Below are positions 1 through 64,000 of a stretch of 64,000 bases of DNA, in pieces. The stretch is from positions 3,008,001 to 3,072,000 of the forward strand of contig OZ220732.1 in the NCBI GenBank assembly GCA_965116905.1. Reading direction: 5' to 3'. The number at the start of each line of letters is the position of its first letter. Positions within the stretch are counted from its first letter, which is position 1. Position numbers and translations under genes: made by a program. The notes under the pieces are model-generated. The model ran no database searches, had not been told where the DNA came from, and was given only the letters and a program-made list of their open reading frames with translations. The stretch comes from Longimicrobiales bacterium (GTDB lineage Bacteria; Gemmatimonadota; Gemmatimonadetes; Longimicrobiales; Gaopeijiaceae).

Positions 1-2
1 GG

Positions 3-932
3 CTCGAGGACCCGGTCCCGCCACCACAGGCGCCGCCGAGCCGGGTCGTACACTTCACAAACCTGGACAAGCCCTTCTGGCCGGAGGACGGTTACGTCAA
101 GGGGGACCTGATCGAGTACTACCGCGCCGTGTCACCCTGGATCCTGCCCTATCTCGCCGACCGTCCGGTGGTGCTGACGCGCTACCCGGACGGAATCCAC
201 GGCAAGTCCTTCTTCCAGAAGAACGCCCCCGATTTCGCGCCGGCGTGGATCCGCAGGATCCGCTTGTACAGCGAGGGGTCCGAACGCGACCTGGACTACT
301 TCGTGGCGGAAGACCTGGAATCGCTCCTCTACGTCGCCAACAGCGCGAGCATCCCGCTCCATATCTGGCTGAGCCGGGTCTCCGACATTTCGCGGCCCGA
401 CTTCTGCGTGCTCGACCTGGATCCGAAGGATGCGCCCTTCACGGACGTGGTGAAAATCGCCCTCTTCCTGCGGGGCCTCTGCGACGAGATCGCGCTGCCG
501 GCATTCGTCAAGACCAGCGGGTCGACGGGGCTCCACGTGCTGATCCCGCTCGGGCGGCAGGTGACGTACGAGCAGTCGCGGACCGTCGGCGAGCTGCTGG
601 CCCTGATGGTGGTGCGTGAGCTGGAAGGGATCGCGACCGTGGCCCGGCTGCCGTCGCAGCGTGAGGGCAAGGTCTATGTGGACTACGTCCAGAACGGCCA
701 CGGCCGTCTGATCGTGGCCCCGTTCTGCGTGCGGCCGAATCCCGGCGCGCCCGTCTCGACGCCGCTCGACTGGAGCGAGGTGGACGAGGGCCTCGCCATC
801 GGCGATCACACGATCGCGACGGTCCCTGGACGCATGGCCGCCCGCGACGATCCGATGCGGGATGTGCTGCGCCTCAGACCCGATCTGGGGCACAGTCTGG
901 AGCGGCTGCAGGCGATGTTCGCGGGTCGGTGA
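3..932 (+). CDS. ligD: LigD (NHEJ) primase-polymerase domain, 5'-truncated by window edge
   Basis: Frame is open from base 3 (LEDPVPPPQAPPSRVVHFTNLDKPFWP...KGDLIEYY). LigD-Pol motifs: RYPDGI..FFQK, DLDP, KTSGSTGLHV, VYVDYVQN. Confidence 0.9.
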   Translation, partial: LEDPVPPPQAPPSRVVHFTNLDKPFWPEDGYVKGDLIEYYRAVSPWILPYLADRPVVLTRYPDGIHGKSFFQKNAPDFAPAWIRRIRLYSEGSERDLDYFVAEDLESLLYVANSASIPLHIWLSRVSDISRPDFCVLDLDPKDAPFTDVVKIALFLRGLCDEIALPAFVKTSGSTGLHVLIPLGRQVTYEQSRTVGELLALMVVRELEGIATVARLPSQREGKVYVDYVQNGHGRLIVAPFCVRPNPGAPVSTPLDWSEVDEGLAIGDHTIATVPGRMAARDDPMRDVLRLRPDLGHSLERLQAMFAGR

Positions 933-946
933 GGCGCACCCTGACG

Positions 947-2971
947 TTACGTTAGGGGGCCCAGGTTCCTGCGGATCAGCGCGCCGGGGTCCGGATCGCG
1001 TCCCATGAAGTCGCGGAACAGGTCCTCGGGGTCCCGGCGGTCGCCCTGTGCGAGCACGCCCTCCAGGAACGCGCGTCCGGTGCGTTCGTTGAGCACCCCT
1101 TCCCTCTCGAACCTGGAAAACGCGTCCGCTTCAAGGGTTTCGGACCAGATGTAGGAGTAGTACGCCGATGCGTAGCCTCCTCCAAAGAGGTGCGAGAACG
1201 AGGGCAGGATATGGCGCTCCACGAAGCGCTCCGAGGGGACGAAGGGGCGGAGTGTGCGGGCGGCGAAATCCATGACCGGCACGTCGCCCGCGTAGCGGCG
1301 GTGCAGCTCCAGGTCGAGGTTGGCGAACGACAGTTGCCGCATCTGGAGCCAGCCGCCCATGAAGCGCCGGGCCGCGAGGAGGCGTTCCAGAACCTGGTCG
1401 GGCAGCGTTTCGCCGGTCTCGAAATGGCGCGCGAAGAGGTCGAGCGCCTCGCCTTTCCAGCACCAGTTTTCCATGATCTGCGAGGGAACCTCGACCCAGT
1501 CCCACGCGACGTTGATCCCCCCGCGCGCGGCGATCTCGACGCGTGAGGCGGTGTGGTGGAGGAGGTGGCCGAATTCGTGGAAGAGGACCTGCACCTCCCG
1601 GTGGGTCAGCAGCGCCGGCCGCGCGCCGGTGGGTGGGGTGAAGTTGCCGCCGATGAAGGCCAGGTGGGGCTGGAAGGCGCCGTCGGGCCTCGGGCCGCCG
1701 GAGACGAGGTCGTCCATCCAGGCGCCCTGCCGCTTGGTGTCGCGCGGAAACCAGTCGGTGTAGAACGAGCCGACGTGGAGCCCGGTGCCGTCCCGCACCT
1801 CGAAGAGGGAGACGTCGGGGTGCCACACCGCCGAATTGTCCACGCGTGCTATGGTGAGCCCGAAGAGACGCTCGGCGATCTCGAAGAGCCCGGCCTGGAC
1901 TTCGTCGAGGGGGAACCAGGGGCGCAGCTTTTCGTCGTCGATGTCGAAGCGTTCCCTGCGCATCCGCTCCATGAGCCAGGAGACGTCCCAGGGCTCCAGC
2001 GCGCCCAGGCCGCGGTTGCGGGCGTTCGCTTCCAGCTCTTCCGTGTCGCGCTCGTGGAACGGGCGGGTGCCGTCGATGAGCTCGTCCAGGAAGCCGCGGA
2101 CGCGCCCGCCCGAGCCGGCCATGAGGGTCTCGAGGCGATAGTCGGGGAAATCCCCGTAGCCGAGAAGGTCCGCGAGACGGCGTCGCAGCTCGAGGATGCG
2201 GGCTACGAGGGGGCGGTTGTCCCTGTCCCCAGCCGTGCAACGGTCCATGAAGGCGGTGTGGATCTCACGGCGCAGCGCCCGGTCGTCGGCGTGCTGGAGC
2301 ACGGCCTGGACCGCCGGCATGTCCAGGGTGAGGACCCATCCGTCCTCGCCGCGTTCGGCGGCGAGCTGGGCGGCACGCTCCAGCGCGCTGTCGGGCATCC
2401 CGGCCAACCGCTCCCGGCGGGCCACGACCTTGCCGTACGCCGCGGTCTCCTCGAGCAGGTTCTCCTCGAAGCGTCGGCCCAGCTCGGAGAGTTCGATTCG
2501 CAACTCCTCCAGCGACTGCTTGTCGCCGGGGGCCAGCTCCGCCCCGGCGCGTCTGAAGTCCCTGAGCGTCTTCTCCAGGTGGCGGCGGCGCAGTCCGGTG
2601 AGGGTTCCGCCCACGGACGACGCCGCGAAGTCGCACAGGCGCCGGAAGAGCCCCTCGTGGTGGTGCAGGCGGCTCGAGAAGCGCGTCAAGTCGGGCAGCG
2701 AAGCCGCATAGGCCTCGCGAAGCGCGGGCGTGGCGTCGACGTTGTGAAGGTGCGAGACGGGCGCCCAGGTACGGGCCACGTCCTCGGCCAGGCCATCGAG
2801 TTCGCCCATGACGTCGTCCCAGCCTCCTCCCGTGCCCTGTCCCAGGGCCTCGATGCGCTCGCCGGCCCGGGCGAGCACTTCGCCGATGGCCGGCGCGACG
2901 TCGCCGGGCTCGATGCGGTCGAACGGGGTCGGGAACGCCCGGTCGAGGAGCGGATTGCCGTGCGTGCTCAC
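947..2971 (-). CDS. prlC: M3 family oligopeptidase A
   Basis: HEFGH zinc motif, KRQGAWM, WDWVEVPSQIMENW, FSHLFGGGYASAYYSYIWSE. Confidence 0.9.
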   Translation of the reverse strand: MSTHGNPLLDRAFPTPFDRIEPGDVAPAIGEVLARAGERIEALGQGTGGGWDDVMGELDGLAEDVARTWAPVSHLHNVDATPALREAYAASLPDLTRFSSRLHHHEGLFRRLCDFAASSVGGTLTGLRRRHLEKTLRDFRRAGAELAPGDKQSLEELRIELSELGRRFEENLLEETAAYGKVVARRERLAGMPDSALERAAQLAAERGEDGWVLTLDMPAVQAVLQHADDRALRREIHTAFMDRCTAGDRDNRPLVARILELRRRLADLLGYGDFPDYRLETLMAGSGGRVRGFLDELIDGTRPFHERDTEELEANARNRGLGALEPWDVSWLMERMRRERFDIDDEKLRPWFPLDEVQAGLFEIAERLFGLTIARVDNSAVWHPDVSLFEVRDGTGLHVGSFYTDWFPRDTKRQGAWMDDLVSGGPRPDGAFQPHLAFIGGNFTPPTGARPALLTHREVQVLFHEFGHLLHHTASRVEIAARGGINVAWDWVEVPSQIMENWCWKGEALDLFARHFETGETLPDQVLERLLAARRFMGGWLQMRQLSFANLDLELHRRYAGDVPVMDFAARTLRPFVPSERFVERHILPSFSHLFGGGYASAYYSYIWSETLEADAFSRFEREGVLNERTGRAFLEGVLAQGDRRDPEDLFRDFMGRDPDPGALIRRNLGPLT

Positions 2972-3034
2972 GGTGTGATCAGCATGTGGCCGTGTGTTGC
3001 GGGGGACAACGGCGCCAACGGTCTTCGCGCGGGT

Positions 3035-3781
3035 TCACCGCGTCGCCGCGCCTGCCACGGCCGCCCGTCCCGCCCAGCGCGCGGTCACGGTGGCGACCTC
3101 GGCGAGGACATCGTCGAGCGTCCGTCCCGAGCGCTTGAGCATTCCGAGCGAGTGGTCGCCGCCCACGAGAACGTGCAGGGTGGCGCGGGGGCCGACCTGC
3201 TCCAGCACGGGACGCAACAGGTCGAGGTCGGCGAGGCGGTCGCGCGTGCCCTGGTGGAAGAGCATGGGGCACGGCACGTCCGCGAGGTGCTCGGCCCGCT
3301 CGGTACCCCGCCGCCCGGGGGCGTGGAGCGGGAACCCGAAGAAGACGAGACCCGAGAGCGCTGGCGTGGGGTCTCCCGAGCCGTCAGCCGCCCGGTCGGC
3401 GACGAGCATGGAGGTCATCCTGCCGCCCATCGACTTGCCCCCGGCGAAGAGCGGCAGCCCTTCGGCGCGCTTGCGCCCGGCCTGCAGAGCCGACGACACC
3501 ACCGCCAGGAGGCGGCGCAGGGGGTCCGGCCGCCTTCGTCCGGCTTCGGTGTACGCGAAGTTGTAGCGCAACGTGGAGACGCCCTCTGCCGACAGCGCCT
3601 GGGCCAGGGCCTCCATGAACGGGTGGGTCATGGGCGCGCCGGCGCCGTGGCCAAGCACCAGAAGCCCCGCCGGATCCGGTGCCTCCACCATCACTCCCGA
3701 GACGGGCGGATGCCCCTCACCCTCGATGGTGAGGCGGTGGCCGGTCCCGCCAACGCCGCCCTTCCCCACCCCCTTCGTCAC
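3035..3781 (-). CDS. alpha/beta hydrolase (KANL3/Tex30-like, GKSMGG)
   Basis: HGAG, GGKSMGGR nucleophile elbow, QGTRD and GGDH complete the triad. Start placed at the GTG overlapping the upstream TGA (GTGA). Confidence 0.8.
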   Translation of the reverse strand: MTKGVGKGGVGGTGHRLTIEGEGHPPVSGVMVEAPDPAGLLVLGHGAGAPMTHPFMEALAQALSAEGVSTLRYNFAYTEAGRRRPDPLRRLLAVVSSALQAGRKRAEGLPLFAGGKSMGGRMTSMLVADRAADGSGDPTPALSGLVFFGFPLHAPGRRGTERAEHLADVPCPMLFHQGTRDRLADLDLLRPVLEQVGPRATLHVLVGGDHSLGMLKRSGRTLDDVLAEVATVTARWAGRAAVAGAATR

Positions 3782-5628
3782 CAGGCGATTCCGTAGTCTT
3801 CGCCGTGGTTGCTGGAACCGCCCCACATCGTTCCGGTGGCGGCATCGAAGAAGATCGCGTTGATCGGGCCGGAGGTGCGCGCGGAGAAGGTCAGGTCATA
3901 GCCCATGTCGCTCAGATCGGCGCGGACCCAGGCGGGGACACCGTCGTTGAGGAGGATGCGCCCGGGTTGCGATTCGTGCGCGCCGAAGGAGCTCCGCATC
4001 TGGTAGCTGTTGAAGTTGGCGGCTTCGGCGGCCTGCTGAACGTTCATGCCGAACTCGACGACGTTGAGGAAGAACTGGAGCAGGTTCTGGTCCTGTCCGT
4101 CACCCCCCTGAACCGCGAACGAGAGGTAGGGCTCGCCGTCCTTCAGTGCCAGCGAGGGGGTGAGGGTCGCACGCGGACGCTTGCCCGGCTCGACGACGTT
4201 GTAGGGGCCGGCGCGCTCGTCGAGGACGAAGCTCTGCATGCGCTGGCTCATGCCGATGCCCGTGCGGCCCGCGATGACCGCAGGGATCCAGCCGCCGGAC
4301 GGCGTGATCGACACGACCCAGCCGTCGGCGTCGGCGGCCTGGATGGACGTGGTGCCGGCGTAGAAGGCTTCGTCGAGGTCCATGCCGGAGTCGTCGGGGG
4401 TGGCGACCGGCACGGTGTTCCAGGAGTCGATGAGGTGGAGGAAGGGGTTGGTGCCGTCCTGGAACGGGTAGGGGTCGCCGGGCAGGACCTCGGGGTCGTT
4501 CCTGTCCCAGTCGATCTGGGCGGCGCGCGCGGCGGCGTAGTCCTTGGAGAGCAGACCGTCGATCGGCTCTTCCGGCGGGTAGTAGGGATCGCCGTAGTAG
4601 AAGTCGCGGTCGGCAAACGCCAGGTTCATGGCCTGGTAGAGGGCGTGGATGTAGCGGGTGGAGTTGTAGCCCATATCGGCCACGTCGAGCCCCTCGAGGA
4701 TGTTCAGGGCCTGCAGCAGGACGGGGCCCTGAACCCACGTGGTCAGCTTGTACACGTCGATGCCCTTGTAGGACGTGCTGACGGGCTCTTCCAGGTAGAC
4801 CTGCCAGTCGGCCAGATCGGCGAGCGTGTGGAGCCCGCCCTGCTCCTGCGACCCGCGCACGAACTCCTCGGCGATGTCGCCGCGGTAGAAGCGGTCGTAG
4901 GCGGCCATGATGGCATCCTTGCGGGACGCGCCCGCGGCCAGCGCCTCGGCCTCCGCTTCGACGAGCATTTCGAGGGTGGTGGCGAGATCCTCCTGGACGA
5001 AGAGTTCGCCGGCCTCGGGGGCGGCGCGGTCCTCTCCGTAGTGGGGCAGGAAGACGTCCCTGGAATACGGCCACTCCGCCAGGCGCTCCTTCTGACCCTC
5101 GATGGAGTTCGCCGCCTGGGCCTCAATCGGGTAGCCGCGTGCCATGTCGATGGACGGCGCGAGGACATCGGCCAGACTGAGGCGTCCGTATTCCGCCATC
5201 ATGACCATGAGCCCGCCGGGGGTTCCGGGGGTGACGGCGGCGAGGGGGCCGTAGGCGGGGGGAATCTCCATGCCCTGTTCACGGAAGTACTCGGGTGTGG
5301 CCCCGGTGGGGGCGGCGCCGAGTGCGTTGATCCCGATGACCTTGCCGGTCCCGGGATTGTAGATGAGCGCCTGGGTCTCGCCGCCCCAGCCGAGAACGTC
5401 CCACATGGTGGCCGTTGCGCCCAGCATGGCCGCTGCCGCGTCCACGGCGTTGCCGCCCTTCAGGAACATCATGGCGCCGGCGGTGGCCCCCAGGGGCTTG
5501 CCGGTAATGGCCATCCAGTCCTTTCCATGAAGGACCGGCTTCTGGGTCCGCTGGGCTTCCGCGCCCGTGGCGGCCAGGAGGCCCACGGCGGCGACGAGAG
5601 CGTGTCTGGAGCGCATGCGAGGCGACAT
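3778..5628 (-). CDS. gamma-glutamyltransferase family Ntn-hydrolase (divergent), exported
   Basis: GGNAVDAA, TPGTPGG, AFADRD.YYGDP, GTTS nucleophile, PGKRPR. ATG at 5628 has an AGGAG SD and a signal peptide. Confidence 0.88.
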   Translation of the reverse strand: MSPRMRSRHALVAAVGLLAATGAEAQRTQKPVLHGKDWMAITGKPLGATAGAMMFLKGGNAVDAAAAMLGATATMWDVLGWGGETQALIYNPGTGKVIGINALGAAPTGATPEYFREQGMEIPPAYGPLAAVTPGTPGGLMVMMAEYGRLSLADVLAPSIDMARGYPIEAQAANSIEGQKERLAEWPYSRDVFLPHYGEDRAAPEAGELFVQEDLATTLEMLVEAEAEALAAGASRKDAIMAAYDRFYRGDIAEEFVRGSQEQGGLHTLADLADWQVYLEEPVSTSYKGIDVYKLTTWVQGPVLLQALNILEGLDVADMGYNSTRYIHALYQAMNLAFADRDFYYGDPYYPPEEPIDGLLSKDYAAARAAQIDWDRNDPEVLPGDPYPFQDGTNPFLHLIDSWNTVPVATPDDSGMDLDEAFYAGTTSIQAADADGWVVSITPSGGWIPAVIAGRTGIGMSQRMQSFVLDERAGPYNVVEPGKRPRATLTPSLALKDGEPYLSFAVQGGDGQDQNLLQFFLNVVEFGMNVQQAAEAANFNSYQMRSSFGAHESQPGRILLNDGVPAWVRADLSDMGYDLTFSARTSGPINAIFFDAATGTMWGGSSNHGEDYGIAW

Positions 5629-5791
5629 CGTCCAACTCCTGCGTAGGGGTCTCGGGGGAAATGCAAGGCTACCAGCGCGAACCCGCGTGCGCCAGTACAC
5701 GGTTGACGGAGAACGGCCGGGAGGAGAGGCTTGAAACGGATGACGCGCGGGACGGGCCCGCGCCGAGCGTCCAGTGGGGAAGAGGGGCCGC

Positions 5792-8104
5792 ATGGATTTC
5801 ATCCGAACCGTGATCGCGAGGGACCTCAAGACCGGCAAATACGGCGGCCGCGTCGTCACGCGATTCCCACCCGAGCCCAACGGTTTCCTGCACATCGGGC
5901 ACGCGAAGGCGATCTGCCTGAATTTCGGTATCGCGGCCGAACACCCGGGCGGCCGCTGCCACCTCCGCCTCGACGACACGAACCCCGATACCGAGCGCGC
6001 CGAGTACGTCGAAGCCATGAAGCGGGACATCCGCTGGCTCGGCTTCGATTGGGGAGAACACCTCTACCACGCGTCGGACTATTTCGGGCAACTCTACCGG
6101 TACGCCCTGGTCCTGATCGACAAGGGGCTCGCATACGTCGACTCGTCATCCGAAGCGGAGATCCGCGAGCGGCGCGGCTCCGTCACCCGGCCCGGGGTCG
6201 ACAGTCCGTACCGGGAACGCTCGCGCGAGGAGAACCGCGACCTCTTCGAGCGCATGCGGGCCGGCGAGTTCCCCGACGGCGGCCACGTCCTCCGGGCGAG
6301 GATCGACATGGCGCATGCGAACATGGTGATGCGCGATCCCCTCCTCTACCGGATACGCCACGCAAGCCACTATCGGCAGGGAGACCGCTGGCCCATCTAC
6401 CCGATGTACGACTTCGCCCACTGCCTGTCCGACTCCGTCGAGCGGGTCACCCACTCGCTGTGCACACTGGAGTTCGAGAACAACCGCGAAATCTACGACT
6501 GGCTCCTGGAACATGTGGACGCCCCGCGCCCGCGTCCCGAGCAGACCGAATTCGCGCCGCTGGTGCTGGACTACGTAATCACCAGCAAACGGCTGCTGAG
6601 AAGGCTTGTGGAGGCGGGCAAGGTGCGGGGATGGGACGATCCGCGCATGCCCACGCTGGCCGGCCTGAGGCGGCGGGGCGTGACCCCGGACGCCATCCGG
6701 ACGCTGTGCGACATGGTGGGAGTGGCACGCGCGCACTCGCGCGTCGGGATGGACAAGCTCGAATTCGCCGTGCGGGACGATCTGAACCACAAGGCGCCCC
6801 GGGCCTTTTGTGTCCTGGATCCGCTCAAGGTGGTGCTGACCAACTACCCGCCGGAGCGCGAGGAGATCTTCACCGCGCCCCTCCTGCCGGGCGACGCAGA
6901 CAGGCCCGGAACCCGCGATCTTCCGTTCGGCCGGGTGCTCCATATCGATCGCGCGGATTTCCGGGAGGACCCGCCACCCGGGTTCCACCGGCTCACCCCG
7001 GGGGGCACGGTTCGCCTCAAGTATGCTTGCGTGATCCGGTGCGACCGGGTGATCAAGGACGATGCAGGCACGGTGATCGAGCTGCGCTGCAGCGTCCTGG
7101 ACCGCGATGCGCCGGGTGGCGAGAAGGCCCTGGGGCCGCGCGTCCGCGGCACGATTCACTGGGTCCGGGCGGATAGCGCGGTGCCGGTGGAGGTGCGCCT
7201 TCTGGACCGGATGTTCACGGTGGAGGAGCCCTCCACGGATGACATCGTCGCAGCCATGAATCCGGACTCAGAGCGGGTCATCGCGAAGGCGCTCGCCGAA
7301 CCGGGCGTTGCGGGAACCCCGCCCGGCACGCACTACCAGTTCGAACGCCACGGATACTTCTTCTCGGACCCTGTCGATTCGAGCGAGGGACGCCTCGTGT
7401 TCAACCGCACCGTCACGCTGCGGGACAGCTGGGCGGACCGGGTTCGGCCGACCGGATCGGGCTCGCCCCGGCACAGCGCCGCGGCACCCGGACGCAACGG
7501 GACGGACCGTGCCGCCTCGGCTGCTCCCCGGGTCTCGCCGATGGACTCGCTGCGGTCCCCGGGACAGCGGCTGAACTTCCGCGAGGTCTTGGCTCTCGGC
7601 GTATCCGAGGCCGCCGCGGCGAGCCTCGTGCGCTCCTCCTCCGCGCTGAAGCTGTTCCACGCCGCGCAGGTCGACTACCCGGAGGGAGCCGGCTCGATCG
7701 CGGACTGGCTGGTCAACGATGTTTCCAGGGTCCTGGCGGCCACCGAAGGGGCCGACCTGGAGCGATTGGAGGCGGCGGCTCTGTCCCGCCTGGCTCGCGC
7801 CGTCGACGATGGGGACATCTCACATCGTCAGGGGCGCCGGATCGTGGAGGCCCTGGTGAAGCGGGGGATTTCCTTCGACGAGGCGCGGACCAGCCTCGAC
7901 CTCACGGAGATCGACGACGAAGCGATGCTGTCGGCGATGCTCCGACAGGTGGCGGACGAGTACCCGGAGAAGGTGGCTGCGTACCAGCGGGGCCAGCACG
8001 GCCTCCTGGGCTTCTTCGTCGGCCAGGTCATGCGGCGCAGCGAAGGAAAGGCCGATCCCCGCAAGGCCAACGAGCTGGCCAGAGCCATGTTCGGACAGAC
8101 GTGA
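5792..8104 (+). CDS. glnS: glutamine--tRNA ligase with C-terminal YqeY/GatB-like domain
   Basis: TRFPPEPNGFLHIGHAK, IYPMYDFAH, HSLCTLEF, WDDPRMPT, YQFERHGYF; C-terminal LGFFVGQVMR..GKADP (YqeY-like). Confidence 0.95.
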   Translation: MDFIRTVIARDLKTGKYGGRVVTRFPPEPNGFLHIGHAKAICLNFGIAAEHPGGRCHLRLDDTNPDTERAEYVEAMKRDIRWLGFDWGEHLYHASDYFGQLYRYALVLIDKGLAYVDSSSEAEIRERRGSVTRPGVDSPYRERSREENRDLFERMRAGEFPDGGHVLRARIDMAHANMVMRDPLLYRIRHASHYRQGDRWPIYPMYDFAHCLSDSVERVTHSLCTLEFENNREIYDWLLEHVDAPRPRPEQTEFAPLVLDYVITSKRLLRRLVEAGKVRGWDDPRMPTLAGLRRRGVTPDAIRTLCDMVGVARAHSRVGMDKLEFAVRDDLNHKAPRAFCVLDPLKVVLTNYPPEREEIFTAPLLPGDADRPGTRDLPFGRVLHIDRADFREDPPPGFHRLTPGGTVRLKYACVIRCDRVIKDDAGTVIELRCSVLDRDAPGGEKALGPRVRGTIHWVRADSAVPVEVRLLDRMFTVEEPSTDDIVAAMNPDSERVIAKALAEPGVAGTPPGTHYQFERHGYFFSDPVDSSEGRLVFNRTVTLRDSWADRVRPTGSGSPRHSAAAPGRNGTDRAASAAPRVSPMDSLRSPGQRLNFREVLALGVSEAAAASLVRSSSALKLFHAAQVDYPEGAGSIADWLVNDVSRVLAATEGADLERLEAAALSRLARAVDDGDISHRQGRRIVEALVKRGISFDEARTSLDLTEIDDEAMLSAMLRQVADEYPEKVAAYQRGQHGLLGFFVGQVMRRSEGKADPRKANELARAMFGQT

Positions 8105-8132
8105 ACCGGTATCCGAATCCGGAGTCTCGCGC

Positions 8133-9311
8133 GTGAATTCACTCGTGCCCGCGGACAGCGTCCTGGCGATCACCGGGGTGCTGTTCATCGTGGTGTGGGT
8201 TGCCCTTTATCTCGAAGGCAGGTTCGCGTGGGCGCGCACCCTGTCGGCCGCACTGATTGCCCTGGTGGGAGGTCTGGTTCTCTCCAACAGCGGGATTCTG
8301 CCGTTCGCCTCGCCGGCGTACGACTTCGTCAACGACCATTTCATCCTGGTGGCCATTCCCCTGCTCCTCTTCAAGGCCGACCTGAGAGTCATACTGAAGC
8401 AGGGCGGCAGGGTGCTGGCCGGCTTCATCGTCTCCGCGGTGGGAGTCGTGGCGGGAGCCGGCATCGCGTTCGCCCTGATCGAGGTGCCCGAATCCGCCCG
8501 GTACGCGGGCATGCTCGTGGGCGGCTACACGGGGGGGAGCCTGAACTTCGTCGCCGTCTCTCAGGCGGTCGGCATGGACGATCCCGCGCTGGGAACGGCC
8601 GCGCTCGCTGCGGAGAGCCTCGCCGGCATCTCGTACCTGTTCGTCCTGGCGGCACTGCCGACCATCGCCGCAGTTCGCCGGTGGCTGCCGCTGCGTGGTC
8701 CCGAGACCGATCCCGTGGACCGATCGGCCGGAGCGAGCGCCGGGGCCGGGGACGACGCAGCGAAGGAGCCGAAGGAGCCGAAGGGGCCGGGACCCGATTG
8801 GATCGCGCACGTCGCGGTCGCGCTGGGAATGAGCCTGATCGTGTGCGCGGCCGGCGTTTGGCTGGCCGGGGCGTTCGGACGGCCGCGATTCGTCGTGCTG
8901 GCCGTCACCACCCTGGCGGTCGTGCTCGCCAACGTGGCGCCCCGCAGCATGGCGCGGCTCAAGGGCGACCAACAGCTCGGAATGCTGCTGCTCTACGTGT
9001 TCTTCGTGGTCTACGCGGCGGGGGCGGATATCCGGTCGCTCCTCGGGGCCGCGGCCCTGATGCTGTCGTACGCGTTCGTCGTGATCCTGGTCCAGGCCGT
9101 GGTCTCGGCTGCGGGCGCCAAGGTGTTCCGCTTCAGCTACGCGGAGATGCTGATCGCGTCCAACGCGTGCGTGCTGGGACCACCGACGGCAGCCGCGCTC
9201 GCCGCCGGGCGGGGCTGGCACGGATTGGTGACGCCCGGCATCCTGACCGGGGTCTTCGGCTACGTCGTCGGCAATTTCCTGGGGGTCAGCGTCTTCGCCT
9301 GGCTTGACTAA
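8133..9311 (+). CDS. DUF819-like integral membrane protein
   Basis: About 10-11 hydrophobic segments; GGYTGGSLNF and ASNAC.LGPPTA repeats typical of DUF819. Confidence 0.75.
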   Translation: MNSLVPADSVLAITGVLFIVVWVALYLEGRFAWARTLSAALIALVGGLVLSNSGILPFASPAYDFVNDHFILVAIPLLLFKADLRVILKQGGRVLAGFIVSAVGVVAGAGIAFALIEVPESARYAGMLVGGYTGGSLNFVAVSQAVGMDDPALGTAALAAESLAGISYLFVLAALPTIAAVRRWLPLRGPETDPVDRSAGASAGAGDDAAKEPKEPKGPGPDWIAHVAVALGMSLIVCAAGVWLAGAFGRPRFVVLAVTTLAVVLANVAPRSMARLKGDQQLGMLLLYVFFVVYAAGADIRSLLGAAALMLSYAFVVILVQAVVSAAGAKVFRFSYAEMLIASNACVLGPPTAAALAAGRGWHGLVTPGILTGVFGYVVGNFLGVSVFAWLD

Positions 9312-9349
9312 GCTCAGTCTGGCGAAAGCGGAAACGCACGTGCCCGGCT

Positions 9350-11086
9350 TCAGTACCCCGCCGCCGTGCCATCGGAGTCGCGCGGATCGGGAACCCCTAC
9401 CAGCATTCCCGACCCGGGATCCACGAACACGCAGTGCGCGATCCCCTGTCCCCTTCCCCACGAGATCTCGTGTCCCATCGCGGCAAGCCGCGCCGCGTCG
9501 GACTCGGTCATGTAGCCGTCCTCCATCCGCGCCACGTCGGGAAGCCACTGGTGGTGGAGCCGCCGTGAGGCGACGGCTTCAGCGGGCGATTGCCCGAAGT
9601 CGACCAGGTTGACCACGATCTGGAGCACCGTGTTGATGATCGTGCGTCCGCCAGGGCTGCCGATCACGGCGACCAACTCGCCGTCGCGCGCGAGAATCGT
9701 CGGGGTCATCGAGGACAGCATGCGCTGTTCGGGACGCGCCAGGTTGGGCACGGTGCCGATCAGTCCTCGCTCGTCGGTCAGGCCGGGACGGCCGTTGAAG
9801 TCGCCCATCTCGTTGTTCAACAGGAATCCCGCGCCGGGCACCGTGATGTACGATCCATACCCGCCCTCCAGCGTGTACGTCACGGACACGGCCATACCGT
9901 CGCCATCGACCACCGAATAGTGCGTCGTCTCCGAACTCTCCCACCCGGGATCGCCGGCCAGGTCGGCAGGAGCGGACGTGCTTGCCGCTTCGGCCTGGAT
10001 CGTAGCCCGCAGTTCGTCGGCGTAGGCCTTGCTCGTGAGACGCTCGACCGGCACATCCGCAAAGCCCGGGTCGGCCAGGAACATCGCGCGATCGCGAAAC
10101 GCCCGCCTCATGGCTTCGATGAGGTGGTGGGCGAGCTCGGGGCTGCCCGCCCCCATCGCGGCCACATCGAACCCCTCCAGCACATTCAGCATTGCCACCA
10201 GTGCCGTTCCGCCCGAGGACGGCGGTGCCATGCTGATGATGTCGTACCCGCGATAGGTGCCGGTCACGGGCTCCCGTTCGATGGCCTCGTAACGGGCAAG
10301 GTCCTCCTCGGTGATCCAGCCCCCGCCCCGCACCATCTCCTCGGCCAGAAGCCGGGCCGTGGTGCCCGCGTAGAACCCGTCGCGTCCCTCGTCTCGAATC
10401 CTCTCCAGCGTGCCGGCCAGATCGGACTGCACGAGCATCTCCCCCGCCCGGTACGGCTCACCGCCCCTTGAGAACTGGGCGTGCGTCGCCGGATAGTCCT
10501 CGAACGCCTCGAGGCGCCCCTCCAGCGACCTCGCCAGACGCTCGCTCACCTCGAACCCGTCGCGCGCCAGGATCACCGCGGGATCGACGAGGTCACGCCA
10601 CGAGGCACGCCCATACCGCTCGTGGGCGAGCTCGAAGCCCGCCACCGTGCCGGGGACGCCGACCGCAAGATGGCTTCGGTGATGAATCTGGTAGGAGTAC
10701 TCGCCGTCTTCTCCGACGAACATCTCCGGATGTGCCCTGAGGGGCGCCTTCTCGCGAAAATCGATGACCGTGGAGCTTCCGTCGGGGAACCGGATGACCA
10801 TGAATCCGCCCCCGCCGATGTTGCCCGCGGCCGGATGGGTCACGGCCAGGGCGAGTCCGGTGGCGATCGCGGCATCGACGGCGTTTCCGCCGGCGCGCAG
10901 CGTTTCGGCCCCCGCCCGGCTCGCCTCCGGATAGGCCGATACCACCATGCCGTTGCCCGATTCGAGGACCGCGCGTTCGACCCTCAGTTCGGGCGGATCC
11001 GCAGCGCTCACGGCGCATCCGGCCGCCGCCAGGACTGCCATGGCACCGCCGGCCATCAGAAGACGGGCACCGAGGCTCCGGTTCAT
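9350..11086 (-). CDS. ggt: gamma-glutamyltransferase (canonical), probable lipoprotein
   Basis: GGNAVDAA, IDFREKAP, ETTHYS, LNNEMGDF, RMLSSMTP, GSPGG; AAAGC lipobox-like. Confidence 0.93.
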   Translation of the reverse strand: MNRSLGARLLMAGGAMAVLAAAGCAVSAADPPELRVERAVLESGNGMVVSAYPEASRAGAETLRAGGNAVDAAIATGLALAVTHPAAGNIGGGGFMVIRFPDGSSTVIDFREKAPLRAHPEMFVGEDGEYSYQIHHRSHLAVGVPGTVAGFELAHERYGRASWRDLVDPAVILARDGFEVSERLARSLEGRLEAFEDYPATHAQFSRGGEPYRAGEMLVQSDLAGTLERIRDEGRDGFYAGTTARLLAEEMVRGGGWITEEDLARYEAIEREPVTGTYRGYDIISMAPPSSGGTALVAMLNVLEGFDVAAMGAGSPELAHHLIEAMRRAFRDRAMFLADPGFADVPVERLTSKAYADELRATIQAEAASTSAPADLAGDPGWESSETTHYSVVDGDGMAVSVTYTLEGGYGSYITVPGAGFLLNNEMGDFNGRPGLTDERGLIGTVPNLARPEQRMLSSMTPTILARDGELVAVIGSPGGRTIINTVLQIVVNLVDFGQSPAEAVASRRLHHQWLPDVARMEDGYMTESDAARLAAMGHEISWGRGQGIAHCVFVDPGSGMLVGVPDPRDSDGTAAGY

Positions 11087-11175
11087 GATTCCTCCATGTC
11101 TGCGCGAAACACGCGCCGGGCTGCCCGCGCGGGCCGCCGGCCGACATCGTCCAGGTGCTGAGTCCGCCTAATCTG

Positions 11176-14100
11176 CTAACTCCGCACGGCCGCCGCCACT
11201 TCGGATTCCCGCTCCGGTGAGGGGAGCGGCGGCACGAGGACCGACTGTCGCGTGTCGGCCGTTGCGCCGCCTTCTTCCGGCTCCGCTACCTCCCTGCGCC
11301 TGAAGAGCCGCGCCAGGTCGTCCACGATGCTGTACAGGACGGGCACCAGTATCAGAGTCAGGAAGGTGGCGAAGATGATGCCGACGATGACGGCCACGGC
11401 CATCGGTCCCCACCAGGCGGCCTGTTCACCGCCCCAGAAGAGTTCCGGCGCCAAGCTGGCGAAGAGCCCGAAGAAGTCGAAATTGAGGCCGACCGCGAGG
11501 GGGATCAGTCCAAGGGCCGTGGTCAGTGCGGTCAGCAGAACCGGCCTCAGCCGGGTCTTGCCTCCCTGCACCAGCGCCTCCCTCCGGTCCATTCCGTCGC
11601 GCTCCCGCAGCACATCGATGTAGTCGATCAGCACGATCGCGTTGTTGACCACGATGCCCGCCAGCGAGATCACGCCCACCCCGGTCATGATGATCACGAA
11701 GGGCATCTGGAAGACCAGCAGCCCGATCAGCACGCCGATCGTGGACATGATGACCGACGAAAGAATGATCAGGGGCTTGACCACCGAATTGAACTGCGAT
11801 ACGAGAATGAGCGCGATGAGCATCAGCGCGGCCATGAACGCGGTGCCCAGGAACTGCATGGCCTCCTGCTGGTCCTCCTGCTCGCCCGTGAACACGAGTG
11901 CATACCCGGGCGGAAGACCAGCGGCGAAGTCCTGCAAGACGGTCTCCACCTCGGCGCGAACATCGTTGCTGTTGTAGCCCGATGCCACCTCCGCGCTGAT
12001 CGTGGCCACACGATCGAGATCCTTGCGCCGGATGGAACCGTAGCCCTCGCCCACGCTCCAGTCGGCGACCGAGAGGAGGGGGATCTGGCCACCGTCCGCG
12101 AACGCGGTAAGATCCTCGAGGGCGGTGAGTTCCCTGCGGTCCTCCTCGCGCAACCGCACGATGATATCGAACTCGTCGTTGCCGGTCCTGTACTTCGCGG
12201 CCTCGATCCCGTTGATGGCCCCGCGCACTGCAAGGCCCACCTGGTTCGTCGAAAGGCCGTACAGGCTCGCCTTTTCGCGGTCCACCTCGACTCTCAATTC
12301 GGGCCGGCCTTCTTCCATGTCGCTCTCCAGCCCCACGAGACGGCGGTAAACCTCGGCGTCTTCGATCAGGTTGACCGCCCGGGCCGCCAGCTCCTTGAGC
12401 AGCTCGGGGTCTTCCCCGCTGATCTCAATGTTGACGGGCGGACCCGACGGAGGTCCTTCCGTGATCTTGTCCACCCTGACCTCGGCTCCGGCCAGGTCCC
12501 TGCCGATCCGCTCCTGCATCTCCGCGAGCGTCGCGAAGACATCGTGGCTACGGTCCTCATAGTCCGTCATGCCCAGCGTGATTCGGCCCGCTTCCGGACC
12601 GGAGGGGCCGCCGTCGCCCATCGGACCGCCTCCGCCGCCCCCGCTGCCCACGGTCGTGACCACGGTCTCGACATCCTCCATGCCACCGATCGCGACGAGT
12701 TCGCCCTTGAGGCGCCGGGCATAGCCGTCGGTCACGCCGGCGGCCGTCCCCACCGGTGCCTCCACGGCCACGAAGAGCGTGGAAGGCGGGATGTCCTCGG
12801 GAAAATACTCCACCGGAGCCGCGAACTGCCGATACACCACGATGGTGGCCAACAGCGCGGCTACCGAGAGCGAAAGAACCACGATGCGGTGATCGAGCGA
12901 CCACCTGAGCCGCCGTTCGTACCACTTCACCAGGCGGGGCATGCCGCCGGACATGAAGGCCCGTCCCCAGCGCTCCAGGAGCTTGGCATGCAGGATCCAG
13001 AGCGCAAGCGCGGTAATCACCAGGAGGATCGCGGTGAGCGGATTGGCCATCGCTACGACGAACAGGACGAGTCCCCCGAGTCCGAGCAGCCCCACCCTCG
13101 CGTTTCGGTTTATCGCCCGGTGCGAAGCGGTTTCCGGACGAAGGAAGAGCGAACAGAGCGTGGGCACGATCACCAGCGCCACGAACAGCGAACTGGACAG
13201 GGTGACGATCAGGGTGATGGGCAGGTATCTCATGAACTGGCCCGCCATACCCGGCCAGAACAGCAGAGGGGTAAAGGCGGCCAGCGTCGTGGCGGTTGCG
13301 GCAATCACGGGTATCGCAACCTCGCCCGTGGCCTTCTTCGCGGCGGCCCTGCGATCCCACCCCTCCTCGATGAAGCGATGGATGTTCTCGACGATCACGA
13401 TGGCGTTGTCCACCAGCATTCCCAGCGCCAGGATGAGCGAGAAGAGCACCACCATGTTCATGGAGACTCCGAGCAGCCAGAGCACCACGAAGGAAAGGAA
13501 CATCGACGTGGGGATTGAAAGCGCCACGAACACCGAGGTGCGCAGCCCCAGCACGAAGAGAAGGACACCGACGATGAGCACCAGCCCCGAGATGATGTTG
13601 TTTTGCAGGCTGCTCACCATGTCGCCGATGTCGGCGGACATGTCGGAGGTGACCGACACCACGGTCGACGGCGGAAAGACGCTGCGCATGGCCTGGATCT
13701 CGGCCCGCACCGCTTCGGCCGTGGCGATAATGTTCTCGCCCGACCGCTTCACCACGTCGAGCGTGACGACCGGTTCCTCGCCGAGGCGTGCATAGCTGTC
13801 CCGCTCCGCGAACCCGAACTCGACCGTGGCCACGTCGCGCACGTAGACCGGACGACCGTCCACGGTGGCCACCACGAGGTCGCCCACGACGGCGGGGTCG
13901 TCGAACTCGCCGTCCACACGCACCAGGTACTTGATGCCGTTGACGTTGATCGTCCCTCCCGGCACATTCACGTTTTCCTGGCGGATCGCACTGAGGATGT
14001 CGCCTATGGAGACGTTGTAATACTGTAGTTTAGCCAGGTCAACATCAACTTTTACTTCACGCTCCAAGCCACCCCGCAGATCGACGCGCAACACGGCCGG

Positions 14101-14658
14101 GATGGACTCGATACGGTCCTGCAGTTCTTCCCCGAGTTCCTTGAGGCGCACCAGACCATAGCCCCCGGCGACATTCACCTGCATGATCGGCGCGTCGCTC
14201 ATCGAGAGCTCCATGACGAACGGATCCTCGGCGTCCGACGGAAGCTCGGGACGGGCAAGGTCGACCTTCTCCCGCACCTGCTGCAGCGCTTCCTCCATGT
14301 TCATCGAGGTCTCGAACTCGGCCGTAACCGACGAGTAGCCCTCGACCGAAGTGGAGGTGAGCTCCTTGATGTCCGGTATGGCCTTCAGCTCGTCCTCGAT
14401 CTTGCGCGTCACGAGGCTCTCGATGTCGGCCGGGGAGACACCCGGATACATCGTGTTGACCACGACGAACGGGATTTCCGTCTCCGGGAACGACTCCTTG
14501 GGTATCGCGCGGTAGGAGACCAGCCCGGCGACGGCGATGAAGGCGAAGAGCACGACGACCGACGTCGCGCTGTCTACCGCCAGGGAAGTAAGCCCGAATT
14601 CCTTGAACGTTCGCCGGTCACGGGCAGCACCCGACCGGTCCTTTTCGCCCGTCTTCAC
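11176..14658 (-). CDS. RND efflux permease (AcrB/AcrD/AcrF family)
   Basis: 1160 aa; PKESFP, YPG.SP..IE, GMLVDNAIVIVENI, GIVVNNAIVL, RLRPVLLT. Confidence 0.92.
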   Translation of the reverse strand: MKTGEKDRSGAARDRRTFKEFGLTSLAVDSATSVVVLFAFIAVAGLVSYRAIPKESFPETEIPFVVVNTMYPGVSPADIESLVTRKIEDELKAIPDIKELTSTSVEGYSSVTAEFETSMNMEEALQQVREKVDLARPELPSDAEDPFVMELSMSDAPIMQVNVAGGYGLVRLKELGEELQDRIESIPAVLRVDLRGGLEREVKVDVDLAKLQYYNVSIGDILSAIRQENVNVPGGTINVNGIKYLVRVDGEFDDPAVVGDLVVATVDGRPVYVRDVATVEFGFAERDSYARLGEEPVVTLDVVKRSGENIIATAEAVRAEIQAMRSVFPPSTVVSVTSDMSADIGDMVSSLQNNIISGLVLIVGVLLFVLGLRTSVFVALSIPTSMFLSFVVLWLLGVSMNMVVLFSLILALGMLVDNAIVIVENIHRFIEEGWDRRAAAKKATGEVAIPVIAATATTLAAFTPLLFWPGMAGQFMRYLPITLIVTLSSSLFVALVIVPTLCSLFLRPETASHRAINRNARVGLLGLGGLVLFVVAMANPLTAILLVITALALWILHAKLLERWGRAFMSGGMPRLVKWYERRLRWSLDHRIVVLSLSVAALLATIVVYRQFAAPVEYFPEDIPPSTLFVAVEAPVGTAAGVTDGYARRLKGELVAIGGMEDVETVVTTVGSGGGGGGPMGDGGPSGPEAGRITLGMTDYEDRSHDVFATLAEMQERIGRDLAGAEVRVDKITEGPPSGPPVNIEISGEDPELLKELAARAVNLIEDAEVYRRLVGLESDMEEGRPELRVEVDREKASLYGLSTNQVGLAVRGAINGIEAAKYRTGNDEFDIIVRLREEDRRELTALEDLTAFADGGQIPLLSVADWSVGEGYGSIRRKDLDRVATISAEVASGYNSNDVRAEVETVLQDFAAGLPPGYALVFTGEQEDQQEAMQFLGTAFMAALMLIALILVSQFNSVVKPLIILSSVIMSTIGVLIGLLVFQMPFVIIMTGVGVISLAGIVVNNAIVLIDYIDVLRERDGMDRREALVQGGKTRLRPVLLTALTTALGLIPLAVGLNFDFFGLFASLAPELFWGGEQAAWWGPMAVAVIVGIIFATFLTLILVPVLYSIVDDLARLFRRREVAEPEEGGATADTRQSVLVPPLPSPERESEVAAAVRS

Positions 14659-15794
14659 CGTGCCGCCCCCTCCCCGCCGGCCCCCGGCACGATCCGGACC
14701 CGGTCACCGTCGGTCAGTCCCTGCTGGCCCACCACGATCAGGCGGTCTCCCGCCGCCAGACCGGACGCGACCACCGCGTCGTTGCCCTGGCTCAGCGAGA
14801 CCCGCACCCGTCTTCCGGCGGCCCGGGCCTCTCCACCCGATTCCTCGACCACGAACACCATGTGCCCGTCCTCCAGCGACACGAGCGCCTGCCGCGGCGC
14901 CACGATCGCGGCGGTCAACTCCTCCTGCACGACCGTGATCGACGCCACCATTCCCGGCTTTATCGATCCGCCCGGGTTCGCAATCGTCACCTCGATCGGG
15001 AAGGTGCGGTTCTCGGGATCGACGGTGACTCCCGCGTAGACGATCGACCCATCGAACGCCTCGCCCGGCAGGACATCAAAGGCCACCGAGGCCGACGCGC
15101 CCGCGGAGAGGTCGAGGGCATACCGTTCAGGGACCCCCGCCATGATCCTCACCGAGTCCGCCTGTACGATCCGGGCCACCGCAGTGCCCGGGGACACCAT
15201 GGCGCCCAGCTCGACCAGGCGCGCGTCCAGCACGCCGCTGATCGGCGCCGTGACGACGGTGCGCGCCAGCCGCTCGCGAAGCGCCGCGAGGTTCCCCCGA
15301 CTCTCCTCGGCTGCGTACTGCGCCTCATGATAGGCCAATTCCGAACCCACGCCGTCTTCCTCCCACAGCTTCTTCCTGCGCTCCCACACCTCTTCGGCGT
15401 AGGTGGCCTGAGCCGTGGCGGCCTGGACCTGCGCACTCAGAATCGCGTCGTCCAGACGGACGATCGCCTGCCCCGCGCGGATCCGCGCGCCCTTGTCACG
15501 AACGATGCGTCTGACCACGCCGCTCTCCTGCGCCGAAACCACGACATCGCGCATCGCGGTCGCCACCCCGGTCAGGCGGATCACCCGTGTGAATGGCCGG
15601 GGCTCCACGGGCATCACCTCCACATTCACAACCCGCGAGAACTCCTCGACCCCGTCCTCTCCCTGTGCGGAACCCTCCCGCTGCGCCCCGCCGCAACCAC
15701 TCGAAACGGCACCGCAGACCAACAACACCGCCAGCACCCGGCGGACACGCGCCTGCTCCATCATATCGGACGTCACTCTGTCTTCAGTACTCAT
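14655..15794 (-). CDS. RND periplasmic adaptor (membrane fusion protein)
   Basis: Lipoyl-like SGVV..G...RAGQ and APISGV motifs, [18 protein letters not shown]; overlaps flanking genes. Confidence 0.9.
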
Positions 15795-17356
15795 CAGCCC
15801 CCTGTCCCCCCGTCACCCGCTCCGGGATCGATGTCGACCATCGGCACTCTTCCCGCCGCCTCGTCGAGTCTGGCCCTTGTTGCAAGGTAGTCATACACCG
15901 CCTGGGCGTAGTTGAATTCACTCTGGCGCAAGGCCACTTCGGCATCGGTCAGCTCCAGCTGGCTGCCCAGTCCCTCCCGGTACTGCGCGCTCGCGATCTC
16001 GTAACCCCGCTCGGCCTGGGCGACGGCGAGCCGCTGTCCCACGGCACGCTCGCGAGCCTCCAGGACGTTGTCCGTGAGGTTGCGGAGCTCGGCAACGGCC
16101 CGGTCGGTCGCAAAGCGGGTCTGTGTCTCCGCCTGCCGGAGCGCCGCTTGCCTCTGGTCGATGCGCGCGTCCCGGCTGAACCCCGAGAAGATGGGAAAGG
16201 TGACGCGCAACCCCACCTGTTTGGACGAGCCCCGCTGGGCATCGGTACCGAAGAAGTCCGGCGGGCCGTTCTGCTGGGCCGCAAGGCCATAGGTGCCGAA
16301 CGCGAACACCTTGGGCAGGTAGTCCACCTGTTCGATCCTCAGCTCGGTGCGCCTGAGTCCCTCGGTAATCGCCAACTGACGAATGTCCGACCGGTCACCG
16401 GCATCCTCCGTGAGAGACTGCTGCAGCGACGCCGCGTCGGGTGCCCCCACCCCCATGAACGCCAGGATATCCCGGTTGGCACTGGTGTTGGCGTCGAAGC
16501 TCTCGAGGTCGATCCGGGCCAGTTCACCGGCGACATTCAGCTCGGTGTCCGGATCCAGAGCCATTTCGACGGCGAGCGTCCGCCTGGCCGCGTCGCGGCG
16601 GTTGCGCGCCCGCCTGAGGTTGGGCTCGAGGTTGGCAAGTTCCACTTCCAGCCGCAGCACTTCGTAGTCCGACGTCATTCCGGCCTCGCGCATCGCCGTG
16701 GTCTCGCGGAGCGATTCGCGCACACGGCGCAGCGAGTTCTCGGTAAGGCGGACCTCCTCCTGGCCCAGGAGCACGTCGTAGAACGCCAGCCGCACCCTCG
16801 TCACGGTCTGTTGCGTCCTTCCGCGGAGCGCCTCCCGCTGAAGGCCCTCGAAGCGTGCCGCCGCCCCCACGCCCACGAAGATGCGGGGATCGAAGAGGGT
16901 CTGCTCGGCATTGACGGAAAGGCTCCAGATGTTGTCCGCCCCGAACTGGACTGGAATGAACTCCCCCTCGGCCGCGCTCGGATCGAAGATCTGGGCGGGC
17001 AGGAAGCTCACCTGCGGCGCCACGTTGCGGGTGAACGACGTCGACAGGTTGACGTTCGGATACACCTCGCTCCAGGCCTCCGACACCTGCTCCCCCGCGA
17101 CCGCAAGCTGGTATTCCGCGTCCAGGACGTCGCGATTGCGGTCGAGCGCGGTCCGCACCACTTCGCTCAGCAGTGCCGGCGCTCCGTCACCGGTCCATCC
17201 CGGCTCCTGCCCTCCCGCACGCGCAGTGCCGACCGGGGTTGTGAGGGCCAGGGCTGTGAGGGCCAGGGCCATGATCGTCCTGCCGGCCAGTCGCCGAGCC
17301 GCTCGACTGGAATCACGCCGGCCCACGGGCCGGTGATGTCTGTCAAATCGATCCAT
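15794..17356 (-). CDS. TolC family outer membrane efflux protein
   Basis: Signal peptide, [39 protein letters not shown]; start uncertain (17356 or 17401). Confidence 0.88.
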
Positions 17357-17620
17357 ATCGTCAGTCAATCTCTCTTTGGTAATCTCTCGGGCGCTCTTCA
17401 TCTTCTGTTCGTCAAGGTCCGCCGGGGCGCCAGCCGAAATGACACGTTCCCGGTCTCTTACGTTGCGAAGGCCAAAGTCCTTGACTGGTCTTGCGCAAAC
17501 CCCACGGGGTCATCAACGTGTTTTCGGCGGCGCGGACGAAGCCGCGGAGCCGGCTGGCCGGACGGTCCCGCACGGTGCGAGGCCGACGGAAGTGTACAGT
17601 TCACCATCAAGGAGCACAGG

Positions 17621-17839
17621 ATGCGGACCACGGGAACCGTGAAGTGGTTCAACGACGCGAAGGGATTCGGATTCATCAGCCCGGAGGCAGGCGAGAGGGA
17701 CTGTTTTGTCCACTATTCCGCGATCGAGGGCGATGGCTTCAAGAGTCTTGCCGAGGGCGACCAGGTCGAATTCGATTTGGTGAACGGCCCGAAGGGACCG
17801 GCCGCGGAAAACGTCAGCCGCGTCGGGGAGATGTCCTGA
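17621..17839 (+). CDS. cspA: cold-shock protein
   Basis: [19 protein letters not shown]...[35 protein letters not shown] upstream. Confidence 0.95.
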
Positions 17840-17871
17840 CAGGCAACCCATTCTGAACGGATCGGGCAAGG

Positions 17872-17911
17872 AACGAGGCCGACGGGGAACCGACCGTCGG
17901 CCTCGTTTTTT
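17872..17911 (+). terminator. intrinsic terminator after csp
   Basis: Perfect 14-bp stem AACGAGGCCGACGG / CCGTCGGCCTCGTT, 8-nt loop, T-run; lies between convergent genes. Confidence 0.9.
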
Positions 17912-17912
17912 C

Positions 17913-18407
17913 CTACTCGAAGAAGGCTGCATGCCAGCGTTCCCGGGCGGGACCCTCCCAACGGCCCCCGCGCAATTCGGCCAGCGCGGTGATCGAGTTG
18001 TCAAAGACGACCGATTCCGGCAGCACCTCCCCATCGGCCGCCAGCGCCCGGAACCGGGGGCGGGAGGCTCGCCGGATGCTTCCGCGCGCATCGCGGTACC
18101 AGATCGCTTCGTTGCCCAGGAACCGCACCCCCAGCCTGTCTTCGAATCCTCTCAACACCGTCACCAGTGCGTCTATGGAACACCCTGACGGAGGTGCCGA
18201 CTCGATGTCCACCGCGACCACCAGGAATCGCTCGTAGCACCAGGACCGGGCCGCGCGCAACGGTACGCCGTGGGCCGTCCACTGCGCCAGGAACCCATCC
18301 ACCGCGTCGAGCACCGACCCGGCCTCGGCACCGCCCAGCTCGCGATCCGAGCCGAACACCCAGACGCGAGCACTGTCGGGGAAGGCGTCCAGGGCCGCGA
18401 TGTTCAC
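17913..18407 (-). CDS. conserved hypothetical protein (RVWVF, WxxHG, SGCSID motifs)
   Basis: Good codon bias; GTG start overlaps the upstream stop (GTGA). Confidence 0.75.
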   Translation of the reverse strand: MNIAALDAFPDSARVWVFGSDRELGGAEAGSVLDAVDGFLAQWTAHGVPLRAARSWCYERFLVVAVDIESAPPSGCSIDALVTVLRGFEDRLGVRFLGNEAIWYRDARGSIRRASRPRFRALAADGEVLPESVVFDNSITALAELRGGRWEGPARERWHAAFFE

Positions 18408-19516
18408 GACGCCGCCTCGCTGCCTGCCAGCGGCGGACCGGGAGCATTCTTGTCCAGGAGGACCGCGATCCATTTCAGATCCTTCGTATTCTCGAGCATG
18501 ATCTTGACAATCATGGTAAGGGGGACGGACAGCAGCGCGCCCAGGGGCCCCCAGAGCCAGCCCCAGAACACAAGCGAGAGGATCACGACGAGGGTGGACA
18601 GGCCGAGCCGCCGACCCATCAGCGTCGGTTCGAGCCAGTTCCCGAACACGATGTTCACCGCCAGGTAGCCGGCGCCCACGATCAGCGTCGATTGCAGATC
18701 CAGTCCCACGAAGGCAGCGGTCTGCGGATCCACCTCAATGAGCGCCAGGAGCACCGCGGGCACCGATGCGATCACCGAACCGATGGTGGGCACGTAGTTC
18801 AAGGCGAAAGCGATCAGCCCCAGGAGGACGGGCAGCTCGATCCCCATGATCCAGGTCCACGTTCCCAGGAGCACGCCCGTGGCGATGCTCACGAGCGTCT
18901 TGATCACAAGATACCCCTGAACCTCGTCCACGACCTTCCGCATGCGCTCGTCCGAAGCGATTCCGTCGCCCGCGATCGCGCGCAGCTTGTGGGGAAGGAC
19001 CGCCGCCTCGCCGAGCGCGAACGCCAGGATCAGAAAGACGAGGAAGACGGTCGACAGGAACGAGAAGGCCCAGGTGGTCGCACCAGTGGCCAGAGCCGCC
19101 AGCAGAGGAAGATCAAACAGCCCCTGGAACGCGTCCATGATCTCGCCCTCCTCAACGAAGGGCCACCAGGCCGTGAACCCCTGCAGCATTCCCTCGAGCG
19201 GCACCTGCAGCGCGTCGATCTGAATCTGAACGCGCGCCACCAGGTCCGGGAGCTGAAGGCTGGCGATCAGGATCAGGAGGCCGAGCAGGGACGCCACCGC
19301 CAGAACCGTCACCAGGATCGCCAGGAACTGGGGCACGCGCCTGTTCTTCAGCCAGAAGACAAGGGGGAGAAAGATTACGGCAAGGAACAGCGCCACCGCG
19401 GTGGGCAGCAGAACCGGCTGGGCGAAGCGCAGGCCCTGGATCACGATTACCGCTACCGCGAGTGTGAAGAGGAAGCGCAGCCCGGGGTTTTGATCCAGTT
19501 GGTCGAAGACCATCAC
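18404..19516 (-). CDS. AI-2E family transporter
   Basis: Multi-TM; LNYVPTIGS, N.LEP.LMG, SLVFWGWLWG..GALLSVPLT. Confidence 0.9.
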   Translation of the reverse strand: MMVFDQLDQNPGLRFLFTLAVAVIVIQGLRFAQPVLLPTAVALFLAVIFLPLVFWLKNRRVPQFLAILVTVLAVASLLGLLILIASLQLPDLVARVQIQIDALQVPLEGMLQGFTAWWPFVEEGEIMDAFQGLFDLPLLAALATGATTWAFSFLSTVFLVFLILAFALGEAAVLPHKLRAIAGDGIASDERMRKVVDEVQGYLVIKTLVSIATGVLLGTWTWIMGIELPVLLGLIAFALNYVPTIGSVIASVPAVLLALIEVDPQTAAFVGLDLQSTLIVGAGYLAVNIVFGNWLEPTLMGRRLGLSTLVVILSLVFWGWLWGPLGALLSVPLTMIVKIMLENTKDLKWIAVLLDKNAPGPPLAGSEAAS

Positions 19517-19556
19517 GTTAGCTTTGAATGAGGCTCCTCAAGGTAGGTGAAGTCTA

Positions 19557-19961
19557 ATGGGCAAGCCGATATCAGCGAAATACCCGGCACCGCGTTCCGA
19601 CCCCCCAGCCGAACCGGATCGAAGAGCTGGAGCGCGGGCGCTGCTGTCCGCCTGCCGCGTGGATACCTTCCGCTCCGGAGGGAAGGGCGGACAGCATCAG
19701 AACAAGGTCGAGACGGGCGTGCGCCTCACACACGAACCCACCGGGATCGTGGCGACTTCGCGACGGCACCGCTCACGGCACCGCAACCTGGAAGAGGCTC
19801 TCCGCACGCTGGAAGGCAAGCTGGCCGATCACTTCCGGGAGCCGCCTCCACGAATCCCCACCGCCGTGCCGAAGCGCGAGAAGCGGCGCCGCCGCGAGGA
19901 AAAGCTGAAACGATCGCGGCTCAAGCGCCTGCGCCGGAAACCGGATCCCGACAATCCCTGA
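19557..19961 (+). CDS. short class I release-factor homolog, ArfB/YaeJ-like ribosome rescue factor
   Basis: [21 protein letters not shown] and a basic C-terminal tail ([25 protein letters not shown]). Confidence 0.85.
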
Positions 19962-20012
19962 GCGCGCATCGGGCTGTCCTCCGACCCCGGGCGTCCGACC
20001 CTGGGCGCCCGA

Positions 20013-20840
20013 TCAGCAGACGATCGGAATCAGCGGCTGTGGCCGGACAGCGATCCCTTCAACGTACGTCACCGTGTAGACGCGGATCTGGCCGCACCCG
20101 CGGATGACTTCGACCCGGTACACCTCGCTCGTGGGCAGCGTCGCCAGTTCCTGCACTCCCCCGAAGGCGGGCGCGTCGTCCACGAAGACCCGCGGGCGCT
20201 GGGGCGTGGTGCCGCGGGTGCGTATGCAGTCGCGCCGCTGCGTGAAGGGACTGGTCGTAGAGAGGTCTTCGAAGCAGGGAACGAATTCGAATGCCGGCTG
20301 ACTGTGGAGAAACTGGGCCACGTTGAAGTCCGGCGCGAACCGCAGGGCTTCCTCCCCGTAGGCGTTGGTCAGGTACGGAAGCTCGCGCAGCCTCGTCGTC
20401 AGACGGTCCACAAAGACCTCGATGCCCTCGAGTACGATCGGCTTCGGAATGACCGCGATCTCGATGAACTGCCCCTCCCGGATGTCGAGCACCTGTATCA
20501 GGTCCGCGTACCCGATGCGGGACACGAGGACCGGGCTCGGTCCCGGTGGCACGTCCGAAATGCTGAACCGTCCGTTTTCCCCCGTGACGCCCAGAATGAT
20601 CGAGCCATCGAGACGCCGGGTTCCCTCGAGGCGCACGACCGCCCCCTCGACCGGCTCGCCCCGATAGGTATCGACGACCTCGCCGGCAAAGGTGACGGGC
20701 GAGGTCGAGCCCGCCTGGGCGGTCGCCGGCGGGACGCCCCCGAAGGCGGCCGCAACGATCCCCGCGACCGCTCCCGCACAAGGCAGCGCCGACATGGGCC
20801 GGCGCCCGGCGGGCACCGCGCTCGGACGCACCCCGGCCAT
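20013..20840 (-). CDS. exported protein: carboxypeptidase-regulatory-like domain plus TonB plug-like C-terminus, no beta-barrel
   Basis: Signal peptide; G.VVD...GEPVEGAVV, T..NGRF, RIGY; C-terminal VFVDD..LP..EVYRVEVIRG. Confidence 0.7.
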   Translation of the reverse strand: MAGVRPSAVPAGRRPMSALPCAGAVAGIVAAAFGGVPPATAQAGSTSPVTFAGEVVDTYRGEPVEGAVVRLEGTRRLDGSIILGVTGENGRFSISDVPPGPSPVLVSRIGYADLIQVLDIREGQFIEIAVIPKPIVLEGIEVFVDRLTTRLRELPYLTNAYGEEALRFAPDFNVAQFLHSQPAFEFVPCFEDLSTTSPFTQRRDCIRTRGTTPQRPRVFVDDAPAFGGVQELATLPTSEVYRVEVIRGCGQIRVYTVTYVEGIAVRPQPLIPIVC

Positions 20841-20845
20841 GGAGG

Positions 20846-21319
20846 TCAGCTCACGCTGCGCACAGCGTCGACGATCTCGGCGAACGGCGGCAGCACCCCG
20901 GGATCGTCACTGACCCATGCGAACCCGACGCTGCCCTCTGCGTCCACCACGAACACGGACCTCTTGGCCACCCCCTGGAGCCCGAAGAAATCCTGCTCGA
21001 GCACCCCGTAGGCCTCGGCGGCCGTCTTGTTGAAGTCGGACAGAATGGGGAACGGCACCCCCATGTCGCTCTTCCACTTCTGGTTCACGAACGGAGAGTC
21101 GATGCTGATGCCGTAGATTCGGGCGCCCAGACCACCCCACACGTCCCAGTGCTCGCCAACGTGGCAGAACTCCTCGGTGCAGACGCCGCTGAAGGCGAGA
21201 GGCACGAACATCAGCACGACCGGCTGACCGCGGTGCTCGCTCAGCGTCACCGGGTCGCGCCCGAAGACTTCGTGCAGGGTGAAATCAGGCGCCTGCTGTC
21301 CAACGGATAACTCACTCAC
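20846..21319 (-). CDS. 1-Cys peroxiredoxin, AhpC/TSA (AhpE-like)
   Basis: VGQQAPDFTL, FVPLAFSGVCTEE (PxxxSxxC), GISIDS, ILSDFN, KRSVFVVD. Confidence 0.88.
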   Translation of the reverse strand: MSELSVGQQAPDFTLHEVFGRDPVTLSEHRGQPVVLMFVPLAFSGVCTEEFCHVGEHWDVWGGLGARIYGISIDSPFVNQKWKSDMGVPFPILSDFNKTAAEAYGVLEQDFFGLQGVAKRSVFVVDAEGSVGFAWVSDDPGVLPPFAEIVDAVRSVS

Positions 21320-21340
21320 GCGCTACCTGTCCTTTTCATG

Positions 21341-21376
21341 CATTGGTGTGTCCTCCAACATTGGTGTGTCCTCCAA
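21341..21376. repeat. perfect 18-bp tandem duplication
   Basis: CATTGGTGTGTCCTCCAA x2, intergenic. Confidence 0.95.
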
Positions 21377-21388
21377 GGTAACAGGCCG

Positions 21389-22480
21389 TCATCCGCCGTC
21401 GGAAACCGACCCCGGCCTGCTGCTGTGCCTCGTCCATATCAGCACCACCCCGCACGCGTTGCCACGGTATTCGACCGGGGCCCGGCTCCCCCAGTACACC
21501 TCCGCGAGCTCCACCCAGTCCGGGGGAATCTGGTCGATGTTCACCGATCCCTCGATGTCGACCCCGAAGGGAATCCCGTCGACGTACACCGAAAGCTGAC
21601 AGTTGCTCGGGGCCATCAGCACGGACCGGTAGGTCGACTCGCGACTGATCTTGAGGCCCGGAATGTGAGAGAACGCGTCCGAGATGCGAGGAGAACCCCT
21701 TTCCTCGATGGCACGCTTCGTGAGCAGGTGCATCACCCGTCCCTGATCCATGCGCCGATACACGCCGTTCGCCTCCAGAAACTGGGAACGGACCTCGACC
21801 CGGAGGGGGCGCAGCGGCACCGCCTCGATCGTCATCTCCACTTCGACAGCCGTCGTGTGATCCGGATGAAGCGTGACGGGCTCGGTGCGCGAGGCATAGC
21901 CGATCATCTCCACCTGGAGCTGTACCGCCTGGGATCCAAGGTCCCTGAACTCGGCGCGCCCGTCAGCGTTGGTCACCGCCATGGCGCCGTCCGCGAGGGT
22001 TACCGTCGCGCCTTCGATCGGACGTGCCCCGTAGGCCTCGACGACCTTGACCACCAGTCGTGACGGAGCGCCCGGTTCGCCTTCGTCCGCCTGGCTCATG
22101 CGCAGCACGAAGTCCCCGGGCCTGATGACCTGGAAGTCGCCGCGCAACGTCGCGTAACCGCCCTTTCGGACGGTCAGCATGTAGTCCCCGACCGGCGCAT
22201 CGAAGGAAACGCGTCCGTCCTCGCCCGTCACATAGCGGTTGGCGAGGCCGGAGAGCTCCAGGACGGCACCAAGCAGGTCGGCGCTCGTGTCGACATCCTG
22301 GATCCGCGCGGTAATGCGCACGACGTCCGGCTCATTCTCGCTCTGGGCGTGCGCGGCGCCAGGGAGGACGGCGCCCGCAAGGGGGAGCGCCACGAGGGCG
22401 GCAGCGACCCGGAGTCCGCGAATGCAGCCCGGCGCAGCGAGCTTGACCGACAACGTTGGTTTCGGCGCCATGGCATGCAT
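21389..22480 (-). CDS. exported protein: two carboxypeptidase-regulatory-like domains plus TonB plug domain, no beta-barrel
   Basis: Signal peptide (AHA-Q); two T..DGR...F / GY repeats; C-terminal C..VYVDG..IDQIPPDWVELAEVY.G..PVEY...CGVVLIWTR. Confidence 0.75.
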   Translation of the reverse strand: MHAMAPKPTLSVKLAAPGCIRGLRVAAALVALPLAGAVLPGAAHAQSENEPDVVRITARIQDVDTSADLLGAVLELSGLANRYVTGEDGRVSFDAPVGDYMLTVRKGGYATLRGDFQVIRPGDFVLRMSQADEGEPGAPSRLVVKVVEAYGARPIEGATVTLADGAMAVTNADGRAEFRDLGSQAVQLQVEMIGYASRTEPVTLHPDHTTAVEVEMTIEAVPLRPLRVEVRSQFLEANGVYRRMDQGRVMHLLTKRAIEERGSPRISDAFSHIPGLKISRESTYRSVLMAPSNCQLSVYVDGIPFGVDIEGSVNIDQIPPDWVELAEVYWGSRAPVEYRGNACGVVLIWTRHSSRPGSVSDGG

Positions 22481-22515
22481 CGGCTACCCTCCCGCTTGGG
22501 CCCCTTTCCACATGT

Positions 22516-22543
22516 ATAGTACCATTCGCGTCGGCGGTGACAA
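22516..22543 (-). promoter_or_regulatory. putative sigma70 promoter for the 22480 gene
   Basis: TTGTCA-N16-TACTAT with extended -10 TG on the minus strand; GGGAGG SD downstream. Confidence 0.5.
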
Positions 22544-22655
22544 GCGGAGGACGGCTCACCGGCCGAACACCGCCGGCGGCAGGGACCCCGACGGGACCCG
22601 TCACCCCCCAGCCCTCGCGCGCGGCCCGCGCACTCGCTGGCGAGCGCGTGTTCAC

Positions 22656-22685
22656 TGGCGAAGAGGTACCGTTCCGGTCTATAAT
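22656..22685 (+). promoter_or_regulatory. putative sigma70 promoter (leaderless) for the DUF1592 operon
   Basis: TGGCGA-N18-TATAAT, with ATG 22693 seven nt after the -10 hexamer. Confidence 0.55.
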
Positions 22686-22692
22686 TATGGCT

Positions 22693-25155
22693 ATGAGCAA
22701 ATACGCCATTGCGTTGCTGGCGGCGGGCGCTCTGAGCCTCGGCCTGGCCGGGTCCGCCGGGACGCCGTCGTACGTTCTTGAGGACGCCCCTCCGGGCCAT
22801 GATGCATCGGCCGCGCGCGGCCCCCTGGCAACCGCCGACGAGTCGCCGACGGAAGTGGCGAACGAGGTCGTTGCACAGTACTGCGTCCGATGCCACAGCG
22901 AGCGCCGAAGGGTTGGCGACCTCGTGCTCGAGGGATTCGATATCGCGGAGGCCTCCGAGCGCGGTCCGACGATCGAGAAGATGATCCGCAAGCTGCGAGC
23001 GGGGATGATGCCTCCTCAGGGGGTGCGGCGTCCCGAGCCGGAAGTGATCACCGCCATGGCGAGCGAACTCGAGACCGCGATGGACGAGCTCGCCGCGCGG
23101 GACCCGAACCCGGGACGGCGGACCTTCCAGCGGCTCAACCGCGCCGAGTACGCGGCGGCCGTCAGGGATCTCCTCGGGGTCGACATCGATGTGAGCTCGT
23201 TTCTGCCGCTCGACACCAAGAGCGCCAACTTCGACAACATCGCCGACGTCCAGATGCCCTCCGCGACCGTGATGGAAGGCTACCTGCGCGCCGCCGGGCA
23301 GATCAGCAGGCTCGCGCTCGGCGACCCCGAGGCGGAGGTGTCGTCGGCCATCTACCGGATCCCGCGGGTAGCGTCGCAGAAGGACCGCGTAGAGGGCGCA
23401 CCCATCGGTACCCGGGGCGGGCTTTCGGTCATGCACAACTTCCCCGCCGACGGGAAGTACGTGTTCCACATCATGCCCTACGCCGCCGTCGAGGGAGAGG
23501 TCTTCGGACGGACGTTCGGGACCGAGCAGCTCGAGGTATCCATCGACGGCGCCCGGGTGTCGCTGCTCACCATCGACCGCTGGATGTCGGAATCGGAGCC
23601 CACCGGGCTCAACATCCGGACGGATTCCATCTACGTCACGGCGGGACAGAAGCGCGTTTCGGTGGCCTTCATCCGCCAGTTCGAGGGCGCGGTGGACGAC
23701 CTGATCAGGCCGATCGACCACACCCTCGCCGACGGACAGATCGGGATCGGCCTGGGGGTGACAACCCAGCAGCACCTGCAGCGCGTCACCGTTCTCGGGC
23801 CCTTCGGCGTCACCGGCGTATCGGACACGCCGGCGCGGCGCGCGGTCTTCACCTGCCGGCCCACGTCGCCCGAAGAGGAAGGGCCCTGCGCCCGGCAGAT
23901 CCTCGCGCACCTCGCCACGAGGGCCTATCGGCGCCCCGCGATCGACCGCGACGTCGACGGCCTCATGAGCTTCTACGAACAGGGCGCGGGCGACGGCGGC
24001 TTCGAGAAGGGTGTCCGCACGGCCCTGCAGGCCATCCTGGCGAGCCCCCACTTCATCTTCCGCCTCGAACGGCTGCCTTCCGAGGTCGGGCCCGGCGGCG
24101 TGTACGCGATCGACGACCTGGACCTCGCGTCCCGGCTCTCGTTCTTCCTCTGGGGCGCGCCCCCGGACGAGGACCTCCTGGAGGCGGCCCGGACCGGTGC
24201 GCTCTCCGATGCCGTGCAGCTGGACGGTCACGCGCGACGCATGCTCGCCGATCCCCGCTCCGGGGCGCTGGCGACACGTTTCGCCGCGCAGTGGCTGAGG
24301 CTGCAGGACATCGAGGACATCCACCCGGACGCGCTCACCTTCCCCTACTTCGACCAGACGCTGGCCGACGCGATGGTGCGGGAGACCGAGCTCTTCTTCT
24401 CTCACCTGGTCGAGGAAGACCGGCCCGTCCTGGAGCTGCTGACGGCGGACTACACCTTCGTGAACGAGCGGTTGGCACGACACTACGGGATCACCGGTGT
24501 CGTGGGCCCCGATTTCGGCAGGGTTTCCTATCCCACCGACAATCGCCGCGGGCTCCTGGGCCACGGCAGCGTCCTCACCCTGACCTCCCACCCCGACCGC
24601 ACATCTCCGGTTTTGCGCGGCAAGTGGGTGCTCGAGGTCCTGCTGGGCGCCCCCCCTCCCCCGCCTCCGCCGGACATCCCCGCCTTCGAGGAGACCGCCG
24701 CGGCCGAAGAGGGACGCTTTCTTACGGTGAGGGAGCGCATGGAGGAGCACCGCGCGAACCCGGCCTGCAGTTCGTGCCACAACGTCATCGACCCGCTCGG
24801 GCTCGCGCTCGAGAACTTCGATGTAACCGGCGCCTGGCGGATCCGGGACGAAGGCAACCCGGTCGATCCCGTGGGCACGATGTACGATGGCACCGAGCTG
24901 GCGGGACCCGCCGACCTGCGCAGCGCGCTTCTGTCCGTTTCCGACGTCGTCGTCAGCACCTTTGCCGAGAACCTGATGGCGTACGCACTGGGCCGGCGAG
25001 TCGAGTACTATGACATGCCCACGATCCGGCAGATCATCCGGGACGCGTCGGAAGACGACTATCGCGTATCGGCGTTCATCCTGGGCGTCGTGAACAGCCC
25101 CGCCTTCCGGATGGCGAGCATGGGCACCATCGCCGAGGAAGAAGCCGAATTCTGA
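22693..25155 (+). CDS. DUF1592/DUF1587/DUF1588/DUF1585/DUF1595-type protein with two c-heme motifs
   Basis: Signal peptide; YCVRCH, KLRAGMMPP, RLNRAEY, LASRLSFFLW..PD, TSPVLRGKWVL, ACSSCH..IDPLG.ALENFD. Confidence 0.9.
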   Translation: MSKYAIALLAAGALSLGLAGSAGTPSYVLEDAPPGHDASAARGPLATADESPTEVANEVVAQYCVRCHSERRRVGDLVLEGFDIAEASERGPTIEKMIRKLRAGMMPPQGVRRPEPEVITAMASELETAMDELAARDPNPGRRTFQRLNRAEYAAAVRDLLGVDIDVSSFLPLDTKSANFDNIADVQMPSATVMEGYLRAAGQISRLALGDPEAEVSSAIYRIPRVASQKDRVEGAPIGTRGGLSVMHNFPADGKYVFHIMPYAAVEGEVFGRTFGTEQLEVSIDGARVSLLTIDRWMSESEPTGLNIRTDSIYVTAGQKRVSVAFIRQFEGAVDDLIRPIDHTLADGQIGIGLGVTTQQHLQRVTVLGPFGVTGVSDTPARRAVFTCRPTSPEEEGPCARQILAHLATRAYRRPAIDRDVDGLMSFYEQGAGDGGFEKGVRTALQAILASPHFIFRLERLPSEVGPGGVYAIDDLDLASRLSFFLWGAPPDEDLLEAARTGALSDAVQLDGHARRMLADPRSGALATRFAAQWLRLQDIEDIHPDALTFPYFDQTLADAMVRETELFFSHLVEEDRPVLELLTADYTFVNERLARHYGITGVVGPDFGRVSYPTDNRRGLLGHGSVLTLTSHPDRTSPVLRGKWVLEVLLGAPPPPPPPDIPAFEETAAAEEGRFLTVRERMEEHRANPACSSCHNVIDPLGLALENFDVTGAWRIRDEGNPVDPVGTMYDGTELAGPADLRSALLSVSDVVVSTFAENLMAYALGRRVEYYDMPTIRQIIRDASEDDYRVSAFILGVVNSPAFRMASMGTIAEEEAEF

Positions 25156-25198
25156 CGCAGATCCGTTCCACACCCCCGACGAGGGAGGTTCGAAACAA

Positions 25199-26587
25199 AT
25201 GCGATACCTGACCGGCAAGCACATTTCGCGGCGCGCAATGCTCAAGGGCGCCGGGGCGGCTGTCGGCCTGCCCCTTCTGGATGCCATGATCCCGGCCGGG
25301 CGGTTGTGGGCGGCCACGGAAGCCGGAAAGGCGGCCAGCCGAACCCGGGTGGTGTGCATCGAGCAGGTGCATGGCGCCGCCGGTTGCAACGACTGGGGCA
25401 GGTCCCAGAACCTGTGGTCACCCGCGGAGACGGGACGCGACTTCGACCTGACGTCCAGCAGCCTGCGGCCAATGGAGTCGTTCAGGAAGTACCTGACGAT
25501 CATTAGCGACACCGACGCGAGGATGGCCGACGCCTACGCTCCCGCGGAGATCGGCGGGGACCACTTCCGGACCAGCGCCGTCTTCCTCACGCAGGCTCAT
25601 CCCAAGCAGACCGAGGGTTCCGACGTGCGCGTGGGGACCTCGTTCGATCAGCTGTACGTGCAGCGCTTCGGCCAGGATACGCCGATCCCGTCCCTGCAGC
25701 TGTCCATCGAGAACGTCGATCAGGCCGGGGGATGCGCCTACGGCTACGCGTGCGTGTACACGGATACGATCAGCTGGGCCTCGCCAACCGAGCCTCTGCC
25801 GATGATCCGCGACCCGAGAGCCGTCTTCGAACAGCTCTTCGGGGCCGGGGGAACGCCCGAACAGCGCGCGGAGCGCCTGAGCACCGACCGGAGCATCCTC
25901 GATTGGGTCAGGGGCGAGATGTCGATGATGCGCCGCAAGCTCGACCCGGCCGACGTCCACAGACTGGACCAGTACGCGAACAACATCCGGGAGCTTGAAC
26001 AGCGGATCCAGCGGATCGAGGCGCAGAACTCGAGCGGCGAGGAGCGGGCGATTCCAGAAGCCCCGGTAGGCGTCCCTGATTCGTTCGAGGAGCACGTAAA
26101 GCTGATGTTCGACCTGCAGGTGCTCGCCTTCCAGTCGGACACGACGCGCGTGTTCTCGTTCAAGCTGGGCCGCGACGCCTCGCCGCGGGTCTATCCCGAG
26201 TCGGGCGTGGACGCACCCTTCCACGCGTCGTCCCACCACGGGGGCCGCGAGGACCGGGTTCGCCAGTTCGGCAAGATCAACGAGTACCACGTGTCGATGG
26301 TGCCGTACTTCCTGGAGAAGCTGCAGGCGGTGACCGAGGGCGACGCCACGCTCCTCGACAAGACGCTCCTCATGTACGGCTCCGCGATGGCCGACAGCAA
26401 CCTCCACAACCACACCCGCTGCCCGCTCTTCCTGGCGGGAGGCGCCAACGGCCTCCTCGAGGGCGAACAGCACATCCGGGCGCAACCCGGCACGCCGATG
26501 GCCAACGTGATGCTGAGCCTCCTGCACAAGCTGGGCGCCGACGATATCAGGAAGTTCGGGAACAGCACGGGCCACTTCGCGATCTAG
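25199..26587 (+). CDS. DUF1552 family protein, Tat-exported
   Basis: ISRRAMLKG Tat motif, LPLLDAM, C..GY.C.Y..TISW, LAFQSDTTRV, HASSHH, N.H.H. Confidence 0.9.
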   Translation: MRYLTGKHISRRAMLKGAGAAVGLPLLDAMIPAGRLWAATEAGKAASRTRVVCIEQVHGAAGCNDWGRSQNLWSPAETGRDFDLTSSSLRPMESFRKYLTIISDTDARMADAYAPAEIGGDHFRTSAVFLTQAHPKQTEGSDVRVGTSFDQLYVQRFGQDTPIPSLQLSIENVDQAGGCAYGYACVYTDTISWASPTEPLPMIRDPRAVFEQLFGAGGTPEQRAERLSTDRSILDWVRGEMSMMRRKLDPADVHRLDQYANNIRELEQRIQRIEAQNSSGEERAIPEAPVGVPDSFEEHVKLMFDLQVLAFQSDTTRVFSFKLGRDASPRVYPESGVDAPFHASSHHGGREDRVRQFGKINEYHVSMVPYFLEKLQAVTEGDATLLDKTLLMYGSAMADSNLHNHTRCPLFLAGGANGLLEGEQHIRAQPGTPMANVMLSLLHKLGADDIRKFGNSTGHFAI

Positions 26588-26595
26588 GAGGTGGG

Positions 26596-28488
26596 ATGAT
26601 GACGGCAAGCCGTTCTGACCGGTCGCCGGCCGGTAGATCGCGCTCGAAGCGCACGTTTGTCCGGATCCTCGCACTCGCGTCGGTCATTGCCGCCGCGGGG
26701 GCGGTCGCACCCGTTGAATCGCCCGTCGCGGACGCGGCGGAGCGCGGCGACCTGGAAGCGGTGCGGGCTCTGCTCAGGCAGGGCGCGGACGTCAATACCG
26801 CCCAGAGCGACGGGATGACCGCGCTTCACTGGGCAGCGAACACCAACGACGTGGAAATCGCGAAGGCCCTGCTGTACGCGGGGGCGACGGTGCGGGCAAC
26901 GACGCGGCTCGGCGGATACACGCCGTTGCACCTCGCCAGCCGGAGCGGCCATACCGAGGTTGCGCGGCTGGTCCTGGAGGCCGGTGCGGACCCGGATGCC
27001 TTCACCACGACCGGTGTCACCGCCATGCACTTCGCGGCGGACGCCGACGCGGGCGGCGTGGTCGAGGCCCTGGCGGCGCACGGCGGCAATGTGAATGCGC
27101 GGGACGACTTCGCCGAGCGCACACCTCTGATGTTCGCCGCGGCGCGCGGCGCCGATGCCGCGGTACGGGCCCTGCTTGACGCGGGGGCCGATGTCACGCT
27201 GGTGACCCGCGTGAAGGACTACGAGACGATCGACCAGAGTCTGCGCGCCGAGCAGCGCCAGCGGGCCCGGGTGAGGGCCGCGGCCGAGGAGCCCGAAGAG
27301 GAAGAGGAAGTCAGCGAGGCGTCGGCATCGCCGGTACCCGCACGGGCGCCTCAGGCCCGGCAGCCCGGCAACCCGGCCGCGCCCGCGGCGGCACCGGGCC
27401 AGCCCGAACCCGAAGAACCGGCCAAGGCACCGGAGGAGCCGGAGGAGCCACCGGTCAAGGCTCTGACCTCGGCGCAGCAGATCGGGAAACAGGGCGGCTT
27501 CAACGCGCTGCACTACGCGGCTCGGGAGGGCAACCGCTCGACGGCGGCTCTGCTTCTCGACTCGGGCGCGGGCGTCGACCAGCCCACCGCGGGCGACCAG
27601 TCCTCTCCGCTCCTGGTGGCCGTCGTCAACGGCAACTACGACCTCGGGCGCGACCTGCTCGAGCGCGGAGCCGACCCCAACATCGTCAGCGACGACGGCG
27701 CCGGGCCGCTCTTCGCGACACTCAACATCGAGTGGTCGCTGCGCACCTGGTACCCGCAGCCGCAGGCCTTCCGCCAGCAGGAGACGGACTACCTCGAATT
27801 CATGAGACTGCTCCTCGACGCGGGCGCGGATCCCAACCAGCGGACGACCACACACATCTGGTACGCCGCCTACAACGCCGGCCGCATGGGTGTCGACTTC
27901 ACAGGCGCGACTCCCTTCTGGCGGGCGGCATACGCCACGGACGTGGAGGCCATGCGCCTTCTGGTCGACTACGGGGCGGACCCCAACATCTGGACCACCA
28001 GACTGCCGGACCGCCGCCGCTTCTTCGACCCGAACTTCCCGGACACCCGTCCCGAGGACACGCCGGCCGACCCATCCGGGTTGCCGCCCGTTCCGGTCGG
28101 CGGGCCCGCCGTGCACCCTCTGCACGCGGCGTCGGGCGTTGGCTTCGGCACTTCCAGGGTGGCTCAGCAGCACCGCGCCGTCCCTGACGGATGGCTCCCT
28201 GCGGTGCGCTATCTGGTCGACGAACTCGGGATCGACCCCAACCTGCGCGACAAGGACGGCTACAACGCCATCCATCACTCCGCGGCCCGGGGCGACAACG
28301 AAACCATCCTCTTCCTGGTCAGCCGCGGCACGGACATCCATGCCATCAGCCGTCGCGGCCAGACCACGGCGGACCTGGCGAACAGCCCGGAGCAGCGTGC
28401 ACAGCCCCACCCGGCCACCGTCGCGCTGCTCGAGAAACTCGGCTCGCGCAACAACCACCAGTGCCGTTCCTGCGGGGGGAACGACTGA
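26596..28488 (+). CDS. exported ankyrin-repeat protein
   Basis: Many G.TALH.AA / TPL.AA..GAD.N repeats; Glu/Pro-rich linker; C-terminal CRSC. Confidence 0.9.
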   Translation: MMTASRSDRSPAGRSRSKRTFVRILALASVIAAAGAVAPVESPVADAAERGDLEAVRALLRQGADVNTAQSDGMTALHWAANTNDVEIAKALLYAGATVRATTRLGGYTPLHLASRSGHTEVARLVLEAGADPDAFTTTGVTAMHFAADADAGGVVEALAAHGGNVNARDDFAERTPLMFAAARGADAAVRALLDAGADVTLVTRVKDYETIDQSLRAEQRQRARVRAAAEEPEEEEEVSEASASPVPARAPQARQPGNPAAPAAAPGQPEPEEPAKAPEEPEEPPVKALTSAQQIGKQGGFNALHYAAREGNRSTAALLLDSGAGVDQPTAGDQSSPLLVAVVNGNYDLGRDLLERGADPNIVSDDGAGPLFATLNIEWSLRTWYPQPQAFRQQETDYLEFMRLLLDAGADPNQRTTTHIWYAAYNAGRMGVDFTGATPFWRAAYATDVEAMRLLVDYGADPNIWTTRLPDRRRFFDPNFPDTRPEDTPADPSGLPPVPVGGPAVHPLHAASGVGFGTSRVAQQHRAVPDGWLPAVRYLVDELGIDPNLRDKDGYNAIHHSAARGDNETILFLVSRGTDIHAISRRGQTTADLANSPEQRAQPHPATVALLEKLGSRNNHQCRSCGGND

Positions 28489-29048
28489 TGGAGGGGAGAG
28501 CGCCCGACGGACCCGCGTCGGCGCGGCGCGGCGCGGCCTCGCTGGTCGCCGCCGCGGCTGCGATGCTGTCTCTGCCGGCGCCCGGCGCCGCCCAGGACAC
28601 CGAGTGGAACCGCTACACGCTCGAAGACCTCGTCGGCGTGCATGTGCGCGCCGAGACCAACCAGGGGTGCGAGGGGGCGGGCCTCTCGGCCGAGTCCATC
28701 CGGACGGACGCGGTGGCCGCGCTGGAGGCGGCGGAGGTGCCGCTCCTGACCGAGCGCGAGATGCTCGAGAGTCCGGGAATCCCCGAACTCAGGGTCACGC
28801 TGGAGTGTGGCGGGGGCGTGGCGGGCGTCGTGGGCTACTCGGTGTCGATCCGGGTGCAGCAGGCGACCCAGATGATCCGCGACAACCAGATCACCCTGTC
28901 GGAAGCCGTCACGTGGTGGACGACGGGCGTCGGCGTCGCCGAGGCGGGGACCGTCCCCGACGCGCTCGGTGCCGAACTGCAGGCCAGGCTGGCCGTCTTC
29001 GCCGACGCGTTTGCGGCAGCCAATGCCGAGGAGGAAGGCTCGGGCTAG
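28488..29048 (+). CDS. hypothetical exported protein
   Basis: ATG overlaps the ankyrin stop (TGATG); signal peptide AAA-Q-like; two Cys; typical codon bias. Confidence 0.7.
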   Translation: MEGRAPDGPASARRGAASLVAAAAAMLSLPAPGAAQDTEWNRYTLEDLVGVHVRAETNQGCEGAGLSAESIRTDAVAALEAAEVPLLTEREMLESPGIPELRVTLECGGGVAGVVGYSVSIRVQQATQMIRDNQITLSEAVTWWTTGVGVAEAGTVPDALGAELQARLAVFADAFAAANAEEEGSG

Positions 29049-29056
29049 GGCTCGGA

Positions 29057-30919
<1,863 letters not shown>

Positions 30920-30931
30920 GCGGAGGGGCTG

Positions 30932-33329
30932 CTACCCTCCCAACACGTTGAGCTGCCGGGTAAACTTGAGATAGACCGAGCGTCCGAGCGGTCCGGCAGC
31001 GTCTCGATCCCCTGCACCTCGTTGTAGACGATGAACAGGCCCGTGCCGGCGGTGTTGAGCCAGCCGAAGCGGATGTTGGCGGACCAGGTATCGTCAGCGT
31101 CTCGATCCCCTGCACCTCGTTGTAGACGATGAACAGGCCCGTGCCGGCGGTGTTGAGCCAGCCGAAGCGGAGGGACCTATCGACTGGTCGGAGTACCTGG
31201 ACGTAGACCCGGGGCGTGAAGAAGTACCCCAGGTTGATACCGGCCAGGGTGGCGGTGAATTCGCCCTGGGGGAGCATCACGTCGTTGTACACGACGCGCA
31301 CCCCGGCACTGGTGCGGGCGCCGCGGCGCAGCGTCAGGTCGGCGGTGGTGGTGCGCTTGCTGCCCGACAGGAACGCGCCCCAGTTGAAACGCGTGTTGAT
31401 GGAGACGGGCCGGGACTGGTCGGTGAAGAAGACGATCTGCGACTCCCAGCCCGCATAGGTTCCCGTGGGCACCACGACTTCGGTGCCGGGGATCGCGAAG
31501 GATTCGTAGAGCCCCTCGGTCACGTAGTTCGCCCCGGTGTGAAGCTCCATCCCGGAGTGCCACTGCCAGTGGCTGTCGATGTGCCAGCGGGCGGACTCGT
31601 TGAAGCCGTTCTCCACTCCCTTGCGCATGGTCCGGTAGGTGAAATAGGAGACGTGGGGACGGATTTCGCGGAACATGCTGGCAGGACGAGCCGTCCACAT
31701 GCCGAAGACCTGGTAGTAGCGATGGCCGTTGCGGGGCAGGAAGCCGACCTCGGGGTTGAAGTGCTCGCCGATATCGCGCACGGTGGCGTTGGCCGTGAAG
31801 CGCCGGCTGCTCCACGCGGCGGTGACGTTCCAGGCGGCGTCGGCCCCCTCCAGCTCAGGGGTGTCGGTTCTGGCCACGAAGGAAGTCAGCGTCAGCTGGT
31901 CGCCGATGCCGACGCTGCCGTCGATGGCGTAGGTCCGGTTGTGGTCGCCGGCGAGACTGCCGGCGCGGTTCACGAAGAGGCCGCCGACACGGGAACGGTT
32001 GGGGAGTTCCTTCGCGACGCGCGCGACCGAGTACGCGTTCTCGGGATCCCCCACCTCGTTGGCGCCGGTCTCGATGTGCAGCAGGCCCAGATTCAGGCCT
32101 GCCACGCGCCCGGAGAGCCTGCCGCCGCCCGTGATGGGGACCGGCTGGCCGCCGGAGATGCCGATGCGGCGGCTGAAGAAGAGGTCGGCGCCCCCTGCCC
32201 CGACGGTGAAGAAGCCCGCGTTCTCGAGGAAGAACGGGCGCTTCTCGGGAAACAGCAGCGAGAAGCGGGTCAGGTTGACCTGCTGGTCGTCGACCTCGAC
32301 CTGCGCGAAGTCGGTGTTCACCGTCATGTCCAGGGTGAGGCCCTGGGTGACCTGCACCTTGGCCTCGCCCCCGAACTCGGCCTGTCGTCCGAACCCGGTC
32401 TGCGACGCGTCGGTGTAGTCCCGGGTCGAGGCTCCCAGCACGTAGGGCGTGACGGTGGCGGATCGGCGGAACGGCGGTTCGACCCCCGTCAGCTGGCCCG
32501 CGAAGTCGAGCCGGTAGAGCCCGAACTCGCGGGGAACGGCCGCCCAGAAGTCCTCTTCGTTGAGGCGGCGGATCCTGCGCGAGACGTTGAAGCCCCACGC
32601 GTCGGTTTCGGACCCGTAGCGCAGCGTGCTGAACGGGATGCGGAATTCGGCGTACCAGCCCTCGGCGTCGCGGGATGTGGCGACCGTCCAGCTGCCGTCC
32701 CAGTTCTTGTTGAAGCCGCCCCCGGCACCCCGCTGGAAACGGCGCTGCCCGGTCATGCCCCCGCCGAGGAAGAACCCGCCGCCGCTGCCCTGGGAGGCGA
32801 CCTGGCCGTCGTACTCGATCCCGGCGGGCGTGGTGCCGAAGACGAAGCCGTTCTGCTGGTCGTTGTAGGTGTCGAAGACCATGATCACGGCATCGGCATC
32901 GGTGACTTCGTAGTCGCGGATGGACTCACCCGGGACGATGGCGTCCGCCTGGGAGTCGTAGGCCCACACGGCGACGTAGACGGCATCCTGGTCGAAGAGG
33001 ATGCGGAGTTCGGTGGGTTCGGTAGCGGGCTGGCCGTCGGCCGGCTCGCGCTGGGTGAAGTCGGCGAGGGGCGCGGCGGTTGCCCAGACCGCGTCGTCGG
33101 GGACGCCATCGATGACGGGCGGGGCGTCGGCGCGGGCGGCAATGGCAACTCCGGTCGCGGGAGCGTCGGAGGCCCCGCCGTTGCCGTTCGCCGGGGCCTG
33201 CTGGGCGTGCGCACCAGGCGGGCCGCCGGTGGGACCGGGCGCAACGGCTGCCAGGAGGCCGGCAGCCACGGCGATCAGGACCCTGTGTGGAGAGAGAGCA
33301 TGCGTCGTTGCGATGAGTGATTGCGTCAC
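30932..33329 (-). CDS. CBM9-like/DUF5916 outer-membrane protein, 3' end disrupted by a duplication and frameshifts
   Basis: P.IDG..DD.VW, F.QREP..G, AEFRIPFSTLRY, NTDFAQVE.D...NLTRF.L.FPEKRPFFLE. The plausible native end (GPLGRSVYLKFTRQLNVLGG*) stops at 30932 in another frame. Confidence 0.82.
30997..31171. repeat. 77-bp identical direct repeat (30997-31073 and 31095-31171)
   Basis: CAGCGTCTCGATCCCC...CAGCCGAAGCGGA occurs twice, with a 21-bp spacer. Confidence 0.95.
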
Positions 33330-33439
33330 TTACGGTACCGGTGGTGGCTGGGGACAGAATTGGGGACAGACGGTCGAACCCAATTACAATGGACAGCTGA
33401 TCGGCGGGTCGCGTTGAAGGGTCCGGAGAGGACATCGTC

Positions 33440-35961
33440 ATGAAGATAACCTCGGGCAGCGCACGGGCATTCGGCCTGCACGCGACACTGCGTTGCGTCG
33501 CGGCCATGGGCGTCTTCGCGGCCACCGGCGTGACGGGCGGTCCGGCGCTGGCACAGGAGCCTCCCGACACCGTCTTCGAGGTGGAGGCGCTCGAAGTGGT
33601 CGTCGGTTCGCGTGCCGGTGTGGCGGACCCGGCGACGCTCCCGGTCCCGGTCGACATCTACGGTGCCGAGGAGATCGCGCGTCTGGGAGAAGTCGATCTC
33701 GCCGAAGTCCTGGGACGGATCGCCCCCTCCTTCAACTCCACCCGTCTCTCCGCCGGGGACGGCGCAGCCCTCCACGTGGCCACGCTGCGCGGAATGAACG
33801 GCGACCAGGTGCTCGTGCTGGTCAACGGCAAGCGGCGTCACGGCGTAGCGTTCGCCAAGGTGCTCGCGGTGTCGGGACAAGGCACGACCGGCACCGACTT
33901 GCGCGCGATTCCCGTGCAGGCGATCAAGCGCATCGAGGTGCTGCGCGAGGGTGCGGCCTCGCAGTACGGCTCGGACGCGATCGCCGGCGTGATCAATATC
34001 GTGCTCAAGGACGACGCGAGCGGGATCAACGCGGCAACCTTTCTCGGGCGAACGTCCCGCGGCGACGGAACGAGGCTGATCACGTCGGCCAACGCCGGTG
34101 TGTCCCTCGGCGACGGGTTCCTCAATGTCACCATGGAGGTGGCCAGACAGGAGGTGACGAACCGGGCTGGCGCCGCACCCACCTGCTTCGGTCCCGACCC
34201 GTCCTACGGCCCCTGTGCGGATGGCGGCAAGGTCATACGGCTGCAGCGAAACGGCGAGCCCGACTACAGGGGCGCGGGCTTCATGGCCAATGCGGCGTTC
34301 CCCGTCGGAGAGTCTGCCGAATTCTATGCCTTTGGGGGCTACTCCGGCCGCGAAGCGGTCTCGGACGGCCTGTACCGGAAGGCCGACTGGGTGCCGCGCT
34401 CGGTCAGCTACGTGTATCCGGACGGCTTCTTCCCCGTCGAGGAGTCGGATCTCACGGACAAGTCGGCCGTGGCGGGGCTGCGGGGCGATGTGGGCAGATG
34501 GTCGGGCGACCTCAGCCTCGGCTTCGGGCAGGGCCGGTTCGCCTTCGGTGCCGCGAACTCAATCAATCCGTCTATGCGGCCGAGTACCTGGCCAGGAACC
34601 CCGGCGCGGATGGAGCGTCCATCGCGGCCAACGCGGGCCCGCGCAACACGTTCAGCGGGGGACTGAACGTACGCCAGTGGACGCTGAACGTCGATGCGAC
34701 ACGGGAACTCGACGTCGGCTCGACCCAGGCATTCCTGGCCTTGGGCGGTGCCTTCCGGAGAGACGCGTACTGGATGGAGGCCGGCGATCGAGGCTCGTGG
34801 GCATGCGGCCCGAGCGATACCCCTGGCAGCTTTCCGGCCGCCCATCACCAGAACGACGGGTCCGTGTTCGCGAGCTGCGGGATCCAGGGCTATCCCGGCT
34901 ACAGCACTTCCTCGGCTTCGCTGAGCGAGCGGGATCGGAACAGCTTCGGAGCGTACGCGGACATGGAGTTGCAACCGTCCGACGCCGCAACGCTGAGCGG
35001 CGCCTTGCGCTTCGAGCAGTACACCGACGCTGGCAGTTCGCTCACGGGCAAGGTGGCGGGCCGCGTCGAACTCGGCGAGTCCGGAGCCGCGCTGCGGGCC
35101 GCCGTCTCCACCGGCTTCCGCGCGCCGCGCCTGCCTCAACGGGGCTTCAACACGATCGGCTTCGTCGGCGGCAGCGAGGGGCTGGTGAGCGCCGGATTCC
35201 TGCCCGAGGGTGATCAGATCGCCTGCGACGACTTCGGGGCCTGCTCTCTGTCCCATGAGACATCGCTCAGTTTCACCGGCGGGTTCGTGTATTCCGGCGA
35301 CAATGGTCTCCTCGTGACCGCCGACTACTATCGAGTTGCGGTCGCTGACGCCATCGCACTGACGCAGAGCCTCAACTCGAGCCACGGGCTTCGTCCGGGC
35401 GCCCGGTTTCAGGGCCGGCCGGTGGACGCCGTCGCATTCTGGACCAATGCGATCGACACGCGTACCCAGGGATTCGATCTGGTCGCGAGCTGGCGATTCC
35501 GCGGGATGGCGTGGGGGGCCGCCGATCTTTCGGCCAGCCTGCACCGGAACAGCACCGAGATCACCGCCAACCGGAATGACAACTTCATTGGCGCCACTCA
35601 GCAGACCCTGATCGAGCAGGCGCAGCCGGGGCGCCGGATCGGCGTGAGCGCCGATGTCCGGTCCGCCCGCGGCTTCGGCGCCCGGCTCAGCGTGAACCAC
35701 ATCGGAGCGGTGACCACGCCGTTCATCTTCGAGGAGAACATCGCGATCGACGCCGCGGCCATCGCCGATCTTGAGGTCACGGTGCGGATCGCCGACCGGA
35801 TCCGCCTCGGACTGGGCGTCAACAACCTGCTGGACAAGCTGCCAAACCGGCTCCCGGACGACTCCGTGGCACAGCTCTGGACGATGGAATACCCTTCCGA
35901 ATCGCCGTACGGCGTCGCGGGGCGGATCTGGTACATGCGGGTGAACGTCGTCGGGAACTGA
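33440..35961 (+). pseudogene. TonB-dependent receptor split by a 1-nt frameshift near 34572 (pseudogene or sequence error)
   Basis: Plug motifs (LRG...DQVLVLVNGKRRH, IKRIEVLREGAASQYGSDAIAGVINI) are in the first frame up to AANSINPS. The barrel continues in another frame as YAAEYLARN...STGFRAP...SPYG. Confidence 0.85.
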
Positions 35962-35998
35962 GCCGAGGCCAGGGCACAGGCCCGCTGCACCCGGATCG

Positions 35999-37275
<1,277 letters not shown>

Positions 37276-37276
<1 letters not shown>

Positions 37277-40200
37277 CAGGAAATCACGCCCATGCCCAGC
37301 GCCTGGATGCGGCGGTTGAAGTCGGCGAGTTCGTCCCCCAGCACGTCTTCGACCGCTTCCCGGATCCGCAGCAGGCGTTGTTCGAGGATGTCGTGCACCT
37401 CGCCCTGCTGGTCCGTCGGCGGGAAATCGCCGATCGACACGGTCGTGAAGAGGTATCCCAGCCGTTCGATCAGCCGGGTGGGGTAGCGGATGGCGTCCTG
37501 TCCGGTGCCGGTCGCGCGCATCTGGAAGAGCCCGTCCTCGGCCGCGATCAGGCGCTGGTTGAGGGCATCGGCCGCGGCCACGAGTTCGGGCGTGTCACCC
37601 CTGTCCTCCAGGACCGCGCGCACGTCCAGCAGCTGCCGCCTCACCCATTCGACGCGGTTGATCAGCTCGCCCGTCTCCTCCAGATCGGCCCGGATGTCGG
37701 CCAGCGCCGCCAGCTGGACCTCGATGTCGGCGAGGGTCCCCTCGGAGTGCGGATCCTTGCGCACCTCCAGCTGCTGGGTCAGGACTTCGCCGCCGACCCT
37801 GAGGGTCACCGTGTACGTGCCGGGCGCCTGAAGATAGGTTCCCGCCCCGGGGCCTCCCAGCGGCCCCCCGGGCAGCGGCCGCCACCGCTCCTCGCCCAAC
37901 GGGACGTCCTCGCCATGGAGCGGCTTCGTGCGCAGCCGGACCTCCTCGACCGGATCGTTCATCAGGTCCCACCAGATCCGGTTGACGCCCGCGCTGGCCG
38001 TGCCCTCCAGGGTGCGGACGACCTCGCCGTCGGCGTTCGCGATCTCGATCACCACGCTGTCGTCGGTCGCCTCGGCGAGCCAGTAGTTCAGGGAGGCGCC
38101 GTACGGCGGGTTCTCTCCGTCGGACTGGTCGTCGAACATCGTGAAGGGCGCCGAGATCGGCTGGAATCGGTAGGCGGGACGCGGGGCGAAGAGGTGGGCC
38201 GCACTCGCCGCCACCTCGGGGGTGAGCTGCTGGAGGGGCGTAACGTCGTCCAGGATCCAGTAGCCGCGTCCGTAGGTGCCGACGACCAGGTCGTTGAAGT
38301 GCTCCTGCACGACGAGCCCATACATGGGTGCGGGCGGCAGGTTGGTGTGGAACTTCTGCCAGCGGTCGCCGTCGTCGAAGGAGACGTACACCGACGCCTC
38401 GGTGCCCAGGTACAGGAGGCCGGGACGCTCGGGATCCTCGTGGATCGCGCGGGTGTAGCTGAGCACGCCGTCGTCGATGCCTTCGGTGATGGGCGTCCAG
38501 CTCTCGCCGTAGTCGTCGGTCCTGTAGGCACGGGCCTCGAAGTCGCCCACCTGGTGGTGCTCGATCACCATGTACGCCTTGCCCGCCGTGTGCCGTGAGG
38601 CGTCGATCCCCCGCACCACCCCGTCCGGCGGCAGGTCCGGGATGTTCGCCGTCACGTTCGTCCAGCTGGCGCCGCCGTCACGGCTCATGTGCATCAGCCC
38701 GTCGTTGGTTCCGGCCCAGAGTACTCCGGGCTCGAGCGGGGACTCGTCGAAGGCGTAGATCACGCAGCAGTACTCCACCCCGATGTTGTCCGGCGTCAGC
38801 CCGCCGCTGATCCCCATGCGGCTGCGATTGTTCGTGCTGAGGTCCGGGCTGATCACCTCCCAGCTCTGCCCGCGGTTGGTCGTCCGATGGACGTGCTGGC
38901 TCGTTACGTAGACGGTGTTGTTGTCGTGCGGCGAAATGAGGAGCGGGAAGGTCCACTGGAAGCGGTACCTGAGCGAATCGGCAGGGTGGCCGGTGGTCGA
39001 TTCCGGCCAGACCTCGACCTCGCGGTATTGGCCGGTGCGCGCGTCCCAGCGCGACACGATGCCGCCGCCCGCTCCCACGCCGGATGCACTGGACCAGACG
39101 ATGTTCGGATCGGTGGGGTCCGGCGTCGCGAAGCCCGATTCTCCTCCGCCGACCGAGTGCCAGACGCCACGGGGAATCCCCACCCCGAAGATCCCGCCGC
39201 CCATGCGGCTATTGCTCGGGCCGCGGGTTGAGGGCCCGTCCTGCCGGTTGCCCATGACGTTGTAGGGAATCGCATTGTCGACGGTGACGTGATACATCTG
39301 GGCGACCGGCAGCTGCGCGCGGAACCAGGTCCTGCCGCGGTTGCCGGAGATCGCAAGGCCGCCGTCGCCACCCACGATCTGGCGGTCGCCGTCGTACGGG
39401 TCGATCCACATGTCGTGATTGTCCCAGGTCGGGCCTTCCATGAACCCCGCCGCGGTTGAGGTCACACCGCCGTCCAGCGTGGTGCTGTAGATCGCTGCCA
39501 GGAAGTACGCCTCGTCCGCGTCGTCGGGATTGGCCTCGCAGCGGGTGTAGTAGGCCGTGCGGCCGGCGAGATCGCGGTCGTAGCTGACAAGCGACCAGTT
39601 GTGGCCGCCGTCGTCTGACCGCCAGAGTTCGCCGCCGTCGGTGTCGCCGCCCTCCCAGGGAACGCCGTCTCCGGTCTCGATGAGGGCGTAGACGCGGCGG
39701 GAATCGGCGCGGCTCATGCACAGCGCGATCTTCCCGATCTCGCGGGTGGGAAGGCCGTTGCCGGCGAGCCGGGTCCAGGTGGTGCCGCCGTCGCGCGAGA
39801 CGTGGATGGCGCTGCCGGGGCCGCCGGATGTGCGGGTCCAGGTCCGGATCGCGATCTGCCAGGTGCCCGCAAAGAGGATGCGGGGATTGTTCGGATCCAT
39901 GACGAGGTCGCTCGCGCCGGTCTCCTCGTCCACGAAGAGCACGTGCTCCCAGGACGCGCCGCCGTCCATGGTGCGGTAGATGCCCCGTTCAGGCTGGGGC
40001 GCGTAGCCGTGCCCGATGGCCGCCGCATAGACGATGTCCGGGTCGGTCGGATGCACGATGATGCGGCTGATGCGCCCCGTGCCCTCCAGCCCCATGTGCG
40101 TCCAGGTCTCTCCGGCATCGGTCGACTTCCACACGCCGTTGCCGATCGACACGTTGGAGCGGATGAAGGGCTCTCCGGTGCCCGCCCACACGATATTCGG

Positions 40201-40521
40201 GTCGGAGGGTGCGACCTCCACTTCGCCCACCGAATGTACCGGCTGGTCGTCGAAGACGGGCCGCCAGTTGACGCCTCCGTCCTCGGTCTTCCACAGGCCA
40301 CCCGAAGCCGCTCCCGCGTAATAGGTAAAGCGGTCCCCCGGCACGCCGGTCACCGATGTGATCCGGTTCCCCAGCGGGCCGATGTGGCGGTACTGCATCG
40401 GGGCGAAGGAGGATGTGGGGACTTGCTGGGCGCTCCCCGGCGACGGGCGCATGGACGTCGCAGTGACCGACGCCAGCGTCAGAACAAGGGCAAAAGAAGC
40501 ACGTGGCACGAAGGATGACAT
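37276..40521 (-). CDS. VPS10/BNR (Asp-box) repeat glycosyl-hydrolase-like exported protein
   Basis: YRHIGP..NR, many S/T.DGG.(T/S)W Asp-boxes, QMYHV, RFQWTFP, C-terminal coiled segment. Confidence 0.88.
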
Positions 40522-40571
40522 CGTGAACATTCTCCCGATGGCGGTTAGCAAAAGCGTAGGACCTGATTAAA

Positions 40572-40647
40572 TGTGTGTACCGGAAAGCAATTATGCGCAC
40601 CGGAGAGCAATTGTGCCCACCGGAGAGCAATTGTGTCCACCGGAAAG
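40572..40647. repeat. 20-bp tandem repeat, about 3.5-4 copies, intergenic
   Basis: ACCGGAAAGCAATTATGCGC / ACCGGAGAGCAATTGTGCCC / ACCGGAGAGCAATTGTGTCC / ACCGGAAAG. Confidence 0.92.
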
Positions 40648-40721
40648 AGAACCGGCCGCCCGCAATGACGCCAACGATGGCCCCACTGCGAACGGCCGGT
40701 TGCCGGTTCCGGGACTCGCGG

Positions 40722-41198
40722 TCAGCTGTGGTCGTCGTGCACGTGCGCGTGCACCGGCGTCGTCACGAAATCGGCGTGTCCCGACCCTATGGCGCCGTGC
40801 ATGAGCATGAACGTCACATCGGTCTCGCCCTCCATGTGGCCGTGCAGATGGCCGCCGAACTCACCGGGGCTGTCCTGTTCCCACTCGGCGATCGACTCGT
40901 CTTCGATGTCGACTTCCAGGTACGTGTCGTCTTCCAACGGGATCGGATCGCCGTCGTGATCCACGAAACGGACGGTGATGTGCGGCGTTTCCTCGCCCAC
41001 GTCAACCTCGAGCTCGCCGGTCCAGGTCTGGGTTTCTCCGTCGTAGGACGCGATAACCTGGCCGCTCATCACGAGTTCCAGACCCTCGGGTTCGTAGTGC
41101 TCTTCCTCGTGTTCGGTCATCGACTCGCAGGCCGCGAGGACCAGGGCGAGAGCGGCGAGAACGGCAAGCGGTGCGTTTCTGTAGCTCCGTGTCTTCAT
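40722..41198 (-). CDS. His/acid-rich lipoprotein, putative metal-binding
   Basis: Lipobox LAAC; 13 His including HEEEH, HLHGH, MH...GH and HAHVHDDH; AGGAG SD. Confidence 0.82.
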   Translation of the reverse strand: MKTRSYRNAPLAVLAALALVLAACESMTEHEEEHYEPEGLELVMSGQVIASYDGETQTWTGELEVDVGEETPHITVRFVDHDGDPIPLEDDTYLEVDIEDESIAEWEQDSPGEFGGHLHGHMEGETDVTFMLMHGAIGSGHADFVTTPVHAHVHDDHS

Positions 41199-41251
41199 TT
41201 GTGTTTCTCCTGTGTTCGTTCTGATTGGAACAGTCGTGCCCGGGCACTTCC

Positions 41252-43489
41252 CTAGAACACGACCCGGTAGGTTGCTGTCAGGCCCCTCCCGGCCTCGGGC
41301 ATGATCGCCTTGACCCGGGAGAGGTGATTGCGGTATTCCGTGTCCGTGACGTTGTTGAGGCTCACGGTCAGGACATTAAGGCGGCCTCCCAGAGTGATCC
41401 GGGCGCCGGTGGAGAGGCTCAGCACCGTGTACCCGTCGGTCGGCGTCTCGAACTCGCCGATCCGGTCCTGCCTGGCCGCCATCTCGGCCTCACCGCGCAT
41501 GAACCACAGCGGGCGCTCATACTTCAAAGCCGTGTGCCCCCTGAGCGGAGGCACGAGGGGCAGGGGCTGATCGGAGTCCTTGAGGGTCCCCTGCACCGAT
41601 GACACCACGGCCTCGAGGGCGAATCCGCTACCGACGTCCACATCCAGCCCCGCCTCGAAGCCGCTGAACACGGCGTCGTTGCCCTGGAACTGGTATACCG
41701 GAAGCAGCACCCGGCTCAGGCGATCGGTGTCCTCGCCGTAGACGTAGCCCCTGATGTCGTTGTAGAAGCCGGTCACCTCGCCCCTCACCCTGTCGGACTC
41801 GAAGCGCAGGAAGATGTCCAACCCCCTTCCGATCTCGCTCTCAAGAGACGGGTTCCCGACTTCGAAGGCGTATGCCGCAAGGTGGGGTCCCTCCGAGTAC
41901 AGCTCGTCGATGTCGGGCGATCGAAATGCCCGCACAACGCTTGCGCCGAGCGTCAGGCCTGAAACCGGGTTGAACAGGACGCCCATGGATCCCGACAGGG
42001 CGTGGAAGCTGCGCTCACGGATCTCACCGATGTCAGAATCGCGATTCGCAGCCAGCGGATCGGCCCTGGTCCAGTCATAGCGCAGTCCCCCCTCGATCCT
42101 GGCGGGGCCCAGGTCGACTTCTTCCAGCAGGTACATCGCCGCCCTGAGGCGACGTGTGTCCGGCGTGAACAGGCTTCCGCCGTACGCAAAGTCCTCCCAC
42201 GAAACCCGGGCCCCCACTGCACCCGCCGCAAACGGCCCCCATTCCGCATGGCGGCCCAGGATATCTCCGCTCACGGCCTGTTGTTGGTAGAGGGTGCCCA
42301 GAATGTCCGGGGGCTCGATCTCCCGATGCTCGTACCAGGTGTGGGTCGCGGCGATACGGATATCCCGAAAGAAGACGCCCGATTCTTCCACTACGGTCTG
42401 GAATTTCGAGGCAAAGCGGTTCATCTCGATGCGAACGCCCTCGTCGTGCCCCCCGACGAACCCTCCCGGTATGCCGTAGTCGTTCCAGTACCCACGGAAG
42501 GACGCACCGAGATGTCCCCAATCCGCTACGTAGGCAGATCCCACCCCGCCGCTCCATAGTCGACCGTCGGTGTTGAACAGGGTGCCCACGGGCGTCTTTA
42601 GGTCCCCCGCCGTCCGCGCAGCCACCTCCACGCGCAGCGGCACCCGCTCCGCCATCGGAAAGACGACGGTCGTGCTGCCACCGACGGCACCTGTTGCACT
42701 CTGACTCTGAAGCGTGGTCGACCCCGTTACGTGGTGTGGGACCGACGAGGGAATCTCGTCACGTATGACGTTGATGACTCCTCCCAGCGCATTGCCTCCA
42801 TACAGCAGTGCCCCCGGGCCGCGCACGACTTCGATTCGCCGCGCGGACGACGGATCCAGGCCGGTGGCGTGGTCGTTGCCCGAGTTGGAGGCGTCTCCGA
42901 CCGGAGTGCCGTCCTCCAGCATCAGCACCCGATCGCCACTCAGCCCCCTGACCACGGGCTGTGAGACCATCGGCCCCATGCTGATGGCGGCCATTCCCGG
43001 CATCGAAGCGAGGGTCGCCGCGACGGTCCCCTCGCTCCTGAGCTGCAACGCGTCGCCGGCCATGACGCCAACCGGCCGGAGTGCCTCCGCGGCCCCTCGC
43101 TCGGTCAGCGTCGCCGTGACCACCATGCCCTGCAACGCGATCGGCGATGTCGTCAGCTCGACGACGACCACCGGGGACTCGTCGCCCGCCGCGACCTCGG
43201 TGTTCAGGCTCCGATAGCCCAGGCGCTCTATCCGCAGAGTGTAGTTCCCCCGGGCGATTCCCGTGAGGTGGAAGGTCCCGTCCCCGTGGGTCACCGCTCT
43301 CGTTCCCGTCCCGACCACCGCGACGAAGGCGCCCGCGAGCGGTTCGCCCGTCTCGGCATCGCGCACGACACCCTCGATCTCGCCCTCGTGCTCCGGTTCC
43401 TGGGCTTTTGCCGTGGTCCGGAGCAGGACGAGTCCGACGAACATCGTCATTGCGACGATGTGGTACGATCTGAAAAGCGTCGGTTTCAA
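41252..43489 (-). CDS. TonB-dependent receptor, ZnuD-like metal uptake
   Basis: N-terminal carboxypeptidase-reg domain; PVVRGLSGDRV, DHA in the plug, YEHRE, ELYSEGPHLA, YRNHLS, terminal F. Start TTG 43489 (alternative ATG 43450). Confidence 0.9.
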   Translation of the reverse strand: MKPTLFRSYHIVAMTMFVGLVLLRTTAKAQEPEHEGEIEGVVRDAETGEPLAGAFVAVVGTGTRAVTHGDGTFHLTGIARGNYTLRIERLGYRSLNTEVAAGDESPVVVVELTTSPIALQGMVVTATLTERGAAEALRPVGVMAGDALQLRSEGTVAATLASMPGMAAISMGPMVSQPVVRGLSGDRVLMLEDGTPVGDASNSGNDHATGLDPSSARRIEVVRGPGALLYGGNALGGVINVIRDEIPSSVPHHVTGSTTLQSQSATGAVGGSTTVVFPMAERVPLRVEVAARTAGDLKTPVGTLFNTDGRLWSGGVGSAYVADWGHLGASFRGYWNDYGIPGGFVGGHDEGVRIEMNRFASKFQTVVEESGVFFRDIRIAATHTWYEHREIEPPDILGTLYQQQAVSGDILGRHAEWGPFAAGAVGARVSWEDFAYGGSLFTPDTRRLRAAMYLLEEVDLGPARIEGGLRYDWTRADPLAANRDSDIGEIRERSFHALSGSMGVLFNPVSGLTLGASVVRAFRSPDIDELYSEGPHLAAYAFEVGNPSLESEIGRGLDIFLRFESDRVRGEVTGFYNDIRGYVYGEDTDRLSRVLLPVYQFQGNDAVFSGFEAGLDVDVGSGFALEAVVSSVQGTLKDSDQPLPLVPPLRGHTALKYERPLWFMRGEAEMAARQDRIGEFETPTDGYTVLSLSTGARITLGGRLNVLTVSLNNVTDTEYRNHLSRVKAIMPEAGRGLTATYRVVF

Positions 43490-43522
43490 GGGTGCCGCTC
43501 GATTTCTGCATCCACATCTGAT

Positions 43523-43554
43523 GCGAGCCATCCGTAACGGCCGGACGGCCTCGC
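43523..43554 (-). promoter_or_regulatory. hairpin between the RAPP leader ORF and the TonB receptor
   Basis: Minus strand GCGAGGCCGTCCG-GCCGTTA-CGGATGGCTCGC imperfect stem; no clean U-tract. Confidence 0.5.
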
Positions 43555-43583
43555 GGGTTTCCAGGGGGGGTCGCCGTGGAGGA

Positions 43584-43946
43584 TCAGGCGTGTGGCGGAG
43601 CCCTTGGTATTCCCGGTGCGGACCAGATCGACGCGTCGGCCGGCAGCGGCCAATCCGGGCACCGCTGCGCAATGTGGATGGGCGCAGCGCTACCGCCGGG
43701 TATCGAAATCCCGGGTGTGGCGCCCGTCGCCCACAGCGACCGCACGATCTGACAGAAGAGGTGCCCGTGATGACCCAGGCACTCGGTGCTCTCCGGTGTT
43801 TCGATGTGCACCGGCGACCCGAATTGGGCCTTGTCCAGAACGGCATCCGCAGGAACCAGCAACGTTGCAACGGCCACCTGGGCCGCAGCGATGCACGAAA
43901 CGGCGACTCGCCGCCACCCGCGCCTGCTGGATTGCCGTAGGAACAA
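43584..43946 (-). CDS. DUF2946/CruR-like leader peptide with C-terminal RAPP arrest motif
   Basis: Basic N-terminus plus hydrophobic segment; H.E....ECLGHHGHLFC cluster; Pro/Ala-rich linker; ends PRAPPHA*; directly upstream of a TonB receptor. TTG start uncertain. Confidence 0.75.
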   Translation of the reverse strand: MFLRQSSRRGWRRVAVSCIAAAQVAVATLLVPADAVLDKAQFGSPVHIETPESTECLGHHGHLFCQIVRSLWATGATPGISIPGGSAAPIHIAQRCPDWPLPADASIWSAPGIPRAPPHA

Positions 43947-44000
43947 AGTCGTCGCCTTGCTGATGCCGGGTGCACTGGCTGGTCGTCAAGACTCAGCACA

Positions 44001-44074
44001 TGGGCCCAGAGGGACTTGAACCCCCGACCGTCGGATTATGAGTCCGCTGCTCTGACCGCCTGAGCTATGGGCCC
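44001..44074 (-). tRNA. tRNA with CAU anticodon, probably tRNA-Ile2 (lysidine-modified); CCA not encoded
   Basis: GGGCCCA/TGGGCCC acceptor stem, TAGCTCAG D-arm, CTCATAA loop, GGTTCAAGTCC T-arm. G1-C72 is paired (not initiator); C4-G69 and C5-G68 fit TilS substrates. Confidence 0.93.
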
Positions 44075-44114
44075 GGATAAGGCTAACGAATCCACCGATC
44101 CCCGGCCACCACGC

Positions 44115-44750
44115 TCAGGAGGTCCCGAACAGCCGGTCTCCGGCGTCGCCGAGGCCGGGCACGATGTACCCCACATCGTTCAGCTGGCGGTCCAGGGCGG
44201 CGGCGTATACGGGGACATCCGGATGCCGGGCCGTCATGTGCGCCGCGCCCTCGGGAGCAGCCACCACGCACATCAGGCGAATGTCGGTGGCGCCTTGCGA
44301 TTTCAGTTCGGAGGCCGCCGCTGCCGCCGTCCCGCCCGTGCCCAGCATCGGGTCGAGCAGCAGGCAGGTCGAGCGCCCGCTCGGCGAAGGCAGCTTCCCG
44401 TAGTACCTCACGGGCTCGAGCGTCTCCTCGTTCCTGTAGAATCCCAGATGTCCCACCTTCACCCCGGGAATCAGCTTTCGGACGCCCTCCAACATTCCCA
44501 GTCCCGCCCTCAGGATGGGGACGGCCACCAGGCGGTCTTCGCGGATGCGGCGCAAGCGGGTGGTTTCGAGCGGAGTCTCAACGCTCACCTCGTCGCCCTC
44601 CAACGCCCGCGTTACATGAAATGTCATCAGCAGTGTGATCTGATCGAGAAGCTCCTTGAACTCCGGCGACCGGGTGCGCTTGTCCCTCAGGAAGGACAGC
44701 TTGTGCTCGATCAGTGGATGACGGACCACTTCCAGCGTCGAATCAGACAC
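44115..44750 (-). CDS. upp: uracil phosphoribosyltransferase
   Basis: HPLIEHKL, PILRAGLGM, DPML.TGGT, GYIVPGLGDAGDRLFGT. Confidence 0.96.
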   Translation of the reverse strand: MSDSTLEVVRHPLIEHKLSFLRDKRTRSPEFKELLDQITLLMTFHVTRALEGDEVSVETPLETTRLRRIREDRLVAVPILRAGLGMLEGVRKLIPGVKVGHLGFYRNEETLEPVRYYGKLPSPSGRSTCLLLDPMLGTGGTAAAAASELKSQGATDIRLMCVVAAPEGAAHMTARHPDVPVYAAALDRQLNDVGYIVPGLGDAGDRLFGTS

Positions 44751-44762
44751 GCGTATCTCCTT

Positions 44763-45560
44763 TCAACCCCGGCGACCCCGGTCGTCCCGGCGGCCCCGGC
44801 GATCCCGGTGCCCCACGAGGCTCCTGGCCTCGGCCAACTCGGAGCGGCGGGCAGGCCTCCAGGCTCCCGGCTTCAGGCCCCCCAGCCGAAACGGGCCGAA
44901 CCGGGTCCGCGCCAGGGAGCGCGGGGGATGGCCCACCGCCCTGAGGAGCCGGCGAACCTCCCGTTTTCTGCCCTCGGTGAGCACGATCCGGACACCCGGC
45001 TCGTCGCCTTCCCACTCGATCCTGCGCACCCTTGCCGGGCGGGCAAAGCCGTCCTCCAGCTCCACCCCTCCCTTGAGGCGTTTCAGCGTGCGGGAGCTGA
45101 GTCGCGCCGCAATGCGCGCCTGGTACTCGCGCTCGATCCTCCCGCGGGGGTGCGCCAGAGCGGCGGCGAGGTCGCCTTCGTTGGTCAGGAGCAACAGGCC
45201 GGAAGTATCGCGGTCCAGCCGTCCCACGTAGCGCAGCCCGCTGGCCCAGGGTGGCAGAAGGTCGTACACCGTCTTGCCCCCGTGAGGGTCGCTCCTGGTA
45301 CAGAGGACGCCGACCGGCTTGTGGAAGACGATCCAGCGGCGAGGCGCGGGCTCCACGACCCGGCCATCCAGGGAAACCACGTCGGTCCCGGGGAGCACAC
45401 GGGCTCCCATCCGGGTGACGGGCTCACCGTTGATGGCGACGCGGCCTTCCCTGATCATCACTTCGGCCTGGCGACGCGACGCGGCCCCTGCCTGAGACAT
45501 GTACTTCTGCACACGCACCCGCTTCTGCACACGCACCCGCGAGGGAGCCTCAGGCTTCAC
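44763..45560 (-). CDS. rluB: 23S rRNA pseudouridine synthase (RluB-like)
   Basis: S4 domain QKYMSQAGAASRR, HKPVG, VGRLDRDTSGLLLLTNEG, EGRKREVRR; start approximate. Confidence 0.9.
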   Translation of the reverse strand: MKPEAPSRVRVQKRVRVQKYMSQAGAASRRQAEVMIREGRVAINGEPVTRMGARVLPGTDVVSLDGRVVEPAPRRWIVFHKPVGVLCTRSDPHGGKTVYDLLPPWASGLRYVGRLDRDTSGLLLLTNEGDLAAALAHPRGRIEREYQARIAARLSSRTLKRLKGGVELEDGFARPARVRRIEWEGDEPGVRIVLTEGRKREVRRLLRAVGHPPRSLARTRFGPFRLGGLKPGAWRPARRSELAEARSLVGHRDRRGRRDDRGRRG

Positions 45561-46221
45561 TCTGCGGATCCGTGATGCCGTCGGCGTGGGCAAGCACCGC
45601 CTCCACCGCGTCCTCTGCGCTCGGGGACTCGTCCGCATCGTCCTCGCCCCCCGCCTCGTCCTCTGCCGAGTCGGCCGACGCATCGTCCAGGGGTGCCCTG
45701 TCCCGGAGAACCACGGGGAGTTCTTCCGGCCTCGGCAGGTGCTCCATCGAGGGGAACCCGAAGTGCTCCAGGAACCGCGCCGTGGTGCCGTAGAGCATGG
45801 GCCGCCCGACCCCTTCTCCACGGCCCACCGCCTCGATCAGTTCGCGGTCCAGAAGGGTGCGTATCACACCCGTCGAATTGACGCCGCGCACGTATTCGAC
45901 CTCGATCCGGCTGATGGGCTGCCTGTAGGCCACGATCGCCAGCGCCTCCAGGGCGGGACCGGACAGCCGCGACGACTTCGGCACCGTGTCGAAGCGCTCG
46001 AGGTACGGAGCGAACTCGGGCCGCGTCATCAGTTGCACGCCATCCGCGACCTCCCGCAGCTCGAACGCGCGCCCCGAGTTGTCGTATTCCGCACGCAATG
46101 CGGCCAGCGCCTCCTCCACGCGGTCCTCGTCGAGAACCTCGTCCGCGCGCGCGATCTCGCCCGGCGACAGCGGGGCATCGCTCGCAAAGAGGATGGCCTC
46201 TACAATGCTGGCGTCGTTCAT
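45550..46221 (-). CDS. scpB: SMC-Scp complex subunit ScpB
   Basis: VEAILFAS, LSGPALEALAIVAYRQPISR.EVEYVRGV, GRPMLYGTT..FLEHFG. Confidence 0.95.
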   Translation of the reverse strand: MNDASIVEAILFASDAPLSPGEIARADEVLDEDRVEEALAALRAEYDNSGRAFELREVADGVQLMTRPEFAPYLERFDTVPKSSRLSGPALEALAIVAYRQPISRIEVEYVRGVNSTGVIRTLLDRELIEAVGRGEGVGRPMLYGTTARFLEHFGFPSMEHLPRPEELPVVLRDRAPLDDASADSAEDEAGGEDDADESPSAEDAVEAVLAHADGITDPQSEA

Positions 46222-46958
46222 GTCGTGTCGTCGAGCTCCACGTCGAGGTTGCGGCCCTTGTAGAACCAGAGTGGCGAGAAGGGCTCGCGCTGCCTGAGCG
46301 CCACCACGCGGCGCCGGCCCAACTCGAGTCCGGCCAGCAGCGTCATGACACCGTGCATGCGCTGCTTCCAGGGCGCAACCAGGCTGGAAAACTCGATCCG
46401 GCTCGCTCTCTTCACCGCCCCCACGATCAACCCGACCTTTTCCCGCATGGCCACCGGGCGCACCGCAACCCGGTGCTCGATCCGGCGCTGCACCGGAGAT
46501 TCCACTCCCAGCGCCGCCGCGTAGAGCTGGTCCCAGGTTGCGCTCAGTGGAGCATCGGCCAGCGCCGGTCTGGGCCTCGGCGCCACGTAGCCTTTTGCGA
46601 AACGCCGGCCGCGGTCGCTCTCCGCAGCGCGCATCCGGGTCGCGACCTCCCGGACCAGTTCGTACTCGAGCAGCCTTCGCACCAGTTCCGCGCGCGGGTC
46701 GTCGTCTTCCTCGTCCGTGGGGCTGGGCAGGAGCATGCGGGCCTTGATCCGTATCAGCGTGGCCGCCATCTCCAGGAATTCGCCCGCCTCGTCCACGCCG
46801 GTTGCGCCGAGGTCCTCGGTGGCCTGCAGGAACTGATGCGTGATCCGTGCGATCGGGATGTCGAAGATGTCGATGTCCTGCGCGCGGATCAGGTGAAGAA
46901 GAAGGTCGAGCGGACCGCGGAAGCGGTCGGTCTCGACGACCATGAATGCCTCGGTCAT
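46218..46958 (-). CDS. scpA: segregation/condensation protein A
   Basis: F.GPLDLLLHLI, DIFDIPIA.IT.QF, EFLEMAATLIRIKARMLLP, DPRAELVRRLLEY. Confidence 0.95.
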   Translation of the reverse strand: MTEAFMVVETDRFRGPLDLLLHLIRAQDIDIFDIPIARITHQFLQATEDLGATGVDEAGEFLEMAATLIRIKARMLLPSPTDEEDDDPRAELVRRLLEYELVREVATRMRAAESDRGRRFAKGYVAPRPRPALADAPLSATWDQLYAAALGVESPVQRRIEHRVAVRPVAMREKVGLIVGAVKRASRIEFSSLVAPWKQRMHGVMTLLAGLELGRRRVVALRQREPFSPLWFYKGRNLDVELDDTT

Positions 46959-47605
46959 GGCACCGGCGCCAATCCGAGCACCCACTCAAACGCGACGAAC
47001 ACCGGAGAGAGCAATACGCCGAACGCACCGGGGAACACCAGGACGGTCAGGAACAGCAGGGTCACCCCGTAGCGTCCCAGCTGGCGGTAGCGGGCTCCAA
47101 CCGCAGGGGGTAGGAGATGATACAACACATGGGAGCCATCGAGCGGCGGAATCGGAATCAGGTTGAAATAGGCTAGAATCAGGTTTATGAAAACACCATA
47201 GGTTAGCATTTGCGCGAGACTTATTCCGACTCGCCCGTCAACCAGCGGCAGGTCCTGGAGGAGCACGACGGCGACCAGCCCCAGGGCGCACACGACCACT
47301 AGGCCGAGGTTCGAGACGATGCCGGCAAGCGAAACGCGGATGTCGCCCGCCGGGTAGCTGCGGTAATTGCGCGGGTTCACCGGAACCGGTTTGGCCCACC
47401 CGAACAGGAAATCGCCGGGAAGCAGGTACAGCACCAGGGGCACCAGGACCGAGCCCATCGGGTCCAGATGGGGAATCGGGTTGAGCGTCAGGCGGCCGAG
47501 GTCGCGGGCCGTGGTGTCCCCTTCCCTCAGCGCCTGCCACGCGTGAGCCACCTCGTGGACGACGACCGAAAACAGCAGAACGGGCAAGATCAGAAGGATT
47601 TCCAT
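46955..47605 (-). CDS. site-2 protease family (M50)
   Basis: HEVAH, GRLTLNP..HLDP.G, GWAKPVPVNP, FNLIPIPPLDGS. Confidence 0.92.
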   Translation of the reverse strand: MEILLILPVLLFSVVVHEVAHAWQALREGDTTARDLGRLTLNPIPHLDPMGSVLVPLVLYLLPGDFLFGWAKPVPVNPRNYRSYPAGDIRVSLAGIVSNLGLVVVCALGLVAVVLLQDLPLVDGRVGISLAQMLTYGVFINLILAYFNLIPIPPLDGSHVLYHLLPPAVGARYRQLGRYGVTLLFLTVLVFPGAFGVLLSPVFVAFEWVLGLAPVP

Positions 47606-47612
47606 AACCGGA

Positions 47613-47641
47613 ATTGTAGAAAGGTCCCCCGGCGGCTGCCA
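47613..47641 (-). promoter_or_regulatory. putative leaderless sigma70 promoter for S2P-scpA-scpB-rluB-upp
   Basis: TGGCAG-N17-TACAAT, with ATG seven nt after the -10 and no SD. Confidence 0.55.
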
Positions 47642-47681
47642 GCCCGGTCGCGGTGGCGGGCGGGCGCCTTGCGGGCGGCGG

Positions 47682-47710
47682 TTGATCGGATTGGCCCCCG
47701 GTTCTACCTT
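47682..47710 (+). promoter_or_regulatory. putative rpsT promoter
   Basis: TTGATC-N17-TACCTT, followed by a leader hairpin at 47716-47738. Confidence 0.55.
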
Positions 47711-47778
47711 TCGAACCGGCCCTCCTTTCGGAGGCCGGCAGCAGAGCGCACGACCCACTGCGGGGAAACCATACCGAG

Positions 47779-48033
47779 ATGCCCAACATCAAGAGTGCGA
47801 AGAAGCGGATGGAACTGAGCCGGGAGGCGCGGAGCCGCAACCGCGTAACCCGTTCCCGCATCCGCACCGCGGTTCGCAGGGTACGCGAAGCCGATACGCA
47901 TGAGAACGCGGAAGAACAGCGCCGCGACGCGGTTGCGCTGATCGACAGGGCCGCGAACCGCCGGGTACTTCACCCGAACAAGGCCGGCCGCATCAAGTCC
48001 CAGCTGGACCGCCTGGTCCGCGGGCACGAGTAG
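47779..48033 (+). CDS. rpsT: 30S ribosomal protein S20
   Basis: MPNIKSAKKR...RN...RSRIRTAVR...IDRAA...[13 protein letters not shown]. Confidence 0.97.
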   Translation: MPNIKSAKKRMELSREARSRNRVTRSRIRTAVRRVREADTHENAEEQRRDAVALIDRAANRRVLHPNKAGRIKSQLDRLVRGHE

Positions 48034-49327
48034 CGGGCCCCAGGCTCCAGACCGTCTCGCCGCCCACCAGTGTCCTGACGACCCTTCCCACCACGCCCGC
48101 CCCTTCGAAGGGCGTATTCCGGCCCTTGGAGAGGAAGTCTTCGGACGCGACCGTCCAATCCGTCCCGGCGTCGATGAGCACGATGTCGGCCGGCTGACCG
48201 GGTTCCAGACTGCCTCCGGGCAAGCCGAGAGCCCGCGCGGGACCGGTCGACATCCGGTGCAGCAAGTCGCTCAGCGGAAGCAGGTCCTTACGCACCAGAC
48301 CCGTGTGCAGCACGGCGAACGCGGTCTCCAGGCCCACCGCACCGTGAGGCGCGTCGTCGAAGGCCTGCTCCTTTTCGTCGTAGTGGCGCGGCGCGTGGTC
48401 CGTCGCAATGCAGTCGATGGTCCCGTCGGCCAGCGCCGCGGCCAGCAACTCCACGTCGCGCGCCGTCCGCAGCGGTGGGTCGACCTTGTATTCCGTGCCG
48501 TAGCCCTCGAGCAGCTTGTGGGACAGCAACAGATGGTGCGGCGTGGCTTCTGCGGTAACGTGCACGCCGGCGGCCTTCGCCGAGCGGATCAGTTCGGCCG
48601 CCGCGCCCGTTGAGACCCGCTGCAGATGAAGCCGTCCGCCGGTCGCGCGGGCAAGTGCGAGGTCGCGCGCAACGCCGATCTCTTCCGCGACGGCCGGCTT
48701 CCCGCGCAACCCCAGCCGTGTCGACATGACGCCTTCGTGCATGACGCCGCGCAGCGCAAGATCGCGGTCCTCGCCATGGGACAGCACCGGCACGCCGAAC
48801 GACCTGGCGTACTCGAGCGCGAGCCGCATCAGGGTGGAGGAGGCGACGGGCCTGCCCGCGTCGCAGACGGCAACGGCGCCGGCATCCACGATCTCGCCGA
48901 ACTCGGTGAGGCGCTCCCCCTTGCAGCCTGCGGACAGCGCCGCGACCGGGTAAACCCTGGCGCCGCGTGCGCGCCGTCCCTCGGCAACGATGAAGCCCAC
49001 CGACGCGGGATCGTCCACGACCGGATCCGTGTCGGGCATCGCGCAGACGCTCGTATAGCCACCGGCCGCAGCCGCCATCGTTCCCGTGCGGATCGTCTCG
49101 CGGTGCTCCCATCCCGGCTCGCAGAGGTGCACGTGCGGATCCACGAACCCCGGCGCCACGACGAGGCCGCGCGCGTCCACCACATCCGCGTCGTCCACGT
49201 CGTCCGCGTCGAGCCCGGCGGCCACCGCTTCGATGCGGCCGTCCACGACAAGTACGTCCGAGTTGTCCGCGTCGAGCCCGGTGGCCGGATCGATCACGCG
49301 TCCCCCGCTGATGAGAACCCGGCTCAT
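47993..49327 (-). CDS. pyrC: dihydroorotase-like protein (type I fold), probably catalytically impaired PyrC'
   Basis: [26 protein letters not shown] and ATDHAP in a pyrR-pyrB operon; several active-site substitutions (see findings). Confidence 0.88.
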
Positions 49328-50295
49328 GCGCCCGTCCAGTCCCGCGCCGCCTCGGCGAGGTGCGGCGCACCGCCCGCCAGCAGGTAGAGGACCGCCATGC
49401 GCACGGCCACTCCGTTGGTCACCTGCTGGAGGATCACGGAGTGAGGCCCGTCCGCCACATCCGAATCGATCTCGACGCCACGATTCATCGGTCCGGGGTG
49501 CATGATCAGCAACTCCTTCGGCGCGCGGTCCAGCCGTTGGCGCGTGATCCCGAACACGCGGTTGTACTCCCTGAGCGATGGCACGAAGCCGTCCTGCATC
49601 CGCTCCAGCTGCAGGCGCAGCACGTTCAGAGCGTCCGCCCACCGGATCGCGTCGTCGACCCGCGCGAAGACCCGCACGCCGAGCCGCTCGATCCGCGCCG
49701 GCAGCAGGGTGCGCGGCCCGCACACGCCGACCCTCGCGCCCAGCTTGACCAGACCGTAGATGTTGGACCGCGCCACGCGCGAGTGCAGCACGTCCCCCAC
49801 GATGCACACCCGGAGGCCTTCAAGGCTTCCGAAGTGGTCGCGGAGCGTGAGGATGTCCAGCAATCCCTGGGTGGGATGCTCGTGCGCGCCGTCGCCCGCG
49901 TTGATCACGTTGGAGGGGATGCGCGCCGCCAGGAAGGACGCGGCGCCGGCCGACCAGTGGCGGATCACCACCATGTCGATGCTCATCGCCTCGAGGTTGC
50001 GCGCCGTGTCCACAAGGGTCTCCCCCTTCGAAACCGACGACCCGGAGGCGCCGACGTTCACCGTGTCGGCAGAGAGCCGCTTTTCGGCGAATTCAAAGGA
50101 TATCCGGGTCCGGGTGGAGGGCTCGAAGAAGAGGTTGACGATGGTTTTGCCGCGCAGCACCGGGAGCTTCTTGATGCGCCGTCCGGTGATCTCCTTGAAG
50201 GGCTCGGCGGTATCCAGGATGACTCGAATCTGATCCGGCGACAGGGGCTCCAGCCCGATCAGGTCCTTGCCCAGAGCCGCCGTGGATCCGGTCAT
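49324..50295 (-). CDS. pyrB: aspartate carbamoyltransferase catalytic subunit
   Basis: [39 protein letters not shown]. Confidence 0.97.
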
Positions 50296-50846
50296 CCGCT
50301 CTCCACGGCGCTCAGTACCACCGCCAGCCGCCCGTCGGTCTCCGGCACGAGCACATCCACCCGCTGATTCGCCAGCACCTGAAACGCGCGGCCCACGATG
50401 TCCGGCTGGATCGGCAGTTCACGGTCGCCGCGGTCCACGAGCACGCAGAGGAGAATGCGCGCGGGACGCCCCCAATCCATGAGTTCGTTCAGGGCGGCGC
50501 GTGCCGTGCGCCCGGTGTACAGCACATCGTCCACCAGCACGACCGCCATGTCGTCCAGACCACCGGGCGGGAGCTTCGTCTCGCCGACCACCGGACGCGG
50601 TCCGACGGTCATCAGATCGTCCCGGTAGAGGGTGATGTCCAGTGTACCGGTGGCGACTTCGATCCCCCCGGCGGCGGCGATGGCGCCGGAGATCATGCCG
50701 GCGAGATCGACCCCGCGCCGCTGGATGCCGATGAGCACGAGACGACGGGTGCCTCCCAGCTTCTCCACAACCTCGTGCGCCATGCGGTCGACGGCACGCC
50801 GGACATCCGCGCCGTCCATGAGCACCGTTGGGTTCGTGGGGGTCAC
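50292..50846 (-). CDS. pyrR: PyrR pyrimidine regulator / uracil PRTase
   Basis: [40 protein letters not shown]; start uncertain (50846 or 50861). Confidence 0.94.
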
Positions 50847-51010
50847 CTTTCGGTTTCGCACTCCTCCAAGAGGCCGCGATCATCGCGGCGGACAGCGTTC
50901 CGGGCGGCCCAAAGGTAATTGCACGGGAAGCCGTCGGCCAACATCATGGTGGGGTTCCGGGTTCGGCGACTCCCGGCCCTGCACGTTCCCACCGCCCACG
51001 GGGAGCCCTC

Positions 51011-53092
51011 ATGTCCCTTCGAACCACCCGCTTCCACCGCGCGCTTCCCACGGGCCGACGCTGGCGGCGCCCCGCCGCGGGGACGGGTCCGGCCCGGACC
51101 GTCCTGAGGGCATGCGGCCTCCTCCTCATGGGCGCTTTCCTGGTGACTCCCGCCGGCGCGAGCGGGCAGACAGCCGTCGAAGGCCCGAAGGTCGTGCTCG
51201 GCTCGGTACCGTTCACGCTCACGGTGCACGGCGCGGACGATCTTTCCTCGATGGTCGAGGTGCGCAGCGCCGACGGGACCCTGATCGCATCGGGAACCGT
51301 GGGTGCACGCCAGATCCGCGAATTCAGGAACGTCGTCGTGCACTCGCAGACCGAGCTTCCGCTGGAGGTGCGGGTGGGCGGCACGGTTCACACGGTCACC
51401 AGCCCCTACGCGCCGGCGTGGTTCTCGATTCTTCCGCCGCTCGTCGCGATCGTGCTGGCCCTGGTCTTCAAGGAGGTGATCACCGCGCTCCTCGCCGGGA
51501 TCTGGCTGGGCGCACTGGCGGTGGCCGGCTACAACCCCGTGCAGGCGACCTGGCGAGTGATCGACCAGTACGTCGTCCCGGCCCTCGGCGACACCGACGG
51601 CGGTCACACGCAGATCGTCGTCTTCAGTCTGCTGCTGGGCGGGATGGTTGGAATGATCAGCAAGAACGGCGGTACCCTGGGCGTGGTGCGCGCCGTCGCG
51701 CCCCTGGCCAGAAACCGGCGCCGGGGCAAGCTGGCCACGGCCGCCGCCGGGCTCGCGATCTTCTTCGACGACTACGCCAACACGCTCGTCGTCGGCAACA
51801 CCATGCGCCCGATCACGGATCGCCTCAAGGTGTCGCGCGAGAAGCTCGCCTACCTCGTGGACTCGACTGCGGCGCCGGTCGCCGCCCTGGTTCCGGTCTC
51901 GACCTGGGTCGGGTACGAAATCTCCCTGATCGGCAGCGGCCTGACTGCGGCCGCCGGCACCACGACGGGCGCCGAGGCGGCCTTCCTGGGGGGTCTCAGC
52001 CCGTACACGGTCTTCATCCAGACGATCCCCTACCTCTTCTACCCCATACTCGCGATGGCCTTCGTGTTCCTCACCTCCTACATGAACCGGGACTTCGGGC
52101 CCATGGCCAGGGCCGAGAAGCGGGCAGCGGCGGGCCGGGGGCTCTTCCGCGAGGGTGCGCGGCCGGCCACCGACACATCCGCGAGCTTCGTGAACGCCAA
52201 GGAGGGAGCCCCGGAGCGCTGGTGGAACGCCGGCCTCCCGGTGTTCACCGTGGTCACTGTCGTGCTCGGCGGACTGTACGTGTCGGGACGCGCGGCGGTG
52301 GGCGCGGCGGACCCGGCCGGCGGCGGCCTGTCGCCGGACGCGACCGGGATCTTCCATCACCTGCGCGATACCTTCGGAGCGGCCGACCCGTTCAATCCTC
52401 TTCTCTGGGGATCGCTAGCGGGATGCCTCGTCGCGGCGGCACTGTCGCTGGGTCAGCGCGTGCTGTCGGTGCACGAGTGCGTTGACGCGTGGCTGGGCGG
52501 CGTCAAGGCCATGATGATCGCGATGGCGATCCTGACACTGGCGTGGTCGCTCGGCGCGGTCACCCAGGACGTCGGCACGGCGGGCTACCTGTCGCAGCTG
52601 CTGGGCGGCAACCTGCCGCTGTACCTGCTCCCGGCGCTCGTGTTCGTGACCTCCGGCGCGATGGCGTTCGCCACCGGGACATCGTGGACCACCATGGCGA
52701 TCCTGATCCCCCTGGTGATCCCCCTGACGGTATCGCTCGCGGGCGGCACGGGCTTCGCCGACGGCTCCGTCTACGGCATCCTCCTCGGCACCACGAGTTC
52801 GGTGCTCGCGGGTGCCATCTGGGGCGACCATTGCTCACCCATCTCGGACACCACGGTACTGTCGTCGACCGCGGCCGCGTGCGACCACGTCGACCATGTC
52901 CGCACCCAGTTGCCGTACGCCCTGCTGGTCGGTGGCGTCGGCCTGGCGCTGGGGAGCGTGGGGACCGCCCTCGGGCTGCCCACCTGGATCGCGCTGCCGG
53001 CCGGGGTGGCCATTCTGGCCATCCTGCTGCGCGTGTTCGGCACGCCCGTTCCGGAGATCGGCAGCGGTGCCGCGGCGGAGAATACACCCTGA
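51011..53092 (+). CDS. NhaC-family antiporter-like protein with N-terminal exported domain
   Basis: SILPPLVAI, IFFDDYAN, SREKLAYLVDSTAAP, FATGTSW, GDHCSPISDTT.LSS, HVRTQLPYA. Confidence 0.9.
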   Translation: MSLRTTRFHRALPTGRRWRRPAAGTGPARTVLRACGLLLMGAFLVTPAGASGQTAVEGPKVVLGSVPFTLTVHGADDLSSMVEVRSADGTLIASGTVGARQIREFRNVVVHSQTELPLEVRVGGTVHTVTSPYAPAWFSILPPLVAIVLALVFKEVITALLAGIWLGALAVAGYNPVQATWRVIDQYVVPALGDTDGGHTQIVVFSLLLGGMVGMISKNGGTLGVVRAVAPLARNRRRGKLATAAAGLAIFFDDYANTLVVGNTMRPITDRLKVSREKLAYLVDSTAAPVAALVPVSTWVGYEISLIGSGLTAAAGTTTGAEAAFLGGLSPYTVFIQTIPYLFYPILAMAFVFLTSYMNRDFGPMARAEKRAAAGRGLFREGARPATDTSASFVNAKEGAPERWWNAGLPVFTVVTVVLGGLYVSGRAAVGAADPAGGGLSPDATGIFHHLRDTFGAADPFNPLLWGSLAGCLVAAALSLGQRVLSVHECVDAWLGGVKAMMIAMAILTLAWSLGAVTQDVGTAGYLSQLLGGNLPLYLLPALVFVTSGAMAFATGTSWTTMAILIPLVIPLTVSLAGGTGFADGSVYGILLGTTSSVLAGAIWGDHCSPISDTTVLSSTAAACDHVDHVRTQLPYALLVGGVGLALGSVGTALGLPTWIALPAGVAILAILLRVFGTPVPEIGSGAAAENTP

Positions 53093-53120
53093 CGTAACGT
53101 GAGGGTTAGCGGAAACGAAG

Positions 53121-53552
53121 TCAGCCCCGACGTGCCCGAAAGAAGCCGCGCAGCAGCTCGGCGGACTCTTCGGCGAGGACCCCGCCGCGGAGCTCCACGC
53201 GATGGTTGAGCCGTGGATCCTGCACAACGTTCTCCAGGCTCCCGGCCATGCCGGCCTTGGGGTCCGCCGCACCGAACACGAGCCGCGGGATCCGGGCCAG
53301 AACCGCGGCGCCGGCACATAGCGCGCACGGCTCCAGCGTGGTGTACAGGGTGCAGCCCTCCAGGCGCCAGTCGCCCAGCCGCCGCGAAGCGCTCCGAATG
53401 GCCACGGTCTCGGCGTGGGCCGTGGGATCGCAGTCCTCGACGGTTCGGTTGTGGGCCTCGGCAATGACCTCGCCGTCGCGTACGATCACTGCGCCGACCG
53501 GCACCTCGCCGCGAAGCGCTCCGGCCCGAGCAAGCTCCAGCGCCCGCGCCAT
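53121..53552 (-). CDS. tadA: tRNA adenosine(34) deaminase
   Basis: GEVPVGA, DPTAHAE, LYTTLEPCALC, DPKAG, LNH, FF; the true start may lie upstream (CTG 53603). Confidence 0.93.
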   Translation of the reverse strand: MARALELARAGALRGEVPVGAVIVRDGEVIAEAHNRTVEDCDPTAHAETVAIRSASRRLGDWRLEGCTLYTTLEPCALCAGAAVLARIPRLVFGAADPKAGMAGSLENVVQDPRLNHRVELRGGVLAEESAELLRGFFRARRG

Positions 53553-53599
53553 CCAGACACGATCGATGTCCGGGCCGGGCGGGACGTCGGGGACGCTGC

Positions 53600-54307
53600 T
53601 CAGTGCGCGATGGCGGTCTTCGTGAACGAAGCGGGGCCGACCTGGCGGTAGAGACCCGTCACGCGGCCGACCAGAACCAGGGAAGCGGGCTCGTCCACGC
53701 GGGCGGGCACCCCCTCCCGTCCCAACGGGTGAAGAAGCACCTGCGACCTGCTTCGGTGGACGCGAAAGTAGTCGGGGATCCCCCCCACGCGCGCCACGAT
53801 CACTTCACCGTCGGCTAATTCGTCCGCCACCACGGGAGCAACGACGAGCAGATCGCCCTCGGCAACCGACCCGTTGGGGAGCACTCCCCGCGGAGCCCGC
53901 ACCATGAAGCCCCCCTTCCCTCCGGCCAGCTGGCGGTCGAGCGTGATGTGGGCCTCCGCCTGCCGGGAGCGTACGCCGGGCATGGCATCGCGCAGGTCTT
54001 CGAAGCACGGCAGCGAAACCGATTCCGCGTTGAGGTCGATTCCCAGGATCCGCACGCCCCTCGAACGGGAGGGATCCCGCTCGATGTAACCCTTGTCGGC
54101 CAGCGCCTGGAGATGTTCGGAGACCGTCTTGGTGCTCTTGATGCCGAAACGCTTTCCGATTTCCCGGATCGACGGCTGGTAGGTGTTGGTCCGAAGGAAA
54201 ACGACGATGAAGTCGAGGATGCCCCGCTCGATCTCGCTCAGCGCCGGCGCCGCGGCGGCACCGGATATCTGACCTGGAGAAATGGCGGATTTCTGTCCGG
54301 TTCGCAT
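53600..54307 (-). CDS. LexA-family winged-helix regulator with degenerate peptidase S24 domain
   Basis: ILDFI..PSIREIG..FGIKS..TVSEHLQAL..KGYIER...RSRG N-domain; the C-domain keeps GDLLVV, GEVIVAR and GRVTGLYR but lacks catalytic motifs. Confidence 0.85.
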   Translation of the reverse strand: MRTGQKSAISPGQISGAAAAPALSEIERGILDFIVVFLRTNTYQPSIREIGKRFGIKSTKTVSEHLQALADKGYIERDPSRSRGVRILGIDLNAESVSLPCFEDLRDAMPGVRSRQAEAHITLDRQLAGGKGGFMVRAPRGVLPNGSVAEGDLLVVAPVVADELADGEVIVARVGGIPDYFRVHRSRSQVLLHPLGREGVPARVDEPASLVLVGRVTGLYRQVGPASFTKTAIAH

Positions 54308-54347
54308 GCGCTTCCGGGTGAGAGGATGGCCGATCGGGAAGGACGCA

Positions 54348-54376
54348 ATGTTAGGCGCGCGCCACTCGATTCGCAA
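54348..54376 (-). promoter_or_regulatory. putative promoter of the lexA-like gene
   Basis: TTGCGA-N17-TAACAT on the minus strand; supports ATG 54307 over TTG 54376 as the start. Confidence 0.55.
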
Positions 54377-54436
54377 CCCGCGGACCGTCGAGTGGACCGT
54401 CGAAAGTGGCCTCCGGCTGGACGCGGCGGAAACCGG

Positions 54437-55891
54437 TCAGGCGGGCTCGGCGTGCGAGGTGATCGCGTCGACCGCGCGCCCAATCCGCCCCAGAGACCGT
54501 TCCCGGCCCAGAATCAGAAGGACATCGAAGATCCCGGGCGACGCCGGAAGGCCGGTCAGCGCAAGGCGCAGCGGCTGAAACACCTTGCCGGCGCCCACCC
54601 CGAGGTCCCCCGCGAGGCCCCGAAGCGACTGCTCGAGGGCCTCCTCTTCCCACGCGGCCACCGCCAGTGCCTCCGCCACCCTTGTCAGGATCTCGGCCGC
54701 ACCCCCGGGATCCCTGTACCAGCTCTTGCGCGCCGCCTTCGCGTCGTAGCTGGTGACGGGACCGACGTAGGGGGCTGCCAACGCCGCCATCTCGGAAAGG
54801 GAGCGGCTCCGGGGAGCCAGGGCCGCGGTCATCCGCAGGAAGGCGTCGTCGGAGAGAGCGGACGGGCCTTCGGCCGCGGAGAGCCGCGAAGCCAGGGTCC
54901 GCCGCAGCCGCTCCGAGAGTTTCCGGGTGCCCAGCCGAGCCATGTACTTGCCGTTCATCCAGTAGAGCTTGGCGGGATCGAAGACGGAGCCCTTCTTCAG
55001 GACCCGGTCCATGGCAAACCGCGCCACCAGTTCGTCCCGTGACATCAACTCCTCGTCGGTTCCGGGCGACCAGCCCAGCAGCGCGAGGAAGTTGACCATC
55101 GCCTCGGGCAACACGCCTTCCTCTTCGTAGCTGTTCACCGCCTGGGCGCCGTGCCGCTTGGACAGCCTCTTGCCGTCCGGACCCAGGATCATGGGCAGGT
55201 GTCCGAAAGCGGGGACTTCGCGCCCCAGCGCTTCGTACAGCAGGATCTGTTTGGGCGTGTTGGAGATGTGATCGTCGCCGCGGATGACGTGGCTGATTCC
55301 CATGTGGGCGTCGTCCGACACCACGGCGTGATTGTAGGTCGGCGTGCCGTCGCCCCTCAGGATGACGAAGTCCTCGATCTCTCCGTTGGCGAAGCGCGTC
55401 TCGCCGTGCACCATGTCCCGCCACGAGGTGCTTCCGCCGGGAACCCGGAACCGCACCGCGAAGGGCTCGCCGGCCGCGGCCCGCCGCTCCGCCTCGGCCG
55501 CCGGCACGCGCGCGGCGAGTTCCCGCGAGAGCCGGGTCACCGCACCGCTCCCGGCTGCGACGGCCGCGTCCCGGGCGCGCTCGAACTCCTCCTGTGGGGT
55601 GAAGTCCCGGTAGGCGCGGCCCCGCTCCAGGAGAAGAAGCGCGTCGGCACGGTGCCGCTCGAGCCCGTCGGCCTGGAAGACGGGCTCTTCGTCCCAGTCC
55701 ATGCCCAGCCAGCGAAGGCCGTCCAGGATGGCCTCCACGTGCTCGGGCCGGCTCCGATTGCGGTCGGTGTCCTCGATTCGCAACAGGAAGGCGCCCCCGT
55801 TCCGGCGTGCCAGCAGCCAGTTGAAGAGCGCCGTGCGGGCTCCTCCCACGTGAAGGTACCCCGTGGGCGACGGAGCGAAGCGAAGTCTCAT
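54437..55891 (-). CDS. gltX: glutamate--tRNA ligase
   Basis: RFAPSPTGYLHVGG.RTALFN, LRIEDTD, IRGDDHISNT, KRLSKRHG, PLRLALTG...SP. Confidence 0.97.
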   Translation of the reverse strand: MRLRFAPSPTGYLHVGGARTALFNWLLARRNGGAFLLRIEDTDRNRSRPEHVEAILDGLRWLGMDWDEEPVFQADGLERHRADALLLLERGRAYRDFTPQEEFERARDAAVAAGSGAVTRLSRELAARVPAAEAERRAAAGEPFAVRFRVPGGSTSWRDMVHGETRFANGEIEDFVILRGDGTPTYNHAVVSDDAHMGISHVIRGDDHISNTPKQILLYEALGREVPAFGHLPMILGPDGKRLSKRHGAQAVNSYEEEGVLPEAMVNFLALLGWSPGTDEELMSRDELVARFAMDRVLKKGSVFDPAKLYWMNGKYMARLGTRKLSERLRRTLASRLSAAEGPSALSDDAFLRMTAALAPRSRSLSEMAALAAPYVGPVTSYDAKAARKSWYRDPGGAAEILTRVAEALAVAAWEEEALEQSLRGLAGDLGVGAGKVFQPLRLALTGLPASPGIFDVLLILGRERSLGRIGRAVDAITSHAEPA

Positions 55892-55898
55892 GGCGAGA

Positions 55899-58800
55899 TC
55901 AGCCGGCACCCGCTCCCGCGGCCGCCGCGCGGCGCGCCTTCGGGCGCTCGAAGAGCAGGTAGAGCGCCGGCGTGGCAGTCAGGACCAGGAAGGTCGACGA
56001 CGCCAGTCCGCCGATCAGGGCGTAGGCCAGCGCGTTCCAGATGTTCGAGTTCGCCGTCTCGCTGAAGATGACGAGCGGCGCCAGCCCCAGAATGGTCGTC
56101 GTGGTTGTCATGAGAATCGGTCTGACGCGCTCCAGGGTCCCCTTCTGGATGGCGGCTTCCAGCGCAAGCGGCGTCTCTCGCCGCACGCGGTTGATATGGT
56201 CGACAAGGAGAATCGCGTTGTTCACCACGATTCCTCCCATCATGATGACGCCGATGTACGCCTCGCGGGTGAAGTGCGCGTCCAGGTAGAAGAAGAGGAG
56301 AAACACCCCGATCAGGGCCATGGGCACCGTGAGGAGGACGCACAACGGCAACAGCAACGACTCGAAGAGCGCGGCCGTCACCATGTAGATGAGAAGGATG
56401 GACACGATGAGCAGCAGCGCCATCTGCGACTGCTCCTCCAGCGACCAGCGCCACCGGTCGGCCTTCTTGACCGTGTACCCGGGCGGCACCTCGGTCATAT
56501 CGATCACGCTGTTGTGGTAGAGGTCGCCGAGCTTGTAGGGCCCCCGGAACTCGTACGCTACGGAACGCTCGTACTGCTGGTCTTCGCGGCGGATGGTGGC
56601 CAGCACCTCGCGCGGGCGGATGGTCACGAGCTCGCCCAGCCGGACCGGATTGCCGGTCGGAGTCAGGACGAGCGTTTGCTGCAGTTCGACGAGATCGACC
56701 TCCCGGTTCCCCTCCAGCTTCACGTCGTAGCGGACTTCGTCGCCTCCGATCTTCAGCAGATCCTGGCTCACCTGACCGCGCACGGCATCCGATATCTGCA
56801 TCACCAGGAAATCGACCGTGAGATCGTGGCGGGCAACGACATCGCGGCGGATGTCCACGGCGAATTCCGATGCGCGGTCACGCGTGCGGAACCCGAAGGA
56901 TGCGTTCGTGTTCACGTCGCGAATGCGTGGAAACCGCTCCAGCCGGCCTCCGAGGTCCTCGGCGATGTCGCGCACCTTCTCGTAGTTGTACCCGAGGACC
57001 TGGATCGTGTAGTTGGGCGGCGATCCTCCACCGCCGTAGAAGGAGGGACCGTAGCCGTATACACGCACCTCGGCGCGTGAAAACCCCAGCGAGAAGGCGA
57101 AGAGTTGTTCCTTGATGCGCACTGGCACGTCGGTAAGCTCGAGAGCCTCGGGGAAGGTGACCGTGGTCCGGCTCGACTCGGGATAGACATTCGTCGTGAA
57201 ACGCTCGACTTCCGGCATCTGGCGCAGACGTTCCTCGAAGTACCGGGTCAACTGGTCGGTGCGCTCGATGTCGGAACCCCGCGGGAGGCGGATGGAGATG
57301 TCGATGTAGGTCTGCTGGCCCCAGCCTCCACCCCAGATCCTGCCCTTGTTGACGTACTGGTCGAACAGGTATCCGGACCCGCCGAGCATCGCGAGACACG
57401 CGACCACCACCACCCACGGCCGACGCAGCGTAAACCCCACGAGCCCCTGGTAGAAGCGCAGGTAGAGCGGCGGGCGCGCCGCCGAGCGGCCGGTGGGGGA
57501 TGGAGTCGCCTGCTCTCGTGGTGGCAGGATCCTGCCGACGAGCCCGGGGATGAAGCTGAACGCCACCAGGAGCGACGCCAGGAGACTCAGCACGACCACG
57601 ATGGCCAGCGGCAGGTAGTAGATCCGCAACTCGCCCTGCAGATAGACGAAGGGAGCGAAGACGATCAGGGTGGTTGCGGTCGCGGCCAGGATGGGCAGCA
57701 CCACATGTGTCGCCCCCTCCTGGATCGCGCTGTTCCGCGATCGTCCGGATTGCCATCGTCGGTAGATGTTCTCCAGCACCACGATGGAGTTGTCCACGAT
57801 GAGGCCGAACGCCATCGCCAGCCCCATGAGCGTCAGGACGTTCAGGGAGAATCCCGCGAAATAGATCAGGTTGAGCGAAATGAGGATCGAGAACGCGATC
57901 GTGGCGAACACCACGACCGCGGAGCGCAGCGATCCCAGGAACAGGAAGAGCACCCCGAAGATCACGATGACCGATATGAGCGCCCGGCTGCGCAGGTCGG
58001 ACATCTGCCGCCGGATCTGTCTGCTCTCGTCCCAGTCCAGGATAAAGCGCGTGTTGGGCGGGTTTCGAAGTTCGACGGCCGCCAGGCGCTCCTTCACGTT
58101 GTCCGCGACCCGCACCGAATTGGCGCCGATCTCCTTCTGGACCCTCATTTCCACGGCTGGCCGCGAGTTGACGCGGTAGTGATTACGAATGTCCTCGTAG
58201 GTGTCGCGCACGACCGCGATGTCCGAGACCCGGATGACACGCCCGCCGTCGGACTTGACGATCGCGGTGCGGATGTCCTGGGCGGATACGGGCCGGTTGC
58301 GGATCGTCACCGTCCACTGGCGGTCACCGGACCGGACCGCGCCTGCCTCGCGCACGAGATCGAGATTGCCCAGCCTCCGGTCCACGTCGTACGAGCTCAC
58401 GCCCATCGCCGCCATCAGCTCGCGGTCCAGCTCGATTTCGATCAGCCGCTCGCGGCCCCCGCGTGCGGTGACCAGCGCAACCCCCTCGACACGGCTCAAT
58501 TCGGGAATCACGACATCGTCGAGGTGTTGCCGAAGCGATTCCAGCGTCCGCGCACCCGTGAAGGTGTAGCTCAGGAGCCCCCGCCCCTGCGTCTCCCTGA
58601 ACTCGTCCGGGATATAGGGAGAGACCATCACCCGGTCGACCCCGGGGGGGAGTTCGTTCTCTTCCAGCGTCGCAAGCCGCTCGGACAGATCGAGACGCGC
58701 GAAATCCATGTCGACGTCGCGGGAGAACTCGATGTCGATGCGCGTACTGCCTTCGGAGGATTCGGAAACGACCTTTTCGACGCCCTCCACCAGCTGAATC

Positions 58801-59003
58801 GCCGCTTCCAGGGGCGAGGTGAGGAACGCCTCCACCGTCTCCGGAGAGGCGCCTCGCCAGGTCCCCTGGACCGTCAACTGGGGCAGCCGGGTGTCGGGCA
58901 TCAGTTCGACCGGAATGTCCTGCCACGCCCGCACCCCGAGAAGCGCGACCGCGACGTACGCCATCGCGACCGCCACCGGCCGGCGCATGCTCAGCTTGAT
59001 CAT
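55899..59003 (-). CDS. RND efflux permease (second subunit)
   Basis: RRPVAV, GASPETVE, GLIVDNSIVVLENI, GIVVNNAILL, RVRPILMTT; ATG overlaps the upstream stop. Confidence 0.92.
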   Translation of the reverse strand: MIKLSMRRPVAVAMAYVAVALLGVRAWQDIPVELMPDTRLPQLTVQGTWRGASPETVEAFLTSPLEAAIQLVEGVEKVVSESSEGSTRIDIEFSRDVDMDFARLDLSERLATLEENELPPGVDRVMVSPYIPDEFRETQGRGLLSYTFTGARTLESLRQHLDDVVIPELSRVEGVALVTARGGRERLIEIELDRELMAAMGVSSYDVDRRLGNLDLVREAGAVRSGDRQWTVTIRNRPVSAQDIRTAIVKSDGGRVIRVSDIAVVRDTYEDIRNHYRVNSRPAVEMRVQKEIGANSVRVADNVKERLAAVELRNPPNTRFILDWDESRQIRRQMSDLRSRALISVIVIFGVLFLFLGSLRSAVVVFATIAFSILISLNLIYFAGFSLNVLTLMGLAMAFGLIVDNSIVVLENIYRRWQSGRSRNSAIQEGATHVVLPILAATATTLIVFAPFVYLQGELRIYYLPLAIVVVLSLLASLLVAFSFIPGLVGRILPPREQATPSPTGRSAARPPLYLRFYQGLVGFTLRRPWVVVVACLAMLGGSGYLFDQYVNKGRIWGGGWGQQTYIDISIRLPRGSDIERTDQLTRYFEERLRQMPEVERFTTNVYPESSRTTVTFPEALELTDVPVRIKEQLFAFSLGFSRAEVRVYGYGPSFYGGGGSPPNYTIQVLGYNYEKVRDIAEDLGGRLERFPRIRDVNTNASFGFRTRDRASEFAVDIRRDVVARHDLTVDFLVMQISDAVRGQVSQDLLKIGGDEVRYDVKLEGNREVDLVELQQTLVLTPTGNPVRLGELVTIRPREVLATIRREDQQYERSVAYEFRGPYKLGDLYHNSVIDMTEVPPGYTVKKADRWRWSLEEQSQMALLLIVSILLIYMVTAALFESLLLPLCVLLTVPMALIGVFLLFFYLDAHFTREAYIGVIMMGGIVVNNAILLVDHINRVRRETPLALEAAIQKGTLERVRPILMTTTTTILGLAPLVIFSETANSNIWNALAYALIGGLASSTFLVLTATPALYLLFERPKARRAAAAGAGAG

Positions 59004-62000
59004 GGCCGCCGGCTCCTCCACCCGCGGCGCGCGTCCTCGATCACGGAATAGACCACGGGTACGACGATCAGCGTGAGAGCGGTGGCGACCAGGAGGCCAC
59101 CGATGACCGAGATCGCCATGGGAGCCCTGAGATCGGCGCCGCGGCCGATTCCCAGCGCCATGGGCAGGAGGCCCAGTACCGTCGTCACGGTCGTCATCAC
59201 GATGGGTCGCAGCCGCACCTCACCCGCCTCCAGGATCGCGTCCCTGAGACTCAGGCCGCGAGCGATTCCCTGGTTTATGAAGTCCACCTTGACGATCGCG
59301 TCGTTCACCACAATTCCAACGAGAATCACAATTCCGATCAGGCTCATCGTGTTGAGGCCCTCACCCGTGAGCACGAGTGCAAGGATAGCGCCCACGAGCG
59401 CGAGAGGCACGGCCATCAGGATCGTAAATGGGTGGACGAAGGATTCGAACTGCGCCGCCAGGATCATGTACACCAGCAGCAGGGCCAGCCCGAACGCGAA
59501 CGCGAGGTCGCGGAACGAACGGCGCATTTCCTCGTTCTCGCCGCCCACATCCACCCGGATATCACGTGGCGGCTGCATGCCGGCGAGCGTGCCCTCGATG
59601 GCGACGATCGCGTCCCCGAGCCCGCCCGACGCAACGTCGGCGTACACGGTCACCACCCTGCCCTGGTCCTCCCGGCGGATCTCGGCAGGCCCCACGGTCT
59701 CGCGAATGGTCACCAGCTCGCGCAGCGGCACGCCTTCGACCCGGAGCATGTCGAGCGTCGACGCGTCGTGGCGCAGGAAGTCGGGCAGCCGCACCATGAC
59801 CGCGATCTTGCGGTCGAAGTCCACGAACTCCGTGGCCCGGTCACCGCGCATCGCCGATTCGATCGTTTCCGCCACGACGCGCGGGTCGATGTTGTAGTTG
59901 GCGGCGGCTTCGGCATCGATCGACACCTGGAACTGGGGCTGCCCCCGCTCCGACCCGATCCGGACGTTGCGGACCTCGGGCAGTCCCGAGAGCCCCTGGC
60001 GCACGTCCTGCGCGAAACGGTAGGCGTCGACGAGGTTCTCCCCGCGCACGCGCACGGCGATGTCCGCCTCTCCACCCCCCAGGATATGGCCCAGCGCGGT
60101 GGCCTGACCGGTCTCGAAGGACAGCGTCCCCGCCGGGAACTCGCTCGCCACGTTCTGTGCCCTCGCGACGACCTCCTCCGTAAGCGCGGCGTCGTCGAGC
60201 CTCACCTGTATCGTCGCGGTGTGAAGCCCCGAGGCCTGACCCTCGTCCCCCCTTGCCTGCACGTCGCGCCCGATGTGGCTGAATACCGCGGCCACCTGCG
60301 CGTCGTCGATCATGCGGCGCTCCAGCGACTCGACCGACTCGGCCGTCGCCTGCAGCTGCGTCCCTTCGGCCAGCTCGACGCGCACGTCGAAGGCGCCCTG
60401 GTCGACGTTGGGAAGAAGATCCCGGTCCAGTCCCACGGCCAGAAGGAGGCAACCGCCGAGGGCCCCCGCAGCCACGGTAAGCACCGTGCCGCGACGGTCC
60501 AGAGAACGCGCGAGGACCCCGTGATACCAGGCCGCGAAGGCCCGGAAAAGCCGATCGAAGACCCGGAAGAAGGGTCCGAAGACGGTCGACAGAACGCGGT
60601 TTCCCAGCTCCAGCCAGAACCTGACGAGCTGAGGGACCAGGGACGCGACTCCGGCGACGGCCCGAATCGGGAGCCGCAGCAACCCCACCACCAGCCAGCC
60701 GATCCTGCCCAGCAGGGTCGAGGGGCGCGGGCGCGCAGGTGCCGAAGGTTCGGCGTACTCTTCGGCTGCCTGTCCCCCGCCCTTGAAGTGGGCAGCCATC
60801 GAGGGAAGCAGCGTGAGCGCGACGGCGAGGCTTGCGAGCAACGAAAACGCGACCGCCAGCGAGAGGGCTCCGAACAGCTCCCCCGCCACGCCCTGCACGT
60901 ATATGATGGGACCGAAGACCGAGATCGTGGTCAGGGTCGATGCCGTGATCGCTCCCTGCACCTCCTCGGCCCCGCGCGCGGCGGCTTCGAGGGGGCCGGC
61001 ACCCAGCTGCCGGTGCCTGAAGATGTTCTCCAGGACGATGATCGAGTTGTCGACCAGCATCCCTACCCCGAGCGCCAGTCCCCCCAGGCTCATGATGTTC
61101 AGCGAGACCCCGAACGCGTCCATCAGCGCGAAGGTCCCGACCACCGAGATGGGAATGGCAAGCGCGATGGCTACGGGGTAGCGGGGATCGCGGAGGAAGA
61201 AGAAGAGCACGACGAACGCGAGCAGGCCCCCGAGGATCAGCGCCTGCACCACGTTGCTGATCGATTCGTCGATGAACGTGGCCTGGTTGTACGCGATCTC
61301 GGCCGTGAAATCGGGGTACTGTTCCTTCAGCAGGTCCAGGGTCTCCTGCACATCTTCGGACACGGCCACCGTATTGGCGCCCGCCTCCTTGAAGACCAGG
61401 AGCCCCACCGACTCGAACCCGTTGTAGCGCGCGATCTCCTCGCGTTCCGCGAAGCCGTCCACCACCGTGGCGATGTCGCCGAGCCGGACCAGTCGAAACG
61501 CGGTCTCCTCCTCCCCGCTCTGCTGGCCCGATTCCCCCTGACCGCCCAGCTGCTGCCTTCCCACGACGACGTCAGCGATCTCCTCGACCGTCTGGAATTC
61601 GCCCAGGGTGCGGAGCGGATACCGATACCGCCCCCGCAGGATCGTGCCGCCGCGGGCCGAGTAGTTGGCCTGTTCGAGCGCCCGGGACACCTCGGCGAGC
61701 GTGATGCCGTTCGCCTCGAGTCGCGGCGGGTCCACTTCGATGTGAATCTCGCGGTCGAGCCCGCCCGTCACCGATGCCTGGGCGACGCCCTCGAGCTGCT
61801 CGAGCCGGCGCCGGAAGACGTCCTCGGCCACCTCCTTGTTCTCCAGGAGGTCGCCCCCACCCGTGAGTGAAATCGTGAGGATCGGCTCGGCCTGGGGGTC
61901 GACGCGCAGAATGGTCGGCCGGTCGGCGGTCTCGGGAAACTGGTCGCGGATGTTGTCGAGACGCTCGCGCACATTGAGCGCCGCGAAGTCCATGTCCGTG

Positions 62001-62293
62001 CCCCACGCGAAGCGCAGGGTAACGAGGCTGACGCCCTCCTGGGACACCGAGGTCACCTTCTCGACCCCGGGCACCGCGGCCGCTTGCTGCTCGACACGCT
62101 CCGTCACGAGGCGTTCGACCTCGGCGGGTGCCACGTTCGGATACCCGGTGTAGACAACAAGACGCGGAAAGCTCACATCGGGTAGCAGGTCGATCGGCAA
62201 CCGTGTAAACGATATGCCGCCCAGGAGGACGACAGCCATCACGAGCATCGCGACGGCGACGGGACGCCGTGTAGAGGTTCTCGGCACCGACAT
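59000..62293 (-). CDS. RND efflux permease (first subunit)
   Basis: RRPVAV, LPIDLLP, GMLVDNSIIVLENI, AQFESF.HP, RLRPIVMTT. Confidence 0.93.
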   Translation of the reverse strand: MSVPRTSTRRPVAVAMLVMAVVLLGGISFTRLPIDLLPDVSFPRLVVYTGYPNVAPAEVERLVTERVEQQAAAVPGVEKVTSVSQEGVSLVTLRFAWGTDMDFAALNVRERLDNIRDQFPETADRPTILRVDPQAEPILTISLTGGGDLLENKEVAEDVFRRRLEQLEGVAQASVTGGLDREIHIEVDPPRLEANGITLAEVSRALEQANYSARGGTILRGRYRYPLRTLGEFQTVEEIADVVVGRQQLGGQGESGQQSGEEETAFRLVRLGDIATVVDGFAEREEIARYNGFESVGLLVFKEAGANTVAVSEDVQETLDLLKEQYPDFTAEIAYNQATFIDESISNVVQALILGGLLAFVVLFFFLRDPRYPVAIALAIPISVVGTFALMDAFGVSLNIMSLGGLALGVGMLVDNSIIVLENIFRHRQLGAGPLEAAARGAEEVQGAITASTLTTISVFGPIIYVQGVAGELFGALSLAVAFSLLASLAVALTLLPSMAAHFKGGGQAAEEYAEPSAPARPRPSTLLGRIGWLVVGLLRLPIRAVAGVASLVPQLVRFWLELGNRVLSTVFGPFFRVFDRLFRAFAAWYHGVLARSLDRRGTVLTVAAGALGGCLLLAVGLDRDLLPNVDQGAFDVRVELAEGTQLQATAESVESLERRMIDDAQVAAVFSHIGRDVQARGDEGQASGLHTATIQVRLDDAALTEEVVARAQNVASEFPAGTLSFETGQATALGHILGGGEADIAVRVRGENLVDAYRFAQDVRQGLSGLPEVRNVRIGSERGQPQFQVSIDAEAAANYNIDPRVVAETIESAMRGDRATEFVDFDRKIAVMVRLPDFLRHDASTLDMLRVEGVPLRELVTIRETVGPAEIRREDQGRVVTVYADVASGGLGDAIVAIEGTLAGMQPPRDIRVDVGGENEEMRRSFRDLAFAFGLALLLVYMILAAQFESFVHPFTILMAVPLALVGAILALVLTGEGLNTMSLIGIVILVGIVVNDAIVKVDFINQGIARGLSLRDAILEAGEVRLRPIVMTTVTTVLGLLPMALGIGRGADLRAPMAISVIGGLLVATALTLIVVPVVYSVIEDARRGWRSRRP

Positions 62294-62296
62294 CGG

Positions 62297-63730
62297 TCAG
62301 TTCCGATCCAGCGAGGTATCGATCCCGGCCTCCTGGCCGACGATACCGGCGGCTTCGTAGAGCCCCAGCAGCGCGCCCGCGAACTCGAAGCGCTGATCCA
62401 GGGCGTCCCGGAGTGCCGAGGCCTCTTCGCGGATCGCCGCTCTCAGGTCCTCGATGGACTTGGTGGCCAGGCGGTACTCCTCCTGGACGATGCCAAGCCG
62501 CTCGGTAGCGATCTCCAGCCGCCTGGTGCGTTCGCGAAGACTCGCCCATGCGGCTTCGAGGTCCACGTACCGGGCGCGAATCTGCTCCTCGAGTTCGAGT
62601 TCGGCCTGGCGGAGGGTCTCACCCGCGTTCCTCAGGTCGACATCGGCCGCAGCGATCGCACGCGACGTGGTGAAGCGGCTGAAGACCGGAATGGACACGC
62701 TGAGGCTCAGACCGCCGTTGAAGTCTTCGGGATCAAAGGCGAACAACTCTGTCCCGTCGGGTCCGAACGAGCCGCGACTGATGCTCGTGTTCAGCGACAA
62801 CGTCGGCCAGCGGTCGGATCTCTGGCCACTGAGAGCGGCCCGGCGGACTTCCAGCGTGGCGTTGGCCGCACCGACGGTTGGGCTCTCCCGCAAAGCGAGA
62901 TCAACCAGGCCATCGACATCCAGGTCAGCCGGATCAAAGGACTCGGGCTGCCGTTGCTCGACGTCGAGCGCCGCGAGCGCGGGATCGCCGATGGCTTTCC
63001 GGAGGGCGAGCAAACCCTTTCGGTAGTTCGCCTGCGCCGTGTTGAGGGACAGGCGCTGAGTCTCGAGTTCCAACTCGGTCGCCAGCAAGTCGGATCGCCC
63101 GATCGATGCGAGCTCGAAGAGGCTGGTGGACAACTCCAAATCGCGCTGGCGGGCCGCCAGCAGTTCCATCTCCACTTCGAGGCGGGCCTTCTGGCGTTGG
63201 GCGACCAGGAACTGCCGCTGAACCTCCGCGAGAATCGAATTCAGTTCTCTGCTTGCCGTGAGCCGGTCGGCGTGCGCCTGCGCGCGGGCCTGTCCGAGTT
63301 GGTGAAACCGGCTCCCTCCGCTGAAGAGCTGAACCCCCAACGACGCGCTCTGATTGGTAGAGGACGAGGTGATGGTTCTCACTTCCGGGTTTTCGAGCGG
63401 GTTGCCAAAGAAATCGAGCGCCGTGCTCTCTCTCCGGAAGTTCTGGCCCGTGCGATAGGACAATGACAGATCCGGCAGAAACCTCCCCAGCGCCTCCCGC
63501 CGCTGCGGCTCGGCCAGATCCATCCGGTTGACCTCCTGCCGATACCGAGGGTTGTGCTCGGCCGCGCGGCGAAGCGCTTCCTGCAGCGTAAGGACCGTGA
63601 CCTCTTCGTCCGCCCCCATCTCCTGCGCGCCAGCCCGCTGCCCGCCAGCAAAAACGACCCCGGCGGCAACAACAATCAGCACCTGGCGAATCGTCGCGGC
63701 CCGTGTCGGGCAAACCCCTCGCCCCATCAT
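62297..63730 (-). CDS. TolC family outer membrane protein
   Basis: LTLQEAL..A..HNP, FLPDLSL, WPTLSL, SIPVF; ATG overlaps the upstream stop. Confidence 0.87.
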   Translation of the reverse strand: MMGRGVCPTRAATIRQVLIVVAAGVVFAGGQRAGAQEMGADEEVTVLTLQEALRRAAEHNPRYRQEVNRMDLAEPQRREALGRFLPDLSLSYRTGQNFRRESTALDFFGNPLENPEVRTITSSSTNQSASLGVQLFSGGSRFHQLGQARAQAHADRLTASRELNSILAEVQRQFLVAQRQKARLEVEMELLAARQRDLELSTSLFELASIGRSDLLATELELETQRLSLNTAQANYRKGLLALRKAIGDPALAALDVEQRQPESFDPADLDVDGLVDLALRESPTVGAANATLEVRRAALSGQRSDRWPTLSLNTSISRGSFGPDGTELFAFDPEDFNGGLSLSVSIPVFSRFTTSRAIAAADVDLRNAGETLRQAELELEEQIRARYVDLEAAWASLRERTRRLEIATERLGIVQEEYRLATKSIEDLRAAIREEASALRDALDQRFEFAGALLGLYEAAGIVGQEAGIDTSLDRN

Positions 63731-64000
63731 CGGGTCGGCCTCCCGCCCGCTTCCTCCGGGTCCGCTACAAGCTCGACCGCGGCGTCGTGTGGCAGGTAGT
63801 AGTGTCCGTCCACCAGCACGATTTCGCCGGGAGCGACCCAGTCTTCGTCCCCCTCGATGAGTTCGACGAGCCGTTCGTTTTCCAGCCCCGGCGTCACGTA
63901 TCGCCACTTGGCCCTGCCGTCCTCGAGCACGAAGAGGTGGGTGCGGCGGTCCGCGGTCTCCAGGATCGCGGTGCGCGGCACCAGAATGCGGTCCGGGAAC
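63727..64000 (-). CDS. RND periplasmic adaptor, C-terminal part (truncated by window edge)
   Basis: LVPRTAIL..R..LFV..G.AKWRYV..G..N...GE.VLVDGH. Confidence 0.8.
   Translation of the reverse strand, partial: FPDRILVPRTAILETADRRTHLFVLEDGRAKWRYVTPGLENERLVELIEGDEDWVAPGEIVLVDGHYYLPHDAAVELVADPEEAGGRPTR

Follow-up and report, generated by a model that had tools for sequence, protein, structure and literature searches.

The 120-aa open reading frame upstream of a ZnuD-like TonB-dependent receptor gene is proposed to be a CruR-type ribosome-arrest switch, which would keep the receptor and a His-rich lipoprotein switched on during shortage of a divalent metal, zinc being the most likely one; on balance, we favour this reading. 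The frame was analysed within a 64,000-nucleotide window of contig OZ220732.1 (Longimicrobiales bacterium, assembly GCA_965116905.1). Judged by its conservation, it is a real gene under purifying selection, and it is likely a CruR/CutF-like arrest leader, a variant of a switch for which proof exists only in the case of copper. Arrest leaders of this kind have been published (CruR, CutF, and an EMBO J 2025 survey), and non-copper versions have already been proposed.

The initial annotation had described an export-like N-terminus, a Cys/His cluster, a Pro/Ala-rich spacer of about 50 aa and a PRAPPHA* end, followed by a co-oriented metal-type TonB receptor and a 13-His lipoprotein; all of these were found, with a spacer of 49 aa (33% Pro+Ala) and all three genes on one strand (Table 1).

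Table 1. Features of the leader-receptor module and its upstream region, in window coordinates
Feature	Position	Strand	Remarks
tRNA(CAU) gene	44001..44074	minus	directly upstream of leader; read-through transcription in this species probably starts from it
TTGACG, -35-like box of the leader's own promoter	43984..43989	minus	promoter comparison across loci
Leader uORF, candidate metal-sensing arrest peptide	43584..43946	minus	120 aa, TTG start
Leader residues 1-35, predicted signal peptide/membrane anchor	43842..43946	minus	basic N-region, moderately hydrophobic helix, A-D-A
Leader residues 47-65, predicted metal site	43752..43808	minus	alignment of 28 orthologues
Leader residues 66-114, short helix QIVRSL, then variable fixed-length ruler	43605..43751	minus	28-row alignment
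Arrest motif R115-A-P-P118	43593..43604	minus	codons double as 5' strand of predicted receptor-start helix
C-rich tract after leader stop (rut-like)	43544..43583	minus	C minus G fraction 0.25
GC-rich hairpin, inner arm of predicted fold	43523..43554	minus	no U-tract; not conserved
Receptor initiation region, weak SD + TTG	43487..43518	minus	predicted pairing with arrest codons, stop codon and C-rich tract
ZnuD-like TonB-dependent receptor	41252..43489	minus	745 aa; plug + barrel + N-terminal CarboxypepD_reg
His-rich lipoprotein	40722..41198	minus	158 aa, 13 His, lipobox LAAC24

Conservation and architecture of the leader

For the tblastn test, 30 receptor loci were picked without reference to the leader, and a leader homologue was found upstream of the receptor in 29 of them, as the initial annotation had anticipated for orthologous receptors. 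The resulting alignment of 28 leaders leaves out L028 (no leader) and L021 (frameshift). H47, C56, H62 and C65 are invariant in all 28 rows, every row ends in R-[A/G]-P-P (RAPP 18, RGPP 10) with 1-2 residues before the stop, and exactly 49 residues lie between C65 and R115 throughout (conservation of spacer length was a check proposed in the initial annotation), while the ruler sequence itself drifts (mean identity 29.5% over residues 72-112). Over 39 close pairs, dN/dS was 0.32 for the whole leader, 0.17 for the His/Cys core and 0.10 for the arrest motif. The leader is present in 50 of 53 genus genomes and 77 of 401 phylum genomes; because the genomes are kin, genome and locus counts are not independent. 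The hosts of the module are sponge-associated Gemmatimonadota, described as symbionts. Some lineages can dispense with the leader, since no leader precedes the receptor in G244, in G180 or in one paralogue clade.

By simple hydropathy and charge measures, the N-terminus is export-like in 28/28 leaders (basic N-region, KD15 1.3-2.4, AxA); here residues 1-14 have a net charge of +5, the hydrophobic stretch reaches a maximum 15-residue Kyte-Doolittle value of 2.08 and ends P-A-D-A, and position 23 of the helix is conserved as Q/H. The predicted metal site has the pattern H47-x-E49...C56-x3-H60-x-H62-x2-C65; the second Cys of the family CxxC corresponds to V68 (C65-Q-I-V68), and is absent in all 28 orthologues. 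AlphaFold gave a low mean pLDDT of 55.7 (below 50 at residues 47-61), with a helix predicted at 5-42 and no confident fold for the metal site, and the model was relied on for its two helices only. Profile searches of the leader matched no Pfam or NCBIfam family.

A wider search returned 208 homologous protein clusters at E<=1e-3, and RAPP/RGPP terminates 145 of the best 150 of these. R[AG]PP is likewise the ending of each of the 41 leaders from 40 distant loci, including six for which the profile match had ended before position 85. CxxC was seen in 70 of 145 wider homologues, and the distance from the second Cys (or equivalent position) to the R is 43-47 residues in 142 of 144 Cys-bearing homologues, and 46 here. 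The occurrence of RAPP frames with His/Cys and hydrophobic features before transport genes is more than chance: among 102 R[AG]PP-ending stop-to-stop frames in G000, three pass the His/Cys and hydrophobic filter and all three precede transport genes, and the same filter passed 0/87 frames ending A[AG]PP, 0/102 ending R[SV]PP, and 3/503 ending R[AG]P[AGRS].

Comparison with known arrest leaders

The CruR-like architecture put forward in the initial annotation is supported by comparison with CruR itself (Bp2923, Bordetella pertussis; PMC9426467), which is likewise the first gene of an operon containing a TonB receptor, and has an export-like N-terminus, RAPP 2-3 residues before the stop, 45 residues between the second Cys and RAPP (46 from the matching position here), a long intergenic gap, a C>G tract near the stop, and importer cargo. 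Ribosome arrest of CruR has been demonstrated (PMC12992588). The present leaders differ in having C-Q-x-V instead of CxxC, with added HxE and HxH, in heading a ZnuD-like receptor and a His-rich Ig-fold lipoprotein rather than BfrG and PepSY_TM, in a gap of 94 nt rather than 162 (PMC9426467), in belonging to another phylum, and in the predicted pairing of the arrest codons with the start of the following gene.

Membership of DUF2946, a check suggested in the initial annotation, was rejected. No orthologue of the 28 matched PF11162 at E<=10 (Pfam cut-off 23.7 bits), CxxC is lacking, and the downstream proteins scanned include none of copper homeostasis; the RAPP end and the 45 +/- 1-2 spacing are present. 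Among wider homologues, 15 of 62 gave sub-threshold DUF2946 matches (best 20.4 bits vs 23.7), and an ESM Atlas neighbour cluster has 13% DUF2946 members.

CutF of Rhodobacter capsulatus is also a small exported leader with Pro-Pro near its C-terminus and a gap of <100 nt (10.1101/2022.11.11.516240), whose stalling unfolds RNA that covers the RBS of the following gene (10.1101/2025.02.05.636593; 10.1101/2022.11.11.516240), as is predicted here. The filter for CutF-like genes (<150 aa, PP in the last 15 residues, signal peptide, co-oriented gene within 1 kb; 10.1101/2022.11.11.516240) admits the leader, with its 120 aa, P117-P118, predicted signal segment, and a co-oriented receptor 94 nt away. 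In contrast, CutF stalls at PPP with copper present, turns on a detoxifying oxidase, and senses in the periplasm (10.1101/2022.11.11.516240; 10.1101/2025.02.05.636593), whereas the present leader carries RAPP, heads an importer gene, and is expected to act in the opposite direction. The locus fits the surveyed RAPP/RGPP class (EMBO J 2025; PMC12992588) in its small protein, C-terminal RAPP/RGPP, predicted signal sequence and downstream TonB receptor; zinc and Gemmatimonadota are absent from the text and searched supplements of that survey, and its Fig. 4E could include them.

Receptor, lipoprotein and metal specificity

The receptor matched PF07715 (plug) at 65 bits and PF00593 (beta-barrel) at 118 bits, and ZnuD was its best NCBIfam and PDB match (PDB 4rdr, E 1.8e-26). 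Its score of 180.9 bits against the ZnuD model NF038289 is far below the cut-off of 950, so it is not a member by score; it also has an extra N-terminal CarboxypepD_reg. D206, H207 and H536 align with D99, H100 and H499 of Neisseria meningitidis ZnuD (PMC4557270), which are three of its four zinc ligands; the alignment does not extend over the fourth (E340). Zur, rather than any described leader, controls ZnuD. The D-H claim concerns this receptor protein alone, because a strict regular expression for the plug D-H, which matched 7 of 30 receptors, was too restrictive to serve as a conservation test. A conserved H-R/K-E motif in the receptors is a candidate for the fourth ZnuD ligand.

The lipoprotein has a strong AGGAG SD and invariant H-x-E, H-G and H-x-D motifs. 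Its predicted fold is an Ig-like beta-sandwich (pLDDT 90.9), for which Foldseek returned generic Ig-like folds only (best TM 0.58 by query), and it had no Pfam, NCBIfam or PDB sequence match. G000 carries two further receptor paralogues and a second lipoprotein copy.

Zinc is most likely the metal of the module, judged from the predicted cargo, which agrees with the non-copper cargo proposed initially. Among the distant leader loci, porin-ZnuA-ZnuB lies behind the leader in 7 of 40, and ZnuB is adjacent in 5 more. ZnuA occurs in only 4 of 53 genus genomes, and two of these, G029 and G030, are without both leader and receptor; their porin-ZnuA-ZnuB is headed by another His/Cys RAPP leader. The paralogous receptor in G000 has a second RAPP leader, beside DUF3299 and a Fur-family gene; in the Zur regulon of Vibrio, DUF3299 is ZrgE (PMC9817125, Table 1).

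It is less likely that the same switch answers to a metal other than zinc (Mn, Ni, Co, Fe or still Cu) or lacks metal specificity. Sites of His, Cys and Glu bind several metals, and CxxC at CruR spacing persists in the 70 wider homologues noted above. Heme-receptor models rank top for three distant receptors, and score 162 bits here, slightly below the ZnuD model. His-only CutF-like leaders precede Ni/Co HupE/UreJ genes (10.1101/2022.11.11.516240). The best NCBIfam matches for the linked ZnuA/ZnuB are AztC and AztB, with MntC close behind, and ZnuA/AztC-type binding proteins also carry Mn or Fe, which weakens the zinc assignment. Against another metal stand the aligned ZnuD ligands, the higher rank of AztC/AztB than of Mn models, and DUF3299 beside the paralogue; for copper in particular, the OprC/TonB-copper model TIGR01778 gave 87 bits vs a cut-off of 472, the receptors are Met- and Cys-poor, and no copper-homeostasis Pfam was found among 46 downstream proteins scanned.

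The leader-receptor gap

The leader stop and the receptor TTG are separated by 94 nt. The initial annotation had placed a hairpin in this gap, and one is present, but it has no U-tract and is missing from the consensus fold of the 9 closest orthologues. A terminator scan of the gap found no intrinsic terminator; the sole terminator-like match, within the His/Cys codons, was at chance level and was set aside. A search for known RNA families and riboswitches over 40000-45000 found the tRNA alone. C minus G is at least 0.1 after the leader stop in 23 of 28 orthologues, vs 24% of 164 co-oriented background genes, and a Rho gene is present in the genome; the C-rich tract is a family-wide candidate for Rho-dependent termination, and C-rich RNA would also fit an anti-RBS role.

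In RNA folding, the receptor RBS was predicted to open at 3.7-4.6 kcal/mol less here under a stall footprint, a gain matched by 0/25 intergenic shuffles. Across 27 orthologues (L017 left out, its start not being assigned; receptor starts picked by eye, with frame as the sole check), the effect was at least 2 kcal/mol in only 9, compared with 2 of 27 for a control footprint, and it was seen in 1 of 3 porin-ZnuA leaders. The arrest codons are predicted to pair with the receptor start at this locus and in 7 of its 9 nearest orthologues, with weak covariation (2 of 18 pairs); no genus-wide consensus structure survives in 15 sequences.

Proposed mechanism

In the favoured model, the ribosome would stall at RAPP, as in CruR. 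At low metal the stall would persist, and the ribosome would sit over the arrest codons and the first part of the C-rich tract; in this subclade it would free the weak TTG start of the receptor, and as a family-wide candidate the stalled ribosome may shield the RNA from Rho. Metal bound by H47/E49/C56/H60/H62/C65 would make the site fold, together with the QIVRSL helix, where the chain has just left the exit tunnel. This folding, which would most probably take place on the cytoplasmic face of the membrane or at the mouth of the translocon, would pull on the chain and release the stall. Of the sensing locations initially suggested, the periplasm is doubtful on geometry and the translocon mouth is retained. 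The start-codon helix would then re-form and/or Rho would terminate, turning the uptake genes off; because the cargo is an importer, metal should switch the module off.

It is improbable that the leader is instead a SecM-like export or insertion monitor, coupling receptor synthesis to secretion capacity or holding the mRNA at the translocon, with His/Cys structural. The export-like N-terminus of all 28 leaders would suit such a monitor, as would helix 62-73: the stall site is 44-55 residues away from it, and helices first reach the membrane at such a distance (10.1101/2021.02.06.430026). RAPP leaders of sec genes are known (PMC10987492). However, selection is strongest on the His/Cys core (dN/dS 0.17), not on the N-terminus (0.40), and the cargo in the 40 loci is always of metal-uptake type and never sec genes. 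Slightly less credible again is a small protein that works in trans in the periplasm, as a metal binder or a chaperone, and in which RAPP is incidental or slows only its own synthesis. The signal-like N-terminus, A-D-A and conserved mature start point that way, and G180 retains a copy ending RASP away from the receptor; yet the motif decays exactly there, where the receptor has been lost from behind the leader, and further counts against such a protein are a spacer fixed in length but not in sequence, a leader that is always first in the operon, and the depletion of RAPP/RGPP from ordinary proteins (PMC12992588).

Transcription of the module

A co-oriented tRNA(CAU) gene lies upstream in 26 of 28 leader loci (on the other strand in one; one locus incomplete). 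TTGAC sits 43 nt before the leader start here, and 70-91 nt before it in 23 of 27 other loci; the region is 27 nt shorter, and the -10-like part seen in relatives is missing. Because the leader's own promoter has lost this part in this species, the module is probably transcribed from the tRNA gene by read-through, which also fits G244 and G180, where the same tRNA immediately precedes the receptor and nothing resembling a promoter box separates the two. Depth in RNA contigs of run X3 was flat across the module and the same as in flanking genes, and is uninformative on expression.

No shared palindrome indicating a Zur box was seen by eye in the promoter region of the leader loci, and none of the four Fur-family genes of G000 reaches a Zur model cut-off. 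A palindrome that precedes the lipoprotein gene of G180 was not retained as a zinc box, since G000 has 18 look-alikes of it but none at the three leader loci. The leader may be the main metal control of the module in this species.

It is very unlikely that promoter damage silenced the module, leaving a vestigial switch whose role a paralogous leader-receptor-lipoprotein locus takes over: the missing -10-like element and the additional receptor and lipoprotein copies are compatible with this, but all three frames are intact in G000, the short promoter form and the leader are free of gaps in strain contigs of four runs from four studies, and the G244 and G180 arrangement fits read-through.

Implications

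CruR and CutF are precedents for copper sensing by nascent peptides, and the CruR paper (PMC9426467) notes that riboswitches for Cu or Zn are not known. A more far-reaching form of the favoured model is put forward tentatively, at less than even confidence: a zinc-sensing arrest peptide, with a His/Cys site replacing CxxC, would be the main zinc switch of these symbionts, here fed by tRNA read-through and with no operator of its own. In the zinc-type uptake loci examined, a RAPP leader comes first each time: in G000 before two ZnuD-like receptors and before a DUF3526 ABC-2 operon, and elsewhere before porin-ZnuA-ZnuB where the receptor is absent. The clade makes a good test set, because the ruler never varies, the second Cys has been lost in nature, as has the leader in G244, G180 and G004, and the cargo has been exchanged (receptor vs porin-ZnuAB). 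Zinc homeostasis is otherwise described through Zur; if the proposal is true, the zinc version would add a translational layer to it, and one arrest scaffold would have been retuned by a swap of Cys for His ligands.

Locus layout and source

The leader, a 120-aa ORF ending in RAPP, is most likely a metal-sensing ribosome-arrest leader, and it heads a module of a ZnuD-like TonB-dependent receptor and a His-rich lipoprotein, with a gap of 94 nt before the receptor. The module lies on the 3' side of the same tRNA throughout the genus; this tRNA was called as tRNA-Met(CAT) by ARAGORN, does not encode CCA, and from its likeness may be a lysidine-type tRNA-Ile. The relatives that carry a name belong to the Gemmatimonadota, many of them under the label Longimicrobiales, and all habitat-labelled runs containing the stretch are sponge metagenomes. 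Elsewhere in the window, the 20-nt tandem copies are overlapped by two promoter-like matches, with one copy less in one run, and a frameshift near 34610 is likely in a split TonB-receptor-like gene.

Features of the module and related loci in G000, the genome carrying the window (plain numbers are window positions)
Feature	Position	Strand	Context
tRNA(CAU) gene	44001-44074	minus	upstream of leader
Leader ORF, 120 aa, TTG start	43584-43946	minus	
TonB-dependent receptor, 745 aa	41252-43489	minus	
Lipoprotein, 158 aa, 13 His	40722-41198	minus	
20-nt tandem repeat, three copies (ccggagagcaattgtg-like)	40595-40645		between lipoprotein and BNR-repeat gene
Split TonB-receptor-like gene	33440-35961	plus	overlapping frames 33440-34666 and second half of 33493-35961
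Second RAPP leader	G000:C1:2560902-2561184 (L108:4903-5184)	minus	before paralogous ZnuD-like receptor and near-identical lipoprotein
Third RAPP leader, CxxC type	G000:C1:1028222-1028555 (L109:8223-8555)	minus	before ABC ATPase and four DUF3526 ABC-2 permeases
Receptor paralogue	G000:C1:2513607-2515811	minus	no leader or lipoprotein
Rho gene, main copy	4152563 (G000 coordinate)		
Second Rho-like gene	G000:C1:3360058-3361185	minus	490 bits, just below cut-off

Conservation of the leader and lipoprotein

Receptor matches were found in 52/61 genomes (a tally in which the unpublished G037 and G056 are counted), and 30 loci were retrieved by receptor alone, without reference to the leader; tblastn placed a leader homologue upstream of the receptor in 29. 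The 28 intact leaders (118-120 aa; starts TTG in 26, GTG in 2) all end in R-[A/G]-P-P plus 1-2 residues (RAPP 18, RGPP 10), and the spacer, put at about 50 aa in the initial annotation, is exactly 49 residues from C65 to R115 in 28/28, though spacer identity is only 29.5%. D38, H47, C56, H62, C65, Q66, R69, P114, R115, P117 and P118 are invariant, H47, C56, H62 and C65 among them being part of the Cys/His cluster. For the whole ORF dN/dS was 0.32 over 39 close pairs; the arrest motif (0.10) and the His/Cys core (0.17) are more constrained than the spacer (0.44).

A leader profile matched 50/53 genus genomes, 77/401 phylum genomes and 208 protein clusters; a RAPP or RGPP terminus is shared by 145 of the 150 best clusters. 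Among 40 distant loci, picked from weaker matches of the phylum-genome search, 41/41 leaders end in R[AG]PP, six of them with a local profile match ending before position 85. These counts measure breadth, not probability, because kin genomes are not independent. Judged by its conservation, the leader is a real gene. The lipoprotein, predicted with confidence as an Ig-like beta-sandwich (pLDDT 90.9) and carrying invariant H-x-E, H-G and H-x-D motifs, is likely a metal-holding partner of the receptor.

Relation to CruR and published leaders

RAPP/RGPP uORFs ahead of TonB receptors have been published as a class that occurs across Gram-negative bacteria (PMC12992588). On CruR, the copper-responsive Bordetella leader, ribosomes arrest when the P and A sites are occupied by the two Pro codons (PMC12992588). 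CruR has a 45-residue spacing that tolerates changes of 1-2, with the response lost at +5 (PMC9426467). In the wider leader family, 70/145 members carry a CxxC whose first Cys corresponds to C65; in 142/144 Cys-bearing members, 43-47 residues separate R from the second Cys or the position equivalent to it. The HMM search proposed earlier returned no DUF2946 match among leader orthologues; sub-threshold matches occur in 15/62 wider homologues, and DUF2946 makes up 13% of one ESM Atlas neighbour cluster. The leader therefore works like CruR in layout and is probably a distant relative; it is not a DUF2946/CruR family member, lacking the Pfam match, the CXXC and the copper context.

CutF-like leaders not specific for copper have been proposed for Ni/Co (10.1101/2022.11.11.516240), in the available text of which 'zinc' and 'ZnuD' do not occur. 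In Caulobacter, a DUF2946 gene, by annotation only, heads a Zur-activated efflux operon (PMC4176598). No publication on a zinc-sensing arrest leader was found in searches of open-access papers, and Gemmatimonad and ZnuD are absent from 9/10 readable supplement files of PMC12992588.

Probable site of metal sensing

C65 and H47 lie 52 and 70 residues from P117, with the other ligands between, and a predicted helix (62-73) ends about 45 residues from it. According to force profiles of other proteins, a chain first touches the membrane at a distance of 45-50 residues from the PTC and folds in the periplasm at about 70 (10.1101/2021.02.06.430026); on a stalled ribosome the site would thus be too near the PTC for periplasmic folding. 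Of the two locations first suggested, the translocon mouth (or the cytoplasmic side) would fit better than the periplasm. Non-periplasmic sensing is likewise favoured for CruR, which can do without its export signal.

Transcription, leader loss and variants

TTGAC occurs upstream in 25/28 leader loci, in 23 of them 70-91 nt before the start and followed after about 17 nt by an A/T-rich -10-like stretch. At the window locus it lies 43 nt before the start and the -10-like stretch is missing; this short form was found without gaps in contigs from four sequencing runs, which belong to four studies (the best-matching run could be the sample of origin). In genomes G244 and G180 the receptor directly follows the same tRNA with no leader between them, an arrangement that fits read-through from the tRNA and also shows that loss of the leader can occur. 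In G180 (locus L049, about 1960-2010) a leader copy ending in RASP precedes the lipoprotein alone, the receptor being gone from behind it, and the lipoprotein is preceded by a newly gained -35-like box and by an 8-2-8 palindrome without mismatches. As G000 contains 18 look-alikes of this palindrome, it may be the operator of some regulator. In G004 (L021, about 548-552), a one-base difference in a T run near the leader's end brings leader and receptor into a single open frame of 929 aa, which could be an assembly error. The whole module is tandemly duplicated in G023 (L064), the lipoprotein occurs in two serial copies in G120 (L091), and a receptor paralogue clade (G000, and L028), 70-74% identical, has neither leader nor lipoprotein.

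Predicted output

A 201-nt region folds more stably than its own shuffles (z -3.4); its predicted structure sequesters the weak SD and TTG of the receptor by pairing them with the stop codon of the leader and the codons for P114-R115-A116-P117. Masking the footprint of a stalled ribosome lowered the RBS-opening cost by 4.6 kcal/mol in one folding frame and 3.7 kcal/mol in another, a gain matched by 0/25 intergenic shuffles. The effect extends to 7 of the 9 closest orthologues. The consensus fold of these 9 comprises 18 pairs that are 95% conserved, and double changes occur at only 2 of them; no consensus fold survives over 15 genus sequences. Genus-wide it appears in 9/27 (control footprint 2/27), and it is clear in 1/3 porin-ZnuA leaders and 1/2 other G000 leaders. 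A C-rich tract after the leader stop (C minus G >=0.1) is present in 23/28 orthologues and 26/41 distant leaders, with a background of 24% of 164 co-oriented genes, and is more general across leaders than RBS pairing. G000 encodes Rho. RBS opening and a C-rich tract/Rho output would agree in sign, a stalled ribosome keeping the cargo on.

Candidate sensed metal

The receptor scored best against the ZnuD NCBIfam model (181 bits, cut-off 950), compared with 162 for the heme and 87 for the copper model, and its best PDB match is ZnuD 4rdr. The ZnuD zinc site includes D99, H100, E340 and H499 (PMC4557270); receptor D206, H207 and H536 align with D99, H100 and H499 (14-residue chain offset applied), E340 falling outside the aligned stretches.

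Downstream of the 40 distant leaders, a TonB-type receptor is found at 32 (some partial or weakly matched) and a contig edge at 1, and in 7/40 the leader precedes a 415-480-aa gene, porin-like by our reading and lacking a family match, and then ZnuA and ZnuB homologues; ZnuB adjoins 5 of those not heading ZnuAB. No copper-homeostasis Pfam was detected among 46 scanned downstream proteins.

ZnuA occurs in only 4/53 genus genomes, two of which (G029, G030) are the two without detected receptor or leader. In G029, G030 and G441 (L153-L155), a porin-ZnuA-ZnuB operon (best NCBIfam matches AztC and AztB, MntC close behind) is headed by its own His/Cys RAPP leader of 111 aa, a look-alike that has just one Cys, placed 45 residues ahead of R, and that the leader profile (E<=0.001) misses. 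In G029 the Pro codons of this leader are almost perfectly complementary to the SD of the gene that follows. ZnuA of G007 is on a short contig, without a His/Cys RAPP leader.

The two further RAPP leaders of G000 are of the type HxH...CxxC-45-RAPP. The second (weak DUF2946 match, 16.7 bits) sits behind DUF3299 and a Fur-family gene, from which it is separated by an A/T-rich stretch that we take to resemble a Fur box and that has no match in the G000 palindrome scan. For the third, a pyrimidine tract just 5' of the arrest codons pairs with the ATPase SD in the predicted fold; its permease family is presumably also that of Caulobacter znuGHI. This ABC-2 system is repressed by Zur (PMC4176598, where the term DUF3526 does not occur), and DUF3299 is ZrgE in the Vibrio Zur regulon (PMC9817125).

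The initial preference for Zn/Ni/Co over Cu narrows to zinc: given a metal switch, zinc is the best guess and a fairly probable one, because of the ZnuD-like receptor, the ZnuAB neighbours, the ZnuA/leader distribution and the DUF3299 and ABC-2 contexts, with Mn, Ni, Co and Cu as less probable candidates. Taken overall, the chances that the leader is zinc-tuned are slightly better than even.
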